From: Polyangiales bacterium
GTDB lineage: Bacteria; Myxococcota_A; Polyangia; Polyangiales; Ga0077539
Direction of reading: 5' to 3'
NCBI GenBank assembly: GCA_044229975.1
Contig: JBGARZ010000001.1
Location: forward strand, 352,001 to 416,000
Length of the DNA stretch: 64,000 nt
Shown: piece after piece, positions 1 to 64,000 of the stretch
Layout: each line of letters opens with the position of its first letter
Numbering within the stretch: the first letter of the stretch is position 1
The notes under the pieces: model-generated
What the model was told of the DNA's origin: nothing
What the model saw: the letters and a program-made list of their open reading frames with translations, nothing else
The model's database searches: none
Translations under genes and position numbers: made by a program

Positions 1-957
1 GTGGATGCGGTGACCACGGAGATCGCGCCCATCGTCGACGTCGGGTCGCCCGCCGACACGGCAGCCCCCGTGGATGGCGCCGCGTGCGCGCCCTATCGCT
101 CGAGCGAGAGCTCGCCCGGCACCTGCGAGGAGACGGTGGTGTACCCCTGCGGGCTCCCGGCCGAGGCGCGCGTCGACGCTGGGTCGTTCATCAACTACGA
201 GCTGTGCCGCACGCTCTGCGCGCCCCTCGGCGACGGCTTCTTCGGCGGCGGTTGTCGGCGCCTGGACCCGCGCCCCGACGGCTCCGACCAGATCGCCTGC
301 ACGACCTGCGCGGTGGGTCGACGCAGCGAGGGATTGATGGCCGTCCACGGCGCGCGCGAGGCAGGGCCCGTGGGCGATTTCTTCGCGCGGGTCGCGACGC
401 TGGAGTGGGCCTCGGTGACGGCCTTCGAGCGCCTCGCGGACGACCTCGCGCGCCATGGAGCGCCGTCGGAGCTGGTCGTGGAGGCGCGGCGTTCGGCGGA
501 TGACGAGCGACGGCACACGGAGTCCATGGGCTCGCTGGCGAAGCGCTTCGGAGCGCCGGTGCGGGCGCCGGAGTTCGCGGCGACGGACGCACGCTCGCTG
601 GAGGCGGTGGCCATCGAGAATGCGGTGGAGGGCTGCGTGCGCGAGACCTTCGGCGCGCTGGTGGCGACGTGGCAGGCGAGGGCTTCGCAAGACGCCGTGG
701 TCGCGACGGCGCTGACCGACGTGGCGGCGGACGAGACGCGGCACGCGGAGTTCTCGTGGGCGCTGGGCCGATGGGCCGACGGGGTGCTCGACGAGGGCGC
801 GCGAGCTCGGGTGCGGGCGGCGCGTGATGAAGCGGTCGCGGAGCTGCGGGCGGAGCTCGATCGGGCGGTCGACCCGGCGCTGGTGAGCGTCGCGGGGATG
901 CCCGATCGTGCGACGGGGCTCGCGCTCTTCGCGGCGATGACCGACGCCCTCAACTGA
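1..957 (+). CDS. Ferritin-like (diiron) domain protein with Cys-rich N-terminal region; probably 5'-truncated by the window
   Basis: Motifs LEWASVTAF..L, DDERRH, ENAVEGCVRET and DETRHAEFSW fit the paired ExxH four-helix ferritin-like fold common in myxobacteria. Confidence 0.75.
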   Translation: MDAVTTEIAPIVDVGSPADTAAPVDGAACAPYRSSESSPGTCEETVVYPCGLPAEARVDAGSFINYELCRTLCAPLGDGFFGGGCRRLDPRPDGSDQIACTTCAVGRRSEGLMAVHGAREAGPVGDFFARVATLEWASVTAFERLADDLARHGAPSELVVEARRSADDERRHTESMGSLAKRFGAPVRAPEFAATDARSLEAVAIENAVEGCVRETFGALVATWQARASQDAVVATALTDVAADETRHAEFSWALGRWADGVLDEGARARVRAARDEAVAELRAELDRAVDPALVSVAGMPDRATGLALFAAMTDALN

Positions 958-1017
958 ACAGACGCGCGGGCGGCGATCTGCCGCAGCCGTGATTCTCTGA
1001 TAGCGTCGCGCCGCTCT

Positions 1018-2994
1018 ATGCGCGCTGAACGCACCCTCTCCGCGAACGCACTCGACGCGGCCTTTCCGTTCCGCATCACGCTCGACGAGGCGCTCACCAT
1101 CGTCGGTCTCGGCCCCGACCTCGCCAACACCGAGCTGAGGGTCGGCGCGAAGGCCGACGAGGTGATCCAGGCGCTCGATCAAGAGCTGTCCATCACGTGG
1201 AACAGCCTGCTCGCTCACGAGGGCGCGCAGGTGCTGCTGCAACCCCGCGGCGGGCGTCGGCTCGCGGCGGTGATCGTGCGCGACCCGGAGAGCGGGCTCG
1301 TGCACCTGCTGGCGCGGTCGGCCGAGCGCGCCCTCGAAGAAGACCGCGCGGGCTACGTGCTGCTCGAAGAGCTCGCGCGGGCGAGCAGCGCCGACCTCGA
1401 CACCGCGCTGCGGCGACTGTTGCCGGCGGCGGCGGCGTTCATCAACGTCGATCGGGTCTCGTACGCGACGCTGAGCGAAGACGCGTCGTACCTCGTGTAC
1501 GAGGGCCTGCACCTGCGCCAGACAGGCGGGTTCGAGCGCGGCCTGACGCTGTATGCGCGGGACTACCCGATCTATTTCGCGACGCTCCAGCGCGGTCAGG
1601 TGATCGCCGCGCACGACGTCCAGTACGACGCGCGCACCAGGGAGTTCACCGACGGGTACCTCCGCCCGCTCGGCATCGGCGCGATGCTCGACGCGCCCGT
1701 CTTCGTCGGCGGAACGCTCGCGGGCGTGCTCTGCCACGAGCACATCGGCGAGGCGCGGGTCTTCTCGGCGCGCGATCAGCAGGTGGCGGTGGCCGTGGCG
1801 CAGGCGATCTCGCAGGTGATCGGCGCGCAGGAGCGGCGCCGGGCCGAGGAGGTGGTTCGTTCGAGCGAGGCGCGGTTTCGGGCGCTCTCCGACGCGTCAC
1901 CGATCGCGGTGCTGGTCACGGCGCTCGGCGACGGGCAGGTGCTCTACGCCAACCGCGAGCTCGCCACGATGCTGCAATCGACGCCCGAGGAGATCCTCAC
2001 GCGCCATTCCATCGACTTCTACGCCGAGCCGTCGCAGCGCGAGCGCATCATCGAGCGCATCCGCCGCGACGGCTTCACGCGCGAGGAGGAGCTGCTCATA
2101 CAGCGCCCCGACGGGTCGCGGTTCTGGGGGATGCTCTCGGCGCAGCCGACGGTGTTCGACGGTCGGCAGGCATTTCTGTGCGGCATCGTCGACCTGACCG
2201 AGCACAAGAATTCCGAGGCGCGCGTTCGCTCGGTGGTCCGCACGCTCGAAGAGCGCGACGCGCTGATGACCGACGACCTCGCGCGGGCCCGGGCGTTTCA
2301 AGAGGCTCTGTTGCCGCGTGCGATCGAGCGGAGCGACGTGCGGGTCGAGGCGACGCACCGGCCGGTCGACGAGGTGAGCGGCGACCTCTACGACGTGGAG
2401 GTCGTCGACGACCGCTACCTCCGGATGTTTCTGGCCGACGCGACGGGGCACGGCGTGAGCGCCGCGCTGACCACCATGTTCCTCCGCAGCGAGTACGACG
2501 TGGCGAGCCGCGACGAGCTCTCCCCGAGCGCGGTGCTGCGTGCGCTCAACGCCCGCATGGGGCGCTTCCACGAGCGCCTCGCGATGCGCTTCACGGCGGC
2601 CTGCCTGACGCTCGATCTGCGCACCGGACACCTGCGCTGGTCGAGCGCGGCGCACCCGGCCATGTGCCTCGTGCGCGACGGCATCGTGACCGAGCTCGAC
2701 ACCGGCGGAACCTTCGTCGGGCTCGTCGCCGACGCGGAGTTCGCCGAGTGGAGCATGTCACTGCGCCCCGACGACTCGATCTGCGCCTTCACCGACGGGC
2801 TCGCCGAGGCGCTCGACGACGAGGGCCGTCCGCTCGGAGAGCGCGCGCTCTACGACGCCTTGAGCCGCGCCAGCAGTGGCCGCCAGTCGCTCACCGCCGA
2901 GGCGCTTCGGGCGGCGCTCGACCACGCTCCGACGCCGCGCGACGACATCGCCGTGGTGGTGGCGACGTGGCGCCCGACCGCTCGGCCAGCCTGA
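1018..2994 (+). CDS. SpoIIE/PP2C-family phosphatase with HNOBA-like N-terminus, GAF and PAS domains
   Basis: GAF ([35 protein letters not shown]), PAS ([18 protein letters not shown]), PP2C motifs [28 protein letters not shown]. Confidence 0.9.
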
Positions 2995-3048
2995 GCCGAG
3001 GCCATCGGACCGCGTGGGCGTTGTCGGGGGGCAGAGGGTGGTCTATGA

Positions 3049-3125
3049 CTTCGCGCCCCGGAAGAGTCCCGCGGTGGTTCGGGTTGTGCCGATGCACGAC
3101 GACCACCGCGGCGCTCTCCGCGAAG
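3049..3125 (+). promoter_or_regulatory. Long nested hairpin in the secA leader (candidate cis-regulatory RNA)
   Basis: Complementary pairs 3049-3055/3119-3125, 3063-3067/3113-3117, 3069-3078/3102-3111 (perfect 10 bp) and 3083-3089/3094-3100, directly upstream of the GGAAGGA RBS. Confidence 0.45.
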
Positions 3126-3142
3126 ACGGAAGGACCCTCCCG

Positions 3143-6361
<3,219 letters not shown>

Positions 6362-6388
6362 GTCGCTCCTCTCAGCGGGCGGTGGCCG

Positions 6389-8272
6389 TCACCGCCCGAC
6401 CTTCCGCTCCAGCTCCCCCCATCGCAGCGTAAACACCACCGGCCGCCCGTGAGGGCAGTGCCCGGCGAAGTCCACCGTGTCGAGCGACGCGAGCAGCGCG
6501 CGCACCTCCTCGGGCTGCATCTCGTCGCCGCCGCGCACCGAGCCGTGGCAGGCCATGGTCGCGAGCACGAGGTCGACGGCCTTGCTGAAGTCGTTGCCCT
6601 GGCGGGAGAGCTCGCTCACGAGGTCGCGCGCGAGGCGACGCGGGTCAGCGCGCACGAGGATGGCGGGCACGGCGCGCACGGCGACGGTGGTGGGTCCGAG
6701 CGCGGCGAGGTCGAGGCCGACGGAGAGGAGCTCGTCGGAGCGCTCTTCGACGAGGGCGACCTCGTCGGCGGCGAGCTCGACCCGCTCGGGCACGAGCAGC
6801 GGCTGCATCGGGACGCTGCGCGTGACGTAGGACTTGCGCAGGCGCTCGAAGGTGACGCGCTCGGCGGCGGCGTGTTGATCGAGGATGACCACGCCGGTCT
6901 CGCCCTCGCACACGAGGAACATCCGCCGGAGCTGCCCCACGTACCGCAGCGCCCCGAAGCTCGTGCCGTGCAGCTCGGCGCGGGCGGAGGCCGCGTCGGT
7001 GGGTCGGGCCTCGCTGACGGAGGGCGCGATGGTCATCGCCGCGCGCGCGACGTCGCCGTAGTCCGCGGGCGGAAACGGCGCCGTGAGCAGTCGTGCCCAG
7101 GGGTCGCCGCCGTCGATGGGCGCCGTCACGAAGGCAGCAGGCGCACGGCCTTCGAGCGGGAGCCGAGGGACGTCGCGGGCGAGAGATGGCAGTGCCTCCA
7201 TCGGCTCCGTGGAGGGTGGCTTGTGGACGGAGGGCGCGGGCGAGAGGTGGTCGCTCCAGAAGTCGCGCGGGCGGGTCGTGGCGAGGGCCCAGGGGGCGGT
7301 CGCGGCGGCGTCGCGCAGGACGGTCATCACGGCTTCGAAGACGGCGCCCTGCGAGGCGAAGCGCACCTCGGTCTTCTGCGGGTGGACGTTGACGTCGACG
7401 TCCTCGGCGGGGACCTCCACCATCACGGCCCCGGCGGGGTAGCGCCCGGACTCCAGCGTCGAGCCGTACGCCTGCGCGACGGCGCGGAGCAGGAGGCGGT
7501 CCTTCACGTGGCGGCCGTTGACGTAGAGCATGAGGTGCGACGCGCCGCTGCGAGCCCGCTCGGGGGGGCCGAGGAGACCCACCACACGCACCCTGCCGCG
7601 CGACCCGCGCAGGTCGGCGAGCGGCTCGTCGGGGAGCACCTCGCGCACCCGCGCAGCGACGTCCGCGTGGCGGAGGAACTCCCGCACCACCTTGCCGTCA
7701 CGTCGCACCACGAAGCGCACGTCGGGCTTCGGGATGGCGAGGCGCACCAACACGTCGACGCACGCCGCCCCTTCGGTCTGCGGGGTGCGCATGAACTTCC
7801 GCCGCGCGGGGGTGTTGTAGAAGAGGTCCTCGATGCAGACGGTGGTGCCCTCGGCGCAGCCCGCGGGTTTGATGACCGCGGGCGCGCCGCCCTCGACGGT
7901 GGCCTCGTTGCCTTCGCCCGCACCGCGAGCGCGCGAGGTGACGCGGGCGCGGGACACCGACGCGATGGAGGGCAGCGCCTCGCCGCGGAAGCCGTAGGTG
8001 CCGACCCCGACGAGGTCGTCGGCCGAGCGGATCTTGCTCGTCGCGTGGCGCAAGAGGGCCAAGCGCAGGTCGCCCTCACCCATGCCCACACCGTCATCGG
8101 TGACTGCGACGCGCGCGAGCCCTCCCCCGTCGACGGAGACGGTGATGGTGGTGGCGCCCGCGTCGAGGGCGTTCTCCACGAGCTCCTTCAACACCGAGGC
8201 GGGGCGCTCGACCACCTCCCCCGCGGCGATCTGATTGGCCACCTCTGGCGGCAGCAACGCGACGACTGACAC
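6389..8272 (-). CDS. mutL: DNA mismatch repair endonuclease MutL
   Basis: NQIAAGEVVERPASVLKELVENALDAGA, GFRGEAL, DVNVHPQKTEV, endonuclease motifs DQHAAAER, ACH, CPHGRP. Confidence 0.97.
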   Translation of the reverse strand: MSVVALLPPEVANQIAAGEVVERPASVLKELVENALDAGATTITVSVDGGGLARVAVTDDGVGMGEGDLRLALLRHATSKIRSADDLVGVGTYGFRGEALPSIASVSRARVTSRARGAGEGNEATVEGGAPAVIKPAGCAEGTTVCIEDLFYNTPARRKFMRTPQTEGAACVDVLVRLAIPKPDVRFVVRRDGKVVREFLRHADVAARVREVLPDEPLADLRGSRGRVRVVGLLGPPERARSGASHLMLYVNGRHVKDRLLLRAVAQAYGSTLESGRYPAGAVMVEVPAEDVDVNVHPQKTEVRFASQGAVFEAVMTVLRDAAATAPWALATTRPRDFWSDHLSPAPSVHKPPSTEPMEALPSLARDVPRLPLEGRAPAAFVTAPIDGGDPWARLLTAPFPPADYGDVARAAMTIAPSVSEARPTDAASARAELHGTSFGALRYVGQLRRMFLVCEGETGVVILDQHAAAERVTFERLRKSYVTRSVPMQPLLVPERVELAADEVALVEERSDELLSVGLDLAALGPTTVAVRAVPAILVRADPRRLARDLVSELSRQGNDFSKAVDLVLATMACHGSVRGGDEMQPEEVRALLASLDTVDFAGHCPHGRPVVFTLRWGELERKVGR

Positions 8273-8381
8273 CGCGCGACGCTAACACGGCGGGCGCGGT
8301 CCGTTCGATTGACCCCGAAAGCAGCGCGATGCTAGCGTCGCACGGCGCGGATTGGTGGTTGTGGTCCGCGATGCCACCACA

Positions 8382-10547
8382 ATGAAGTTCTGTCCCAAGT
8401 GCAGTAGCGAGTACGACGATCACGTCGTCTTTTGCACACGGGACGGCAGCCCTCTGAAGACCAGCGTGGGCACCAGCACGATGCGCTCGCCGGGCATGAC
8501 CCTGTCGTCGGGTCGCGGCTCCGCGCTCGGCACCGCCGCGCTCCGATCGGCCAGCACCCGCGGGTCCAGCGCGGCCCTCGCGCTCAGCCTCCCCTTCCCC
8601 GATCACACGCCCGCCGACGGGCTCACGCGCGAGGTCGAGATCACCCCGGTCTCGTCGCGCATCGACGACGACATCGTGCCCGGCAGCGAGATGGATCCGT
8701 ACGCCGACAGCCCCACGGTGGCGGTGCCCGCGCCGGTGATGATGGTGTCGTATCCGCCCGACGCGCCGCCGCGTCCGCGCGCCACCGACGCGGAGCCCGA
8801 GCGGGCCCACACGCGCGTGCGCTCGACCACCGACGGCGTCGACGAGGCGCCCGGCGCAGCGGGCGGCACCGTCCCACCGCGCAGCGAGCGGACTTCGCTC
8901 GATGGCACCGAGGAGGACGACGGCGGCGGGCCCGATCTCTCCGGGCGCGTCATCGCGAAGCGCTACCTCCTGAAGAGCCGCCTCGGCTTCGGCGGCATGG
9001 GCGTGGTCTACAAGGCCATCGACCAGCGGCTGGAGAAGGCCGTCGCCATCAAGGTGTTGAAGGAGGAGTTCTCCAAGCGGCAGGACGTGGTCGCGCGCTT
9101 CACCCAGGAGGCCAAGTCCGTCGCGCGCATCAAGCACGAGAACGTGCTCGACGTGACCGACTACGGTCAGTCGGACTCGGGTGACTACTACATCGCGATG
9201 GAGCTCCTCGTCGGCATCGACCTGGCGCAGGCGCTGGCGATGGAGAACCGCGAGCCCATGACCGTCGACCGCGCGACGGACATCGCGGTGCAGATCTGTC
9301 GCGCGCTCGGCGCCGCCCACGCGCTCGGCGTGGTGCACCGGGACATGAAGCCCGAAAACGTCTTCCTGGTCCGCACCGACGACGGGCGCGAGCTGGTGAA
9401 GATCGTCGACTTCGGCATCGCCCAGATGAAGGACACGGCCGGGGGCGAGAGCAGCCGCAAGCTCACCCAGGCCGGGATGGTGTTCGGCACGCTCGACTAC
9501 ATGCCGCCGGAGCAGGCGTCGGGCAGCGCCATCGACCACCGCGTCGACGTGTATGCGACGGGCGTGATCCTCTACGAGATGTTCGCGGGGCGCGTGCCCT
9601 TCTATGCGGACACCCCGCTCGACGTGTTGCGGCAGCACCTCAGCAGCGCGGGGCCGCCGCCCATCCACGACGTCAACCCCGACGCCGACGTCTCGCCCGA
9701 GTTCGCGGCCGTCATCTACAAGGCCCTCGCGAAGGAGCCCGGTCAGCGTCACGCGTCCATGAGCGAGTTCGCCGACGAACTCCTCCGCGCGCGCCAGGGC
9801 ACCCGGCCGACGGCGCCGGCCGACGGCACCCATCCGCTGCGCGCGCCCACGCCCGCCGCGGCCCTCCAGGCTCCGCCGCAGGTGGCGCCCCACAACCCTG
9901 CCCCGCCGCCCGGGTGGCCCGCGACCGTGGGCCCGGCCGGCAACATGGACGTCGAGCCCGCGCGCCGCCGCTCGCCCGTGGTGCCCATCGTGGTGGGGAT
10001 GCTCGCCCTCGCGCTCGTCGTGGGTCTCGGCCTCCTCGCGCTCAACCGCTCGTCGGGTGACCACGTCGCGCCGCCGCGCGTCGGCGCTCACCCCACGCCG
10101 ACTCCGACGGCCCCGGTGCTTCGCCCGGTTCTTCCGACGGCGCCCGCGGTGCCTCCCGTGATGCCTCCTGCCGTGGCGGCGCCTCCGGTGGTCGCTCCGG
10201 CCGCGACGACGGTCACGATGGTCATCGAGACCAGCCCGGCGGGCGGTGACGTGCGCGGGGTCGCCGAGGAGGGCAACCGCGAGCTCTTCAACTGCCGCGC
10301 GCCGTGCACGCAGCAGGTCGCGCCGCAGCAGTGGGTGCGCCTGTCCGCGCGCAAGGGCAACACCCAGGGCATCGCCCGCGTCATGCCCACCAATCCCACG
10401 ACCTCGGTGGTCATCCCGCTCGCCGTCGTACCCAATCGTCCGCGCTCGACCCCGTCGGGCGGTCGCACCAGCCATCCGCGCTGCGGCGAAATCGACCCGG
10501 TCTCCGGACTGATGACCCCCTGCTTCGATCATGGCGCAACGCGGTGA
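8382..10547 (+). CDS. Membrane Ser/Thr protein kinase with N-terminal zinc ribbon
   Basis: N-terminal CPKC..FCTRDG; kinase motifs LGFGGMGVVY, AIK, HRDMKPEN, DFG, GTLDYMPPEQ; one TM helix; Pro-rich tail. Confidence 0.93.
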   Translation: MKFCPKCSSEYDDHVVFCTRDGSPLKTSVGTSTMRSPGMTLSSGRGSALGTAALRSASTRGSSAALALSLPFPDHTPADGLTREVEITPVSSRIDDDIVPGSEMDPYADSPTVAVPAPVMMVSYPPDAPPRPRATDAEPERAHTRVRSTTDGVDEAPGAAGGTVPPRSERTSLDGTEEDDGGGPDLSGRVIAKRYLLKSRLGFGGMGVVYKAIDQRLEKAVAIKVLKEEFSKRQDVVARFTQEAKSVARIKHENVLDVTDYGQSDSGDYYIAMELLVGIDLAQALAMENREPMTVDRATDIAVQICRALGAAHALGVVHRDMKPENVFLVRTDDGRELVKIVDFGIAQMKDTAGGESSRKLTQAGMVFGTLDYMPPEQASGSAIDHRVDVYATGVILYEMFAGRVPFYADTPLDVLRQHLSSAGPPPIHDVNPDADVSPEFAAVIYKALAKEPGQRHASMSEFADELLRARQGTRPTAPADGTHPLRAPTPAAALQAPPQVAPHNPAPPPGWPATVGPAGNMDVEPARRRSPVVPIVVGMLALALVVGLGLLALNRSSGDHVAPPRVGAHPTPTPTAPVLRPVLPTAPAVPPVMPPAVAAPPVVAPAATTVTMVIETSPAGGDVRGVAEEGNRELFNCRAPCTQQVAPQQWVRLSARKGNTQGIARVMPTNPTTSVVIPLAVVPNRPRSTPSGGRTSHPRCGEIDPVSGLMTPCFDHGATR

Positions 10548-12291
10548 GGTCGGGTTGGTGATCGAGGCCGCCGAGCCGACCCGCGACGCGCCGACCGAGG
10601 TGCTGCCGCGACGCTTCGGGCGCTACACGCTCCTGCGGCGCCTCGCGAGTGGTGGGATGGCCGAGCTCTACCTCGCGCTGCACCGCTCGCTCGCGGGCTT
10701 CGAGCGGCTGGTGGTCATCAAGCGCATCCTCCCCGAGCTCGGTCGCGACCAGGCCTTCATCACGATGCTGCTCCAGGAGGCCCGCATCGCGGCGACCTTC
10801 TCGCACCCCAACATCGTGACGACCTTCGACGTCGACCAGGCGGAGGACGAGTACTTCATCGCGATGGAGCACATCCACGGCGAAGACCTCCGCTCCATCG
10901 TGCGCGCCATGCGCCCGAAGGGCGTGAAGGACTTCCCCCTGGAGCACGCGCTCGCCATCGGCGTCGGCGCCGCCGCGGGCCTCGCGTACGCCCACGAACA
11001 GAAAGACCTCCACGGCGTCCCCCTCGCGGTGGTGCACCGCGACATCTCCCCGCAGAACATCCTCGTGACCTTCACCGGCGACGTGAAGGTGGTGGACTTC
11101 GGCATCGCCAAGGCGCGCCTCTCGCACCACGAGGAGAGCGTCGCCCCGGGCGACTCGCGCTTCAACTCCGGGGTCATCACCACCGGCGTGCTGCCCGACA
11201 CGGGCACTGGCAAGGTGAAGGGCAAGCTGCCGTACATGTCCCCCGAGCAGGCGCGCGGCGAGGCGCTCGACGCCCGCAGCGACATCTTCTCGCTGGGCAT
11301 CATCCTCTTCGAGCTGTGCACCGGCCGACGCCTCTTCCGCGGCGCCAACGACCCCGAGACGCTCCAGCTCATCCTCGACGGCAAGTACCCCGACCCCTCG
11401 GCGGTCAACCCGCGCATCTCGCCCCGCCTCGGCGCCGTCATCACCAAGGCCCTCGCCTTCGACCGCAACGACCGCTACGCCACGGCGCGCGAGCTCCAGT
11501 CCGACCTGGTCAACGCCGTCCACGCCGAGCACATCGCGCTCTCGTCGGTGGCCTTCGGCGAGTGGATGCAGATGCTCTTCGCCGAGCGCCTCGCCTCCGC
11601 GCAGACCGCCCTCGCCGAGGGCAAGCAGCTCGCCGACGTGCTCGCCGCCGAAGGGGGGCGCGACACCGACGGATCGTCCCCGCGCTCCAACCCGTCGGGC
11701 TCGACCGAGCGACCGGTCGCCGTGCCGCGCCCCTTCACGCCGCCCCCGGAGACGTCACGGCTCACGGTGGTGCTCGTCGCCGTCATCGTCGTGCTCCTGC
11801 TCGCCGTCGTGGCCGCGGTCGCCATGCGCCGGCCGACCACCCCACCGCTCCGCGCCACGGCCCCGGTGTCCGCTCCGGCCGTCGTTGCGCCGCCCGCACC
11901 CGCACCCGCGGCGGTGCCTGCGGTCGCGGCGCCGGTGGCCGTCGCGGAGGATGTTCCGGCTGCGGCCGACGACGAGCCGACGGCCCGCGCCCACGTGGGC
12001 CGCGCCCATGGTGGTCGTCATGTTCCCGTAGCAGCCGCTGCACCCACGCCGGCGGCTCCTGCGACCGCCGCGGCGGATGAGACGCCCGGCCGCCTCACCG
12101 TCGGCGCCTCGGGGACGTGGTGCACCGTCACCGTCGACGACATCGGCCGCGGTCAGACGCCGGTGGTCGGGCTCTCGCTTCCGCCGGGCACCCATCGCAT
12201 CCGGTGCATCAACCCCGAGCGCGGCACCCAGGAGCGCACCGTCACCCTCAGCCCCGGGCAAGACCTTCGCGTCCGCATCACCTTCCCGTAG
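10531..12291 (+). CDS. Membrane Ser/Thr protein kinase with C-terminal PEGA-like domain
   Basis: LASGGMAELY, VIK, HRDISPQN, DFG, KGKLPYMSPEQ; TM helix; C-terminal GQTP..LPPGTHRI. Overlaps the upstream kinase by 17 bp. Confidence 0.93.
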   Translation: MAQRGEVGLVIEAAEPTRDAPTEVLPRRFGRYTLLRRLASGGMAELYLALHRSLAGFERLVVIKRILPELGRDQAFITMLLQEARIAATFSHPNIVTTFDVDQAEDEYFIAMEHIHGEDLRSIVRAMRPKGVKDFPLEHALAIGVGAAAGLAYAHEQKDLHGVPLAVVHRDISPQNILVTFTGDVKVVDFGIAKARLSHHEESVAPGDSRFNSGVITTGVLPDTGTGKVKGKLPYMSPEQARGEALDARSDIFSLGIILFELCTGRRLFRGANDPETLQLILDGKYPDPSAVNPRISPRLGAVITKALAFDRNDRYATARELQSDLVNAVHAEHIALSSVAFGEWMQMLFAERLASAQTALAEGKQLADVLAAEGGRDTDGSSPRSNPSGSTERPVAVPRPFTPPPETSRLTVVLVAVIVVLLLAVVAAVAMRRPTTPPLRATAPVSAPAVVAPPAPAPAAVPAVAAPVAVAEDVPAAADDEPTARAHVGRAHGGRHVPVAAAAPTPAAPATAAADETPGRLTVGASGTWCTVTVDDIGRGQTPVVGLSLPPGTHRIRCINPERGTQERTVTLSPGQDLRVRITFP

Positions 12292-12307
12292 TCTCCGCCG
12301 CCCTCCG

Positions 12308-13351
12308 ATGGCGACCACCCCGACCGCCCCCACCGACGACGCGATCGTCGACCCGCCTCCCGCACCCGCCCCGCCGTCCGCCCTGCGCCGCGCGTGGGAG
12401 GCCTGGCCCGGACGCGTGCTCCGCCTCGGCATCGCGGCGCTGCCGCTGTACTGGCTCTTCCAGCGCCTCAAGTGGCAGGAGGTCGTGGACGAGGCCGTCG
12501 CGGTGGGGCCGCTGGGCATCGCGGCGGCGTTCGGGTGCGTGTTTCTCTCCGTCGTCGTCGGGGCGTTTCGCTGGGGCGTCGTGCTGCGCGCGTACGGCGC
12601 CACGGAGCTGCCCCCGCTCACCACCATGCTGCGCCACAACCTCGTGGGGCTGTGGTTCAACCTGCTGCCGAGCGGCGTGGCGGGCGACGCCGTGCGCGGC
12701 CATCGGGTGCGCGCCGTCGCGGGCGGCCTCACCACCTCGTACACGGTGCTCTTCGTCGAGCGCGTCTCCGGGCTCCTCGGGCTGTGCCTCATCGCCGCCC
12801 TCTCGTCGCTCTCGCCCGTCTCCCTTCGCAGCGACGCCGTCTCGTGGACCCTCGGCCTCGGCGTGCTCGGCGCCTCGGGGCTGAGCCTCGTGCTGCTGCT
12901 GGTCCCCTACGCCGTCGCGCGTCGACCCTCGCTGCGGGAGTTCGTCACGCGCGTGCCCGTGCTGGGCGCGGTGCTGGTGAAGGTGCCGCCCGCGCGCTCG
13001 CTCCGGGGGCCGCTGCTCTCGGTGCTGCTCTCGGTGTTTACCCAGGGCGCGCTGGTGTTGTGCGTCTACTGCCTGCTCAGCCCGCTCTCGCGCCACGCCA
13101 CGCTCGCGGTGTGCGCGCGCGTGGTGCCGGCGATCATCCTGGTGACGTACGTTCCGATCACGCCGGGGGGCCTCGGGCAGCGCGAGGCGGCGTTTACCGC
13201 GCTCTTCGGCCTCGCGGGGGTGCCGGGCACCATGGCCGTGGCCGCGTCGCTGCTGTACTTCGCCGAGATCGTCGGGGTGTCGGTGCTCGGAGGCGTGTGC
13301 CTCGCGGCCGAGCGCCTGGCCGCCGCGCGCGGCCGAGCGTGGGACGACTGA
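12308..13351 (+). CDS. Lysylphosphatidylglycerol-synthase TM domain (flippase-like) membrane protein
   Basis: Multi-TM; RW..L, FNLLPSGVAGDAVR, ER..GL, PITPGGLGQREAA. Confidence 0.85.
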   Translation: MATTPTAPTDDAIVDPPPAPAPPSALRRAWEAWPGRVLRLGIAALPLYWLFQRLKWQEVVDEAVAVGPLGIAAAFGCVFLSVVVGAFRWGVVLRAYGATELPPLTTMLRHNLVGLWFNLLPSGVAGDAVRGHRVRAVAGGLTTSYTVLFVERVSGLLGLCLIAALSSLSPVSLRSDAVSWTLGLGVLGASGLSLVLLLVPYAVARRPSLREFVTRVPVLGAVLVKVPPARSLRGPLLSVLLSVFTQGALVLCVYCLLSPLSRHATLAVCARVVPAIILVTYVPITPGGLGQREAAFTALFGLAGVPGTMAVAASLLYFAEIVGVSVLGGVCLAAERLAAARGRAWDD

Positions 13352-14146
13352 TCAGAAGTAGTAGGTGCCGCCGCCGAGGATGCCGATGAGACCGCCGGTG
13401 CCGTCGTCGGTGTTGGGGCTGAGCACGACGTGGTCGTAGCGGACGACCAGCTCCAGCGCGAACGAGTTGCTGAGCTCGATCTCGGCGCCCGCCGCGGCCC
13501 CGACGGAGACGCCGGTGCCGCTCGACGACGTCGTGGTGACCGGCCCGGAAGAGTCGCTCTCCGCCAACACGCTGAACGCGTCGACGATGCCTTCGAGGTA
13601 CGGGCGGAAGACGCCGCGCGGCGCCGTCCAACGAAACGCTGCTCCGTAGAACACGGTCGTGTAGGAGGTGCCCGGGAGGTCGGTGAAGCCGTTGGACCGG
13701 GCGCCCAGCTCGGCGCGGACGGAGATGCCCGAGCCCGTCGCCCAGCCGATGTGCGCGTAGCCCATGAAGCCCGTGCTGAGAAACTCGCCGTACTCGCCGA
13801 CGACCGGAATCGCCGCGCCGCCGAGCAGTCCGACGAAGAGCCCCTGACGCGCGGGCGGAGGCGGCTGCACGACGGGCACGGGCTGGCGACCGTAGGGCTG
13901 GGGCTGGGTCATCATCACGGGCTGGGTGCGGGCCACGGGCGGCGGAGCGTTGTAGCCGGTGACGGGTGGTGGAGCGTTGTACCCGGGCTGCACCGCCGGG
14001 GGCGCGTCGTAGGTCGGCGGCGGCGCGACCGGCGTCGGTGCGACGGGCGGCGGCGCGGGGTTGTTGAGCCGCGCAGGGTCGGCGGACGCGAGCGCAGGCA
14101 CCAGGAGCAACGACGCGGGGAGGAGACCGAGCACGATCTGACGCAT
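13352..14146 (-). CDS. Outer-membrane beta-barrel protein with Pro-rich N-terminal linker
   Basis: Signal peptide (..PALASA), Pro-rich segment, alternating beta-strands, terminal TYYF. Confidence 0.7.
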   Translation of the reverse strand: MRQIVLGLLPASLLLVPALASADPARLNNPAPPPVAPTPVAPPPTYDAPPAVQPGYNAPPPVTGYNAPPPVARTQPVMMTQPQPYGRQPVPVVQPPPPARQGLFVGLLGGAAIPVVGEYGEFLSTGFMGYAHIGWATGSGISVRAELGARSNGFTDLPGTSYTTVFYGAAFRWTAPRGVFRPYLEGIVDAFSVLAESDSSGPVTTTSSSGTGVSVGAAAGAEIELSNSFALELVVRYDHVVLSPNTDDGTGGLIGILGGGTYYF

Positions 14147-14261
14147 GGCGCGGCGGGATACCATGCAACGCGCGACGCGCGAAGGGACGGCCGGGCGGCG
14201 CTGACCGCGGTCGCCGGGAAGTGGAGCGCGGGGCCTCGACGGCGTAGAGAGGGAGGCGTCC

Positions 14262-15014
14262 ATGTGCAGGTTGCTGGCAGTGGTGCGATCGGGGCGGAGC
14301 GGCTGGCGGCAGCGCCTCGTCGACGCGCCACGGAGCCTGCGCAGCCTGTCGCGGGAGCATCCTCATGGGTGGGGCGTCGCCGTGCATACGACGGACGGCG
14401 GGTGGTCCGTCGATCGGCAGCCGCGGGCGGCCTTCGACGACGAGGGCTTCGCGGTCGCCGCCGAGCGGTCGGGCACGGTGCTGCTCGCGCACGTCCGGCA
14501 AGGGACCGTCGGCGCAGTGGCGACGCACAACACGCACCCGTTTCGTCGCGGTCGGTGGGTGTTCATGCACAACGGCACCATCGAGTCGGTGGCGTGGATG
14601 CGCGAGCGCGCGTCGGCGTCGCGGCTCGACGAGGTCGAGGGGCAGACCGACAGCGAACAGCTCTTCGCGTGGCTGCTCAGCCGACTCGACGAGGCTGCTC
14701 TCACCGACGCGCCGTGCGGTGAGGAGACCGACCGCGTGATCGCCGACGCGATGCGCGAGGCGCGCGCGGCGAAGGGCAGCGGGGCCATCAACGTGGTGCT
14801 GTCCGACGGCGACACGGTGTACGCGCATCGCTGGGGGCGGACGTTGTTCTTGCGCGCGAGCGATGACGGCGGGGTGGTGTCGGTGGCGTCGGAGCCCGAC
14901 GACGGCGACCCGACGTGGCGCGAGATCGCCGAGGGCAGCCTGCTGCGACTTGACCGTACACCGACGGTGCGTTGGTCACTGATCGAAGGCGCGTTCGCCA
15001 TCAAGAGAGGTTGA
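14262..15014 (+). CDS. Class II glutamine amidotransferase (YafJ/EgtC-like Ntn hydrolase)
   Basis: N-terminal MCRLL, HPHGWG, AHVR, NTHPF, FMHNG, GQTDSE, VASEP. Confidence 0.9.
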   Translation: MCRLLAVVRSGRSGWRQRLVDAPRSLRSLSREHPHGWGVAVHTTDGGWSVDRQPRAAFDDEGFAVAAERSGTVLLAHVRQGTVGAVATHNTHPFRRGRWVFMHNGTIESVAWMRERASASRLDEVEGQTDSEQLFAWLLSRLDEAALTDAPCGEETDRVIADAMREARAAKGSGAINVVLSDGDTVYAHRWGRTLFLRASDDGGVVSVASEPDDGDPTWREIAEGSLLRLDRTPTVRWSLIEGAFAIKRG

Positions 15015-15045
15015 ACAATTCTCCATCGGCGTGTCTGATCCTCCG

Positions 15046-17868
15046 ATGAGACGACGTCCCGTCCTCGTCGGGCTCCTCGCCCTGGCTTCCTGCTCCGACA
15101 ACACCACGACGACCAACGACGCCGGGCGCGCCGATGGCGGCACGGTGACCCGCGACGTGGGCCCCGTGAGCGACGGCCCCGTCAACGCGCTGCCCGTCCG
15201 CGAGACCACCCGGCTGCCCGGCCTCGATGGGCCCGTCGACGTCGCGACCGACCGCTTCGGCTGGTCCAACGTTCGCGCCACGACGCTGCGCGACGCGGTC
15301 TATGTGCAGGGTTACCTCCAGGCCCGCGAGCGCATGGCGCAGATGGACGTCCTCCGTCGGCTCGCGTCGGGCACGCTCGGCGACCGCTTCGGCGTGGTCT
15401 CGCGCGACGCCATCGCGTCGGACCTCGCCTTTCGCGTCGTGGGCCTGCGGCGCGCCGCCACGGCGATGTGGGCCCAGCTCCAGGCGGGCCCCGACGTCCG
15501 CACGCGCACGGCGCTGACCTCCTTCACGGCGGGCGTGAACCAGTACCTCCGCGAGCTGCGCGCGCGCCGCGTCGACGCGCCGCCGAGCACCGAGCTCGTC
15601 CTCGACGAGACCACCCCCGACTGGACCGAGGTCGACTCGCTCGTCATCGGCCGCTACCAGTCATACTCGCTCTCGTATTCGGCCGACACGGAGGTCGCCA
15701 ACTCGCTGCTCATCGACCGGGTGCGCACCGTCTTCGGCATGGCCGACGCGACCGCCCAGCCCGCGCGCTACGCCCGCCGCGACATGGCCCAGGACGTCCT
15801 GCTGTGGCGGCCGCCGTCCGACACCGCGGTGCTGCCCGACTTCTTCCCCGCCACCACCGGGATGCCCCAGGTGTTTCGCCCCGCGGTGCAGCGGCCGGTG
15901 CTGTCGCGCTCGGTCTACGATCGCGCGGCGCCCTTCCTGCGGCATGTGCGCGAGGGCTTCGCGGTGTGGGGCGACGAGAGCCGCGGGAGCAACAACTGGG
16001 TCGTGACGCCCGGCGCCACGCGCAACGGTCGGGCGCTGCTCGCCAACGACCCGCACCTCGCGCTGCGAGCGCCCGCCATCTGGTGGGGAACGCACCTCAC
16101 CGTCGTCGGTGGGCCCGACGCGCTCGACGTCGCGGGCACGACGTTTCCGGGTGTTCCGGGTGTGGTCATCGGGTTCAACCAGCGCATCGCCTGGGGCGTG
16201 ACGACGGCCTACTACGACGTCACGGACGTCTATCAGGAGACCATCACCGCGGGCGTCGGTGGGGCGCCCGACACGGTGCTCTTCAACGGCCGACAGGTGC
16301 CCATCGAGATCATCACCGAGCAGGTGCCCGACGGCGCGGGCGGCAACGTCGAGGCCCGCATCGAGGTGGTGCCGCACCACGGTCCCATCATCCCGGAGAT
16401 CGCCAACGGGCGCATCGTGCGACGCACCGCCAACCGCGCGCTCTCCATCCGCTGGACGGGGCACCAGGCGACCAACGAGTTCGGCACCTTCATGGGGCTC
16501 GCCTACGCGCGCAGCACCGACGAGGCCCGCACGGCCGTGGCGGGCTTCGGCGTGGGCGCGCAGAACTTCGTCTTCGCCGACGTCGACGGCAACACGGGGT
16601 ATGCCTCGTCGGCGGTCATCCCGCTGCGCGAGGCGGGCGCCCTCACCTGGCGCCTCGACAACCCGATGGGGACCAACCCCTGCACGGTGCTCCCGGGCAC
16701 CGGCGGGGCCGAGTGGTCGGGGACGGTTCCGGCGGCGCAGATTCCCAACGCGGTGGGCAGCGCGACGCGACCCTTCATCGTCACGGGCAACAACGATCAG
16801 ACGGGGCAGACGCGCGACGGCAACCCCTTCGACGCGACCGTGTACCTCGGGTGCGGCTATGCCTCGGGCTGGCGCGCCGAGCGCATCACCCAGCGGCTCA
16901 CGGCGCTCAATGGCCAGGCCACCGTGGAGGACATGCAGTCGGTGCAGGGCGACCACACGGTGCTGGCGGGCGGCCGCTTCCGCACCCACTTCATGGCGGC
17001 GTTTGCCCGGCTGGAGCAGGAGTGGACGACCCCCGGGACACACGCCGACCTCCGCGCGGTGGCGGTCGCGTTGCAGCCCCGCGCGGCGCGGCTGCGGGAC
17101 GCCGCGATGCGGGTGCAGGCGTGGTCGCTCGACGGCGCGTCTGGCGCTGAGGCCGACGCGACCGACGCGCAGAAGCGTGACTCCGTCGCCACCACGATCT
17201 TCCACGGCTGGATATCCCGCGCGTTGCGGGGAACCTTCAGCGACGAGACCGCGCTGTTGCAGGGCGGCGGCTTCGACTCCATCCGCGCGCTGCTCCATCT
17301 GCTCGAACACCCATCGGAGCTGCGGGCTCGCGACGTATCAGGTCAGAGCGTGCTCTGGGACGACATCGCCACCAACGACGTGACCGAGTCGCGGGACATG
17401 ATCCTCGTGCGCTCCCTCGACGACGCCCTCACCGACCTTGAGCGCCTCACCATGACCGCCGAGTTCGATCGTTGGCTGTGGGGCCCCCTCCACGCCGTGC
17501 GCTTCTCGTCCCTCATTCCGGGCACCGACGCGACGCTCTCCATTCCGCCGACGGGCGAGGCGATGTTCCCGAGGGGCTTTCCGCGGCCGGGGGGCATCGA
17601 TGTCGTCGATGCGTCGGGGCCGGGCCTCGGTGGGAGCAACTACACCTTCGGCTCGGGTGCCTCGCAGCGCTTCACCGTCGAACTCGGCACGGACGGTCCC
17701 CGCGCCTTCAATGCCCTCCCGGGCGGCCAATCAATTGACACCGGGTCTGTCCACTTTCGGGACGAAGCTGAGCTCTGGCGAACCAACCGGACTCACGCCG
17801 TGCCGTTTCGGGAGGCCGATGTCGCCGCCGAAGCAGGGATTCGTTGGCGATTCGAGCCTGTACCTTGA
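15046..17868 (+). CDS. Penicillin acylase family (Ntn) lipoprotein
   Basis: Lipobox LALASC; QGY.QA.ER..QMD; catalytic GSNNW; LLANDPHL; GFNQRIAWG; PGGQS. Confidence 0.92.
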   Translation: MRRRPVLVGLLALASCSDNTTTTNDAGRADGGTVTRDVGPVSDGPVNALPVRETTRLPGLDGPVDVATDRFGWSNVRATTLRDAVYVQGYLQARERMAQMDVLRRLASGTLGDRFGVVSRDAIASDLAFRVVGLRRAATAMWAQLQAGPDVRTRTALTSFTAGVNQYLRELRARRVDAPPSTELVLDETTPDWTEVDSLVIGRYQSYSLSYSADTEVANSLLIDRVRTVFGMADATAQPARYARRDMAQDVLLWRPPSDTAVLPDFFPATTGMPQVFRPAVQRPVLSRSVYDRAAPFLRHVREGFAVWGDESRGSNNWVVTPGATRNGRALLANDPHLALRAPAIWWGTHLTVVGGPDALDVAGTTFPGVPGVVIGFNQRIAWGVTTAYYDVTDVYQETITAGVGGAPDTVLFNGRQVPIEIITEQVPDGAGGNVEARIEVVPHHGPIIPEIANGRIVRRTANRALSIRWTGHQATNEFGTFMGLAYARSTDEARTAVAGFGVGAQNFVFADVDGNTGYASSAVIPLREAGALTWRLDNPMGTNPCTVLPGTGGAEWSGTVPAAQIPNAVGSATRPFIVTGNNDQTGQTRDGNPFDATVYLGCGYASGWRAERITQRLTALNGQATVEDMQSVQGDHTVLAGGRFRTHFMAAFARLEQEWTTPGTHADLRAVAVALQPRAARLRDAAMRVQAWSLDGASGAEADATDAQKRDSVATTIFHGWISRALRGTFSDETALLQGGGFDSIRALLHLLEHPSELRARDVSGQSVLWDDIATNDVTESRDMILVRSLDDALTDLERLTMTAEFDRWLWGPLHAVRFSSLIPGTDATLSIPPTGEAMFPRGFPRPGGIDVVDASGPGLGGSNYTFGSGASQRFTVELGTDGPRAFNALPGGQSIDTGSVHFRDEAELWRTNRTHAVPFREADVAAEAGIRWRFEPVP

Positions 17869-17945
17869 ACAATCTTTCCGGACTTTAGCCACATGTGTTG
17901 GTCCATTGACATCGCAGGGAGCCATAGGGTCATCTGGAGACTGGA

Positions 17946-19166
17946 ATGACGGAATCCGACGACAACCTCCCGGTTCTGGGTCTTGTGCGGCCCGACCCCG
18001 TTCGGGCGACCTTGCGCATGACCAGCCAGGGAAAGATCGTCGGTCATCACCCCAGCATTCGCGAGGTCTTGAGCACGGTCGAGCATGTGGCAAAGGCCAA
18101 TTGCACGGTGCTGGTGACGGGGGAGAGCGGCACCGGCAAGGAGCTGGTGGTGGCGGCCCTCCACGACGCCTCGCTGCGCTCGAAGGGCCCGGTGGTGACG
18201 GTCAACTGCGCGGCCATCCCGCAGTCCCTCATCGAGGCGCACCTGTTTGGTCACGTGAAGGGCGCATTTACCGGCGCGGCGACGTCGAACCAGGGCATGG
18301 TCGCCGCCGCCGAGGGAGGCACCCTCTTCTTCGACGAAATTGGCGAGCTTCCACCGTTGATGCAGGTGAAGCTCCTGCGGCTCTTGCAGCAGCGCGAGTA
18401 CATCCCCGTGGGGGATTTCAAGACCGTGCGCTGCGACATCCGGGTGGTGGCGGCGACCAATCGTGACCTGGAGACGGAGGTCGCCGCGGGGCGCTTCCGC
18501 GAAGATCTCTTCTATCGCCTCAACGTGGTGCATCTCCACCTGCCCACGCTGCGCCAGCGGGGCGGGGACATCGAGCTCCTCGCGATGCACTTCCTTCGGA
18601 CGGTGACCGCGCGCAGCAACCGGGTGACGCCGTCGAGCATCGAGCCCGTCGCGATGAAGGCCCTCACGTCGTACGCGTGGCCGGGCAACATTCGCGAGCT
18701 CGAAAACGCCATCGAGCGCGCCGTGCTGCTGGCCCCCGGCGCGATGGTGACCCTGACCGACCTGCCACAGAGGGTTCGCGACGGCCTCCGTCCGACGCCG
18801 GCGCCGCCGATGCCCGTCGAGCAGAGCGTTCTACCGCCAGCTCCCGTCGACACGGGCCGGGGGCGCTCGTCCTTCCCGGAGCCTCCTTCGCCGCCCGAGC
18901 CGCTGCCCCGCCAGCGCATCGTCGACACGGGTGACGTGATTCCGCCGTACCCGCCGATGCCTGCGAAGGTGGTGTCACCCTTCGCGCCTCCGTTGTTGCC
19001 CGAGGAGGGGCTCGACCTCCAGGCCACGGTGGAGAGCTTCGAAAACGCCCTCATCGTCCAGGCGCTTCGGCGTACGTCCAACAACAAGAACCGCGCGGCT
19101 CAGCTCCTCCAGATGAACCGCACGACCCTCATCGAGAAGATCCGCCGCAAGCGCCTCGACGTGTAG
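17946..19166 (+). CDS. Sigma54-dependent transcriptional activator with no N-terminal sensor domain
   Basis: GESGTGKEL, GAFTGA, FFDEIGE, FREDLFYRLNV, WPGNIREL, C-terminal Fis-type HTH. Confidence 0.93.
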   Translation: MTESDDNLPVLGLVRPDPVRATLRMTSQGKIVGHHPSIREVLSTVEHVAKANCTVLVTGESGTGKELVVAALHDASLRSKGPVVTVNCAAIPQSLIEAHLFGHVKGAFTGAATSNQGMVAAAEGGTLFFDEIGELPPLMQVKLLRLLQQREYIPVGDFKTVRCDIRVVAATNRDLETEVAAGRFREDLFYRLNVVHLHLPTLRQRGGDIELLAMHFLRTVTARSNRVTPSSIEPVAMKALTSYAWPGNIRELENAIERAVLLAPGAMVTLTDLPQRVRDGLRPTPAPPMPVEQSVLPPAPVDTGRGRSSFPEPPSPPEPLPRQRIVDTGDVIPPYPPMPAKVVSPFAPPLLPEEGLDLQATVESFENALIVQALRRTSNNKNRAAQLLQMNRTTLIEKIRRKRLDV

Positions 19167-19214
19167 GTAGTGCTTCGGGTCGGGCGCCGTGTGGGCTTAG
19201 ACTCCCGGGCCGAC

Positions 19215-20093
19215 ATGATGGGCAACTCTCGCGGGCTCGTGGTGATGTGTCTATTGCTGGTGGGGGCCTGCAAGAGCGGTCCTCCCACGCTGCCCCCAAA
19301 CCCCCCGACGGAGGCGCCCCAGGGGCTCGATCTCGCGCCCGAGCGCATCCGCCGCGGGTCGTCCGCCAGCACCGGGTCGGGGGTGGACACCGACCGGCCC
19401 GAAGGGGTGGTGCGCACCGCGGTGTTGCGCCATCGGGAGGCCATTCGCGGGTGCTACGAGCGGGTGCTCCCGGCCTCGCCCGACGCGGCGGGTCGCATCG
19501 ATCTGAGCTTCGTGGTCGAGGTCAACGGCAACGTGTTCGACGCGGCGGCGGAGACCGATGCCCCGGCGCTGCGGCCGGCGCGCGAGTGCATCCTCGCCAT
19601 CGTGCGACCGCTGCGCATCGAAGGGGTGCGGCACCCGCTGCGCGTGACCTTCCCGATACAGTTCGAGAACACCCCGTTGGAGCTGACGGTGCCCGAGGTG
19701 GTGCTCTTCCCGCGCATGCGCATCCCGGGCGCGGACAGCATCGCCGCGATCGTGCGCGCGGGGTCGGGCAACCTCACCAGCGACGAGGCCGCGGCGGTGC
19801 TGTCGCTCCGCACCAACGATCACCTCAACTGCTACCTCCCGCTCCTGCGCGAGCGCACGACGCGACGGGCGGAGGGCTCGGCCCGCTTCTCTCTCGCGGT
19901 GAACCCCGATGGGACCATCGGCGAGGTCTTCCTCGGGCCGCTCGACGAGCCGGTGCGGGCGAGCGGCGAGTGCCACATGAACCTCCTGCGCGCGGCGCAG
20001 ATGCGGGCCACGGGTCGGCGCGCGACCATCGCGGTGACCTTCGCGATGCGCCCGCAGGAGGAGCCCACCCCCGCGCCCGCGCCGAGGCGCTGA
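19215..20093 (+). CDS. Lipoprotein with two TonB-C/AgmX-PglI-like domains
   Basis: Lipobox LVGAC; two repeats of CY..L......G...F.V..G.V. Confidence 0.65.
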   Translation: MMGNSRGLVVMCLLLVGACKSGPPTLPPNPPTEAPQGLDLAPERIRRGSSASTGSGVDTDRPEGVVRTAVLRHREAIRGCYERVLPASPDAAGRIDLSFVVEVNGNVFDAAAETDAPALRPARECILAIVRPLRIEGVRHPLRVTFPIQFENTPLELTVPEVVLFPRMRIPGADSIAAIVRAGSGNLTSDEAAAVLSLRTNDHLNCYLPLLRERTTRRAEGSARFSLAVNPDGTIGEVFLGPLDEPVRASGECHMNLLRAAQMRATGRRATIAVTFAMRPQEEPTPAPAPRR

Positions 20094-20162
20094 GCGGCGC
20101 CAGCGCTCGACAGGTGCCCCCGCGTCGGGGTATCGCCGACGCCCAACGGAGGAATCGAGACG

Positions 20163-20675
20163 ATGCACAAGTTCAGCGTGACCCACGAGTTTGCCTGCAC
20201 CCCGGCGACGTTCTGGAAGCTCAACTTCGACCGCGAGGTCAACGAGACGCTCTACAAGACCGTGCTGCGCTTCCCCGACTACACCGTGTCCGAGCTGCGT
20301 GACACCGACGCGGAGATCTTCCGTCGCACCGTCGCGACCCCGAAGATGGACCTCCCCGCCGCCGTCCAGAAGGTGCTCGGCGCGAACTTCAAGTACACGG
20401 AGGAGACGACCTTCGACAAGAAGGCCGGGCGCGCGACCTTCAAGGGCATCCCGAGCACCATGGCCGACAAGCTCACGACCAACGGAGTGATGAAGGTCGA
20501 GGCCGTGGGCGCCGACCGCAGCCGCCGCGTGGTGGAGTTCACCGTCGACGCGAAGGTCATGCTCGTGGGTGGCCTGCTGGAGCAGACCGCCGAGAAGCAG
20601 ATGCGCGACGCCTACGACAAGAACGCGACGTTCTTGAACAAGTGGATCACCGAGCACGACCTCACGGGCAAGTGA
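20163..20675 (+). CDS. DUF2505-like (START/SRPBCC fold) protein
   Basis: GGAGGA RBS; 170 aa; LP..VQKVLG...YTEE, VGGLLE pattern. Confidence 0.7.
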   Translation: MHKFSVTHEFACTPATFWKLNFDREVNETLYKTVLRFPDYTVSELRDTDAEIFRRTVATPKMDLPAAVQKVLGANFKYTEETTFDKKAGRATFKGIPSTMADKLTTNGVMKVEAVGADRSRRVVEFTVDAKVMLVGGLLEQTAEKQMRDAYDKNATFLNKWITEHDLTGK

Positions 20676-20681
20676 CCTGAC

Positions 20682-22298
20682 TCAGCGCGGGCGCTCGGCG
20701 GACCACACCTCGGCGAGGGGTGACCCGTCGGGTTGCACGATGACCCGCTCGCGGCGCAGTCGCTCGAAGGTGGGCGAGCGCATGAGAGCGCGGAGCTGGA
20801 GGTAGTGGATGAGCTCCTCGGGTGGGCCGAAGGTCGGCCCGAGGAGCCCGTCGCTCCAGGTGACGAAGACGTGCAGGTGACCGGGGCGCGCGGGGAGCGG
20901 GGCCTTGGAGAGGTCGTGGCCCACGGCGGCGCCGCGGCGCAGCGCGAAGTGCAGCGGGTGCAGCGCATAGTCGGAGACGACCACCAGCGCCGGGCGTGAC
21001 CCGCGCAGGCGATCGACCTCGGCGCGCACGATGTCGACCAGGGCCACGCGCTCACGCGGAGACTTCCACCCGCGATACCCGCCGCCGCCCGCGAGCACCC
21101 AGAAGCCCGCATCGGGTGATCCTCCGGAGAGGAAGAAGCGCGCGGCGCGCAGCGTCGGGGAGCACGCGAGGTAGAGCGCCACGACGAAGGGGAGCGCGCG
21201 GAGGCGGGCGGAGCGGTCTTCGGCGAGCGCCGCCAGGGCGAGGACGAAGGGCGCGAGCGTGACGAAGAGGTAGCGCTCGGCGTCGATGGCGGGGAGGTTC
21301 CAGGGGCGCGCGGGGGCGAGCAGCAGGGGGAGGCCGACGAGGGCCACGACGAGGTGGATGCGCGCGAAGCGGACGAGGTCGTGCGCGACGGGTTCGCGCG
21401 ACGCGGAGCGCAGCGCGACGGCGACGAGGGCCAGCAGGGCGAGGGCGAGCGCCCACTCCAGCGGACGCGGAACGGTCTCGCCGGTGAAGTGGCGGAGGGT
21501 GGCCTCGCCGGTCCAACCGCCGCCGACGGAGAGCGCGAAGACGTGGAGCCTCGCGCCGAGGTGGACGAACCACCGCATGGGCGAGAGCGACCGCTGCGCG
21601 ACGACGCCGGCGGCGCCGTAGAGCACCGGGACGACGTGCAGCGAGGCGAGCGCGGCGGCGACCCAGGCGGCGGGTCGACGCAAGAGCGCGCGGTGGGTGG
21701 TGGCCCCGACGAACACCACCGACGCGACGATGGGGACGAGCGCGAGCGGAGAGAAATGGATGCCGAGCGCGAGGCACTGCGCGGCCACGACGAGGGTGAG
21801 CGCCGAGCCGGTGCGAGCGGCCAGCAGGACGAGCAGCGGGCCGAGCACCGAGAGGCCGAGCGAGAGCGCATAGGGGACCGTCACCGAGCGGCTCCAGAGC
21901 ACCGCCCACGGGTGCACCGCGAGCAGGGCGGCGACGACGAGGGCGCCGCGGCGCAGGCCGAGGCGACGGGCGACGAGGGACGAGGCGACGAGGCAGAGGG
22001 CGAGGCCGACGACGAGCACCGCGCGGGCGCTCGCGAAGGAGACGCCGAGGGCGCGGTACGAGAGGGCGATGAGGCGCGCGAAGAGGGTGCTGACGAAGCG
22101 CGCGTCGGGGGTCATGCGCGGGGCGTGGCCGTCGAGCACGTCGAGGCCGAAGAGGGTCCAGTTGCCCTCGTCGTTGCAGGGGTTGGGCAGCGCGCCGAGC
22201 CAGGGCAAGCGCAGCGCGAGGGCGACGGTGACGAGGGCAGCGAGGGCGATCCACCAGCGGGCGGACGGGCGCGGTGAGGGTGTCGACGCGGGGTCCAC
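20682..22298 (-). CDS. GT-C fold (ArnT/PMT-like) integral membrane glycosyltransferase
   Basis: Acidic DE motif in the first loop (LRLPWL..NDEGNW), many TM helices, SR and ERY motifs. Confidence 0.6.
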   Translation of the reverse strand: MDPASTPSPRPSARWWIALAALVTVALALRLPWLGALPNPCNDEGNWTLFGLDVLDGHAPRMTPDARFVSTLFARLIALSYRALGVSFASARAVLVVGLALCLVASSLVARRLGLRRGALVVAALLAVHPWAVLWSRSVTVPYALSLGLSVLGPLLVLLAARTGSALTLVVAAQCLALGIHFSPLALVPIVASVVFVGATTHRALLRRPAAWVAAALASLHVVPVLYGAAGVVAQRSLSPMRWFVHLGARLHVFALSVGGGWTGEATLRHFTGETVPRPLEWALALALLALVAVALRSASREPVAHDLVRFARIHLVVALVGLPLLLAPARPWNLPAIDAERYLFVTLAPFVLALAALAEDRSARLRALPFVVALYLACSPTLRAARFFLSGGSPDAGFWVLAGGGGYRGWKSPRERVALVDIVRAEVDRLRGSRPALVVVSDYALHPLHFALRRGAAVGHDLSKAPLPARPGHLHVFVTWSDGLLGPTFGPPEELIHYLQLRALMRSPTFERLRRERVIVQPDGSPLAEVWSAERPR

Positions 22299-22355
22299 TG
22301 GGCGCGCGGAGGATACGTTGCCAGCCGCGACACCCCGCGGGCATAGTTACCGCCG

Positions 22356-23813
22356 ATGGGCGAGCGGGTCTGGGGCGATGCCCGCGAGCGAGCGGTGGCG
22401 GGTGGGGTCGTCGCGCTCGCCCTGGCGCTGCGGCTGCCGTGGCTCGGCGCGATGCCGACGCCGTGCGGCGACGAGGGCAACTGGCCGCTGCTGGGCCTCT
22501 CCCTCTCGCGGGGATTGCCGGCTTCATTGCCTCCCGACGCGGGCTTCGTCTCGACGGCCTTTGCGTGGCTCATCGCGGGGTCGTTTCGGGTGTTCGGCCC
22601 GTCGTTCATGGCGGCGCGGCTGGTGCTCGTGGTGGGGCTCATCGGGTGTGCGCTGGGTGGCGCCCGGCTGCTGCGCCGGGGCCCTGCGGTGGCCTTCGCG
22701 GCGGTGTTGCTGTTGCACCCGTGGTCGGTCGCGTGGTCGCGCACGGCGAGCGTTCCGTATGCGCTCTCGCTCGGCCTGGGCGCGCTCGGTTGTGTCGCGT
22801 GGTGGTCAGCCCTGGGGGCTCGGTCGACGATGGGTACGCTCCTCGCCGCGCAGTGCCTCGGCGTGAGCTTCCACTTCTCACCGCTCGCCGCGCTGCCCGC
22901 CCTCACCTGCGCGCTGTGGACCCTCGCGCCCGGTCAGCGATGGGCGCTCCGCTGGCCCGCGCTCTGGGCCTCCGCCGTCGCGGGAGCTCTGCATCTGGTG
23001 CCGCTGGTTCGCGGAGTGCTCGCCGTCCCGCGGGGCGCCGCGCACGACCACGGCGGTCGCGTCGTCGACGCCGCGCGCATGATGATCGGCGACCTGAGCG
23101 GCGCCTCCACGCTGCGACACTTCGCGGGCGTCACCGGCACGACCGAGGCGCTCGCGGGCGTCGCCTGGATCGCTCTCGCGGTCGTGAGCGCGCGGGCCGT
23201 GTGGCGCGAGTCGCTCGGGCGCTTCGCCGCGCTCGGGATCGCGGTGTCGGCGGTGGGTCTCCCGCTCATGCTGGCGCCAGCGCGCGCGTGGTCGATGCCC
23301 ACCATCGACGCCGACCGCTACGGCTTCGCGTTGCTCGTCCCGTGGGCCCTGTGGTGCGCCGCGTGGGCGCGCTCGCAGCCGAAGCGCGCGGCGGTGGGTG
23401 CAGGGGCGTTGGCGATGGTGATGACCGCGTTGATGACGTCGCACTTCCTTTGGGGAGGCGGGGCCGACCTCGGGCTCGACGTCGCGCGCGGTGGTGGGCG
23501 CTACCGAGGGTGGCAGGTCGCGCGGGAGAGGGTGGCGCTGCCTGTCCTGGTGCGGCGTGCGGTGCTCGACGACGCGAGGGGAGAGCCCGCGGTGGTGACG
23601 TGGGACGACTATGCGTTGCACCCGGTGCGCTTCGTCGACGTCGCGTCGGGTGACGACCGCGTACGGCACGCGTGGGTGGGCTCGCGACTGCCTGAAGGCC
23701 GGCGGGTCTATCGCGTGGTGAGCGGCGAGCGCGGGATTGCGGGGTGGCGACGGGTGCGACGGTGGACGATGGCTGATGGCTCACCGCTCGCGACGTTGTG
23801 GGCCAACGAGTGA
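22356..23813 (+). CDS. GT-C fold (ArnT/PMT-like) membrane protein, paralog of the divergent neighbour
   Basis: Shares LRLPWLGA.P.PC.DEGNW, HPW...WSR...PYALSLGL, HFSPLA, YRGW and DYALHP with 20682..22298. Confidence 0.6.
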   Translation: MGERVWGDARERAVAGGVVALALALRLPWLGAMPTPCGDEGNWPLLGLSLSRGLPASLPPDAGFVSTAFAWLIAGSFRVFGPSFMAARLVLVVGLIGCALGGARLLRRGPAVAFAAVLLLHPWSVAWSRTASVPYALSLGLGALGCVAWWSALGARSTMGTLLAAQCLGVSFHFSPLAALPALTCALWTLAPGQRWALRWPALWASAVAGALHLVPLVRGVLAVPRGAAHDHGGRVVDAARMMIGDLSGASTLRHFAGVTGTTEALAGVAWIALAVVSARAVWRESLGRFAALGIAVSAVGLPLMLAPARAWSMPTIDADRYGFALLVPWALWCAAWARSQPKRAAVGAGALAMVMTALMTSHFLWGGGADLGLDVARGGGRYRGWQVARERVALPVLVRRAVLDDARGEPAVVTWDDYALHPVRFVDVASGDDRVRHAWVGSRLPEGRRVYRVVSGERGIAGWRRVRRWTMADGSPLATLWANE

Positions 23814-23885
23814 CGGGCGGCGCAGGAGCGGAAATGGCCGCAAGGGCGCAAGGGTCGCAACGCGGAGAAGATGGTCAGCCGGAGG

Positions 23886-24664
23886 CTACTTGCCGGTCCA
23901 GACGGGGGCGCGCTTCTGGAGGAAGGCTGCGATGCCTTCGCGCGCGTCGTCCGTGCCGAGGAGGTCGGCGAGCGCGTCGCGCAGCATCGGGAGCGAGTGC
24001 TCCATCGCCATGTCGCCCTGGCGCGCCCAGGCCGCGAGCCCGCGGGTCATGGCCGTCGGCGAGCGCGTCGCGAGCTCACCCGCGAGCGTGTCCACCGTGG
24101 CGTCGAGCGCGTCGCCCGCGACCACCCGGTTGAGGAGCCCCACGCGCTGCCCGTCGGCCGCGGTCATCTTCTGCCCGAGCAGCATCATCTCCAAAAGCGG
24201 CCGCCGCGGAACGATTCGCGACAGCACCGCCATGATCATCATCGGAAACAATCCCCGGTGGATCTCCGGCGTGCCGAGCGTCGCGTCGTCGGCCGCCAGC
24301 GCGAAGTGCGACGCCGCCGCGAGCCCCAGCCCGCCGCCCATGCAGTTGCCGCGCACCTTCGCCACGATGGGCTTCGGCGATCGCACCATGGCCAGCAGCA
24401 GGTCGGCGTAGTCGCCGCGGAAGTCGAGCCCCTCGCCCGCGCCGGACATCTGCCCGATGTTGCCGCCCGCGCAGAAGTGACCGCCCGCCCCGGTGAGCAC
24501 GAGCACCCGCACATCCGCGTCGTCGGCCACCCGACCGAGCACGTGCAGGAGCTCGTTGGCCATCTCCGGGCCGATGGCGTTGCGCTTCTCGGGGACGTTG
24601 AGCGTCGCGGTCGCGATGGCGCCACCCTCGACCGCGCGCGTCTCGTACGTGAGCGTACGAAAGC

Positions 24665-24668
<4 letters not shown>
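23886..24668 (-). CDS. Enoyl-CoA hydratase/isomerase family protein
   Basis: LNVPEKRNAI, FCAGG, KPIVAKVRG..GGGLGL, GTPE..GL, DAREGIAAFLQKRAP.W. ATGA overlap with the upstream gene. Confidence 0.92.
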
Positions 24669-25525
<857 letters not shown>

Positions 25526-25556
25526 GTCGTCCTCTCGCGTCGGTGTGAGGGCCCCA

Positions 25557-26204
25557 TCAAGGACAGCCCTCGTCGGTCATGCCGTTGCAGTTGTCGTCCA
25601 GCCGGTTGCCACACGCCTCCATCAACTGCGGGACCACCTGATCGGAGCAGCCCCGGGTGGAGCCCACGCAGCGATAGGTGCCCGCGCGGCAGATGCCCAC
25701 GCCCTGGGTGCCCGGCGCCCCGGTGTAACAGGGAGCGGTCGCGATGTTGTCCACCGCCGTGTCGCAGTCGTCGTCGATGCCGTTGCACGTCTCGACCGCG
25801 GGCAGGATCTCTCCGTTGCAGGTCGTCGCCCAGCGACCGCTCGCACACCGCTGGAAGCCGTCGAAGCACAGCCCCACCATGCGGGTGCCGGGGTTGCCCG
25901 TGTAGCAGGCGCGCGTCGAGCCCATCTCGCACTCCACCCCCGCGCCGAGGTCGACCACATCGGGACTGTCGACCCCGCGGTCGGCGTTCACGTCCGCGAC
26001 CGCCACCTCGTCGCCTGGGACGTCCATCGGCTCCGCGGTGACGTCGCGCACGTCGGCGCCACCGGCATCGAGCGCGTCGTCGGGCTTGCCGAGGTCGTTG
26101 GCGCTCGCGTCGACGTCGTCGAGGCGACCGTCGCCCTCGGAGACCGTCGCGCACCCCAATACGACCGTCAGGAGGAGGGGAGCGGCGACGATCCGGCAGG
26201 CCAT
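25557..26204 (-). CDS. Cys-rich lipoprotein with repeated putative metal-binding (MopE-related) motifs
   Basis: Lipobox VVLGC; acidic linker; two repeats of CYTG.PGT..VG.C..G...C...P..E.C...DD.C. Confidence 0.75.
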   Translation of the reverse strand: MACRIVAAPLLLTVVLGCATVSEGDGRLDDVDASANDLGKPDDALDAGGADVRDVTAEPMDVPGDEVAVADVNADRGVDSPDVVDLGAGVECEMGSTRACYTGNPGTRMVGLCFDGFQRCASGRWATTCNGEILPAVETCNGIDDDCDTAVDNIATAPCYTGAPGTQGVGICRAGTYRCVGSTRGCSDQVVPQLMEACGNRLDDNCNGMTDEGCP

Positions 26205-26419
26205 TGCGGCGGATGGTAACAGCCAACCCGCCCGAGGCGGAGGAGGCGACCGAAGCCGCAGGTGCGACATCGCCCACAGCCGCGCCGCAAATCGTTCGGC
26301 GAACACACGAGAGCCCTTCAGGAGACGACCGCAACGGCCGACTATGGATGGATGTGTGACGCCGTCGAGCGTCCACAACCAACCTCACAAGATGCCCGGT
26401 GGACTGAAGGGAGTCAGCG

Positions 26420-26596
26420 ATGAAGCGTTTTGCCTGTGGCGATGTGGTTCCGGGGTGTGACGCGCGATGGGTCTGCTCGTCGGAGGAGGAGGTGCTCGCG
26501 CGCGTCGCCGAGCACGCCCGGCATGACCACGGGATGACGGTCATCCCCGACGAGGTGCTCCGCTCGGTCCGCGAACACATCGTCGACGTTGATTGA
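26420..26596 (+). CDS. DUF1059-like small predicted metal-binding protein (58 aa, absent from the ORF track)
   Basis: Hand-translated MKRFACGDVVPGCDARWVCSSEEEVLARVAEHARHDHGMTVIPDEVLRSVREHIVDVD; C-x6-C and H-x4-H pattern; RBS GAAGGGAG. Confidence 0.85.
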   Translation: MKRFACGDVVPGCDARWVCSSEEEVLARVAEHARHDHGMTVIPDEVLRSVREHIVDVD

Positions 26597-27740
26597 CCTG
26601 GACGCCACCCCGCGACCCCACGTGCTCACCGCCCAGGGTCCGTTCGATTGGGATCCGCTGCTGGAGCGAGCGCTCCGCGGTGACGGCGTCTCCATGGTGT
26701 ATCAGCCCATCGTCGACCTCGATCGCCTGGTCGTCGCAGGCTACGAGGCCCTCACCCGCTTCGCCGGCCCGGCCCACCTGACGCCCGACCGGTGGTTCGC
26801 CGCCGCCGCCAGCCGCGGGGTGCTCGCCGACCTCGAAGCCGTCACCCTCGGCAAGGCCCTCGCGGGCCGCGGCGACCTCCCGTCCAACTGCTTCCTCACC
26901 CTCAACGTCGAGCCCGAGTCCCTGCTCTCCCCCAAGGTCGGTGGCCTGCTCGCGACCGTGGGCGACCTCCGCGGGGTCGTCGTCGAGGTCACCGAGCACC
27001 GCCCCATCGTCGACCGCCCCGCCACCGAGCGCGTGCTCGACCTGCTGCGCCGCGCGGGCGCCCTCATCGCCGTCGACGACGCCGGAACCGGATACGCCGG
27101 GCTGCAACAGATCCTCGAGCTGCGACCCTCCATCCTCAAGCTCGATCGGGTGCTGGTGGAGGGCGCCGACACCGACCCCGCCAAGGCCGCCCTCATCGAG
27201 ATGCTCGGCGTCTTCGCCAGCAAGATCGACGCGTGGCTGCTCGCCGAGGGCGTCGAGACCCCGGGCGAGGCCCGCCGCCTCATGGACCTCGGGGTCCCGC
27301 TCGCGCAGGGCTACCTCTTCGGGCGCCCCGCGGCGCCATGGTCGGAGCTCAACCCAGGGGTCAGCGAGCCGCTCCGCGCGCAGACCACGCCCAAGCGTTC
27401 GGAGACCCTGCATCCCCTCGTCGAGGCCGCCGGGTGGGTGGGCACGCGCGAGGTCACGGAGGCCACGCAGCGCCTGCGCCTCCGCACCGCCGCCGTCCTC
27501 GCCGTCCTCGACGACGATCGCCGCCCGGTGGGCCTGCTCACCCTCGACGCCGTGCTCCGCGCCGAGACCCCGTCGCCCCTCATCGCCAACGTCCACTCCA
27601 CCCTCCGCGAGGTCGCCCACCGCCTCGCCACCCGCCGCCCGGCCGACACCTCCACCCCGGTGCTCGTCACCGACAACGCCGGCCGCTACCTCGGCGTCGT
27701 CACCATCCCCCGCCTGCTCGCCGCGCTCGCCAACCTCTGA
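26589..27740 (+). CDS. EAL-domain c-di-GMP phosphodiesterase with C-terminal CBS-like region
   Basis: YQPIV, YEALTRF, LNV, EVTEH, DDAGTGY, KLDR, AEGVE, QGY; CBS-like VLD...PVGLLT and LVTDNAGRYLGVVT. Confidence 0.9.
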   Translation: MIDLDATPRPHVLTAQGPFDWDPLLERALRGDGVSMVYQPIVDLDRLVVAGYEALTRFAGPAHLTPDRWFAAAASRGVLADLEAVTLGKALAGRGDLPSNCFLTLNVEPESLLSPKVGGLLATVGDLRGVVVEVTEHRPIVDRPATERVLDLLRRAGALIAVDDAGTGYAGLQQILELRPSILKLDRVLVEGADTDPAKAALIEMLGVFASKIDAWLLAEGVETPGEARRLMDLGVPLAQGYLFGRPAAPWSELNPGVSEPLRAQTTPKRSETLHPLVEAAGWVGTREVTEATQRLRLRTAAVLAVLDDDRRPVGLLTLDAVLRAETPSPLIANVHSTLREVAHRLATRRPADTSTPVLVTDNAGRYLGVVTIPRLLAALANL

Positions 27741-27743
27741 CCG

Positions 27744-28760
27744 CTACCGCTCGGCGGCCCGCAGCCGCGCGCGCAGCGAGGCGACCCACGCCTCCCGCAG
27801 CGCCGCGTCGCCCAGCACCGTGAGCCCGTCGATCCACTGCGAGCACCACGCGACGGCCTCGCGCACGTCCACCGGGCCGAAGCGCAGCTCCAGCGAGCCG
27901 TCGGGCGACACCCGCTCCTCCTGCTTCGCGAGCCAACGTCGGTCGCGCACGTACGCCGCCTGCGCCGCGTCGAAGCGCACGTGCACCGTCACCGGCGCGT
28001 CGGACACCGCCGGGCGAACGAGACCGAAGGGCGCGTGCACCAGCTCCTGCGGTCGCGGCCGCGTGTGCACGATGAAGTCCGACGGCCGCTGCGCGCTCGC
28101 GTCGGCCACCCACACGCCGCAGTCGCGCGGCCCCGCGATCACCCGGTCGAGCGCGAAGTTGCGCGCGTCGTCGAGGGACTCCGCCGGGTCGACGAGGCCG
28201 GGGAGGTACACCCGCCGCCCCTCGCGGACGATCACCCCGATGGGCCACACGACGCGCGCCTCGACGCCCGCGTCGCCCGCCCGCGGGCCGCTCGCGCGCC
28301 CGTAGCGCAGCATCACGGCGCGGGGCGGATCGTGCTCGGCGGCGGCGATCCATTTCATGAGGGCCCGCATGTGGTGCTCGTCGAAGACGGGGACGCCGCT
28401 CGCGAAGGCCAGCACCCGCGAGTTGCGGCGGCGGGTGAGAGCGTCGAGGGAGGTTCCTTCGAGGGGGAAGAGACCTTCGAGGAAGCCGCGCGCGAGGGAG
28501 TACGCCGCGCGGTCGACGACGCCCCCGTGCGGCTCGTCGTCGGTGGCCGGGATGAAGAAGGTCTTCCGTGGCGGAGAGCCCGCCGCGACGCCGCGCACCA
28601 CGGTGTACCCGCGGGCCGCGAGGTGCTCGTCGAGGTAGGTCTGGAGCGATCGGCGCGATAGCTCCAGCCGGGCGTCGGCCATCAGCTCGTCGTAGGTGCG
28701 CGGCGCGCGCTGGAGGGTCGCGATGAGGAGGTCGAGCTTGCGTGGGTCGGGGCGGGCCAT
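27744..28760 (-). CDS. WYL-domain transcriptional regulator (wHTH-WYL-WCX)
   Basis: HTH (SRRSLQTYLD), WYL-like R.V.P..I......VYL.G....RNFALDRV, WCX (AAYVRDRRW..Q...DGSL..). Confidence 0.8.
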   Translation of the reverse strand: MARPDPRKLDLLIATLQRAPRTYDELMADARLELSRRSLQTYLDEHLAARGYTVVRGVAAGSPPRKTFFIPATDDEPHGGVVDRAAYSLARGFLEGLFPLEGTSLDALTRRRNSRVLAFASGVPVFDEHHMRALMKWIAAAEHDPPRAVMLRYGRASGPRAGDAGVEARVVWPIGVIVREGRRVYLPGLVDPAESLDDARNFALDRVIAGPRDCGVWVADASAQRPSDFIVHTRPRPQELVHAPFGLVRPAVSDAPVTVHVRFDAAQAAYVRDRRWLAKQEERVSPDGSLELRFGPVDVREAVAWCSQWIDGLTVLGDAALREAWVASLRARLRAAER

Positions 28761-28806
28761 GGCGGACGCGCTGCGAGGGTAAGCGCTCGACCGCGGGGAA
28801 GGAGCG

Positions 28807-29844
28807 TCAGCTCATCTTTTCGAGGGTGACCACGCGGTAGGTGTCCGAGCGGTCGACCATGTTGCGGTAGAGGCGGGTGTCGGGGTTGCGGGCGAAGTTC
28901 TTGAGGGCGATCTCGGCCTCGGCGCGCTTGCGCGAGCCCAGCACGGGGATGCGGAAGGCGTGGAAGGCCTCCATGCACTGCTCGACGTAGACGTCGATGC
29001 GGGCCTTGTCCTCGTCGCGGGCCTTCACCGCTTCGGCCGTGACGTCGCACTCCTCACGCAGCTTGAATCCGTTGGCCTCCAGGAACTTGAAGCACGCCCC
29101 CCAGGTGGTGTCGGGGATCGCGTTGCCCCACACGATGAATCCGCCCGGCTTGAGCAGCGCGTGGGCCTTGCGGAAGAAGCGCTCGTCCTCGTTGGTGACG
29201 ACGCCCGCGAGCTCGGTGACGTGGGTCTCGTTGACCGCGACGAAGTCCGCGCTGCCGTCGGGGCGATCGAGATGCGTCGCGTCCGAGCAGGTCGCCTTGA
29301 GCCGGCCGCCGAGCTCGGGGACGAACTTGCGGTGACAGGTGCGAATGGCCGCGTGCTGCATGTCGACGGCTTCGTACGTCGCGCGCTTGAGCACGTTGGA
29401 GCAGACCTGGTGGGCGCCCGCTCCGGTGCCACAGCCCAGCTCGATGATGTGCACCTTGCCGTCGCGCTCGTTGATGTAGTTGCGCACGACGTCGAAGTGG
29501 TAGAGCCCGGTGTACGCGTTGCGCCCGAAGCGCTGGGGGTCGCGCTCCGTGGTGGGGGAGTCACCCCAGGCCGTCGGCCACGTGTAGCCCCAGGTGTTGA
29601 ACGTGAACTCGTACCGATCACCGTGCTCGCTCCGCACCTGCCCCATGGAGCGGTAGAGCGCGTAGAGCAGCGAGTAGAGCGAGCGCTTGTCGTAGTCCTC
29701 CTCGGCGACGTCTCCGTCGCTGAGGGAGATCTTGCTCTTCCGGCTCGCGGCACCACTGAGGATCCAGGCTCCGAGAATGAGCTGGAGCTGGTTGCGCGAA
29801 TAGTCGGAGTGGTTGCTCAAGGCGGTGAGGACGTCCACGGTCAT
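28807..29844 (-). CDS. Class I SAM-dependent methyltransferase, resembling lipid/fatty-acid O-methyltransferases
   Basis: IIELGCGTGAGA motif I, AVD, DATHL, LLKPGG; upstream FNTWGY..LYH pattern; AAGGAG RBS. Confidence 0.8.
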   Translation of the reverse strand: MTVDVLTALSNHSDYSRNQLQLILGAWILSGAASRKSKISLSDGDVAEEDYDKRSLYSLLYALYRSMGQVRSEHGDRYEFTFNTWGYTWPTAWGDSPTTERDPQRFGRNAYTGLYHFDVVRNYINERDGKVHIIELGCGTGAGAHQVCSNVLKRATYEAVDMQHAAIRTCHRKFVPELGGRLKATCSDATHLDRPDGSADFVAVNETHVTELAGVVTNEDERFFRKAHALLKPGGFIVWGNAIPDTTWGACFKFLEANGFKLREECDVTAEAVKARDEDKARIDVYVEQCMEAFHAFRIPVLGSRKRAEAEIALKNFARNPDTRLYRNMVDRSDTYRVVTLEKMS

Positions 29845-30197
29845 TCTCCTTAGCGGTCGGTGAACCCGTGGCGCATGGCGCAGCGGGCGGATGAGGGCAG
29901 AGGCGGACGCCTCTCCGCTCCGACTGTCGCAGTGGGAGGGAAGCGCGAACGCTGCCGAGGGGCGCGAGTTGGCCGGTGCCCCTCGCCGGACGGGGCAAGC
30001 TATCGTGACGCGCCCCCCGGCAAGAGCGATTCGTTCGCGACCCTCGTCGATTGCGACAACGGCTGGATATCCGTCGGCTGGGGCCCTTGGGGGGTCCCGC
30101 GCGACGATCGGACCGTGACGACCCGCGCTGGCGGAGTGTGCGGCCCTGACGAGCTGCTTTACACCGCTTCGCCCGCGAGCGTAGCGTTTCGGCCCCG

Positions 30198-31340
30198 GTG
30201 GTCGACGCGCCTGTCATCCCCTTCAACCGCCCCTCCTTCGGGCCCGCCGCCATGGACCACCTCGCCGCCGTGATGCGCAGCGGGCAGACCTGCGGCGACC
30301 GCGCGATCTCGCGCCGCTGCGAAGGCATCCTCGCCGACATCGTCGGGAGCACGCGGGTGTTTCTGACGCCCTCGTGCACGGCGGCGCTGGAGATGTCCGC
30401 GCTGCTGCTCGACATCGGTCCGGGCGACGAGGTCATCGTCCCGAGCTTCACGTTCACGTCGTCGGCCAACGCCTTTGCGTTGCTGGGCGCGCGACCGGTC
30501 TTTGTCGACAGTCGCCCCGACACGCTCAACCTCGACGCCTCGAAGCTCGACGCGCTCGTCACCGAGCGCACGCGCGCCATCGTGGTGATGCACTACGCAG
30601 GCGTCGGCGGCGAGATGGATGCCATCACGGACCTCGCACGCCGACGAGGCATCGCCGTGGTGGAGGACAACGCCCATGGGCTCATGGGGTCTCTCGGCGG
30701 CAGAGCGCTCGGGTCGTTTGGCGTGATGTCCACCGCGAGCTTCCACGAGACCAAGAACCTCGCGTGCGGCGAGGGCGGCGCCCTCTTCGTCAACGACCCG
30801 GCCCTCGTCGAGCGCGCGGAGATGGTGCGCGAGAAGGGCACCAACCGCGGGCGCTTCCTGCGCGGCGAGGTGGACAAGTATTCGTGGGTCGATCGCGGAT
30901 CGAGCTGGCTGCTGCCCGACCTGCTCGCCGCCGTGCTCCTCGATCAGCTCGAACGTCGCCACGAGATCCAGTCCGCCCGCGCCGCGTGCTGGAACACCTA
31001 CGCTCGCGAGCTCTCGTCGTGGGCCGCGGCCAACGGCGTCGGCCTGCCCTTCGTTCCGCCGTCGGCCAGGCACCCGTCGCACCTCTTCTGGTTGACGCTG
31101 CCGAGCGAGGACTCGGCGACCGCCTTCATCGCGCACCTGCGAGCGCGAGGCGTCATGTCGGTGCGCCACTACGTCCCGCTGCACCTGTCGGACATGGGCC
31201 GGCGCTTCGGTGGCAAGGAAGGCGACTGCCCCGTGGTGGAGGACTTCGCCTCGCGGCTGGTGCGGTTGCCGCTCTACGCGACCATCACCGCGGAGGAGAC
31301 GGCGCGCGTGGTCGAGGCGTGCGTGAGGTTCAGGCCGTGA
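30198..31340 (+). CDS. wecE: dTDP-4-amino-4,6-dideoxygalactose transaminase (WecE/RffA-like)
   Basis: IPFNRP, TPSCTAALEM, GDEVIVPSFTF, SFHETKN..GEGG, EKGTNR..F.RG.VDKY.W.D.GSS, HYVPLH, RLPLY. Confidence 0.9.
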   Translation: MVDAPVIPFNRPSFGPAAMDHLAAVMRSGQTCGDRAISRRCEGILADIVGSTRVFLTPSCTAALEMSALLLDIGPGDEVIVPSFTFTSSANAFALLGARPVFVDSRPDTLNLDASKLDALVTERTRAIVVMHYAGVGGEMDAITDLARRRGIAVVEDNAHGLMGSLGGRALGSFGVMSTASFHETKNLACGEGGALFVNDPALVERAEMVREKGTNRGRFLRGEVDKYSWVDRGSSWLLPDLLAAVLLDQLERRHEIQSARAACWNTYARELSSWAAANGVGLPFVPPSARHPSHLFWLTLPSEDSATAFIAHLRARGVMSVRHYVPLHLSDMGRRFGGKEGDCPVVEDFASRLVRLPLYATITAEETARVVEACVRFRP

Positions 31341-32218
31341 GCGGCGTGAAGGGCATCCTGCTGGCGGGCGGCAAGGGAACGCGGCTCTATCCGTTGACGG
31401 CCATCGTGAGCAAGCAGCTCCAGCCCATCTACGACAAGCCGATGGTCTACTACTCGCTCACGACGCTCATCGTGGCGGGCATCCGCGAGGTGCTGCTCAT
31501 CTCGTCGCCGGAGGACGTTCCGCGCTTCGAGGCGCTGCTCGGCGACGGGTCGCGCTGGGGGCTGAGCATCTCGTACGCGGTGCAGGTCGAGCCGCGAGGC
31601 ATCGCCGAGGCGCTGGTGCTGGGCGCGGAGTTTCTGGGCGACGACCCGTGCGTGCTGATGCTGGGCGACAACCTGCTCTACGGGCGGCTCGATTTCCTCC
31701 GTGAGGCCATCGCGGAGAACGGCGACGGCGCGACAGTGTTCGCCTACAAGGTGGCCGACCCGAGCGCGTACGGCGTGGTGGAGTTCGATGCGGGGCTGCG
31801 GGCGGTGTCGCTGGAGGAGAAGCCGCGCTCACCGCGCTCGGCGTGGGCGGTGCCGGGGCTCTACATCTACGGACCGGGCGTGGCGGCGCGGGCGGCGACG
31901 GTGAAGCCGTCGGCGCGAGGCGAGCTGGAGATCACCGACCTCAACCGGATGTACCTCGACGAGGGGCGGCTGCTCGCGCGACCGATGGGGCGCGGCATCG
32001 CCTGGTTGGACACGGGGACGCACGAGGCGCTGCTCCAGGCGAGCCAGTTCGTGCACACGCTGGAGTCGCGGCAGGGGCTCGTCATCGGGTGCCCGGAGGA
32101 GGCGGCGGTGCGGATGGGATTCCTGTCGGCCGAGGGGCTGCGGAGGTGCCTGGAGGGCATGCCGAGCGGGCGGTATCGGGCGTACCTCGAAGCGCTGGCG
32201 GAGGAGTTTGCGACGTGA
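31337..32218 (+). CDS. rfbA: Glucose-1-phosphate thymidylyltransferase
   Basis: KGILLAGGKGTRLYP, SKQL.PIYDKPM, LGDN, EEKP, PSARGELEITD, WLDTGT. GTGA overlap with wecE. Confidence 0.95.
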   Translation: MSGVKGILLAGGKGTRLYPLTAIVSKQLQPIYDKPMVYYSLTTLIVAGIREVLLISSPEDVPRFEALLGDGSRWGLSISYAVQVEPRGIAEALVLGAEFLGDDPCVLMLGDNLLYGRLDFLREAIAENGDGATVFAYKVADPSAYGVVEFDAGLRAVSLEEKPRSPRSAWAVPGLYIYGPGVAARAATVKPSARGELEITDLNRMYLDEGRLLARPMGRGIAWLDTGTHEALLQASQFVHTLESRQGLVIGCPEEAAVRMGFLSAEGLRRCLEGMPSGRYRAYLEALAEEFAT

Positions 32219-33213
32219 GCGCGCTGCGGCCGCACCTCTCGGTGGTCACGCCGACCTACTGCTGCGACGGGTGCCTCGAAGAGCTGCACCGGCGTCTCGT
32301 CGCGTGCCTTCCCGCGATCACGCCCAACTTCGAGATCGTGGTGGTCAACGACGGCAGCCCGAAGGCCGACTGGTCCGTCCTCAAGCGCATCGCCGAAGGG
32401 GATGCGCGGGTGAAGGCCATCAACCTGTCGCGCAACTTCGGCCAGCACTACGCGCTCGCCGCGGGCATCGACCACGCGGAGGGCGACTGGGTCGTGGTGA
32501 TGGACTGCGACCTCCAGGACGCCCCGGAGGACATCGAGCGCCTCTACGCGCGAGCGCTGGAGGGCTTCGACGTCGTCTTCGCGCGTCGGCTCAACAAGCG
32601 ATTTTCGGCCTTCAAGCGGGCGACATCGTGGGGCTTCAGCCGGGTGCTCGGCCGGCTCATGGGGCGCGACCTCGACAGCAGCATCGGCACCTTCTCGATC
32701 ATCTCGCGGCGGGTGGTGAAGAACCTCCGGCTCTTCAAGGAGCGCAACCGCGCGCACGGCCACTTCGTCGCGTGGCTCGGTTTTCCGACGAGCACCGTCG
32801 ACACCGCCCACCGCGACCGCTTCGCGGGAGAGACCACGTACACCCTCGGGCGGATGATCGCGCTCGCCACGGAGTCGGTCATCTCGCAGTCCGACAAGCC
32901 GCTGCGGCTGTCGATCCAGTTCGGGGCCGCGGTCGCCGTGTTCGCGTTTGCGTACGGCGTCTACCAGCTCATGCGAGCGCTCATCTGGGGTATCCCCGTA
33001 CCGGGTTGGACCAGCGTGATCGTGTCCCTCTACTTCATCGGGGGACTGCTCTTCGCCAACCTCGGAATCGTCGGCCTCTACATCGGCAAGATCTTCGACG
33101 AGACGCGGCGCCGTCCCCTCTACGTCGTGAAGGAAACTGTCAACGTCGATGAGCCGGAAGACCGCCCTGCAGCGCCGAGGTCCGTGATCGTTGACAAGCC
33201 CCACGGGGCTTGA
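32215..33213 (+). CDS. GT2 polyprenyl-phosphate glycosyltransferase (GtrB/ArnC-like)
   Basis: VNDGS, LSRNFGQH.A..AG, MDCDLQD.P, two C-terminal TM helices, GLYIGKIF.E.R.RPLY. Confidence 0.9.
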   Translation: MSALRPHLSVVTPTYCCDGCLEELHRRLVACLPAITPNFEIVVVNDGSPKADWSVLKRIAEGDARVKAINLSRNFGQHYALAAGIDHAEGDWVVVMDCDLQDAPEDIERLYARALEGFDVVFARRLNKRFSAFKRATSWGFSRVLGRLMGRDLDSSIGTFSIISRRVVKNLRLFKERNRAHGHFVAWLGFPTSTVDTAHRDRFAGETTYTLGRMIALATESVISQSDKPLRLSIQFGAAVAVFAFAYGVYQLMRALIWGIPVPGWTSVIVSLYFIGGLLFANLGIVGLYIGKIFDETRRRPLYVVKETVNVDEPEDRPAAPRSVIVDKPHGA

Positions 33214-33242
33214 GAAAAATCCGGGAAGATACGAGGAGCAGG

Positions 33243-33476
33243 ATGAACAAGACCGAGTTCTACGCGACGATCGACGAGATTCTTGAAGAGGCTCCAGGCA
33301 CCATCAAGGGGGATGAGCGATTGAAGGATCTCGCGGCGTGGGACTCCCTCGCCGTGGTGAGCTTCATCGCGATGATGCACGCGAGCCTCCAGTACACGAT
33401 TCCCGCCGCGAAGGTGAAGGAGTGCCGCACGATCTCCGACCTCCTCGCCCTCGTCGCCGACAAGCTCGCCGACTGA
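33243..33476 (+). CDS. Acyl carrier protein
   Basis: 77 aa, acidic, WDSL phosphopantetheine site, GAGGAG RBS. Confidence 0.9.
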   Translation: MNKTEFYATIDEILEEAPGTIKGDERLKDLAAWDSLAVVSFIAMMHASLQYTIPAAKVKECRTISDLLALVADKLAD

Positions 33477-33515
33477 CCTTCTTCTTCCCATCTCACCCCG
33501 CACGGAGCGCTCTGC

Positions 33516-34667
33516 ATGGCTGTCACACGCATTCAAAATGTCCGCGTGGCGGGCATCGCCAGCGCGGTTCCTGATCGCATTCGCACCGCGGCCGACGACG
33601 CCGTCCGCTTCGGCGAGGAGGAGATGCGCCGGGTCGTGAAGAACACCGGCGTGACGAAGCGCTCGGTGGCCGATCACCTCTGCACCACCGACCTCTGCCA
33701 GCACGCCGCCGAGCGGCTGCTCGCCGACCTGGGTTGGGACAAGGAGAGCATCGACGTCCTCATCCTCGTGACGCAGACGCCGGACTACCCCTCGCCCGCG
33801 TCGTCGTGCCTCATCCAGGCCCGCATGGGGCTCAGCACCGGCTGCGCCGCCTTCGACGTCAACCTCGGGTGCTCGGGCTACACGTACGGCCTCTGGATGG
33901 CCGCCAACTTCCTCCAGTCGGGCGGCGGCATGAAGCGGGCACTGGTGCTCGCGGGCGACACCGTCTCGCGCGCCGCGTCGCCGGAAGACCGCTCGGTGGT
34001 GCCGCTCTTCGGTGACGGCGGCAGCGCGACGGCGCTGGAGTTCTCGCCCGGTGCGCCCGCCATCGACTGTGTGATGGGCACCGACGGCCGCGGAGGCGTC
34101 CACCTGCACTGCCTCGCGGGCGGCTACAAGCACCGCTTCACGCCGTCGGACTTCGAGATGTTTCTCCGCGCCGACGGCATCGTCCGCAGCAACGAGCAGA
34201 CGTTCATGAACGGCGCGGAGGTGCTCACCTTCGCCATCGAGTCGGTTCCGCCGTTGCTCGCCGCGACGCGCACGGCCGCGGGCTGGAGCGAGGCCGACGT
34301 CGACCACTACGTCTTCCACCAGGCGAGTCAGTTCATGGTGAAGACCGTCGCGCGCTGCTCGCGGCTGCCCGCCCCGAAGGTGGTGTTGGGCCTGGAGGGC
34401 TACGGCAACACGAGCTCGACCTCCATCCCGCTGGCCATCAACGATCAGCTCCGCGAGAAGCTCACCGAGGGCTCGGCGCGCGTGATGATGGCGGGCTTCG
34501 GCATCGGGTGGTCGTGGTGCTCCTTCGCCACCACCCTCGGTCCGATGGTGCTGCCGCCGGTGCTTCGCATGCCCGACGTTCCGCACCGCGGCGAGTTCGA
34601 AGACCTCGCGCTCCACCGCGCCAAGACGGACGAAGAGGTCGAGCGCACGCATGGCATCTTCGGCTGA
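33516..34667 (+). CDS. Ketoacyl-ACP synthase III (FabH-family)
   Basis: TQTPDY, catalytic NLGCSGY, FGDG, FHQA, GNTSS.SIP, GFGIG.SW. Confidence 0.92.
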   Translation: MAVTRIQNVRVAGIASAVPDRIRTAADDAVRFGEEEMRRVVKNTGVTKRSVADHLCTTDLCQHAAERLLADLGWDKESIDVLILVTQTPDYPSPASSCLIQARMGLSTGCAAFDVNLGCSGYTYGLWMAANFLQSGGGMKRALVLAGDTVSRAASPEDRSVVPLFGDGGSATALEFSPGAPAIDCVMGTDGRGGVHLHCLAGGYKHRFTPSDFEMFLRADGIVRSNEQTFMNGAEVLTFAIESVPPLLAATRTAAGWSEADVDHYVFHQASQFMVKTVARCSRLPAPKVVLGLEGYGNTSSTSIPLAINDQLREKLTEGSARVMMAGFGIGWSWCSFATTLGPMVLPPVLRMPDVPHRGEFEDLALHRAKTDEEVERTHGIFG

Positions 34668-35307
34668 CGAAGACGACTGGGACCCGGACTTCCTCGCGAC
34701 CCTCCCCGACGGCCCGGCGGTGGGTTCGCCGCTCGACCCGTCGAGCTGGTACACCAACTACGGGGTGACCCTCACCGACCTCGCGGAGTGGAACATCGAG
34801 CTGCTCCGGCGGTGGCGAAACCACCCGGAGGTCACGCAGTTCATGGTGTACCGCGAGCACATCACCGCGGAGATGCAGCGCGAGTGGTATCGCTCTCTCG
34901 ACAAGGAGCGAAACCGGTATTGCTTCATCTCCTATGAGAAGAAGCCCATCGGCATCTGCCACACCAAGAACATCGACCTCGACGCCATGACCGGAGAAGG
35001 CGGCATGCTCATCTGGTCGAAGGAGCACCAGAACTCCCTGGTCCCCTTCCGCGCCGCCCTCGCCGGGCTCGACTGGAACTTCCTCAAGCTCGGCTTCCGC
35101 GCCATGACGGTCACGGTGCTCAGGTCCAACCGCCGGGCCATTCGCTACAACCGCGCCCTGGGATATCGGTTTGCCGACCCCGATGGCGCGGGCGAGACCC
35201 TCATCGGCACGCTCACCCCGGAGGACTACCTCGCGGCGACGGTGTCCGTGAAGCAGGTGCTCCTGGCCGAGGACGCTGCCCGCGCGGCCTCAGCCGACGG
35301 GGGCTGA
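34651..35307 (+). CDS. GNAT N-acyltransferase (PseH/RimJ-like)
   Basis: LLRRWRNHPEV..M....IT.EMQ..W and VL.SN.RAIRYN..LGY, as in sugar N-acyltransferases. Confidence 0.8.
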   Translation: MASSADEDDWDPDFLATLPDGPAVGSPLDPSSWYTNYGVTLTDLAEWNIELLRRWRNHPEVTQFMVYREHITAEMQREWYRSLDKERNRYCFISYEKKPIGICHTKNIDLDAMTGEGGMLIWSKEHQNSLVPFRAALAGLDWNFLKLGFRAMTVTVLRSNRRAIRYNRALGYRFADPDGAGETLIGTLTPEDYLAATVSVKQVLLAEDAARAASADGG

Positions 35308-36408
35308 TCGGTCGGCGCCGCGGCGCTCGACGAGGTACCGCTGAAACGCCGCGACGCGCTCTTCGCGGGCGCCGATGATGCCGCGGTTGCGGCTGCTGGT
35401 GAGGCCGCGCTGCACGGACTCCCAGAGGCTCGCGTCTTCACCCAGGATCTTGTCGGCGGACTGCCGGGTGCGGTGTCGCAGCAGTCGGTTGGCGAGGGTG
35501 AGGAAGGGGATGCCCCGCACGTCGGCGTCGCGCGGGAGGAAGCCGTAGCCGACGCGTCGCGAGCGCGTGGGCGACAGCGGAACGGCCACCACCCATTCGC
35601 GGTAGTACCCGGAGTAGGTGATGAGGTTGTTGGGAAAGAGGTGGGTGTGGGAATAGCCCCAGGAGGGCAATCGCGGGAACACCACCTGGTCGGCGATGTG
35701 CCAGCGGAGCTGCTTCGGGGCGCTGGGAATCGCGTGATACTGGGTGTATCCGGGCTCGACGCGGTGGTCGTGGTGGCGCTCCTCCGCGTACGTCTTGAAG
35801 GTGGTCTGATGGACCATCGGGACGTGGTAGCTCTCCACCGCGTTTTCCACGATGACCTTCCAGTTGGCCTCGTGCTCGGTCACCTGGGTCCAGACGTGGT
35901 CGAGCGGGTCGAAGTGGCGTGAGAGGTCGTCGGCGAGGCCCCCCAGAGCATCTCGGAGCGCACCACCCGCCGGGTCGACGCTGACGAAGACGAGGTTGGC
36001 GAAGCGCTCGACGCGGACCGCGTCGAGGCAGGCGTCGCGGGCCTTGAAGCCCACGAACGACCTACCGTCGGGCAGGTGCGAGAGCTTGCCCGCGCCGTCG
36101 AACTCCCACCCGTGGTACTGGCACTTGAGCTTCTCGGCGCTGCCGCAGCCGGGGCGCACGATGAGGCTATGGCGGTGGGGGCAGACGTTGACGAAGGCCC
36201 GTAGCGCGCCGTCCATGTTGCGCACGACCACCGGCACGCCCGCGACCTCGGTGGAGACGTAGTCGCCGGGGCGGGCGAGGCTCGCGGCGGTACCGATGCA
36301 ATGCCACCCGGGGCGAAACACCTCCTCGCGCTCGCGGGCGAAGCTCTCGGCGCTCGTGTAGTCCGTCGGCGTGAGCAGGTGGGGATGCGCTCCTCGGCTC
36401 AAGAACAT
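35290..36408 (-). CDS. Rieske non-heme iron oxygenase alpha subunit
   Basis: NVCPHR..CQYHGW Rieske ligands; NWK...EN..ESYHVPMVH; ED...ESVQRG. Confidence 0.92.
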   Translation of the reverse strand: MFLSRGAHPHLLTPTDYTSAESFAREREEVFRPGWHCIGTAASLARPGDYVSTEVAGVPVVVRNMDGALRAFVNVCPHRHSLIVRPGCGSAEKLKCQYHGWEFDGAGKLSHLPDGRSFVGFKARDACLDAVRVERFANLVFVSVDPAGGALRDALGGLADDLSRHFDPLDHVWTQVTEHEANWKVIVENAVESYHVPMVHQTTFKTYAEERHHDHRVEPGYTQYHAIPSAPKQLRWHIADQVVFPRLPSWGYSHTHLFPNNLITYSGYYREWVVAVPLSPTRSRRVGYGFLPRDADVRGIPFLTLANRLLRHRTRQSADKILGEDASLWESVQRGLTSSRNRGIIGAREERVAAFQRYLVERRGADRSAPVG

Positions 36409-36421
36409 CGGGGCCTGCCCT

Positions 36422-37168
36422 TCACGTCATGAACCAGCCGCCGTCGAGGTCGAAGACCTGTCCGGAGACGTAGTCGCCGTACTTCGAAGCGAGCATGAGA
36501 ATCCAGGCGGAGATCTCTTCGGTGGTGCCGAAGCGCTTCACGAGCTGGCGGGCGATGACGTTCTCCCGGTTGGTCTCGGCGGTCATCTCCGTGTCGATGG
36601 CGCCGAGGGAGATGCAGTTGACCCGGATGTTGCGCGCCGCGAACTCCACCGCGAGGCACCTGGTCAGCGTCTCGACCGCGCCCTTGGCCGCGCCGTAGTT
36701 GGACTGACCGCGCGTCGGCCGCGACGCCGCGACGGACGACAGGTTGACGATGCGCCCCCACTTGCGGACCCACATCGTCTGCGCGACGAGCCGGCTCAGG
36801 TACACGACGGACATGAGGTTGACGTCGAGGACGGTCTTCCAGTCCTCGGGCTCGAGGAGGAGGAAGACGTCGTTGTGGATGGAGCCCGCGTTGTTGATGA
36901 GGATATCGATGGCCCCGACGCCTTCGACCGCCTGGCGATGGATGCGCTCGCACTCCTCCGCCTGCCCGACGTCGCCGCCGACCGCGACGGCCTTGCGGCC
37001 CATCGCGCGAATCTCCTCGACCACCGACTGCGCCTCGGACTCGCGCGTGCGGTACCCCACCGCGACGTCGCAGCCCGCCTCGGCGAGCCGTAGCGCGGTC
37101 GCCCGTCCGATGCCGCGTCCTCCGCCTGTGACCAGCGCGTGCCGCCCCTTGAGGTCGATGTCGATCAT
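36422..37168 (-). CDS. SDR oxidoreductase, FabG-like
   Basis: TGGGRGIG, NNAG, GRIVNLSS, YGAAK, IRVN, DGG. Confidence 0.9.
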   Translation of the reverse strand: MIDIDLKGRHALVTGGGRGIGRATALRLAEAGCDVAVGYRTRESEAQSVVEEIRAMGRKAVAVGGDVGQAEECERIHRQAVEGVGAIDILINNAGSIHNDVFLLLEPEDWKTVLDVNLMSVVYLSRLVAQTMWVRKWGRIVNLSSVAASRPTRGQSNYGAAKGAVETLTRCLAVEFAARNIRVNCISLGAIDTEMTAETNRENVIARQLVKRFGTTEEISAWILMLASKYGDYVSGQVFDLDGGWFMT

Positions 37169-37266
37169 GGATGTGTTCTCCGCGGGCGGTCGCACGCTAC
37201 CATGGTGACCCCGCGCCGCGACGGTGAAGTCACCGCCGAGCCCGCGCGGACGACAGGAGCATTCGC

Positions 37267-38013
37267 ATGATCGCGTTCGATGGCGACAACGTCTTCCTCG
37301 TCACTGGTGCGGGCTCGGGCATCGGCCGTGCAATCGCTCTTCGCCTCGTCGGCCTCGGCGCCGTGGTCCTCGGGGTCGGCCGCAACGAGGAGCGCCTCGC
37401 CGAGACCAAGGCCCTCGCGGCTGACCCTGCCCGCTTCCACGCCCTCGTGCGCGACCTCGGTCACGACGTCGACGCGCTGCCCGAGTGGGTGCGGGAGACG
37501 TCCGCGAAGCACGGCGCGCTGCGCGGTCTGGTGCACGCCGCGGCGCAGTACGACGTGATGCCGCTGCGGGTGCTCAGCATGCCGTACGCACGCGAGGTCT
37601 TCGAGGTGAACTTCTTCGCCGGGCTCGCGCTCGCCAAGGGCTTCTGCCGCAAGGGGGTGTACGCGCCGGGCGGGTCGTCGGTGGTGTTCATCTCGTCGGT
37701 GTCGTCGGTGCGCGGCTACAACGCCGTCGCGGCCTACGCGGCCTCGAAGGGCGCCATCAACGCCGCGGTGCGCTCGCTCGCGCGGGAAAACGCGCGCCTC
37801 GGCGTGCGCTTCAACGCCGTGCTCCCCGGCGTGACGGACACCGACATGCTCAAGAAGACCGCGCCCGAGGAGGTGGAGTACCTCGTCGCGCAGCAGCCGC
37901 TCGGCATGGGCCGCCCCGAGGACACCGCCGACGCCTGCGCCTTCCTGCTCTCCAGCGCATCGCGGATGATCACCGGCCAGTGCATCGGCGTCGACGGCGG
38001 CGCCACCCTCTGA
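37267..38013 (+). CDS. SDR oxidoreductase
   Basis: TGAGSGIG, ISS, YAASK, PG...T.M, ITGQ.I.VDGG. Confidence 0.9.
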   Translation: MIAFDGDNVFLVTGAGSGIGRAIALRLVGLGAVVLGVGRNEERLAETKALAADPARFHALVRDLGHDVDALPEWVRETSAKHGALRGLVHAAAQYDVMPLRVLSMPYAREVFEVNFFAGLALAKGFCRKGVYAPGGSSVVFISSVSSVRGYNAVAAYAASKGAINAAVRSLARENARLGVRFNAVLPGVTDTDMLKKTAPEEVEYLVAQQPLGMGRPEDTADACAFLLSSASRMITGQCIGVDGGATL

Positions 38014-38039
38014 ACGTTGCACCCCCAGACAGAGGCCCA

Positions 38040-39041
38040 GTGAACGCAGCGATCATCGACATCGCCGAGCACCTCCCCGAGGAGCGGCTCACCAACGAAG
38101 ACCTCTCGCGCGAGCGCCCCGAGTGGCCCGTCGCGAAGATCGCCGCGAAGGTGGGCATCGAGACCCGCCGCATCGCTGCACCGGGCGAGCTCTCGTCCGA
38201 CCTCGGCGTGGCCGCGGCGCAGAAGCTCTTCGCCCGCGGGCGCTGCTCCCCCGACGACATCGACTTCTTGCTCTTCTGCACGCAGAGCCCGGACTACTTC
38301 CTCCCGACGACGGCGTGTGTGGTGCAGGAGCGCCTCGGCCTGCCGCGCACCGCGGGCGCGCTCGATTTCAACCTAGGGTGCTCGGGCTACACGTACGGGC
38401 TCGCGCTCGCCAAGGGGCTCGTCGAGACGGGTCAGGCGCGCAACGTCCTGCTCGTCACTGCGGAGACGTACAGCAAGTTTCTCGCGCCCGACGACCGGGG
38501 CGTGCGGACCATCTTCGGCGACGGCGCGGCGGCCACCCTCGTCGGCGCGGTGCCGACCCTCCCCGACGACGGAACCGCGTGGATCGGGCGTACCCTCTTC
38601 GGCACCGACGGCCGCGGGGCGGAGGACCTCATCGTGCGCACGGGCGGTCTGCGCGAACCGGCCACCGACACTTCGCCGCCGCGGCTGGAGATGCGCGGCG
38701 CGGAGATCTACGCGTACACCCTGGAGGTCATCCCGGCGGCGGTGCGCGAGCTGCTGGCGCGCACGGACGAGCGCATCGAGGACATCGACCTGTTCGTGTT
38801 CCATCAGGCCAACCGGCACATGCTGGAGGCGCTGCGGCGCTTCATCGGCATCGCGCCGGAGCGCTTCTTCTTCCACCTGTGCGACGTGGGCAACACCGTG
38901 TCGGCGACCATCCCGATGGCGCTGCGCGCGGCAGCCGATCAGGGCGCGCTGAAGCCCGGGCACCGCGTGGTGCTGGTCGGCTTCGGCGTCGGCTACTCGC
39001 TGGCGCTCACGCGCATCGTCTGGCGCGGCGACGCGGCCTGA
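38040..39041 (+). CDS. Second ketoacyl-ACP synthase III (FabH-family)
   Basis: TQSPDY.LP, NLGCSGY, TAETYSK, FGDGAAA, FHQAN, GNTVS.TIP, GFGVG.S. Confidence 0.92.
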   Translation: MNAAIIDIAEHLPEERLTNEDLSRERPEWPVAKIAAKVGIETRRIAAPGELSSDLGVAAAQKLFARGRCSPDDIDFLLFCTQSPDYFLPTTACVVQERLGLPRTAGALDFNLGCSGYTYGLALAKGLVETGQARNVLLVTAETYSKFLAPDDRGVRTIFGDGAAATLVGAVPTLPDDGTAWIGRTLFGTDGRGAEDLIVRTGGLREPATDTSPPRLEMRGAEIYAYTLEVIPAAVRELLARTDERIEDIDLFVFHQANRHMLEALRRFIGIAPERFFFHLCDVGNTVSATIPMALRAAADQGALKPGHRVVLVGFGVGYSLALTRIVWRGDAA

Positions 39042-39053
39042 CCTGCCTCCCCC

Positions 39054-39848
39054 TCAGCGGGGAGGCAGGAAGGGGACGTGCGGCTGCAACGGCAGGTACG
39101 CCCGCCACGCCGCGGAGAGCAGCCGGTGCAGCGGCATGCGCGCCGCCGTCGGGAGGTGCTCGGTGGTGTCGGTTCGCTTGAGGGCCTGTCGCAAACGCGC
39201 CTCGATGCGGAAGATGAGCAACGAGCCGAGGACCTTCGAGCAGACCGAGTGCAACGCGTCGACGTACTCGGGGAGCATCACGTCGATGATCATCACGAGA
39301 CGGGGTGCGCCCGAGAGGTTCCAGGCCCGGTGGATGTAGGCGTCGCAGAAGAGGAGCATGCGGCCCTCCTCCCAGGCGCGTGACTCGCCATCGACCTCCA
39401 GGCCGCACTCGGGCAGGCCCGCCGGGACCTTCAGCGCGAGGTGACCGCGCACGATCATGTTGGAGTCGCCATGGTGGGGCTTGATCTCGCTCGGTGAGTC
39501 GAGCCAGCTGAAGCTCGCCGACACGAGCCCGGGGATGCGACGCAGCAGCGCCTCGGTGCGAGGGAAGTCCTTGAGGTTGTGGTGGTAGCTGAGCCCATGG
39601 ACGAAGAGCGAGTGCGTCTTCCACGCGCCGTGGCGGGTGATCATCGCCTCGTCGAAGAAGGTCTTGAGCGAGCGGCCCTCGCCGAAGCGGGCCTCGAACT
39701 CCTCGCGCACGACGTGCCAGTTGTCCTCCATGATGCGCGGCCATCCGAGGTCGGCCGCGTCGTAGTAGGCCGGGTCGCCGCCCGCGTACTCGTGGGGTGC
39801 GCCGAAGCCGAACCAGGGAGGTGCGCGGTCAGGAGAGGGGGCGGACAT
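39054..39848 (-). CDS. Aspartyl/asparaginyl beta-hydroxylase family Fe(II)/2OG dioxygenase
   Basis: IKPHHGD, RGHLAL.VP, WEEG...FCD...H.AWN, R.V.IID. Confidence 0.88.
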   Translation of the reverse strand: MSAPSPDRAPPWFGFGAPHEYAGGDPAYYDAADLGWPRIMEDNWHVVREEFEARFGEGRSLKTFFDEAMITRHGAWKTHSLFVHGLSYHHNLKDFPRTEALLRRIPGLVSASFSWLDSPSEIKPHHGDSNMIVRGHLALKVPAGLPECGLEVDGESRAWEEGRMLLFCDAYIHRAWNLSGAPRLVMIIDVMLPEYVDALHSVCSKVLGSLLIFRIEARLRQALKRTDTTEHLPTAARMPLHRLLSAAWRAYLPLQPHVPFLPPR

Positions 39849-39901
39849 GGGCGGGTTGTGACGGTACCACCAGCGTCACGCCCGAACGCAACGGCGTCGT
39901 G

Positions 39902-42256
39902 CTACCAACCCGGCGGCGGCGTCTCGACGGGCGCTCGGCGACGCATGCGCGCTCGCATCGCACCAAGGAGTGAGCGCATGCGGTGGAGCTCGATGGGTCG
40001 CCGCGCCGCGAGGTCGACTCGCTCAAGGGGATCGGCTGCGAGGTCGAACAACCGCGGCGCCTCGCCGCCGTACACCCGGATCTTCCAGCGACCGTCGATG
40101 AGCATGTAGACGGGTACCCGGGCGAACGCCTCGGCGGGGAGGTCGGCGTAGACCGGCCGCGGAGCCTGCTCGAACCCGAGCATCTCGGGAACGAGCGTAA
40201 CGCCCGAGAGGCCGTCCGCCGCGGCACGCTCGGGGCGTGCGACTCGCATGAGATCGAGGATCGTGGGCGCGAGGTCGATGAGGCTCCGGGGCGTTTCGAT
40301 CGTCCGAGGCGTGGCGCCGGGTATGTAGAACATGAGCGGGACGTGGACCTCCTGCTCCCAAAGGTCTCGGCCGTGATAGGCCGTGCCGTGTTCGTCGAAC
40401 GACTCGCCGTGGTCGGCGGACACGATCACGATCGTGCGCCGTCGGCGCTCTTCGGGCAGAGCGTCGACGGCGTCGATGACCCGGCCGACCTGTCGATCGG
40501 TCCACGCGACCTCCTGCCAGTAGCGCCCCATCGGCGGCGGCCCGAAGTCGCCGAACTCTGGGTGGGGCATGTACTCCTCGTGCGGGTCGAGGAAATGGGC
40601 CCAGACGAAGAAGCGATCGTCCGAGGCCCGCGGCCATTGCACGGCCTCGATGGCGCGACTGGCGACGCGGTCGTCGGACGTCTCACGCGGTGAGAACCGC
40701 GCCGGGATGAGGTCGGGGTGCGCGACGGCGAAGCCCTGCGTCAGCCCGGTCTGAGGACGAAACGTCACCGCGCTGGAGATGACGACACTATTCCATGAGG
40801 TGATTCCCACGTCCCTCAGTCGCTCGGCCAGGAACACGTTGGCGTTGCTGTATCGGTGCATCGTCTCCCGCGTTCGGAGCAGCTCGTCGGCGTGGCGCCC
40901 CGTCATCGTCGCGCCCAAGGAGCGAGCCGTGTACGTGGACGGCGCGTAGGCGCGGGTGAACACCACCGAGCGCTGCGCGAGACGGTCGAGGTTGGGCGAC
41001 ACCCGCAGGGGGTTTCCCGCGCGATGCAGGTCGGCGCGGAGGGAGTCCACCGTGAGGAGCACGATGTTGGGCGAAGCCGGAACCACGTCTTCGAGGCGCG
41101 CTCGAACGGCCGGCGTGAGGGGGTCGGGGGTGTCAAGCGCGCGGAGCGCCCCGAGGTCGAGGTCGTCGCCCGAGCAGTCCTCGTCACGGTGGTTGCCCGG
41201 AATCTCCAATGCCCCAGGGTAGACCGCAGGGTCGCGGTCGTCGCAGTCATGGCCACCAAACCAGGTGGCGTGACCGTCATGGTCACGGTCCATCACCCCC
41301 CGGGCGGCGCGAAGGGCATACTGCCGCGGACCCGGCGCGAGGGCGACGACTGACGGTGACGTGGCCCGGGCCGCCGCGACGAACGGCACGGTGGCCAACA
41401 ACAACAGGATCGCCGTGGCGGCGGGGCGACGCAGGGCTAGGAGGCTTGTCGGGAAGATGAGCGCGAGGGTCGCCCACAGGCCAACGAAGCCAGCGACATC
41501 AATGGACCGCGCCGCCTCGTGAACGACATCGAGCGGCGTCCACGCAACGACCCCGTGCGGGGCAAGGGAGAAGACGAGGTCTACTGCAAAGGTGGCGGCG
41601 ACCGTCGCGATGAGCCCGCCCAACCATGGGACCACGAAGATGCCCAACAGCCCCGATCGCGGACGGGCGCGGGACGCCCACAACGCCGCGAGCGAAGCGA
41701 ACCCGGCGGTTACGAGCAGCGAAGTCGAGAGCACCACGAGCACAGATACGAGCGAAGCGACCTCGGGCACGTGCAGTCGACGGAATGCCTCGGACACGAC
41801 GACCAGCGAGATGAGCGACGTCGCGCCGACGATCATCGGCAGCGCGAAGGCGGCGGCGGCGAACCCCCGACCGTGGCGCTGGAACCATGCCCGCGCGGGC
41901 TCGGCCGAGGGGAGCGAGACGGCGAAGGCGAGCGGCGCCAGGCCCACGCCGAGAGGAGAGCCGAGGCAGAACCCAAGTGCGGCGGCGTGCCACGCGGCGC
42001 TCAGGGGGTGGGACGCGCCCGGCATCGACGCAAGGGCAAAGGCGACCGCGCCGGACGCAGGGCCGGTCGCGACCATGGCCGCGGCGACACGCAGCGGATT
42101 CAATCGGCTCGAACGGTCGTGGAACTCTCCATTCGATATCACCGCGCGCACCGCCCGGAAGCCCGAAGCCGTGAAGCACCCAACCCGCCTGGTGCCATGG
42201 ACGACGGCGGGGCCCTCGCTCACGGCAGTCGTCGCTTGTGGGTTGAACTTCACCAT
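39902..42256 (-). CDS. Membrane-anchored sulfatase/LTA-synthase-like hydrolase or transferase with a Cys metal-binding motif
   Basis: N-terminal TM helices, DRDHDGH..DCDD....YPGA.EI.GN..DEDCSG, PNIVLLTVDSLRAD, HFLDPH, SADHGE, HVPL, DLAPT. AAGGAGG upstream of ATG 42256, but the start is uncertain. Confidence 0.85.
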   Translation of the reverse strand: MVKFNPQATTAVSEGPAVVHGTRRVGCFTASGFRAVRAVISNGEFHDRSSRLNPLRVAAAMVATGPASGAVAFALASMPGASHPLSAAWHAAALGFCLGSPLGVGLAPLAFAVSLPSAEPARAWFQRHGRGFAAAAFALPMIVGATSLISLVVVSEAFRRLHVPEVASLVSVLVVLSTSLLVTAGFASLAALWASRARPRSGLLGIFVVPWLGGLIATVAATFAVDLVFSLAPHGVVAWTPLDVVHEAARSIDVAGFVGLWATLALIFPTSLLALRRPAATAILLLLATVPFVAAARATSPSVVALAPGPRQYALRAARGVMDRDHDGHATWFGGHDCDDRDPAVYPGALEIPGNHRDEDCSGDDLDLGALRALDTPDPLTPAVRARLEDVVPASPNIVLLTVDSLRADLHRAGNPLRVSPNLDRLAQRSVVFTRAYAPSTYTARSLGATMTGRHADELLRTRETMHRYSNANVFLAERLRDVGITSWNSVVISSAVTFRPQTGLTQGFAVAHPDLIPARFSPRETSDDRVASRAIEAVQWPRASDDRFFVWAHFLDPHEEYMPHPEFGDFGPPPMGRYWQEVAWTDRQVGRVIDAVDALPEERRRRTIVIVSADHGESFDEHGTAYHGRDLWEQEVHVPLMFYIPGATPRTIETPRSLIDLAPTILDLMRVARPERAAADGLSGVTLVPEMLGFEQAPRPVYADLPAEAFARVPVYMLIDGRWKIRVYGGEAPRLFDLAADPLERVDLAARRPIELHRMRSLLGAMRARMRRRAPVETPPPGW

Positions 42257-42798
42257 CGGGCCTGCGCCTCCTTTTGACTTCGATACCCACTGGACCGACC
42301 ACCACCCCCGGGGTCGATGACGAAAACCGTCAGATCATGCGACGCATCACGTCCGTGCCCTCGACGGCGGCGAGGCTGACGCCGCGGTGCGTGTCCCGCA
42401 CGGCAGACATCTTGTCCCTGGAAGATCGCAGTACCCTTCACGGCAGAGGGTCTTTGCAAGGTCAGGACAACTCCAAGACAAGGGATCCATGTTCTCAACT
42501 CTACCCCATTATTCCGCCTGCGCGGCGGCTGCCATGTGTGACATCGGCCGACACGATGTGCCTTGAAAGCCGCGCCTCCGACGCACTGTTTCAGACGGAC
42601 GCAGCGTCGTTACAAAGAAGGTGCCTATGTCGTGATTGGGATCATGAGTCGAATCACGGCGGGAGCCTCGCGGGGTGCCTCGAACACCCGAGGGTCGTCT
42701 GCCCGAACGCGTCGTCGGTCGGTTCAGTGTGCTCGCCCCGCGCGAGCGACGCGTCGACACGGCCGCCGACCGCGTGATAGGGCCCTGGGCCTACGGAA

Positions 42799-44304
42799 AT
42801 GAGCAGTGCCGACGTGCAGGCCGAGCGTCGGCAGACGATGTTCGCGCTCGTTGCGCTCGGCGCGCCGCTCCTCGGTCCCCTCATCCACGCCCTCCTGGCG
42901 CGCTCGCTCGGTCCCGCTGGGTACGGCCGCTACTCCTGGAACGTCGCCCTCATCGAGGCCGTCGCCATGGTGGGCATGCTCGGCACCGAGGTCGCGCTTC
43001 GCGGCGCCGTGGCCGAGGCTCACGGGAGCGGCGCGCCGGAGCGGCTACCCGCCATCGTGGGACCGACACTCCGGGTCGTGGCGCTGTGGGGAGGCGTTCT
43101 CGCGCTCGCGCAGGTGATGCTCGCCCCTGCCGTCGGACACTGGCAGCGCGACCCGGGGCTCGTCCCCTTCGTGCGAGGGCTCGCGCTGGTGCCGGTGGTC
43201 GCCAACGTCGTGACCGTCCTGATCGCAACGTCCCAGGCAACCGGCGCCGTCCTGCCCGGCGCGGTCATCCGCGGGCTCCTTCTCCCGACCTCGACGGCGC
43301 TGCTACTCACCGTCGCCCTCCTCGTGCGCCAGCCCCCGTGGGCGACCATCGCAGCGCTCGTCGCGGCGCATGCCCTCACCCTCGTAGCAGCTCTCGTCTC
43401 CTTCCAGCGCACCATCGGCCTGCGCCCGACCCTCTCGGCCTCACTGCGGGTCCCGCTGGAATGGGGGATGATCCGTCATGCGGCGACGCTGCTCGGCGCC
43501 ACGCTCTTCTGGATGGTGTCCGCGAAGGTGGATATCTTCGTGCTGGCCCGCTACGTCCCGGCAAAGAGCGTCGGCGTGTACGCCGTGGGGCTCTTCCTGG
43601 CCGGGTCCATCGGGGCGGTGCGCGGCGCGTTCGACCCGCTGGTCTGTGCGGTCATTCCCGCGGCCCTCGCGCGCAACGATGTCGCCGGCCTGGAGGCTAC
43701 CCTGCGCCGACAGACTCGCTGGCTCGCGCTCCTCGCGGCGCCCATCGTCGTCGTCCTGCTGGGTGCCGGCGCCTCGGCGCTGCGAGTGGTCTTCGGTCCG
43801 CTCGGTCCCACGGGGACCGCTTCGTTGATGGTCCTCACCTGCGGGCAGTTCATCGGGGGCATCGCCGTGGCATCGTGGATCGTCCCGCTCTCTGGTCGAC
43901 CCCGCTGGGTGCTGCTCACCGCTGCATCCACCGTGGCGGTGAAGGTGGCCCTGCTCGCCGCGCTCGTCCCCCGGTGGGGCGTCCTCGGAGCCGCCATCGC
44001 GACCACCGTCGGCACCGTGGTCGCCCAACACGGCCAGGCGCTAGGTGGCCGCGTGCTCACGGGCGTTCGCGCGTTCGAGGGCGTCCTCGTCTCCATCGGG
44101 GGGGTGATCGCGCTCGGTGCCCTCACCGCGCATGCGGTGCAGAGCCGCCTCACGGGAGTGACGCCGCCCCTCGTCTGCTTCGCGGTCGCGAGCCTCGCAG
44201 GGGTCGCCGTCGCAACGGCCGCCGCCGCCGTGGCCGTCTTCGACGCCGACGATCGGGCTCAGCTCCGCATCCTCGCCGCGCGCTTCACCCGGCGCGGCGC
44301 CTGA
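42799..44304 (+). CDS. Wzx-type oligosaccharide flippase
   Basis: Many TM helices; LARSLGP..YG.Y, D..VL......VGVY, LVPRWG..GAAIAT. Confidence 0.8.
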   Translation: MSSADVQAERRQTMFALVALGAPLLGPLIHALLARSLGPAGYGRYSWNVALIEAVAMVGMLGTEVALRGAVAEAHGSGAPERLPAIVGPTLRVVALWGGVLALAQVMLAPAVGHWQRDPGLVPFVRGLALVPVVANVVTVLIATSQATGAVLPGAVIRGLLLPTSTALLLTVALLVRQPPWATIAALVAAHALTLVAALVSFQRTIGLRPTLSASLRVPLEWGMIRHAATLLGATLFWMVSAKVDIFVLARYVPAKSVGVYAVGLFLAGSIGAVRGAFDPLVCAVIPAALARNDVAGLEATLRRQTRWLALLAAPIVVVLLGAGASALRVVFGPLGPTGTASLMVLTCGQFIGGIAVASWIVPLSGRPRWVLLTAASTVAVKVALLAALVPRWGVLGAAIATTVGTVVAQHGQALGGRVLTGVRAFEGVLVSIGGVIALGALTAHAVQSRLTGVTPPLVCFAVASLAGVAVATAAAAVAVFDADDRAQLRILAARFTRRGA

Positions 44305-44306
44305 GC

Positions 44307-45353
44307 TCACTCCCGCAACCCCAGCCGCTCGCGCCGATACACGCCGCTGGTGATGCGCTCGCACCACGCCCGGTGCGCCAGGTACCACTGCACCGTCTCG
44401 CGCAGCGCCTCCTCGAAGCGCCGCGTCGGCCGCCACCCGAGCTCCGCCGCCGCGCGCGACGCGTCGACGGCGTACCGACGGTCGTGCCCCGGACGGTCGG
44501 CCACGAAGCGCATCAGCGAGCGCGTGTCCCCCCCGAGCTCGGGCCGCAGCTCGTCGACCAGATCACACAGCGCGTGAACCACCTGGAGGTTGGTGCGCTC
44601 GCCGCCACCACCGAGGTTGTACGTGCGCCCCGGCGTCCCCCGCCTCCACGCCGCGAGCAACCCGTCGCAGTGGTCGTCGACGTAGAGCCAGTCGCGCACG
44701 TTGCCGCCGTCGCCGTAGACGGGCAGCGGGCGGCGCTCCAGCGCGTTGAGCACCATCAGGGGAATGAGCTTCTCGGGAAACTGCCGCGGCCCGAGGTTGT
44801 TGGAGCAGTTGGTCGTCACCGTCGGGACGCCGTAGGTGTGGAAGTACGCGCGCACCAGATGATCGGCCGCCGCCTTCGACGCCGCGTACGGCGAGTTGGG
44901 CGCGTGCGGTGACTCCTCGGTGAAGCGCCCGCCCGCGCCGAGCGAGCCGTAGACCTCGTCGGTCGAGACATGCACGAAGCGGAAGCCCTCGCGCTCGGAG
45001 GGCGAGCGCTCGGTGAGCCACGCGCGGCAGGCTTCGAGGAGCTCGAAGGTTCCGAGCACGTTGGTCTCGACGAAGGTGCGCGGGCCGTCGATGGAGCGGT
45101 CGACGTGGGACTCGGCCGCGAGGTGCACCACCGCGGCGGGGCGGTGCTCGCGCAGGAGACGCAGCACGAGGGCCCGGTCGGCGATGTCACCGTGGACGAG
45201 GGAGTGGCGGGGGAGACCGTCGAGGCTGGCGGCGTCGCCCGCGTAGGTGAGCGCGTCGAGGGTGACCACCGAGACCGACGGGTCTGACAGCGCGCGGCGC
45301 ACGAAGGCCGATCCGATGAACCCGGCGCCGCCGGTGACGAGGAGCGTGGTCAC
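44307..45353 (-). CDS. rfbB: dTDP-glucose 4,6-dehydratase
   Basis: VTGGAGFIGS, LTYAG, HLAAESHVDRSI, STDEVYG, PYAASKA, NCSNN.GP.QFPEKLIP, DRPGHD.RYA. Confidence 0.95.
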   Translation of the reverse strand: MTTLLVTGGAGFIGSAFVRRALSDPSVSVVTLDALTYAGDAASLDGLPRHSLVHGDIADRALVLRLLREHRPAAVVHLAAESHVDRSIDGPRTFVETNVLGTFELLEACRAWLTERSPSEREGFRFVHVSTDEVYGSLGAGGRFTEESPHAPNSPYAASKAAADHLVRAYFHTYGVPTVTTNCSNNLGPRQFPEKLIPLMVLNALERRPLPVYGDGGNVRDWLYVDDHCDGLLAAWRRGTPGRTYNLGGGGERTNLQVVHALCDLVDELRPELGGDTRSLMRFVADRPGHDRRYAVDASRAAAELGWRPTRRFEEALRETVQWYLAHRAWCERITSGVYRRERLGLRE

Positions 45354-45431
45354 AGCGTTGGTGAGCAGGGTTAGTATCGCAGCGCGCCCGGCACCACCAG
45401 ATGCGAGGCGGAAGGGACACGCCCGGAGCCA

Positions 45432-47204
45432 ATGCAAGCAGAGTGGTGGAGACGCACGACGGCCCTCGCGGGGGGACTTCTGCTCATCGCGTGCTTCGCG
45501 GGACTCGGGCAGACCATCGTCGGCACCGAGGTGGTCATTCGCGGGGGGCTCAACGACTTCAGCGCGGGCGAGCTCATGCGCCTGCTCGGATGGCTCGTGC
45601 TCGTCGTCCCTGGCGCGGCGCTCGTCGCGTGGGCGGTCGCGCCGTCGCTCGCTCCGACGGTGAGCCGCGTGGCCGCCCGCCTCGACGCCATGGACGACCG
45701 CGAGCGCGCCGCCGGGCTCGTGATGCTCTGGGTCATCGGCATGGTCGTCGCGCGCCTCGCCCGCGGCGTGCTGCTGCTCGACCGCCCCATCACCGACGAC
45801 GAACACAGCGTGCGCTTCGGCGCCCAGGTGCTGCTCACCGGGCAGTGCAGCGTTCCGTCGCCGGGGCCCACCGAGATCTTCCCGCAGCTCTTCCTCTTCA
45901 CCCGCGGCGGCCGCGTCGCGAGCTTCGACTTCCTCGGCCCGCAGCTCGTCTGGGTCGCCGAGTCGGCCGCCAACCTCAACGGCATCCTCATCGCCGCCCT
46001 CGGCGCGCTCCCGCTGCCCGCCCTCGCCTACGCCGTCGGCCGCCGCCGCACCGCCGCCTGGGGCCTCGCCGCGGCGCTGCTCTTCGTCGCCTCACCCACG
46101 GGCGCCCTCTTCTCCATCACCTCGCACGCCAACACCTTCTCGCGCGGGCTCATCGCGCTCTCGGCCGCGCTCGCGGTGTGGGCCGCTGGGAAGCCGTCGC
46201 TCACCCGCTGGATCGTCGCGGGGCTCTCCCTCGGCGCCGCGGGGCTGTGCCGACCCGTCGAGGTGTTCGTGCTCTCGGCGCCGCTCGCGGTGATGGCCGC
46301 CGTGCGCGCCGCCCGCGGGTCCCGCGACGACCGCGCCGCCCTCGCCGGTCTCCTCCTCGGCGTGCTGCCGTGGGTCGCGCTCTTCGCGCTGCACAACCGC
46401 TGCGTGACGGGCAACCCGCTGCTCCACGCGCGCTTCGCTCCCTCCGAGCTCGTCCACAACTGGAACCGCCCGCCTACCACCCGCCTCCAGAACTTCGGCG
46501 GCAACTTCGCCTACAACGTGTTGCTCCTCGGCGTGTGGTTTCTCGGCCCGCTGGGCCTGGCCCTCGTGGCCCTCGGTGCGGGGCGCGACAAGGTGCTCGC
46601 GGGTGTCGCGGCGGGCGTCGCGTTGGGGCTCGCCATCGCCGTCCTCCACCCCGACCCGGGCATCCACCTCATCGGTCCCATCCACTACGCCGACAGCACC
46701 GTCGCGCTCGCGCTGCTCGCCGTCGCGGGCCTCGCGCGGCTCGCGGACTCTCGCTACGCCCGCCTCGTCGACAAGCCACGCGCCGTCGCCACGCTCGCCG
46801 TCGCGGTGGGCCTCGCAGGCGCGGTGCTCACGGGCTGGACGGCCGCCACGCTCCAGAAGCACGCGGTCGCCGAAGAGGTGCTCGCCGCGCAGCTCGCGCC
46901 CGATCGACTGGGGCGCGCGGTGGTGCTCGTCCCGCCGCGGCGATGGATTCTGGAAGGGACGCCAGGCCTGCCCGGGGTGCCGTTCATGCGGGCGGTGGGT
47001 TCGCACGAGCGCGCGTGGCCGCCCAACGACCCGGCGCTGAGCAACCCGGTGCTGTTGCTGCACGACCTGCCGGGCGCCGACGAGCTCGCGCGGCGACGCT
47101 TCCCCGAGCGGCGGCTGTTGCGCTTGCAGCTCCTCGACCGACCGCCGTGGATGCGGATCGTTCAGGTCGCGCCGGGCCCTCCGGTGTCACCCGAACGACG
47201 TTGA
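45432..47204 (+). CDS. GT-C-like integral membrane protein
   Basis: Multi-TM; ITDDE acidic loop motif, RP motif, N...TGNP, GP.HY; periplasmic C-terminal domain. Confidence 0.55.
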   Translation: MQAEWWRRTTALAGGLLLIACFAGLGQTIVGTEVVIRGGLNDFSAGELMRLLGWLVLVVPGAALVAWAVAPSLAPTVSRVAARLDAMDDRERAAGLVMLWVIGMVVARLARGVLLLDRPITDDEHSVRFGAQVLLTGQCSVPSPGPTEIFPQLFLFTRGGRVASFDFLGPQLVWVAESAANLNGILIAALGALPLPALAYAVGRRRTAAWGLAAALLFVASPTGALFSITSHANTFSRGLIALSAALAVWAAGKPSLTRWIVAGLSLGAAGLCRPVEVFVLSAPLAVMAAVRAARGSRDDRAALAGLLLGVLPWVALFALHNRCVTGNPLLHARFAPSELVHNWNRPPTTRLQNFGGNFAYNVLLLGVWFLGPLGLALVALGAGRDKVLAGVAAGVALGLAIAVLHPDPGIHLIGPIHYADSTVALALLAVAGLARLADSRYARLVDKPRAVATLAVAVGLAGAVLTGWTAATLQKHAVAEEVLAAQLAPDRLGRAVVLVPPRRWILEGTPGLPGVPFMRAVGSHERAWPPNDPALSNPVLLLHDLPGADELARRRFPERRLLRLQLLDRPPWMRIVQVAPGPPVSPERR

Positions 47205-47315
47205 CAGGTGACGGCGGGCTGAGGCTCCCTTCCGACCGCGACGAGCGAGGGATCGACGAGGCGACGTTGGCCTCATCGCATCGATCTCCGATCGTCCAGA
47301 AGGAGCGACGAAGCC

Positions 47316-47768
47316 ATGTTCAGGCGGCGAGAGCGCAAGCGCGCGATGGAGCGACAGATCGAACTCACGGCGATGACCCTCCAGGGGTTCGTCGACGCGG
47401 GCATCCTCATGGCGGCGGCCGACGGCGAGATCACCACCGAGGAGTACGACCAGGTCGCAGACGTGATCTCCGGCTTCCTCGACGGGAAGGTCTCCAACCG
47501 GGACATCCGCGCCATCATCAACGAGGCCATCGAGATGCTGGAGGAGCAGGGCTACGACGCGCGCCTCGAAGCGCTCAACGCCAACCTGGTCACCGAAGAG
47601 CTGCGTGAGGTCGCCTTCCAGGTGGCCTGCGCGGTGCTCGTGGCCGACGGCGAGTACGGCGAGGACGACGAAGGCGAGGCCTACGACGACATCGCCGACG
47701 CGCTGGAGATTGATCAAGACCGCGCGCAGGAGCTCTTCGACGAGGTCGGCGCCATCTACGGCGACTAG
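47316..47768 (+). CDS. TerB-family (tellurite resistance-like) protein
   Basis: AAADGEIT.EE and ADG.....E.....IA.AL.I; highly acidic; AAGGAG RBS. Confidence 0.8.
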   Translation: MFRRRERKRAMERQIELTAMTLQGFVDAGILMAAADGEITTEEYDQVADVISGFLDGKVSNRDIRAIINEAIEMLEEQGYDARLEALNANLVTEELREVAFQVACAVLVADGEYGEDDEGEAYDDIADALEIDQDRAQELFDEVGAIYGD

Positions 47769-47820
47769 GCCCCCGCCACCGCCGCAGGAGTATAGAGAGA
47801 GCCGTAGGAGTTCTCATCTC

Positions 47821-49212
47821 GTGCGGCGGCCCTCCAACCTGTCTCTCGTCCTCGCCGCAGCCTCGCTCGCCGCGTGCGCGACCACCGCGCCCATCGAGCG
47901 GGCGGAGTCCGTCGCGCCTCACCTCCGAAACCCCGCGACCCACAGCGACCACGCGCCGACACAGGTGCATCCCCACGCGGCGCTCCCCGATCCGAGCGGG
48001 CGCGAGGAGGTCGAGCTGTCTTCGTTTCTCGCGTACGCCGACGCCCGCGCTCCGGTGTTGCAGGTCGCCCGCAGCACCCGCTCACGCGCCGCGGCCGCGC
48101 GCGTCGCCGCGAGCCCGTGGGCCCCGTCCAACCCCGAGGTGAGCCTCGCCGTCGGGCCACGCCTCGGCCTCACGGGCGTCGGCGTCGACGTGCAGGCGAG
48201 CGTCACCCAGCAGTTCTTCATCGGCGGCGAGCGAGGGCTGCGGCTCACGGCCGCCGAACGTCAGCGCGACCTCACCGACGCCGAGATCGAGCAGCTCCGC
48301 TGGGCCGTGCACTGCGACGTCCACGCGGCCTTCCACCGCGCCCTCGTGCAGCGCGACCGCGCCCTCCTCGCGGCGCGCATCCTGGCCTTCCAGGAAGACC
48401 TCCTGCGTATCGTCGAGCGGCAGATTCGCGCGGGCGAGACGGCCGGGCTCACGCTGCGTCTCACGCAGGCCGAGGTCGCCCAGGCGCGGCAGCTCACCGT
48501 CGCCGCGACGCAGGGCTACCTCAGCGCCCGCATCCAGCTCGCGCAGCTCTCGGGCTGGCCCGTCGCGCGTCCGCCGACGCCCGTCGGAGAGGTCGACGCC
48601 GCGCGCGAACCGCCCGCCCTCGACGTGCTGCTCACCACGGCGCGACAGCAGCTCCCGTCGCTCCGAACGCGCGACGCCGCCGTGCGCGAGGCCCAGGCGC
48701 GCGTGGCGGTGGCCGACCGGCAGTCGTGGCCCCAGCCCACCGTCGGACTCCAGTATCAGCGCGAGGGAAACCCCACCGCCGAGGGGCCGTACCACACCAT
48801 CCAGGGAGTGGTGTCGGTGCCCATCCCGAGCTTCCAGCGCAACCAGGGTGAGCGGGCCCGATCGCGCGCCGACGTGCGGGTCGCCGAGGCCGAGCTCGCC
48901 GCCGCGCTGTCGCTGCTCGAAGGTCAGGTGGCGCTCGCCCACAGCGAGGTCACCTCCGCGGCGCAGCGGCTGCGAAGCTACGGCACCGAGGTGCTGCCGC
49001 GCTTCGAGGAGAACCTCTCGCTGCTGCGAAGGTCGTTCGAGCTCGGGGAGATCGACGTGCTCGCCCTCTCCATCGGACGCGAGCGCTTCCTGCGCATCCA
49101 GAACGACGCGCTCGACGCGCAGCTCGATTACTTCGTCGCCCTCGCCAACCTCGAACGCACCGTCGGCGTCGACCTCTGGCCCGACGATCACAGCGCCGAA
49201 GGATCACCGTGA
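47821..49212 (+). CDS. TolC/CzcC-type outer-membrane efflux lipoprotein
   Basis: Lipobox LAAC; NP..., VSVPIP.FQRNQG, F..GEID.L; first gene of the RND operon. Confidence 0.88.
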   Translation: MRRPSNLSLVLAAASLAACATTAPIERAESVAPHLRNPATHSDHAPTQVHPHAALPDPSGREEVELSSFLAYADARAPVLQVARSTRSRAAAARVAASPWAPSNPEVSLAVGPRLGLTGVGVDVQASVTQQFFIGGERGLRLTAAERQRDLTDAEIEQLRWAVHCDVHAAFHRALVQRDRALLAARILAFQEDLLRIVERQIRAGETAGLTLRLTQAEVAQARQLTVAATQGYLSARIQLAQLSGWPVARPPTPVGEVDAAREPPALDVLLTTARQQLPSLRTRDAAVREAQARVAVADRQSWPQPTVGLQYQREGNPTAEGPYHTIQGVVSVPIPSFQRNQGERARSRADVRVAEAELAAALSLLEGQVALAHSEVTSAAQRLRSYGTEVLPRFEENLSLLRRSFELGEIDVLALSIGRERFLRIQNDALDAQLDYFVALANLERTVGVDLWPDDHSAEGSP

Positions 49213-50330
49213 TGCGACTCCTCGCGCTGCTCTTCGTGCTCGTGGCCTGCCAGCGCGCGACGCCGCCAGCGACCGCCGAACCCGTCGCCGAAGCAGGCAC
49301 TCCCCACGAGGTGCGGCTCACCGCCGAGGCCATGCGGCTCGCGGGCGTTCGCACCGGGCAGGTCGAGCGACGCGCGCTCGGTGGAGGCGTGGCGCTGCCC
49401 GCGGAGGTGCAGTTCGAGCCGAGCAGCACGGCGCAGGTCGGGCCCTTGGTGTCGGGGCGCATCACCCGCGTCGCCGTCGCGCTCGGTCAGCGCGTGACCC
49501 GCAACGAGCTGCTCGGGGTCGTGGCCTCCAACGACGTCTCGGCGGCCCGCGCCCGCCTCGGTCAGGCCCGCGCCCGTCTCTCGGCGGCCGAGGCCACGCT
49601 CCGTCGGCAGCGCGCTCTCTCGACCGAGGGCATCGGCGCGCAGCGCTCGGTCATCGACGCCGAGGCCCTGGTCGGCGAGCTCCGCGCCGAGGTCGAAGGG
49701 ACCCAACGGCAGCTCGCGCTCTTCGGCTCGGGCACCGCGGGTGAGTTGCAGCTCCGCTCGCCCATCGACGGAGTGGTGGTCGCGGTGCAGGCCGCGCTGG
49801 GTGAGACCGCGAGCCCCGAACGGGCGGTCTTCGTGGTGACCGATCCGACGCGGGTGTGGGTGCGCGGTGATGTTCCCGAGCTGGAGATCGCGCGCGTCGC
49901 GGTGGGCACCGCGGCCGTCGTCCGCCTGCACGCCTTCCCCGACCTCGCCCTCGCCGGAACCATCGTCTACGTCGCCCCGGCCCTCGATGAGCGCACGCGA
50001 TCGCTCCCCATCCGCGTGTCGCTCACCACCCCGGACGCGCGCCTGCGCAGCGGCCTCTTCGGCAGCGTCGAGCTCGTCGGCGGGTCGCCCGATGAGCGGG
50101 TGCTGGTGGTTCCGGTCGATGCGGTCGCGACCATCGAGGGTCAGCCGACGGTGTTCGTCCCGGGGGCGACTCCGCTCACCTTCCGCCCGCAGGCGGTGGA
50201 GCTCGGTCGGCGGGCCGGCGGCTTCCACGAGCTGCGCGGCGGGCTCACGGAGGGCGCGACGCTCGCGGTGAGCGGGGCCTTCACGCTGAAGAGCGCGCTC
50301 CAGGGAGCCGAGCTCGGCGAGGCCGACTGA
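49209..50330 (+). CDS. CzcB/CusB-type RND periplasmic adaptor
   Basis: Lipobox LVAC; GRITRV.V.LGQ.V, LRSPIDGVV, VWV..VPE, LD..TR. Confidence 0.9.
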   Translation: MMRLLALLFVLVACQRATPPATAEPVAEAGTPHEVRLTAEAMRLAGVRTGQVERRALGGGVALPAEVQFEPSSTAQVGPLVSGRITRVAVALGQRVTRNELLGVVASNDVSAARARLGQARARLSAAEATLRRQRALSTEGIGAQRSVIDAEALVGELRAEVEGTQRQLALFGSGTAGELQLRSPIDGVVVAVQAALGETASPERAVFVVTDPTRVWVRGDVPELEIARVAVGTAAVVRLHAFPDLALAGTIVYVAPALDERTRSLPIRVSLTTPDARLRSGLFGSVELVGGSPDERVLVVPVDAVATIEGQPTVFVPGATPLTFRPQAVELGRRAGGFHELRGGLTEGATLAVSGAFTLKSALQGAELGEAD

Positions 50331-50331
50331 G

Positions 50332-53300
50332 GTGAAGAAGATCCTCGAGCTCTGCCTGAAGTGGCGGGTGCTGGTGCTCGCCTTCGTCGTGCTCGTCACC
50401 TTCGTCGGCGCCGAGAGCATGCGGGCGCTTCCCATCGACGCGGTGCCCGACATCACCAACGTGCAGGTGCAGGTGCTGACGCGGGCGCCGTCGCTCGGGC
50501 CGGTGGACGTCGAGCGGCGCATCACCTTCCCGGTGGAGTCGTCCATGAGCGGCCTGCCGAGGCTGACCGAGGTGCGCAGCGTGTCGCGCTTCGGCCTGTC
50601 GGCGGTGACCGTGGTCTTCGAGGAGGGCACCGACCTGCTGCGTGCGCGACAGCTCATCTCCGAGCGGCTCGTGCAGGCGCGCGAACGTCTCCCCGACGGT
50701 GTGTCACCCGAGCTCGGTCCGTTGAGCACGGGGCTCGGGGAGATCTACCAGTTCGAGGTTCGCAGCGACCGGATGTGCGCCGAGGGCGCGGCCGACACCG
50801 AGGCGTGCCACACCCCGATGGAGCTGCGCTCGACGCTCGACTGGTTCATCGCGTTCCAGTTGAGGTCGGTGCCGGGCGTGGTGGAGGTCAACGCCTTCGG
50901 CGGCGAGCTGAAGACCTACGAGGTCGCGGTGCTACCCGACCGGCTGCGCGCGCTGGGCGTCTCGCTCAACGACCTCTTCCAGGCCATCGAGCGCAACAAC
51001 GCCACCTCCGGCGGCGGGTATCTCCTGCGCGCGGGCGAGCAGCTCCTCGTGCGCGGCGAAGGGCGCATCCAGTCGCTCGACGAGCTCGGCGACGTGCTCA
51101 TCGAGACGCGCGCGGACGGCGTCCCGGTGCGGGTGCGCGACGTGGCGCGGGTGCACCTGGCGCCGATGATCCGGCAGGGCGCGGTGACCCGCGACGGCCG
51201 CGGCGAGGTGGTGACGGGCATCGTGATGATGCTGGTGGACGCCAACGGCCGCGAGGTGGTGGAGAGCGTGAAGGCGCGCATCCGCGAGATCGCCCCGTCG
51301 CTCCCGCCGGGTGTGCGCATCGACACCTTCTACGACCGCGGCGAGCTGGTGCAGCGCACCATCCACACCGTCGCCAAGAACCTCGCCGAAGGGGCACTCT
51401 TCGTCGTCGCGGTGCTCTTCCTGCTGCTGGGCAGCCTGCGCGGCGGGCTCATCGTGGCGGCGGCCATTCCGTTCGCGATGCTGGTGGCCTTCACGGGCAT
51501 GCGGGCGCTCGGCCTGAGCGGCAACCTGATGAGCCTGGGCGCCATCGACTTCGGCATCGTCGTCGACGGGTCGATCATCGTGGTGGAGAGCGCGGTGGTG
51601 CACCTCGCCGCCGCCGCGAAGGGCCAGAAGCGACCGCTCTCGTACCGCGAGGCCGCCGACGTGGTGCTGCGCTCGACGCTCGACGTTCGCCGCGCCGCGC
51701 TCTTCGGCGAGGCCATCATCGTACTGGTGTACGTGCCCATCCTCACCCTCGCGGGTGTCGAGGGGAAGATGTTCAAGCCGATGGCGATCACGGTGCTGTT
51801 CGCGCTGGGGGGTGCCTTCATCGCCTCGCTCACCTTCGTGCCGGTGCTGGTCGCCTCGCTCATGCGCCAGAAGCCCGAGGACCACGAGCCCTTCGTCGTG
51901 CGGCTCATCCACGGGGTCTATCCGCGGCTGCTGTCGGCGGTGATGGGCGCGCCGCGTCTCGTGATCGCGCTGTGCCTCGCGCTGCTCGTGGTGACGGGGC
52001 TGGTGGGTTCGACCATGGGCGCGGAGTTTGTTCCGAGGCTCGACGAGGGCGCGCTGGCCATCCAGGTGATGCGGCTGCCGAGCGTGTCGCTGGAGGAGAG
52101 CGTGCGCGGGGCGACGCGCTTCGAGCGGGTGCTGCGGGAGTTTCCCGAGGTGATCACCGTGGTCACCAAGACGGGGCGCGCGGAGATCGCCACGGACCCG
52201 ATGGGCGTCGAGCTCTCGGACGTCATCGTGGCGCTGCGACCGCCCTCGGAGTGGCGCACCGCCCATACGCGCGAGGCCCTCATCGCCCGCATCTCGGCGC
52301 GGTTGACGGAGGCGCTGCCGGGGATGGGGTTCTCGTTTTCGCAGCCCATCGAGCTGCGGATGGCGGAGCTCATCAGCGGGACGCGCTCCGACGTCGCCAT
52401 CACCGTCTACGGCGACGACCTCGGCACGCTCGAACGCCTCAGCGGGCAGATTCAAGCCGTGGCCCGCGGGGTGCCCGGCGCGACGGACGTGCGCGGCGAG
52501 CAGCTGGAGGGATTGCCGACGCTGGAGGTGACGGTCGATCGCGCGGCGGCGTCACGGTACGGGGTGTCGGTACGCGACGCCCTCGACGCCATCGAGGTGA
52601 TCGGCGGGCGCGGCGTGGGCGAGGTCTACGAGGGCGAGCGGCGCATCCGGTTGCAGGTGCGACTGCCGCAAGCGCTGCGCGATGACATGGACCAGGTGCG
52701 GATGCTGCCGGTGAGCGGGCCGAGCAACACGCTGGTTCCGCTGGGGCAGATCGCGAGCATCCAGGTGGTGGACTCACCCGCGAGCGTGAGCCGGGAGGCC
52801 GTGCGGCGGCGCACCAACGTGGAGGTCAACGTGCGCGGCAGGGACCTCGCGGGCTTCGTGCGCGAGGCGCAGGAGCGGGTGCGCGAGCGGGTCCATCTGC
52901 CACCGGGCTACGTGCTGCGCTGGGGCGGCCAGTACGAGAACCTCGCGGCGGCGTCGGAGCGCCTGGGCTTCGCGGTGCCGCTCGCGCTGGGGCTCATCTT
53001 CGTGCTGCTGTACATGGCCTTCGGGGAGATGAAGACGGCGCTGCTCATCTACCTCAACGTGCCCTTCGCGGCGGTGGGCGGCGTGCTGCTGTTGCGGATG
53101 CGTGGGATGCCGTTCTCCATCAGCGCGGGCGTGGGGTTCATCGCGCTGTTCGGCATCGCGGTGCTCAATGGCGTGGTGCTGCTGACGACGGTGAAGAAGC
53201 TGCGCGCGCAGGGGCGATCGGCACTGGAGGCCGCGCGCAAGGGCGCGGAGAGTCGGCTGCGAGCGGTGGTGATGACGGCGACGGTGGCGGCGCTGGGGTT

Positions 53301-53499
53301 CATCCCGATGGCGCTGTCGTCGAGCGCGGGCGGAGAGGTGCAGCGGCCGCTCGCGACGGTGGTCATCGGGGGGTTGTTGAGCGCGACGTTCCTGACGCTG
53401 TTCGTGCTGCCGACGGTGTACGCGTACCTGTTCCGCGACGACGTGGTGGCGCCGCCCGACGAGGCCGATACGGAGACGGTCGCGCCTGTGGGGTCGTAG
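50332..53499 (+). CDS. CzcA/CusA family heavy-metal RND transporter
   Basis: LPIDAVPDITNVQVQV, NLMSLGAIDFG..VDG, GKMF.PMA, EFVPRLDEG, GFIALFGIAVLNG, EVQRPLATVVIGG. Confidence 0.96.
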   Translation: MKKILELCLKWRVLVLAFVVLVTFVGAESMRALPIDAVPDITNVQVQVLTRAPSLGPVDVERRITFPVESSMSGLPRLTEVRSVSRFGLSAVTVVFEEGTDLLRARQLISERLVQARERLPDGVSPELGPLSTGLGEIYQFEVRSDRMCAEGAADTEACHTPMELRSTLDWFIAFQLRSVPGVVEVNAFGGELKTYEVAVLPDRLRALGVSLNDLFQAIERNNATSGGGYLLRAGEQLLVRGEGRIQSLDELGDVLIETRADGVPVRVRDVARVHLAPMIRQGAVTRDGRGEVVTGIVMMLVDANGREVVESVKARIREIAPSLPPGVRIDTFYDRGELVQRTIHTVAKNLAEGALFVVAVLFLLLGSLRGGLIVAAAIPFAMLVAFTGMRALGLSGNLMSLGAIDFGIVVDGSIIVVESAVVHLAAAAKGQKRPLSYREAADVVLRSTLDVRRAALFGEAIIVLVYVPILTLAGVEGKMFKPMAITVLFALGGAFIASLTFVPVLVASLMRQKPEDHEPFVVRLIHGVYPRLLSAVMGAPRLVIALCLALLVVTGLVGSTMGAEFVPRLDEGALAIQVMRLPSVSLEESVRGATRFERVLREFPEVITVVTKTGRAEIATDPMGVELSDVIVALRPPSEWRTAHTREALIARISARLTEALPGMGFSFSQPIELRMAELISGTRSDVAITVYGDDLGTLERLSGQIQAVARGVPGATDVRGEQLEGLPTLEVTVDRAAASRYGVSVRDALDAIEVIGGRGVGEVYEGERRIRLQVRLPQALRDDMDQVRMLPVSGPSNTLVPLGQIASIQVVDSPASVSREAVRRRTNVEVNVRGRDLAGFVREAQERVRERVHLPPGYVLRWGGQYENLAAASERLGFAVPLALGLIFVLLYMAFGEMKTALLIYLNVPFAAVGGVLLLRMRGMPFSISAGVGFIALFGIAVLNGVVLLTTVKKLRAQGRSALEAARKGAESRLRAVVMTATVAALGFIPMALSSSAGGEVQRPLATVVIGGLLSATFLTLFVLPTVYAYLFRDDVVAPPDEADTETVAPVGS

Positions 53500-53505
53500 G
53501 ACGAC

Positions 53506-53798
53506 GCGCACCGGTCAGGCCCGCAGTACATGGCGCCAACGCTGCGGCGTCAGCGCGGCGCGCACCGGTCAGGCCCGCAGTCACCAGCGCCCACGCCGCA
53601 GCGTCAGCGCGGCGCGCACCGGTCAGGCCCGCAGTCACCGGCGCCCACGCCGCAGCGTTAGCGCGGCGCGCACCGGTCAGCTCCGCAGTCACCGGGGACC
53701 ACGCCGCAGCGTCAGCGCGGCGCGCACCGGTCAGGCCCGCAGTCACCAGCGCCCACGCCGCAGCGTCAGCGCGGCGCGCATCCGCTACGTTCGCAGTC
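53506..53798 (+). repeat. Left arm: ~5.4 tandem copies of a 54-bp unit
   Basis: Consensus GCGCACCGGTCAGGCCCGCAGTCACCRGCGCCCACGCCGCAGCGTCAGCGCGGC; copies start at 53506, 53560, 53614, 53668, 53722 and 53776 (partial). Confidence 0.95.
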
Positions 53799-53841
53799 GA
53801 GATCCGACAGCCCCACGAGACCGAGAATGAGTTGTTCGGAC

Positions 53842-54130
53842 GGTGACTGCGGGCGTAGCGGATACGCGCCGCGCTAACGCGCTGCGGCGTGGGCCCCGGT
53901 GACTGCGGGCGTAGCGGATACGCGCCGCGCTAACGCTGCGGCGTGGGCCCCGGTGACTGCGGGCCTGACCGGTGCGCGCCGCGCTGACGCTGCGGCGTGG
54001 GCCCCGGTGACTGCGGGCCTGACCGGTGCGCGCCGCGCTGACGCTGCGGCGTGGGCCCCGGTGACTGCGGGCCTGACCGGTGCGCGCCGCGCCAACGCCG
54101 CAGCGTGGGTCCTATGTACTGCGGGCCTGA
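53842..54130 (-). repeat. Right arm: ~5.3 tandem copies of the same 54-bp unit, inverted
   Basis: Repeating GGTGACTGCGGGCCTGACCGGTGCGCGCCGCGCTGACGCTGCGGCGTGGGCCCC is the reverse complement of the left-arm unit. Confidence 0.95.
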
Positions 54131-54618
54131 ACCGCGGACGGCGCCTGCTCTCGGAGATCCGTCCCGATGAGCGCGCGTATCGCCCGCGCCGCCCCCTCAG
54201 CGGTCTCCGGGCTCGCCACGCCGAAGGACACCGCCTCGCCACCGCGCAGCGTGAGCGTCACCGCGTCCAACGTGACGCCGTCGTTCGCCACCACCCGACC
54301 GTGCTGCGCGTCCGCGATGTCCCCGAGCGCCACCACGCGCTCGCCCCGTCGATGGGTGATGCGCAGCGTCCGCGCGCCCGCGTCCGCCGTCACGCGCGTC
54401 GTCGCCAGCGGACCACGTCCTCCCAATAGCGATTGCACCGCCACCACCGCGAGGCCGATGGCGACCGCCGCCACGAGCCACCGGGGGCTCGGCAGCGCGC
54501 GCGCCGTCACCCACAGCGCCAGCGCCACAAACAGAACTCCCCCCACGACGATCGCCCACCGTCGCGGCGGCGGCGCGGGGTGCTCGTAGACGATCTCCGC
54601 GGCCTCGGGCTCGCTCAC
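54112..54618 (-). CDS. Hypothetical membrane protein (two TM helices + PH-like beta domain)
   Basis: Host-like codon usage; TAGCGT box 7 nt before GTG 54618; stop codon lies inside the repeat arm. Confidence 0.6.
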   Translation of the reverse strand: MSEPEAAEIVYEHPAPPPRRWAIVVGGVLFVALALWVTARALPSPRWLVAAVAIGLAVVAVQSLLGGRGPLATTRVTADAGARTLRITHRRGERVVALGDIADAQHGRVVANDGVTLDAVTLTLRGGEAVSFGVASPETAEGAARAIRALIGTDLREQAPSAVQARST

Positions 54619-54830
54619 CGTCGCGACGCTACCACGGCGCCCACGCCCGGGACTCGGAGCGGGAGACGACGGGGACCGACGTTCGTAAGAACGCCGGACT
54701 ACGATGGTTCTGCGAGCGTGCGCGGGTGGAGGAACCAGCGCCGCGACGGCCCCCGGAGCTGGCGGGGTCTGGGTCGACCCAGGCCCCATTGGTCAGGTGC
54801 AACGTTTCTGCGGTTCCGTATGATCCCGGT

Positions 54831-55732
54831 ATGAAGCTCCGCCTCGCGTGGTGGAATACGGGGCTGGCGGGAAAAAAGCCGTCCGTCAGACAGATTTCAG
54901 ACACTGCGAAGGTGATCCGAGCGCTGATGCGGGAGGAGAGCTGCGCGGTAGTCGGCCTCTGCGAGGTCCGACCGAGCGTGTTGGAGCCGCTGTTGAAGGA
55001 GGTCCTTCAGTTTCCGTACGCGACATGGAGGCCCAACGCGCCACAACCCGACCTCCCACGACCGCACGATCTCCTCGTGCTCTTTGATCCGCGCATCGTC
55101 AGCGTGACCACTCGCGAGCCCGTGTTCGCCGAGGTGGCAGATCATCGTGTCTACGCGGGGCTCGTCTTCGACCTCGGGCTGCCGCAGGATCAGTCGATGA
55201 GGCTGGCTCTCTGCCATTGGCCTGCAGAGCTTGGCAATCACCGCCACGCCGAAAAGCTCCGGAACGCTTCCGCCTTCACGATGAAGTCCGCCCTCGCCTC
55301 AGCGGGGACGCTGCACGACTCGATAGTGCTGGGCGATTTCAACGCCGAGCCCTTCTCCGAGGCGATGGAATCGATGGGCGGTAATCGTGACCTGGAGCAG
55401 GTGCGCAAACGCAGGGGCCTCCTCTACAACGCCGGATGGCGGTGGCTGGGTTCGCGACGTCCGTTCGACGGCCGGGACCTGACCTGCTCGCCGCCGGGGA
55501 CCTACCTGATGAGGAGTGGCGGGAGAGAGAGAGTGCATGGCGCACGTTCGACCAAGTTCTCGTCTCAAGGGCGGCCCTGCTGGGGGTCGGTTGGACCCTT
55601 CGCGAAGACGAGACCGCGCCCTGGCACGGGGATGAGCTGAGAGGTTCTCGTGGTGGCTTCCTCCGCAAGCCCCTCGATCACCTGCCCCTCGTCGTGACGC
55701 TGGAGTACATTTCCCCTGTCGCTACGGAATGA
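54831..55732 (+). pseudogene. Endonuclease/exonuclease/phosphatase (EEP) family nuclease split by a frameshift in a (GA)5 tract
   Basis: First frame: AWWNT, GLCEV, CHWP, LGDFNAEPF, LYN, PGTY. Second frame continues W.TFDQVLVS..DHLP. Removing one GA at 55523-55532 fuses them (~299 aa). Confidence 0.85.
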
Positions 55733-55743
55733 GAGGCACGCAC

Positions 55744-56187
55744 ATGGGTGAGAAGTTCCTGGACGCGGTGAAGAAGGGTCAGCGCGCGGCGCTCGCAGCG
55801 GAGAAGAAGGTCGGCGAGATCCGGGCCGTCATCGCGGACCTGGACTCACAGGTTCGGCAACTCTCCGATGGAGTAGTGGGCGTCGCAGAGAGTCCTCGTC
55901 CCGCGACTCCGAAGAAATTCGTGCCCAATCTGACCAAGGGATTCGAGCCGCCACCTCGGCGCTACAACGCGCTGGTCTTCAAGAGGGGGGACGAGGAACG
56001 GGAGTTCTGTGAGTTCGAGCCAGGACCGGCTGGCTATCCGGTCGAGATCCGTTTCGACGGTGGGTTCATGCTGGCGTCGGCGCGCGTCGAACTCGTCGCA
56101 GCGCTTAAGGACGTCCTCGCCACCCCACAGGCCGGTCGTGCCCTCAACGCCCTGATCGATCCGGCGCGCGCTCGCAAGGCGGGCTGA
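55744..56187 (+). CDS. Hypothetical protein, putative partner of the EEP nuclease
   Basis: GAGAGG RBS at the EEP stop; N-terminal helix FLDAVKKG..AA..A....EI..V; C-terminal GYPV.I. Confidence 0.75.
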   Translation: MGEKFLDAVKKGQRAALAAEKKVGEIRAVIADLDSQVRQLSDGVVGVAESPRPATPKKFVPNLTKGFEPPPRRYNALVFKRGDEEREFCEFEPGPAGYPVEIRFDGGFMLASARVELVAALKDVLATPQAGRALNALIDPARARKAG

Positions 56188-56525
56188 ACCGCAGCACTGC
56201 GGTGGTGCATGGCCTCGGCGACGTCGACCTCGCGGCGTGCGCCGACATCGACGACGCGTTCGCGGCGCTCACCGCCGCACCGTAGCGGTCACCCTCGGCC
56301 AGACTTCGGTCAACCCGAGCGGAGGCAATGCCCGCGAGGGTGCCCCGTCGGATCGCTTGGCGCGCGGGCAGAAGTGCCTGCCGGGGCGGGCGGAAGGCCC
56401 ACCGCGGGCGCTCGAGGGGCATCGGCGATGCCCTTGCGGGGTTGCGGTGCGCTTCTCGGACCTTGCCGACGCGTCCGGCAAGCTCCCGGGGCGTCCGACA
56501 GGGCTTGCGGGCGGCGACGGAGGCG

Positions 56526-57260
56526 TCAGGGCTGGGCGGTGGTGGCCTTGCGGGCGGCGCGGCGGGCGAGCCCGAGGAGGATCAGGTGATCGCGGCGGCG
56601 GATGATGGCGCGGGCGACCTCTGACCACTCCTTCCACCACCCGTGGAGGGCGACGAGGGCGGCGGCGCGGGCTCCGTCGGTGGCGGGCGCCGCATCGGTG
56701 GCGGTCGGCGCGGCGGGCGATGCCTGGGCCTTCTTTACGAGGGCGCGGAGTTCGGCGAGGCGCTCGGGGCCGTAGCCGCGCTGGGCGACGAGGTCGAGGG
56801 CCTTGCGGTCTTCGACGCGGGTGGCGGAGCGCGAAGGTGAGCTGGCGAGCGCGTCGAGGCGGTCGAGGAGCGTCGCGACGACGATGACGGCGCCCGCGCC
56901 CTGGGTGGCCTGGACGCCGTCGAGGACGAAGTCGGCCTGCTTGGGGAAGCGCCGCCCGAGCGACGCGCGGAGGATGCGGACGAGCGGCTCGTCGACGGCG
57001 TCGACCTGGATGATGGCGGCGCGCACGGACTCGTCGAGCGAAGCAACGAGCGCGGCGCCGGGCGTGTTGGTCTGCGGGGAGAAACCGGCGGCGTCGTGGA
57101 GGAGGCGCCAGCCCTCGCGGTGGTCGTCGTCGGTGTAGCCGCGAGCGGCGAGGGTCGCGCGAATCGCGAGGTGGGTGCCCAGGGTCTTGAGCAGATTGAT
57201 GGCGCGGGTGGGCGCCTCGTCGAGGACCTGACGGCTCGGTGCGGTGTCGGATGTGGTCAT
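56526..57260 (-). CDS. Hypothetical alpha-helical protein
   Basis: GGAGGG RBS; host-like codon usage; motifs GYT..DHREGW.LL and WW.EWS..AR..I.RRD.L..LGL. Confidence 0.75.
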   Translation of the reverse strand: MTTSDTAPSRQVLDEAPTRAINLLKTLGTHLAIRATLAARGYTDDDHREGWRLLHDAAGFSPQTNTPGAALVASLDESVRAAIIQVDAVDEPLVRILRASLGRRFPKQADFVLDGVQATQGAGAVIVVATLLDRLDALASSPSRSATRVEDRKALDLVAQRGYGPERLAELRALVKKAQASPAAPTATDAAPATDGARAAALVALHGWWKEWSEVARAIIRRRDHLILLGLARRAARKATTAQP

Positions 57261-57535
57261 GGGGGTTCCCTCCGGGCGCGGTGATGAGAAAGAGGCCGCG
57301 ACGATAGGGAGAGTCAGCGAGGGCAGAGGGGCGGGGCAAGCGAAACCAGTCGGGCGACCGTGGGTCGACGGAGAGGACGCCGCGCTTCCCTTCGGGCCGA
57401 CGACCGCAAACGGGGGTGGGTGCCTCTACCGGAGCGGACGCCGAACTCCGACCCCATCGCCCACTCCAAACCCCGCCCCTCCGCCCGCGGCTTGACACCC
57501 CCGGTCGCGATGGGCTCCAACGCGCCCTTCCCCCG

Positions 57536-59779
57536 ATGGACGCCACCCGCGCACAATCCACGTCAGCCGCCGCGAGCGAGCGCGTGCCCTGCGCGTCGTG
57601 TGGAGCCCCGGTCGACGTCCTGCGCGCCCCCTACGTCGCGGTCATCAACGAGCGCTACCGCTTCTACTGCTCGAAGAGCTGCCGCGAGCGCGATCGCCCC
57701 GCTGCCCCGGTGCCCGCGCGCGACGAGCGGCCCACCCTCACGGCGCGGCCGAGCCTCCTCGACGCGACCGACATGCTCGGCCTCGCGCGCGCCTCGCTCC
57801 CGTCGGCGGCCCTGCTCCCCGCGGCACCCCCGGTCGACCCGCGCGCCGCGGAGCTCGCGCGCGCCTCGCTCGCCCGGCCCGACCCGCCCGACCCGGTGAC
57901 GCCCGCCCTCGCCGTCGGCGCCGCGGTGTTTGGTGCGCTCGTCGGATCGCTCGACTCCCTCCCCCACCTCGCCCAGCTCGCGCTCGTCGCCGTGGCCGCG
58001 CTCGTGGGACTCGTTGTGGCCGGTCGTGAGGTGCTCCACGCGCCGCGCGACGGTGACCTCCTCGGCGGCGTGGTCGGTTGGGCGGGCGCGCTCCTCGCGA
58101 TGGGCGGCGCGCTGCGGGCGACGGGCGCGGGCTCCGTCGGCGCGGTGCGGGACGCCGCCGTGCTCGCCGCCATCGGGCCGCTCACGGCGTGGGCCGCGCG
58201 CATGCGACGCGCGGCGGGTCAGTCGCGGATGGAGGTGTTTCGCGACGCGCTCCCGGCCGACGCGCGGGTGGTGCGGCGCGGCAGCGAGGGGCTCTCGCTC
58301 GACCCGCCCACGGAGACCGTGGAGACGGCGTCGCTGCGCGCGGGCATGGAGGTCATCGTGGGGGCCGGAGCGGTCGTCCCGGTGGACGGCGTGACGCGCG
58401 CGGGCGAGGCCGAGGTGCGGCTCTGGCCCGGCGCGAGGGACACCCGACCGCGGGTCGCGGGCGACGCCGTGCTGGCGGGCGCGCGGGTGGTGCGCGGGAC
58501 GCTCCGGGTGCTGGCCACGCGGGCCGGCGACGCGGTCGCGTGGGCGCGGCTCGCGCGATGGATGACGGCGCCGCGAGAGGGTCCGCACACGGTGAAGCTC
58601 GCGCGGCGGCTGGTGCTGCTGGCTCCCGCGGGCGTGGCGGCGATGGCGCTCGCGATGGCGGTGCTGCACGTCGTGGTGCTGGGCGGCGACCCGGCGCGCG
58701 CGGCGGGCTGCGTGCTGGCGCTCGCGCCGTTGGTGCGCATGGTGACTGCCGTGCAAGCGCCCTTCGTCGAGGCGCTGGTCGAGGCCGCGCGGCGCGGGAT
58801 CGTGTTCCGCGATGCAGCGAGCGTGGAGGAGGCGGCGCGCGTGGGGACGGTAGCGTTCTGCTTCCGCGGGACGATCACCGTGGGCAGGCCCGAGCTCACC
58901 GAGGTGGTGTCGCTCGGATCGCGCAGCGAGCGCGAGGTGCTGGCCCTCGCGGCGGCCGCGGAGGAGGCCGCGCGCGAAGACCCGCTGGCGACCGCGGTGC
59001 TGCGCGGCGCGATGGCGCGCGGACTGCGGCTGGAGGGCGTTCGCCGACCGATGGTGCTGCCGGGCCTCGGCGTGACGGCCGTGAGCGCGTCGGGCGAGGC
59101 CGTGGTGGTGGGGCAACGGCGATTGCTACTGGCCGAGGGCGTGAGCGTGGCCCCCGCAGAGGACGTGTTGCTGGGCATCGAGGGCGCGGGACGCACCGCG
59201 CTCCTGGTGGCCATCGACGGTCGCGTGGAGGGCGTGCTGGGCATCGACGATCCGGTGCGCGACGAGGCGCGCTCGGCGGTGCAGGCGCTCATCGACGCGG
59301 GCTTCGAGGTCGCCCTCCTCGCGGGCACCGCGCGCGGAACCATCGAGTCCATCGGCGCCCTCCTCGACGTGAGCAACCTGCGCCCCGAAGTGAGCCCCGA
59401 CGAGCGGCCCGCGGTGGTGCGAGCCCTCTCCGAAGTGGGGCGCGGCGTGGCGGTGGTGGGTCGTCCGCGGTGGGACGGCTCGTCGCTCGCGGCGGCGGAC
59501 GTGGGCATCCAGGTGGAGGCCGCGGGCGGGGTCGGCGGCGAGACGGCGCTGGCGTTGGCCTCGGACGACCTGCGCGACGCGGCGGCGGCGCTCACCGAGG
59601 CGCGGCGGGCGCGCGACCGGGCGACGGCGGTGCTCGCCATGGGCGTGACCGGGACGGTGCTGGGCGTCTTCGTGGCGGCGGCCCTCCCGAGCTGGGGCGT
59701 GTTGGCGGTGGTGGCGGCGACGGTGGCGACGCTCGGGGGCGAGGCGATGGTGCTGCGCGCCCGGATGGGAGGCGCGTGA
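57536..59779 (+). CDS. P1B-type ATPase-fold membrane protein with YHS/TRASH-like N-terminus; catalytic motifs degenerate
   Basis: CASC..YCSKSC; VPVDG; A.RGI.F; PGLGV, VG..R.L and D.VR are retained, but FDKTGT reads FCFRGT and GDGxND reads GRPRWD. Confidence 0.8.
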   Translation: MDATRAQSTSAAASERVPCASCGAPVDVLRAPYVAVINERYRFYCSKSCRERDRPAAPVPARDERPTLTARPSLLDATDMLGLARASLPSAALLPAAPPVDPRAAELARASLARPDPPDPVTPALAVGAAVFGALVGSLDSLPHLAQLALVAVAALVGLVVAGREVLHAPRDGDLLGGVVGWAGALLAMGGALRATGAGSVGAVRDAAVLAAIGPLTAWAARMRRAAGQSRMEVFRDALPADARVVRRGSEGLSLDPPTETVETASLRAGMEVIVGAGAVVPVDGVTRAGEAEVRLWPGARDTRPRVAGDAVLAGARVVRGTLRVLATRAGDAVAWARLARWMTAPREGPHTVKLARRLVLLAPAGVAAMALAMAVLHVVVLGGDPARAAGCVLALAPLVRMVTAVQAPFVEALVEAARRGIVFRDAASVEEAARVGTVAFCFRGTITVGRPELTEVVSLGSRSEREVLALAAAAEEAAREDPLATAVLRGAMARGLRLEGVRRPMVLPGLGVTAVSASGEAVVVGQRRLLLAEGVSVAPAEDVLLGIEGAGRTALLVAIDGRVEGVLGIDDPVRDEARSAVQALIDAGFEVALLAGTARGTIESIGALLDVSNLRPEVSPDERPAVVRALSEVGRGVAVVGRPRWDGSSLAAADVGIQVEAAGGVGGETALALASDDLRDAAAALTEARRARDRATAVLAMGVTGTVLGVFVAAALPSWGVLAVVAATVATLGGEAMVLRARMGGA

Positions 59780-60204
59780 TGGCAGGGCCCGTGGTGGTGG
59801 CGGCGGCGGTGGTGATCGACGGCGACCGGGTGCTGCTGACGCAACGCCCGAGCGGGACGCACCTCGCGGGCGCGTGGGAGTTTCCCGGCGGCAAGCTGGA
59901 GGAGCACGAGGCCCCGGCGGCGGCGCTGGTGCGCGAGCTGCGCGAAGAGCTCGGGGTGGAGTCTGAGGTGGGCGAGGTGCTCGACGTGACCTGGTGGCGC
60001 TACCCCACCAAGAGCGTGCTGCTGCTCTTCTACCGCGCCCGCATCACGGCGGGCGACATCGCCCACCTCGGCGTGGCCGACCACGTCTGGGCGCGCCGCG
60101 AAGACCTCGATGGCTACTCCTTCCCCCCGGCCGACGTGGCGGTGCTCGGGAAGATCCGCGCGCTCCTCGATGCCGCAGGGCGTCCGCCGTCATCCCCGAC
60201 CTGA
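59779..60204 (+). CDS. MutT/NudG-like Nudix (d)NTP pyrophosphohydrolase
   Basis: WEFPGGKLE..E....AL.RELREELG Nudix box; FPPAD; TGATG overlap with the upstream gene. Confidence 0.9.
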   Translation: MAGPVVVAAAVVIDGDRVLLTQRPSGTHLAGAWEFPGGKLEEHEAPAAALVRELREELGVESEVGEVLDVTWWRYPTKSVLLLFYRARITAGDIAHLGVADHVWARREDLDGYSFPPADVAVLGKIRALLDAAGRPPSSPT

Positions 60205-60254
60205 TACGCCTCGAAGTCCGGCGGAGAGGACGTGTTATGGTCGTCGCCAGGTCG

Positions 60255-61751
60255 ATGGCAGGCATGGATCGCCCCTCTTCACCGCAGCCATCCCAGACCT
60301 TGGACGGGCTCGACGACGACGACATGGCCGAGCGCCTGCCGCCGGGCACGCGCTTCGGCCGCTACGAGGTGCGCCGGCTGCTCGGTCACGGCGCCTTTGG
60401 GGCGGTGTACGAGGCGCAGCAGCACGAGCCGCTCCAGCGCACCGTCGCGCTGAAGGTGCTGCACGACGTCGCCCGCACCAGCCCGCAGCTCGTCGCCCGC
60501 TTCATGCGCGAGGCGCAGATCGCCGCGAGCATCGCGCACCCGCACATCGTCACGGTGTTCGACATCGGCACCGAGGGCAACGTGCCGTACATCGCGATGG
60601 AGCGACTGCACGGCGAGGCCCTCGAAGCCCTGCTCGACCGCCAGCGCGTGCTCACCCCGACGCAGACCGTCGACGTGCTGCTGCCCATCCTGTCGGCCGT
60701 CGCGGCGGTGCACGACGCCGGCATCGTTCATCGTGACCTGAAGCCCGCCAACCTCTTCCTCTCCACGCCGCGGCCCGGCGCCGTCGTGCCCAAGCTCCTC
60801 GACTTCGGCATCGTGAAGGTGCTCGACCGCACCGCCAGCGCCGCGCGCACCGAGACGCGCGCCTTCCTCGGGACGCCCCACTACACCTCGCCCGAGCAGG
60901 CGATGGACTCCTCGACCATCGGCACGTCGAGCGACCAGTGGTCCCTCGGGGTGATCCTGTACGAGTGCCTCACGGGCACGCGTCCGTGGTGCGCGGGCCC
61001 CGTGCTGAAGGTGCTCTTCGAGATCACGTCGGCCGAGATCAAGCCGCCCTCGTCCGTGCGATCGTCCATCCCGCGCGAGCTCGACGCCGTCGTGATGCGC
61101 GCCCTCTCGCGGCCCACCGACGAGCGCTTCGCCTCGGTGCGCCAGCTCGGAGGCGCGCTGCTGCCCTTCGCCTCCGAGGCCGTCCGGTCGACGTGGCGCG
61201 GCGAGTTCGAGTCCCACGCCCCGAAGCCCGTCGTGCGCCCGCCGCCGCAGCTCCCGCAGCTCGCGCCCGATCCTGCGCCGGTGCCCAGGGCCCGCGTCGA
61301 GCCGCAGCTCGCGCCTGACCCCGAGCTCGCCGCGCGACCGCGAACGCCGCCCAGCCGCTCGGTGCCCAAGGCCAAGTACGGCGACCTGCAACCCGCGCCG
61401 CCGCCCCCCGCGCCGCCGCCGCGCTGGCTGTGGCCCGTCGTCGCCGTGGTGGCCCTCACGCTGGCGGCCATCGGCTTCATGGCCCTGCGCTCGCCCTCGA
61501 CGCCCGCGCCCATCGCAGCGCCGCCCGTGACCGTGGTGACGCCGCCCGAACCCGATCCGCCGCCCACGCTGCCGCCACCTGCGCCGTCACCGCCGCCCGC
61601 GCCCGTGGTCGTCGCGCCTCCGGTGCCCGTCCCCGCGCCGCTCCCGGTCGTCGAACCCGTGACCCCGCGCGAGCAGCACCCGCGTCGGCGCACGCATCCG
61701 GCCGGTGACCCTCCGCCCGCGTCGCCGACCGGAGGCATCCCCAATGTCTAG
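60255..61751 (+). CDS. Membrane Ser/Thr protein kinase
   Basis: LGHGAFGAVY, ALK, HRDLKPAN, DFG, GTPHYTSPEQ; TM helix; Pro-rich tail. Start could also be 60237 or 60264. Confidence 0.93.
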   Translation: MAGMDRPSSPQPSQTLDGLDDDDMAERLPPGTRFGRYEVRRLLGHGAFGAVYEAQQHEPLQRTVALKVLHDVARTSPQLVARFMREAQIAASIAHPHIVTVFDIGTEGNVPYIAMERLHGEALEALLDRQRVLTPTQTVDVLLPILSAVAAVHDAGIVHRDLKPANLFLSTPRPGAVVPKLLDFGIVKVLDRTASAARTETRAFLGTPHYTSPEQAMDSSTIGTSSDQWSLGVILYECLTGTRPWCAGPVLKVLFEITSAEIKPPSSVRSSIPRELDAVVMRALSRPTDERFASVRQLGGALLPFASEAVRSTWRGEFESHAPKPVVRPPPQLPQLAPDPAPVPRARVEPQLAPDPELAARPRTPPSRSVPKAKYGDLQPAPPPPAPPPRWLWPVVAVVALTLAAIGFMALRSPSTPAPIAAPPVTVVTPPEPDPPPTLPPPAPSPPPAPVVVAPPVPVPAPLPVVEPVTPREQHPRRRTHPAGDPPPASPTGGIPNV

Positions 61752-62784
61752 GCCCTCGCTGTCCGCGGCGTTGGTGGTGCTGGCGCTCGGACGTTCGGTG
61801 GTCGCGCAGACCGTCGACGTCGAGGCCGAGCACCAGCGCGGCGTCACGCTGCGCAACGAGCACCGCGACGCCGAGGCGCTGGCGGTCTTCCGCGGGCTCT
61901 ACGATCGCAGTGGGGAGGTGCGGGCGTTGGCGCGGGTCGCGCTCGCCGAGGCGGCGCTCTCCCGCTGGGTCGACGCCGAGGCGCACCTCCAACGCGCGCT
62001 CGCCGCGGACGACGCGTGGGTCGCGCAAAACCGCGCGAGCCTGGAGCAGGGACTCGCGGCGGTGCGGCAACACCTCGGCACGCTCGCGGTGCACGTCGAC
62101 GTCGCGGGCGCCGAGGTCCTCGTCGCGGGCGTCCCCGTCGGGACCACCCCCCTCAACCACCCCCTCCGCGTAGCCGCGGGTTCGGTGGACGTCGAGGTCC
62201 GCGCGCCGCAACGTGCTGCCGCGCGGCGCGCGGTGATGGTCCGCGCGGGCACCGAGGTCACGGGGCTCGACATCGAGCTCCCTGCGGTCGAAGCGACGCC
62301 CCACTTCGCCAACGCCACCGCGGCAACACCCACCTCCGACCCGACGCCGACCCTCGAACCCGACGCGGTCAACGGCTCCGCTCCGCCGGTGATGGAGCCC
62401 AACGCGCGGCGCGAGCGCGAGGCGCGCCGGGCGACGCTGGAGACCCTGAGCACCACGAGCCTGGTGATCGGCGGCGCGGGCCTTCTCACGGCCGCCATCG
62501 GCGTCGGTCTGCGCGAGAGCGCGGTGTCGACCTTCAACAGCAACGGCTGCCTCCTGCTGGGCGAAGACCCAGGGGTCTTCGCGAACGGCTACGACTGCGC
62601 CGCGCGGTACAGCCAGGGCGAGACAGCGACCGCGGTGGCCATCGCGGGCCTCGCGGTGGGCGTGGCCTTCGCGGTGACCGGCGTCGTGCTGCGGGTGGTG
62701 GCGCCGAGCGCGCCGACGCGTCGGGCCGTGGCGTGCGGGCCCTCCATGACGGGCGTCGGGATGCTGTGCGGCGGGAGGTTCTGA
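61744..62784 (+). CDS. TPR + PEGA domain secreted/membrane protein
   Basis: Signal peptide, TPR-like helices (ALSRWVDAE.HL..AL), PEGA (GAEVLV.G.PVGTTPL), C-terminal TM pair; overlaps the kinase. Confidence 0.8.
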   Translation: MSRPSLSAALVVLALGRSVVAQTVDVEAEHQRGVTLRNEHRDAEALAVFRGLYDRSGEVRALARVALAEAALSRWVDAEAHLQRALAADDAWVAQNRASLEQGLAAVRQHLGTLAVHVDVAGAEVLVAGVPVGTTPLNHPLRVAAGSVDVEVRAPQRAAARRAVMVRAGTEVTGLDIELPAVEATPHFANATAATPTSDPTPTLEPDAVNGSAPPVMEPNARREREARRATLETLSTTSLVIGGAGLLTAAIGVGLRESAVSTFNSNGCLLLGEDPGVFANGYDCAARYSQGETATAVAIAGLAVGVAFAVTGVVLRVVAPSAPTRRAVACGPSMTGVGMLCGGRF

Positions 62785-62786
62785 CC

Positions 62787-63287
62787 ATGAGGGCTCATCG
62801 CTTCGCGGCGCTGCTCGGCGCGCTCACGATGGGGGCGTGCAGCTCGTACAACCGCTCGACCGGCGACGCGGCCTACCTCGACCTGGGCATGGGACTCGAC
62901 CTCGGAACGCCGCCCGCGCCCGATCGACCGACCGTCGGAGACCAACCAACCGTCACAGACCAACCGACCGTCGGAGACCAACCGTCGATCAAAGATGCGG
63001 GCAGCACGACCGACCTCGGCTACGCGCCCGGTGTCCTCTCGTGCGCTCGGCTGTGCGCTCGGCTGGCGACGTCGGCGACGTGCTCGGGGGCGCAGGGCGG
63101 CTGCGAGACGGCGTGCGGCGAGACGCTCAATCCCTTCGCGCCCCGGTGCAGAGACAGCTTCGTCGCGCTGTTCAACTGCATCGAGTCGGCCGACGCGACG
63201 ACCATCATGTGCGGCAGCAGCGTGATGTTTCCGTTCACGACCTGCGCGGCGCTCAACATGACCGCGGTGGAGTGCGTTCGGCGGTAG
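62787..63287 (+). CDS. Cys-rich lipoprotein
   Basis: Lipobox MGAC; DQPTV repeat linker; C-terminal multi-Cys domain. Confidence 0.7.
   Translation: MRAHRFAALLGALTMGACSSYNRSTGDAAYLDLGMGLDLGTPPAPDRPTVGDQPTVTDQPTVGDQPSIKDAGSTTDLGYAPGVLSCARLCARLATSATCSGAQGGCETACGETLNPFAPRCRDSFVALFNCIESADATTIMCGSSVMFPFTTCAALNMTAVECVRR
62922..62993 (+). repeat. Coding 18-bp tandem repeat (~4 copies, D-Q/R-P-T-V-G/T)
   Basis: GATCGACCGACCGTCGGA, GACCAACCAACCGTCACA, GACCAACCGACCGTCGGA, GACCAACCGTCGATCAAA. Confidence 0.8.
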
Positions 63288-63311
63288 TCGTCGCCGAGGC
63301 GGGCGCGACGA

Positions 63312-64000
63312 TCAGAAGACGTAGTGCAGGGCGAGGCCGCCGTAGAAGCCGATGAGCGCGTAGCCGCCGTCGACGCGCACGTCGAAGTGACGGTGCGGGC
63401 GGAAGTGCATCGCGAGGTGGGGCAGCGCGATCCACGGCACCGCCGGCGGAACGCTCCCGCTGTTGGAGTCGGTGGTCAGCCGCTCGGCGTAGCGGCCGGT
63501 GACCTGGCCGTTGGCGTCGAAGGTCGCGTAGTGGCTGTTGGAGCTGTCGCAGTAGCCCGGAACACCATCGCCTGGGCCGCGGCACTCGCGGTACCCGCCG
63601 CCCGCCGAGCTGTTGGGCGTGACCTGCGTGCGGTAGAGATTGCCGCCCACCGCCGACACCCCGACGCCCATCCCGTACTGGATCTCGAACCAGTCGTTGA
63701 TGCGCGACCCCCAGAGGAAGAGCACGTTGGCGCTGAGGGTCCACAGCGAGCTCTCGATGCGCTCGAGCGCGACGTCGCCCTCGTTGCGCCCGCGCACGAG
63801 GCCGAAGTTGGGGTCGGGGGTCGAGAGGTTGGTGTACTGGAGCCCCACCACGATATCGAGCGCCCCGCGGCGGTAGACGTACTCCAGCCCCGGCGAGACG
63901 GTGAGCGGGCCCGACCAGTCGTTGGCCACCGCCGCGAAGAGCTTCACGAAGGCGACCGGGGTGTTCCAGATCCAGAAGCGCGCGCCGATGCTGTGCTCGG
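63312..64000 (-). CDS. Outer-membrane beta-barrel-like protein, 5'-truncated
   Basis: Frame is open to the window edge; alternating beta-strands; terminal HYVF. Confidence 0.7.
   Translation of the reverse strand, partial: EHSIGARFWIWNTPVAFVKLFAAVANDWSGPLTVSPGLEYVYRRGALDIVVGLQYTNLSTPDPNFGLVRGRNEGDVALERIESSLWTLSANVLFLWGSRINDWFEIQYGMGVGVSAVGGNLYRTQVTPNSSAGGGYRECRGPGDGVPGYCDSSNSHYATFDANGQVTGRYAERLTTDSNSGSVPPAVPWIALPHLAMHFRPHRHFDVRVDGGYALIGFYGGLALHYVF

Follow-up and report, generated by a model that had tools for sequence, protein, structure and literature searches.

Here, we identify the foldback at positions 53506-54130 of the window, i.e., the whole 64-kb stretch of DNA analyzed (G000:C32:352001-416000), as a pair of inverted arrays of REP hairpins. 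It is likely a non-autonomous REPIN-type element that is moved and amplified in trans by P0001, a predicted Y1-HUH protein encoded on contig C26 of the same genome (10.0 Mb, 71% GC, 39 contigs), and from the sequence we put the probability of this reading at roughly 0.85. The original prediction had likened the foldback to a REPIN, a BIME or a foldback element and had noted that no transposase is present in the window. Both points held: a search of the window with the PF01797 profile, the one profile used, returned no Y1 transposase, and the transposase sought was found on C26, flanked by the same arrays.

Architecture of the foldback

In the 625-base palindrome, a 42-nt centre separates five 54-bp units from five further units in inverted orientation. 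The description of two inverted 54-bp arrays was reproduced computationally: both tandem arrays were recovered (53505-53780, period 54, 5.1 copies, 91% match; 53841-54130, period 54, 5.3 copies, 92% match), and the arms are mutually inverted, with 89% complementarity over 264 nt. Each unit is composed of one REP hairpin (CCYA foot, bulged stem and GTCA loop) and a variable linker. For the second hairpin of the left arm, CCCA + CGCCGC-A-GC-GTCA-GC-GCGGCG, the predicted folding energy as DNA is −10.6 kcal/mol versus −3.4 for the small 4-bp hairpin.

By repeat and alignment analysis, the left arm (53506..53798, plus strand) comprises five head-to-tail 54-bp units followed by a partial linker. Its hairpins, all on the plus strand and placed by unit comparison except for L2, are L1 (53536..53560), which is outermost and has a CCAA foot, a C-to-T stem variant and a GTCA loop; L2 (53590..53614), which has a CCCA foot and was placed by weight matrix and fold; L3 (53644..53668), which has a GTTA loop; L4 (53698..53722); and the innermost L5 (53752..53776), the unit of which is identical to that of L2. 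The centre, or spacer, spans 53799..53840. The right arm (53841..54130, minus strand), delimited in the same way, has five inverted units including one of 56 bp. Its minus-strand hairpins are the innermost R5 (53867..53893), which the weight matrix missed and the unit of which is 56 nt long because of a 2-nt duplication, and, by unit comparison, R4 (53923..53947; GTTA loop), R3 (53977..54001; unit identical to that of R2), R2 (54031..54055) and the outermost R1 (54085..54109), which has the same C-to-T variant as L1.

The sequencing data comprised ten DNA runs with small shares, and no RNA run was listed. No read or contig crosses the element, the run contigs that align to the window being from related strains. 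The lack of a spanning read would be compatible with an assembly artefact in the form of a fold-back chimera. However, the two arms differ at many positions, the same design is present at 26 other sites and on an independent metagenome contig (L151), and run X1 yielded a 253-nt contig in which an array unit is connected to the 3' end of the P0001 gene, with 4 differences over 181 nt. We consider such an artefact extremely improbable.

Unit variants and mirror symmetry

The variants of the units had been described as mirror-matched between the arms, which was taken to mean that the two arms are copies of a single ordered element. At the outer ends, the observation stands. AGTACAT and ACGCTGCGGCGT are present in both outermost units, and AGTACAT is a linker variant private to this locus (left copy, 53525..53531, plus strand; right copy, 54112..54120, minus strand): in a comparison of 194 REP copies it was found in two, both being the outermost units here. 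A 13-mer around AGTACAT has a third match in the genome, without a REP within 300 nt. ACGCTGCGGCGT occurs in 3 of 194 copies, i.e., the two outermost units and one other. It had been read as an inverted hairpin; the variant is real, but inversion is not needed to explain it, as it is one C-to-T change away from ACGCCGCGGCGT, the palindromic form that is commonest (90/194 copies). At the inner ends, ATCCGCTACG had been noted in both innermost units. It was found in both arms, but once in the left and twice in the right, and it is present twice more at the REP locus C33:243290. In the middle, the symmetry fails, the repeated units being arm-specific duplicates (L2 equals L5, and R2 equals R3). 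The mirrored pairs L2/R2 to L5/R5 differ at 2, 2, 5 and 13 positions, respectively. The mirror order thus matches at the outer ends, partly at the inner ends and nowhere else and, with unit numbers varying as well, copying of one ordered element into both arms is not supported.

The genome-wide REP family

When the 54-mer was followed genome-wide for copy number, orientation and transposase, 194 REPs at 79 sites emerged, together with a Y1-HUH gene beside the arrays on C26. These counts were obtained with a weight matrix based on 185 pattern hits, with copies clustered into sites at 1.5 kb; the reversed-genome control gave 0. The sites comprise 27 doublets, 6 one-arm tandems (two of them at contig ends) and 46 singles. 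All 27 doublets have inverted REP arms around a spacer in the order plus then minus, with the foot outward; one minus/plus pair 1.9 kb apart represents separate sites. With genes called by a codon-score method of our own (7848 genes, 89% coding), 191 of 194 REP copies are extragenic.

The REP has a CCYA foot, a 6-bp stem, one bulged purine, a 2-bp stem and a GTCA loop. Conservation covers GGGCCYA then CGCCGC-R-GC-GTCA-GC-GCGGCG-CGC, mostly at 85-100% per position, and the linker is variable. The GTCA loop is present in 163/194 copies, and the most frequent feet are CCCA (115), CCTA (25), GCCA (20) and CTTA (12); in one variant with ten copies, two stem pairs are broken. We discarded a reading of the REP on the other strand, with a CTGA foot or as GTRG plus a linker hairpin, because conservation of the linker is poor and the REPs of P0001 homologues match the GTCA-loop strand. 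A pattern search detected 177 copies in G000 and a single copy in one congener; the 29 other family genomes searched, several of which are incomplete, had none.

As RNA, the foldback is predicted to form a single long stem of ~290 bp (−654.8 kcal/mol; z −48.8 versus 20 shuffles). The proposal that it could form an RNA stem or a cruciform is therefore sound as far as physical possibility goes. This very stable predicted fold and the placement of 9/27 doublets between convergent genes, as opposed to 18% of gene pairs (p ~0.04), would fit a scenario in which the host retains the foldback for its role as a long RNA stem, or as a barrier to transcription where genes converge, with mobility only a side effect. 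By contrast, a scan of the element for promoters and terminators found no terminator-like or promoter site, 18 of the 27 doublets are not between convergent genes, no REP was found in 29 of the 30 genomes searched from the family, and the czcA orthologues of congeners are without it. We regard retention by the host for an RNA function as very unlikely. Against Rfam, the only matches of the foldback were to miRNAs and stayed below threshold (45.5 bits, with 90 required).

In one subfamily (L151:445-890 and, in G000, C20:557260, C2:262095, C27:126808, C33:140088 and C34:407581), there is an additional outer end of ~45 nt starting TAGAACAC, which on L151 is inverted at both termini. The doublet at C2:174494-176047 is nested and encloses another foldback around an ORF of ~250 codons. 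At C19:221170, C19:474225, C32:823504 and C4:315698-318269, the inverted arms enclose entire genes of 0.4-2.3 kb, and the ORFs carried at C19:221170 and on C4 have similar N-termini.

The probable partner enzyme

P0001 is the product of a 163-aa ORF on the minus strand of C26 (70986-71477) that is flanked by arrays of 10 and 18 units with the same polarity. Two lines of evidence indicate that it has a Y1-HUH core. First, it scores 29.7 bits against PF01797 (cut-off 23). Second, its structural model (pLDDT 91.8) has TnpA-REP (4ER8) as the top PDB match, followed by the TnpA proteins of ISDra2 and IS608. P0001 does not reach the cut-offs of the RAYT model NF047646 (32.9 bits; cut-off 80) or the IS200/IS605 model NF033573 (32.7 bits; cut-off 55). 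We rejected a canonical RAYT with GTAG REPs (class 2), because the foot is CCYA rather than GT[AG]G and the NF047646 score is below cut-off, and also a multi-copy IS200/IS605 transposase, because the NF033573 score is below cut-off and the gene is single-copy, only one gene in the genome having these flanks. In congeners, the flanks of the C26 locus are on different contigs.

Comparison with homologues points to class 3 TnpA-Y1 (Quentin et al. 2018, PMC6006769). First, 54 homologous proteins were found, and the alignment of 45 of them has the consensus NHVH, WWTERG and YV..GQ, which resembles the class 3 motifs NHVH, W[TA] and YV[VI][AENY]EQ in Table 1 of PMC6006769. Second, the best 80 genome loci of homologues are mostly from Planctomycetota and Acidobacteriota, the phyla given for class 3 in that paper. 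Third, patterns from the published class 3 REPs were found at 7 and 2 of 132 loci; these nine are homologue loci without exception, and several have matches on both sides of the gene. Fourth, GNNA-loop hairpins are oriented outward on both sides of the gene at 29/72 homologue loci and inward at 12/72, compared to 0/56 in far-flank controls. In G000, the bulged hairpin with its GTCA loop has the same layout as in the class 3 rows of Table S1 of PMC6006769, and REPs are present both beside the gene and scattered elsewhere in the genome. Because homologues at 35-43% identity are flanked by published class 3 REPs, P0001 can be placed, if indirectly, with class 3. The published CnGA foot was not found here; many homologue loci also lack CnGA and, thus, this foot is not universal. 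P0001 itself departs from the class 3 consensus (EHVH, WS and YVCDEH) and, therefore, may be an impaired enzyme.

Other Y1-HUH genes of G000 are accompanied by repeats of their own. A second class 3 gene (L126, on C13) has a different arrayed unit of 42-43 bp. L002 (C23), L003 (C23) and L004 (C34) are Y1-HUH genes between their own inverted arms of 135, 104 and 94 bp, respectively, and the arms match ~16 (L002), ~40 (L003), ~54 (L004) and ~27 (L126) places in the genome. From these separate arm families, at least five REP-type systems coexist in G000. By eye, the doublet at C19:491402-492155 is nested and holds a gene-less copy of L002-type arms. At L001:641-2805, a gene pair for an AAA ATPase and an HNH nuclease lies near the class 3 gene; it presumably resembles an anti-phage module.

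Probable mobility of doublets

The centre of the foldback recurs, at ~80% identity in the centre comparison, at 7 other, distant sites at which unit numbers differ (5+5, 3+2 and 2+2 among sites with the common centre). Moreover, 3 of 7 doublets tested in five congeners have empty sites in which the flanks are adjacent without the element (C13 in 5/5 genomes, C30 in 2/5 and C36 in 3/5); for the other four doublets, the flanks are apart or missing. We also observed the reverse case, i.e., a metagenome contig with a single REP where G000 is empty, and L151, another metagenome contig, has an intact arrayed doublet. The common centre and the empty sites suggest that the doublet likely moves as a whole unit; the 46 singles among the 79 sites count against this. 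At L168 (G000:C36:346850-348450), G000 has an insertion of 570 nt that three congeners do not share; it is made up of the doublet and, next to the left arm, what looks like a truncated gene fragment.

From the outer flanks, no fixed element end or cleavage dinucleotide emerged, which speaks against our main reading, and the outer ends are ragged. A C|T cleavage signature, hinted at by one filled/empty pair, was dropped because CT is not enriched at outer ends (27/106 outer flanks versus 39/106 control windows). Another candidate considered was a G|T site, which would be located at the GCAGTC motif, a frequent start and end point of arms; the analogy here is to the guide rule described in PMC8266576. 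The empty sites are from other species and too diverged to read a target-site duplication. An alternative is that a DDE transposase acts on the terminal inverted repeats of a MITE or foldback element, which would account for the few sites where inverted ends extend past the arrays (L151, C20 and C2:262095). However, conservation peaks at the hairpin rather than at the termini, the ends are ragged as described, and the gene enclosed by the arrays encodes a Y1-HUH enzyme, making a DDE-served element highly improbable.

The locus in congeners

As described, the foldback lies between convergent genes, i.e., czcA (50332-53499, plus strand; TIGR00914) and an ORF ending at 54112 (minus strand). czcA belongs to an extra paralogue of a czcCBA-type efflux operon (47872..53499, plus strand), which is 89% identical to the copy on C29 and, together with the element, absent from this site in the congeners G002 and G004. 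The convergent gene (54112..54618, minus strand) encodes a membrane protein without a Pfam family, and its ancestral 3' end has been replaced by element sequence: its TAG stop codon (54112-54114) is formed by the right AGTACAT copy with the next bases, and the next in-frame stop is beyond the entire right arm and the centre. Because the right AGTACAT copy supplies the stop codon of the neighbour, the private outer variant may have been fixed first on the right arm.

In G002 and G004, a TerB-like gene (47316-47768 in the window) directly adjoins the 54112-54618 gene. Relative to these genomes, the window has 6.4 kb extra (47786-54166), comprising a third close czcCBA paralogue and the element, and the syntenic czc site is held by the C29 copy. 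The idea of finding an empty site at czcA was therefore only partly fruitful: the element is absent, but so is the czc operon, and either may have been inserted first. A second stretch (54790-57480) is also missing at this position in congeners, and it includes an ORF of the endonuclease/exonuclease/phosphatase family (54726-55640).

Proposed growth of the arms

We suggest, as the likely scenario, that the arms lengthen in place and that sequence passes from one to the other across the stem. Based on HUH chemistry and by analogy with the model for E. coli BIMEs (PMC3333891), TnpA would bind the single-stranded hairpin, nick nearby and join strands, such that whole doublets are copied or moved. 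At a new site, the arms would then grow head to tail by REP-plus-linker units, probably by nick-primed copying as modelled for BIMEs; we lean slightly toward nick-primed copying over plain slippage. Once the foldback has formed, sequence would be copied between the arms by template switching or by enzyme-made strand exchange, placing the private outer variant on both. In the genome as a whole, the two partner arms have a 10-mer in common that no other arm carries in 11/27 doublets, compared with 33/702 cross pairs. Part of this could be explained by common descent from a lost parent doublet.

Alternatively, and quite possibly, if at less than even odds, the enzyme seeded only single REPs or doublets, and the host's own processes (replication slippage, unequal exchange and template switching in the foldback) were sufficient to produce the arrays and the mirrored variants; this alternative concerns the amplification step only. 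It fits with the frequent identity of neighbouring units (L2 and L5, R2 and R3), the 2-nt slip in R5, the linker mosaics of the C26 arrays, which by eye change at several positions rather than one, and the known homogenization of inverted arms by template switching (PMC5941160). Against it, the longest arrays (10 and 18 units) are beside the gene, and class 3 loci in this bacterial family typically carry arrays. From 105 class 3 loci, 9 were dropped because their flanks were <150 nt; class 3 genes have arrays on both sides at 14/24 loci in this family, a set of non-independent kin with two loci from G000 itself and pairs that are likely orthologous, versus 5/72 other loci. The array units are 34-88 bp and differ between loci. 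By contrast, the inverted arms around the three other PF01797 genes of G000 are single rather than arrayed.

Enzyme-driven amplification of the foldback, our preferred reading, can be extended into a more speculative and, in our estimate, improbable one, in which the class 3 TnpA-Y1 of this family builds polar arrays by nick-and-copy and shuttles sequence between arms, and the arrayed foldbacks serve as platforms by which neighbouring genes are captured or delivered. The extra czcCBA operon, the gene fragment on C36 and the whole genes between arms at at least five sites would then be cases of capture or delivery.

Comparison with known systems

Our findings do not change what REP systems are. 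Class 3 TnpA-Y1 enzymes have been proposed as intermediates between IS200 transposases and REP-associated enzymes, a proposal left for experiments (PMC6006769). G000 supplies an enzyme, a sharply defined substrate of 194 copies, natural variants and empty sites, thereby making two questions testable, i.e., the local amplification of REP arrays and the doublet as the mobile unit outside the GTAG families. A search of literature outside subscription journals for later work on class 3 TnpA-Y1 listed PMC6006769, PMC3733652 and one unrelated paper, and among the 20 best literature matches listed there was none on REPINs or RAYTs in myxobacteria.

With class 3 TnpA-Y1 as described in the sections of PMC6006769 covered here, the system shares the Y1-HUH family, a bulged GTNA-loop hairpin, a REP-enclosed gene and high copy number. 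It differs in having a CCYA rather than a CnGA foot and in the motifs EHVH, WS and YVCDEH. Moreover, polar head-to-tail arrays are present on both sides here, whereas those sections do not describe arrays or doublet mobility.

As for the REPINs of RAYTs in the parts of Bertels and Rainey (2011, PMC3116915) consulted, the likely mobile unit is an inverted doublet with a spacer, clusters are present beside the transposase gene, and singles are regarded as remnants. However, ordered clusters in that work are tandem whole REPINs or one-direction arrays, whereas here each arm of a doublet is an array, and the hairpin here has no GTAG/GTGG foot on its 5' side. E. coli REPs and BIMEs with TnpA-REP (Ton-Hoang et al. 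2012, PMC3333891; PDB 4ER8) similarly have variable linkers and a copy number that varies per locus, and the two-step model in the portion of that paper covered, spread followed by local amplification, is reminiscent of the one suggested here. By contrast, REP orientation alternates in BIMEs, while the orientation is the same throughout an arm here and the ends have no C|T signature. The REP clusters and TIRYTs/TIRtrons in the available passages of Di Nocera et al. (2013, PMC3733652) include singles and dimers reiterated in tandem with flanking DNA, and tyrosine transposase genes between long inverted repeats; these families, however, are GTAG- or CGTC-tagged, and TIRYTs are mostly placed in subclass 2.1 in PMC6006769. 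Tandem REP clusters and REPINs are themselves known, and a doublet with both arms arrayed was not encountered in the passages of PMC3733652 and PMC3116915. Altogether, the arrayed-arm architecture is likely a variant within a little-studied but known partnership between repeats and transposases.

Follow-up and report, generated by a model that had tools for sequence, protein, structure and literature searches.

P-type ATPases are defined by an aspartate that becomes phosphorylated. The window analysed here, a stretch of 64,000 nucleotides from a Polyangiales genome, holds a complete P1B-type gene, P0001, in which a cysteine occupies the place of this aspartate. The locus therefore raises the question of whether the protein is a decaying relic or is kept for a role other than pumping.

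The reading frame and its lost motifs

The preliminary description reported an intact P1B-type reading frame of 747 residues, and P0001 is indeed free of stops (Table 1). It matched TIGR01525 with 195.8 bits, below the curated cut-off of 346.25, and TIGR01494 with 69.7 bits, above the cut-off of 62.3. The predicted structure (pLDDT 85.5, pTM 0.75) contains the A-, P- and N-domains and the membrane domain, and the closest fold found by Foldseek was that of A. fulgidus CopA (7r0g, E 2e-34, TM 0.68). Eight hydrophobic segments are present in the sequence and in the model, with MA and MB preceding the A-domain. The N-terminal hydropathy peaks lie at residues 121-139, 145-163, 175-194 and 203-221 and are helices in the model too. 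The locus was also searched for a sigma-70 promoter, which gave no match, and for terminators, where the one match was at chance level. A plasmid search at E 1e-40 found no match.

Table 1. Features of the P0001 locus, with positions in the window
Feature	Position	Strand	Basis or remark
P0001, 747-aa catalytically dead P1B-ATPase homologue	57536..59779	+	stop-free ORF, TIGR01525, model, fold match
TRASH/YHS-type treble-clef finger, Cys19-Cys49 (DxLRA 57614-57628)	57590..57682	+	conservation, fold
Four predicted membrane helices MA, MB, M1, M2	57896..58198	+	hydropathy, model
Actuator-domain fold, WPGA for TGE (WPGA 58424-58435)	58244..58555	+	alignment to A. fulgidus CopA
M4 helix without CPC metal site (ALAPL 58718-58732)	58715..58762	+	alignment to A. 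fulgidus CopA
Inactive phosphorylation loop FCFRGT, with Cys442 in place of the phospho-Asp	58856..58873	+	0/214 Asp; low dN/dS
N-domain, His of HP replaced by Asp (EDPLA 58976-58990)	58901..59245	+	Glu476, Gly510, Gly512, Gly526 kept
Second half of P-domain: AGT for TGD (59321-59329), Arg624 for Lys, GRPRWD for GDGxND (59459-59476)	59321..59476	+	alignment, conservation
Predicted helices M5-M6, YN and MxxSS absent	59633..59758	+	model, hydropathy, motif count
MutT-like Nudix gene, 141 aa	59779..60204	+	Nudix box; sub-clade neighbour, outside the family-wide system

The altered motifs FCFRGT, WPGA, ALAPL, EDPLA, AGT and GRPRWD had been read correctly, and in an alignment with A. fulgidus CopA the last five fall on its TGE, CPC, HP, TGD and GDGxND sites. 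However, the claim that all essential motifs are changed went too far. The phospho-aspartate, TGE, CPC, the HP histidine and GDGxND are lost, but Glu476, Pro483, Gly510, Gly512, Gly526, Asp572, Gly597 and Asp647 remain, with Arg624 at the site of the P-domain lysine. Within the TGD, lysine and GDGxND sites only Gly597, Gly642 and Asp647 are retained.

The losses extend to the whole family. An aspartate in the phosphorylation column was found in none of the 214 members, nor was a DKTG or GDGxND motif, and the phospho-aspartate was also absent from 119 additional Polyangiaceae-type proteins. The column holds a cysteine in 158/214 members and Ser, Ala, Arg, Gly, Leu or another residue in 56/214. 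Conservation of CxRGT, which had been proposed as a check, was confirmed in part, the motif being common (Cys in 106 and Arg in 107 of 146 non-redundant members) but not invariant. The TGE of the A-domain is absent; the string TGE[SP] occurs in 8/214 sequences, always outside the A-domain site. According to the available text of PMC9433437, the P1B signature consists of CPx in M4, YN in M5 and MxxSS in M6. YN and MxxSS were present in 58/85 and 56/85 canonical pumps, respectively, whereas both were missing from all 214 members, and a remnant of the M4 site, xPCA, was retained in 13/214. Arg624 was found in 134/146 representatives and Asp647 in 137/146, and both are lost in the most diverged members.

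In several lineages the actuator domain itself has disappeared. It is absent in four genomes (G029, G039, G302 and G304) and in 8/8 P1B-type members fetched from the families f60, f62 and f70, and the selected trait therefore cannot be the pump cycle. An AU test on the number of these losses did not separate the alternative counts (p 0.71). The family thus shows a pump being dismantled stepwise, with the catalytic residues going first and the actuator domain next, leaving the parts that selection wants. Since P0001's own genome has 16 DKTGT-bearing ORFs, of which 12 are P1B-like, pumping is already covered there.

Distribution, ancestry and selection

Family matches were found in 221/251 Polyangiales genomes, with a single match in 211, and also in small genomes of 2.7-3.3 Mb (G097, G031, G027). 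A dead member of the P-type ATPases thus behaves like a core gene of the entire order. When ten genomes were searched again, no member was found in four of them (G127, G112, G275 and G176), so not every lineage depends on the gene. The dead P1B family forms one clade (support 100/100) that lies among the copper-type pumps, where the branching order was not resolved (81/76). A quick tree had placed FixI/CcoI-like pumps as the sister group (89), which was not upheld by the careful tree.

Ten within-genus pairs gave dN/dS values of 0.06-0.20, and another five gave 0.24-0.32. The lowest value in the gene, 0.03, was obtained for residues 420-455 in the region of the dead loop, and constraint is strongest in three regions, namely the finger, this dead loop and the N-domain. 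The catalytic residues have thus been lost under purifying selection, as is expected of a maintained pseudoenzyme. Orthologues that retain DKTGT and signs of neutral evolution were looked for, and neither was found. The earlier suggestion of a selected pseudoenzyme rather than a relic is therefore strongly supported by the absence of the aspartate, the single clade, the wide distribution and the dN/dS values.

The databases annotate family members as active Cu, Zn, Cd or Pb pumps, labels that inflate the metal-resistance counts in myxobacterial genomes and are corrected here. The literature covered, which lacks most subscription journals, held no paper on this dead P1B family by title or opening of the abstract, and the accessible text of a 2023 review of the P-type superfamily names no bacterial member without the phosphorylated aspartate (PMC10654040). 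Cultured Sorangium, Polyangium, Chondromyces and Minicystis also carry the gene, so that a non-pumping role is open to genetic and biochemical study. The protein of Sorangium cellulosum So ce56 (CAN90162.1 / A9GHV0) groups with members in which HP and SGD are retained.

The N-domain and the N-terminal finger

In P1B pumps a glutamate and three glycines in the adenine pocket of the N-domain, together with the HP histidine, are nucleotide-pocket residues, as stated in PMC5089723. Among the representatives of the dead family Gly526 was found in 146/146, Gly512 in 143, Gly510 in 141 and Glu476 in 114/146, the glutamate being missing in 32/146. His482 of the HP motif is present in 90/139 representatives and absent in 49/139; P0001 has Asp482-Pro483. 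Invariant residues specific to the family are Arg503, Arg528, Leu532, Ser537, Ala539 and Glu549, of which Arg503 is lost in f60 members. The pocket glycines may be retained for folding only. Since the HP histidine is an aspartate and TGD is AGT in the P0001 lineage, any nucleotide is likely bound more weakly there than in the Sorangium-type proteins.

The Cys-rich, YHS/TRASH-like N-terminus noted previously is a four-cysteine treble-clef finger, with a CxxC and a CxxxC pair around a beta-hairpin. In 146 representatives the conservation was 0.92-0.99 for the cysteines, 0.89 for Asp27, 0.97 for Arg30 and 0.93 for Ala31. D27, L29, R30 and A31, which are not ligands, are conserved to the same degree as the cysteines. 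The folds nearest to the predicted finger were eL24, YacG and MYM TRASH (Z 3.5-4.5), and profile comparisons with TRASH/YHS-type domains gave E values of 0.015-0.2. The P0001 finger stayed below the Pfam gathering cut-offs of YHS, zf-FCS and TRASH, and in a scan of 28 fingers the zf-FCS cut-off was exceeded by a single sequence and that of DUF7576 by two. With the known treble-clef fingers (eL24, YacG, MYM-type FCS, CopA YHS) it shares the CxxC...FCxxxC layout and the predicted fold. Unlike these, it has the conserved DxLRA, was confined to the class Polyangia among the genomes searched and occurs in several membrane architectures. A finger with D27, R30 and A31 was found again in sister orders of the Polyangiales, on otherwise unrelated membrane proteins of the types finger-helix-HEAT, finger-helix-M23 and finger-helix (f19, f72, f75). 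Among the 120 database matches listed, 118 had this motif and a membrane-like segment was seen in 108. YacG, whose structure was solved bound to gyrase (4TMA), shows that a finger of this type can bind a partner. A predicted complex of the finger (13-56), the body (115-745) and Zn scored 0.00 against a mark of 0.32, from which no verdict follows. In 166 sequences, the mutual information of finger and body positions mainly reflected ancestry and gave nothing usable.

A non-pumping role and its alternatives

The dead family was compared with P1B-1 Cu(I)-ATPases, namely A. fulgidus CopA (7R0G/3J09), L. pneumophila CopA (3RFU), YHS-bearing CopA and the FixI/CcoI types. It resembles them in the fold, the domain order, the eight predicted helices, the N-domain glutamate with its three glycines and the N-terminal Cys-rich domain. 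It differs in having no phospho-aspartate, TGE, CPC, YN, MxxSS or GDGxND, in the arginine for lysine, in the deletable actuator domain and the new invariant surface residues, and in its single copy and vertical inheritance. A P-type body that is retained despite an altered DKTGT aspartate and A-domain glutamate is also described, in the available text of PMC13466520, for P4GC-beta, an alveolate P4-ATPase/guanylyl cyclase of Cryptosporidium, gregarines and Tetrahymena, where a supporting role is suggested for the flippase module. P4GC-beta is eukaryotic and P4-derived and has its output from the fused cyclase, whereas the dead P1B homologue is bacterial and free-standing, and its sole appended module is the zinc finger.

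We favour, though tentatively, the reading that P0001 is a non-pumping inner-membrane scaffold that presents a partner-binding finger and is possibly gated by nucleotide. It descends from a copper-type P1B pump whose residues for phosphorylation, dephosphorylation and metal binding have gone, and the gene is kept by selection. The eight helices would anchor the protein and form no ion path, and the finger, on the cytoplasmic side, would hold a structural zinc and dock a conserved cytoplasmic putative partner through DxLRA. The N-domain would still take adenine nucleotide, with the new arginines in the former place of the aspartate and Mg2+. Since nucleotide would still be bound at a site where arginine replaces the aspartate and Mg2+, occupancy without hydrolysis would tune the docking. 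A more specific form is possible but doubtful, in which DxLRA fingers make up a Polyangia-specific membrane docking system. Its core receptor in the Polyangiales would be the dead copper pump, which would bind ATP or ADP without hydrolysis and so gate the grip of the finger on a conserved cell-envelope or polarity partner. If this were true, a P-type pump would have turned into a nucleotide-sensing receptor.

Alternatively, P0001 could serve as a metal sensor or buffer tethered to the membrane, in which the finger binds Cu or Zn in a reversible manner and the dead pump body relays or stores this state. The P1B ancestry and the type of the finger would fit, as would the fur gene, which is directly downstream in 22/34 genomes of the family f17 and overlaps the dead-pump stop in L105. 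However, fur is adjacent in 0/51 genomes outside f17, the membrane metal ligands are all lost, the non-ligand residues are as conserved as the cysteines and the finger also occurs on the HEAT and M23 proteins, which have no metal link. We consider this role unlikely.

Pseudoenzymes often regulate active paralogues, and active P1B pumps were present in 41/41 genomes tallied. P0001 might thus be a regulatory or chaperone subunit of these pumps. Another precedent is P4GC-beta, in which the degenerate flippase part is proposed to support the cyclase fused to it. Since no active pump adjoins the dead gene in any mapped locus and the dead gene stays at one copy while the active pumps number from one to many, this is rather improbable. 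Less probable again is a new chemistry, with Cys442, Arg444, Arg624 and Asp647 as a phosphocysteine or redox site or with a P/N cleft that hydrolyses another phosphorylated substrate. Here, the frequent cysteine, the conserved Arg624 and Asp647 and the low dN/dS around the loop are set against the 56 members without the cysteine and the loss of Arg624 and Asp647 in the most diverged members.

The gene neighbourhood could point to joint work with one of two neighbours, the Nudix hydrolase and the arginine pathway. As reported earlier, P0001 and the Nudix gene overlap by one base, the last of the TGA (59777-59779) being the first of the ATG. The Nudix box is intact, and the gene scored 90.9 bits with TIGR00586 (cut-off 97.9), the better of the genome's two Nudix matches. 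It lies directly 3' of the dead pump in 13/18 genomes of f1, P0001's own family, but in 0/67 genomes outside f1. The pairing is that of one sub-clade, and the functional coupling previously proposed is unsupported; as a family-wide function it is ruled out by synteny. Of the kinase-TPR/PEGA module described downstream, the kinase and PEGA genes are real, but no TPR family passed there. Four loci from the same genus had 6-kb flanks and enough room downstream, and in none of the four did a kinase follow the Nudix gene; the module was rejected as a family partner since it is not conserved across these loci. Outside f1 the dead-pump gene adjoins argH, argD/argF, fur or frr, depending on the clade: argH is downstream in 20/22 genomes of 13 smaller families, and argD or argF is upstream in 33/34 f17 genomes. 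In P0001's genome, however, argD-argF, argH and fur are located away from P0001. A separate argG was found in 5/5 genomes tested, so the dead pump does not replace argG. The neighbours are housekeeping genes that vary by clade and point to no pathway, and we give joint work of either kind a yet smaller chance.

Lower still we rate a passive, ATP-independent carrier or channel, an earlier suggestion that agrees with the retention of all eight membrane helices. It is disfavoured because conservation in the core membrane helices of 106 aligned members is limited to Pro, Ala, Leu and Gly and includes no polar residue, the conserved arginines being at the helix ends. A decaying pseudogene, to which the loss of every catalytic motif might point, can be set aside almost completely, since the dN/dS values count against it unless they are a codon-bias artefact, the frames are intact across the Polyangiales and the family has acquired new invariant residues.

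Lost catalytic and metal sites

The gene for P0001, the dead P1B-ATPase homologue, translates to 747 residues without a stop. Both Pfam families E1-E2_ATPase and Hydrolase pass their cut-offs, and the TIGR01525 score of 195.8 bits lies under its cut-off of 346.25. The preliminary description had listed changes in all essential motifs (DKTGT to FCFRGT, TGES to WPGA, CPC to ALAPL, HP to EDPLA, TGD to AGT and GDGxND to GRPRWD); all were found in place, each aligned to the corresponding motif of A. fulgidus CopA. The metal ligands YN of M5 and MxxSS of M6 are also absent. Together with CPC they are required for copper binding, as stated in PMC9433437. The comparison with CopA proposed earlier was made with an AlphaFold model of P0001 (31 relatives as input, pLDDT 85.5), and the nearest fold was AfCopA in the E1 state (TM 0.68). 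Hydropathy predicted eight membrane segments. Fold and descent make P0001 a P1B homologue, yet it lacks every catalytic feature tested for membership of the active family.

Spread and selection of the family

P0001 had been read as a selected pseudo-enzyme, a claim that orthologues with DKTGT and neutral evolution would have contradicted; neither was observed. Among the 214 family sequences gathered by searches, none has DKTG or GDGxND, whereas 84 of 85 canonical pumps have DKTG. At the phospho-acceptor column no member has Asp and 158 of the 214 have Cys. Among cultured bacteria, members occur in Polyangium aurulentum, Sorangium cellulosum, Chondromyces and Minicystis rosea, where their annotation is that of a HAD-IC, Zn or Pb/Cd/Zn/Hg pump; DKTG was absent from all 119 further proteins of that search.

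A profile of 106 members matched at least 221 of 251 Polyangiales genomes with E-values of 1e-99 or better, a lower bound since the first search was stricter (the unpublished genomes G386 and G239 enter only this count). A single match was found in 211. In 218 of the 221 the match reached 1e-115 or better, beyond the level of canonical pumps, and two of the remaining three were inspected and are true members. When 10 of the 30 non-matching genomes were re-searched, five had a diverged full-length member, a sixth had a fragment where its contig stops, and the other four (G127, G112, G275 and G176) gave no hit. Outside the order, the top scores in a phylum sample of 151 genomes were at most 343 bits, and DKTG and GDGxND are present in each of the 19 proteins retrieved from among the highest-scoring of these. 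The family formed a single clade, supported at 100/100 in the careful tree (43 rows) and at 100 in the quick one (73 rows), with subclades that track the host families; it probably arose among Cu-type pumps.

Pairwise dN/dS of the gene (Nei-Gojobori, own script) was 0.06-0.20 among five same-genus genomes and 0.24-0.32 when these were compared with a sixth. Regional values were 0.03 in the dead P-loop, 0.06 in the N-domain and in M3-M4, 0.08 in the finger and 0.23 in the linker. We conclude that the dead pumps are a family and not a relic. No description of it was found in the literature searched, judged by titles and abstract starts; the nearest described case, given in PMC13466520, is a degenerate flippase module in some alveolate P4-ATPase/cyclases. 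Atlas look-alikes of P0001 were seen in Bacillota and Bdellovibrionota clusters with E1-E2_ATPase and HMA, mostly without a Hydrolase match, which may be other degenerate P1B families.

The finger and the actuator domain

The actuator domain is absent from four diverged Polyangiales members, in which about 80-185 profile positions are skipped. In the class Polyangia, 108 of 201 genomes had a match to a profile of the finger alone, the N-terminal four-cysteine treble clef. Eight of 20 finger loci retrieved from other orders (host families f60, f62 and f70) encode dead pumps without the actuator domain, which cluster with the family (100). In the other 12 the finger is borne by unrelated proteins: in f19 and f72 it is followed by a linker, a single helix and HEAT repeats, and in f75 by a linker, a helix and little else or another domain. 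Finger-helix-M23 peptidases also occur in f75. No dead pump was found in the five f19 and f75 genomes searched, and the finger profile matched none of 34 f65 and 12 f20 genomes. Outside Polyangia that profile matched one genome of the phylum sample, where the finger is fused to an apparent ParA ATPase. Among the 120 database matches listed, 118 have the DxLRA motif and 108 a membrane-like segment. The fold resembles eL24, YacG and the MYM TRASH domain with Z 3.5-4.5, weak for such a small domain. What every architecture shares is a DxLRA finger tethered to the membrane on its cytoplasmic side.

L216, in genome G072, encodes a related Cys finger that has no DxLRA motif and is joined to an ATPase, presumably ParA/Soj-like. 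The finger-HEAT proteins (L169-L174, L176-L178; database proteins P0271 and P0283) have a Pro-rich linker between the DxLRA finger and the single membrane helix. In f19 their gene is preceded by a conserved gene run including thioredoxin-like and Fam20-like genes, and a RimO-like radical SAM gene is often next. Some database matches carry the name Kofleriaceae. In f75, the gene of a finger-linker-helix protein of 135-150 aa (L175, L179, L199, L206) has an MscS-cNMP channel gene on one side and kinase-PEGA / TPR-PEGA genes on the other, next to argH-lysA; these genomes also encode the M23 peptidases. The actuator-less pump gene of f60 (L163-L165, L181) is directly followed by a TrkH potassium-transport gene in L165, and L164 and L181 carry a gene like it.

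Possible function and gene neighbours

Established chemistry rules out a pump cycle, since no phosphoenzyme can form in the absence of the aspartate and the domain for dephosphorylation can be lost. The family is very probably a maintained non-pumping protein. Conservation was counted over 146 members of less than 60% identity. The finger cysteines are conserved at 0.92-0.99, and D27, L29, R30 and A31 at 0.87-0.97. In the N-domain Gly510 (141/146), Gly512 (143/146), Gly526 (146/146) and Glu476 (114/146) are kept; His482 is present in 90 of 139 members and is Asp in P0001. All five positions belong to the P1B nucleotide pocket, according to PMC5089723. Arg503, Arg528, Leu532, Ser537, Ala539, Glu549, Arg579, Gln583 and Asp587 are conserved but rare in canonical pumps, and Arg624 stands where these have an invariant Lys. 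The acidic catalytic sites are now neutral or basic: Cys has replaced one Asp, Arg or His stands for Asp at 643, and Thr has become Arg444.

Since the N-domain keeps its adenine pocket and has gained a conserved patch, the simplest reading is that it would bind nucleotide without hydrolysis. The shared placement at the membrane suggests that the DxLRA finger is a docking tag; more speculatively, nucleotide occupancy could gate the docking. We tentatively favour a membrane scaffold that presents the docking finger, at chances a little short of even. A metal sensor built on the finger cysteines is unlikely; the membrane metal ligands are gone. The dead pump might instead regulate active pumps; we consider this rather improbable. 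New chemistry has a small chance. The source genome G000 has 16 ORFs with DKTGT, 12 of them P1B-like. Six P1B pumps with intact DKTGT lie together on contig C29, perhaps a metal-resistance island.

A functional coupling to the Nudix gene or the arginine pathway has a slim chance. The TGATG overlap with the 141-aa Nudix gene is real, but the coupling proposed from it is local to the host family f1. Neighbours were counted at a single locus per genome that had 500 bases or more of downstream sequence (loci chosen by score, hence not a random sample). The next gene was the Nudix gene in 13 of 18 f1 genomes and frr in 4, and none of the 67 genomes from other families had the Nudix gene there. The kinase described after it was absent in four of four same-genus loci. 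In 13 smaller host families argH is downstream in 20 of 22 genomes, and the upstream gene often encodes an L,D-transpeptidase. In f17 the upstream gene is argD or argF in 33 of 34, and fur is downstream in 22 of 34. These arrangements place the dead pump gene inside an arg operon, which it divides into two halves. In G000, argD-argF, argH and fur are all far from it. The neighbours show the pattern of a core gene in housekeeping operons and name no partner.

A passive carrier is slimmer still, and no polar residue is conserved in the core membrane helices of the family. A pseudogene can practically be dismissed in view of the dN/dS values and the stop-free frame.

At the outgroup locus L213, a gene that we take from its sequence to be argG precedes argH in the slot occupied elsewhere by the dead pump. 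Replacement of argG by the dead pump was rejected, as argG is present elsewhere in five of five genomes tested. Argininosuccinate synthase is divergent (64-71 bits to PF00764) in four of five Polyangiales genomes tested (L126-L129 vs L125), and of the usual type in G031 (229 bits).

Positions of features in the window and at other loci
Feature	Sequence	Positions	Strand	Remark
Outer-membrane/fusion/RND efflux operon, three genes	window	47605-53499	+	4 kb upstream of the P0001 gene
Tandem repeat	window	~53360-54100	both strands' translations	recurring unit of ~18 residues
Endonuclease/exonuclease/phosphatase gene	window	54726-55640	+	Pfam scan
ORF, no Pfam family	window	55729-56187	+	Pfam scan
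ORF, no Pfam family	window	56526-57260	-	Pfam scan; divergent from the dead pump gene
P0001 gene	window	57536-59779	+	
P1B pumps, DKTGT intact	G000 contig C29	~55000-145000		six within 90 kb
Cys finger-ATPase fusion	L216	1-964	-	
Small finger protein	L175	7113-7556	-	
Small finger protein	L179	6059-6463	+	

The divergent ORF does not stand upstream of the dead pump gene in the same-genus loci, and none of these has beside that gene an operon like the three-gene efflux operon, which we assume to be czcCBA-like.
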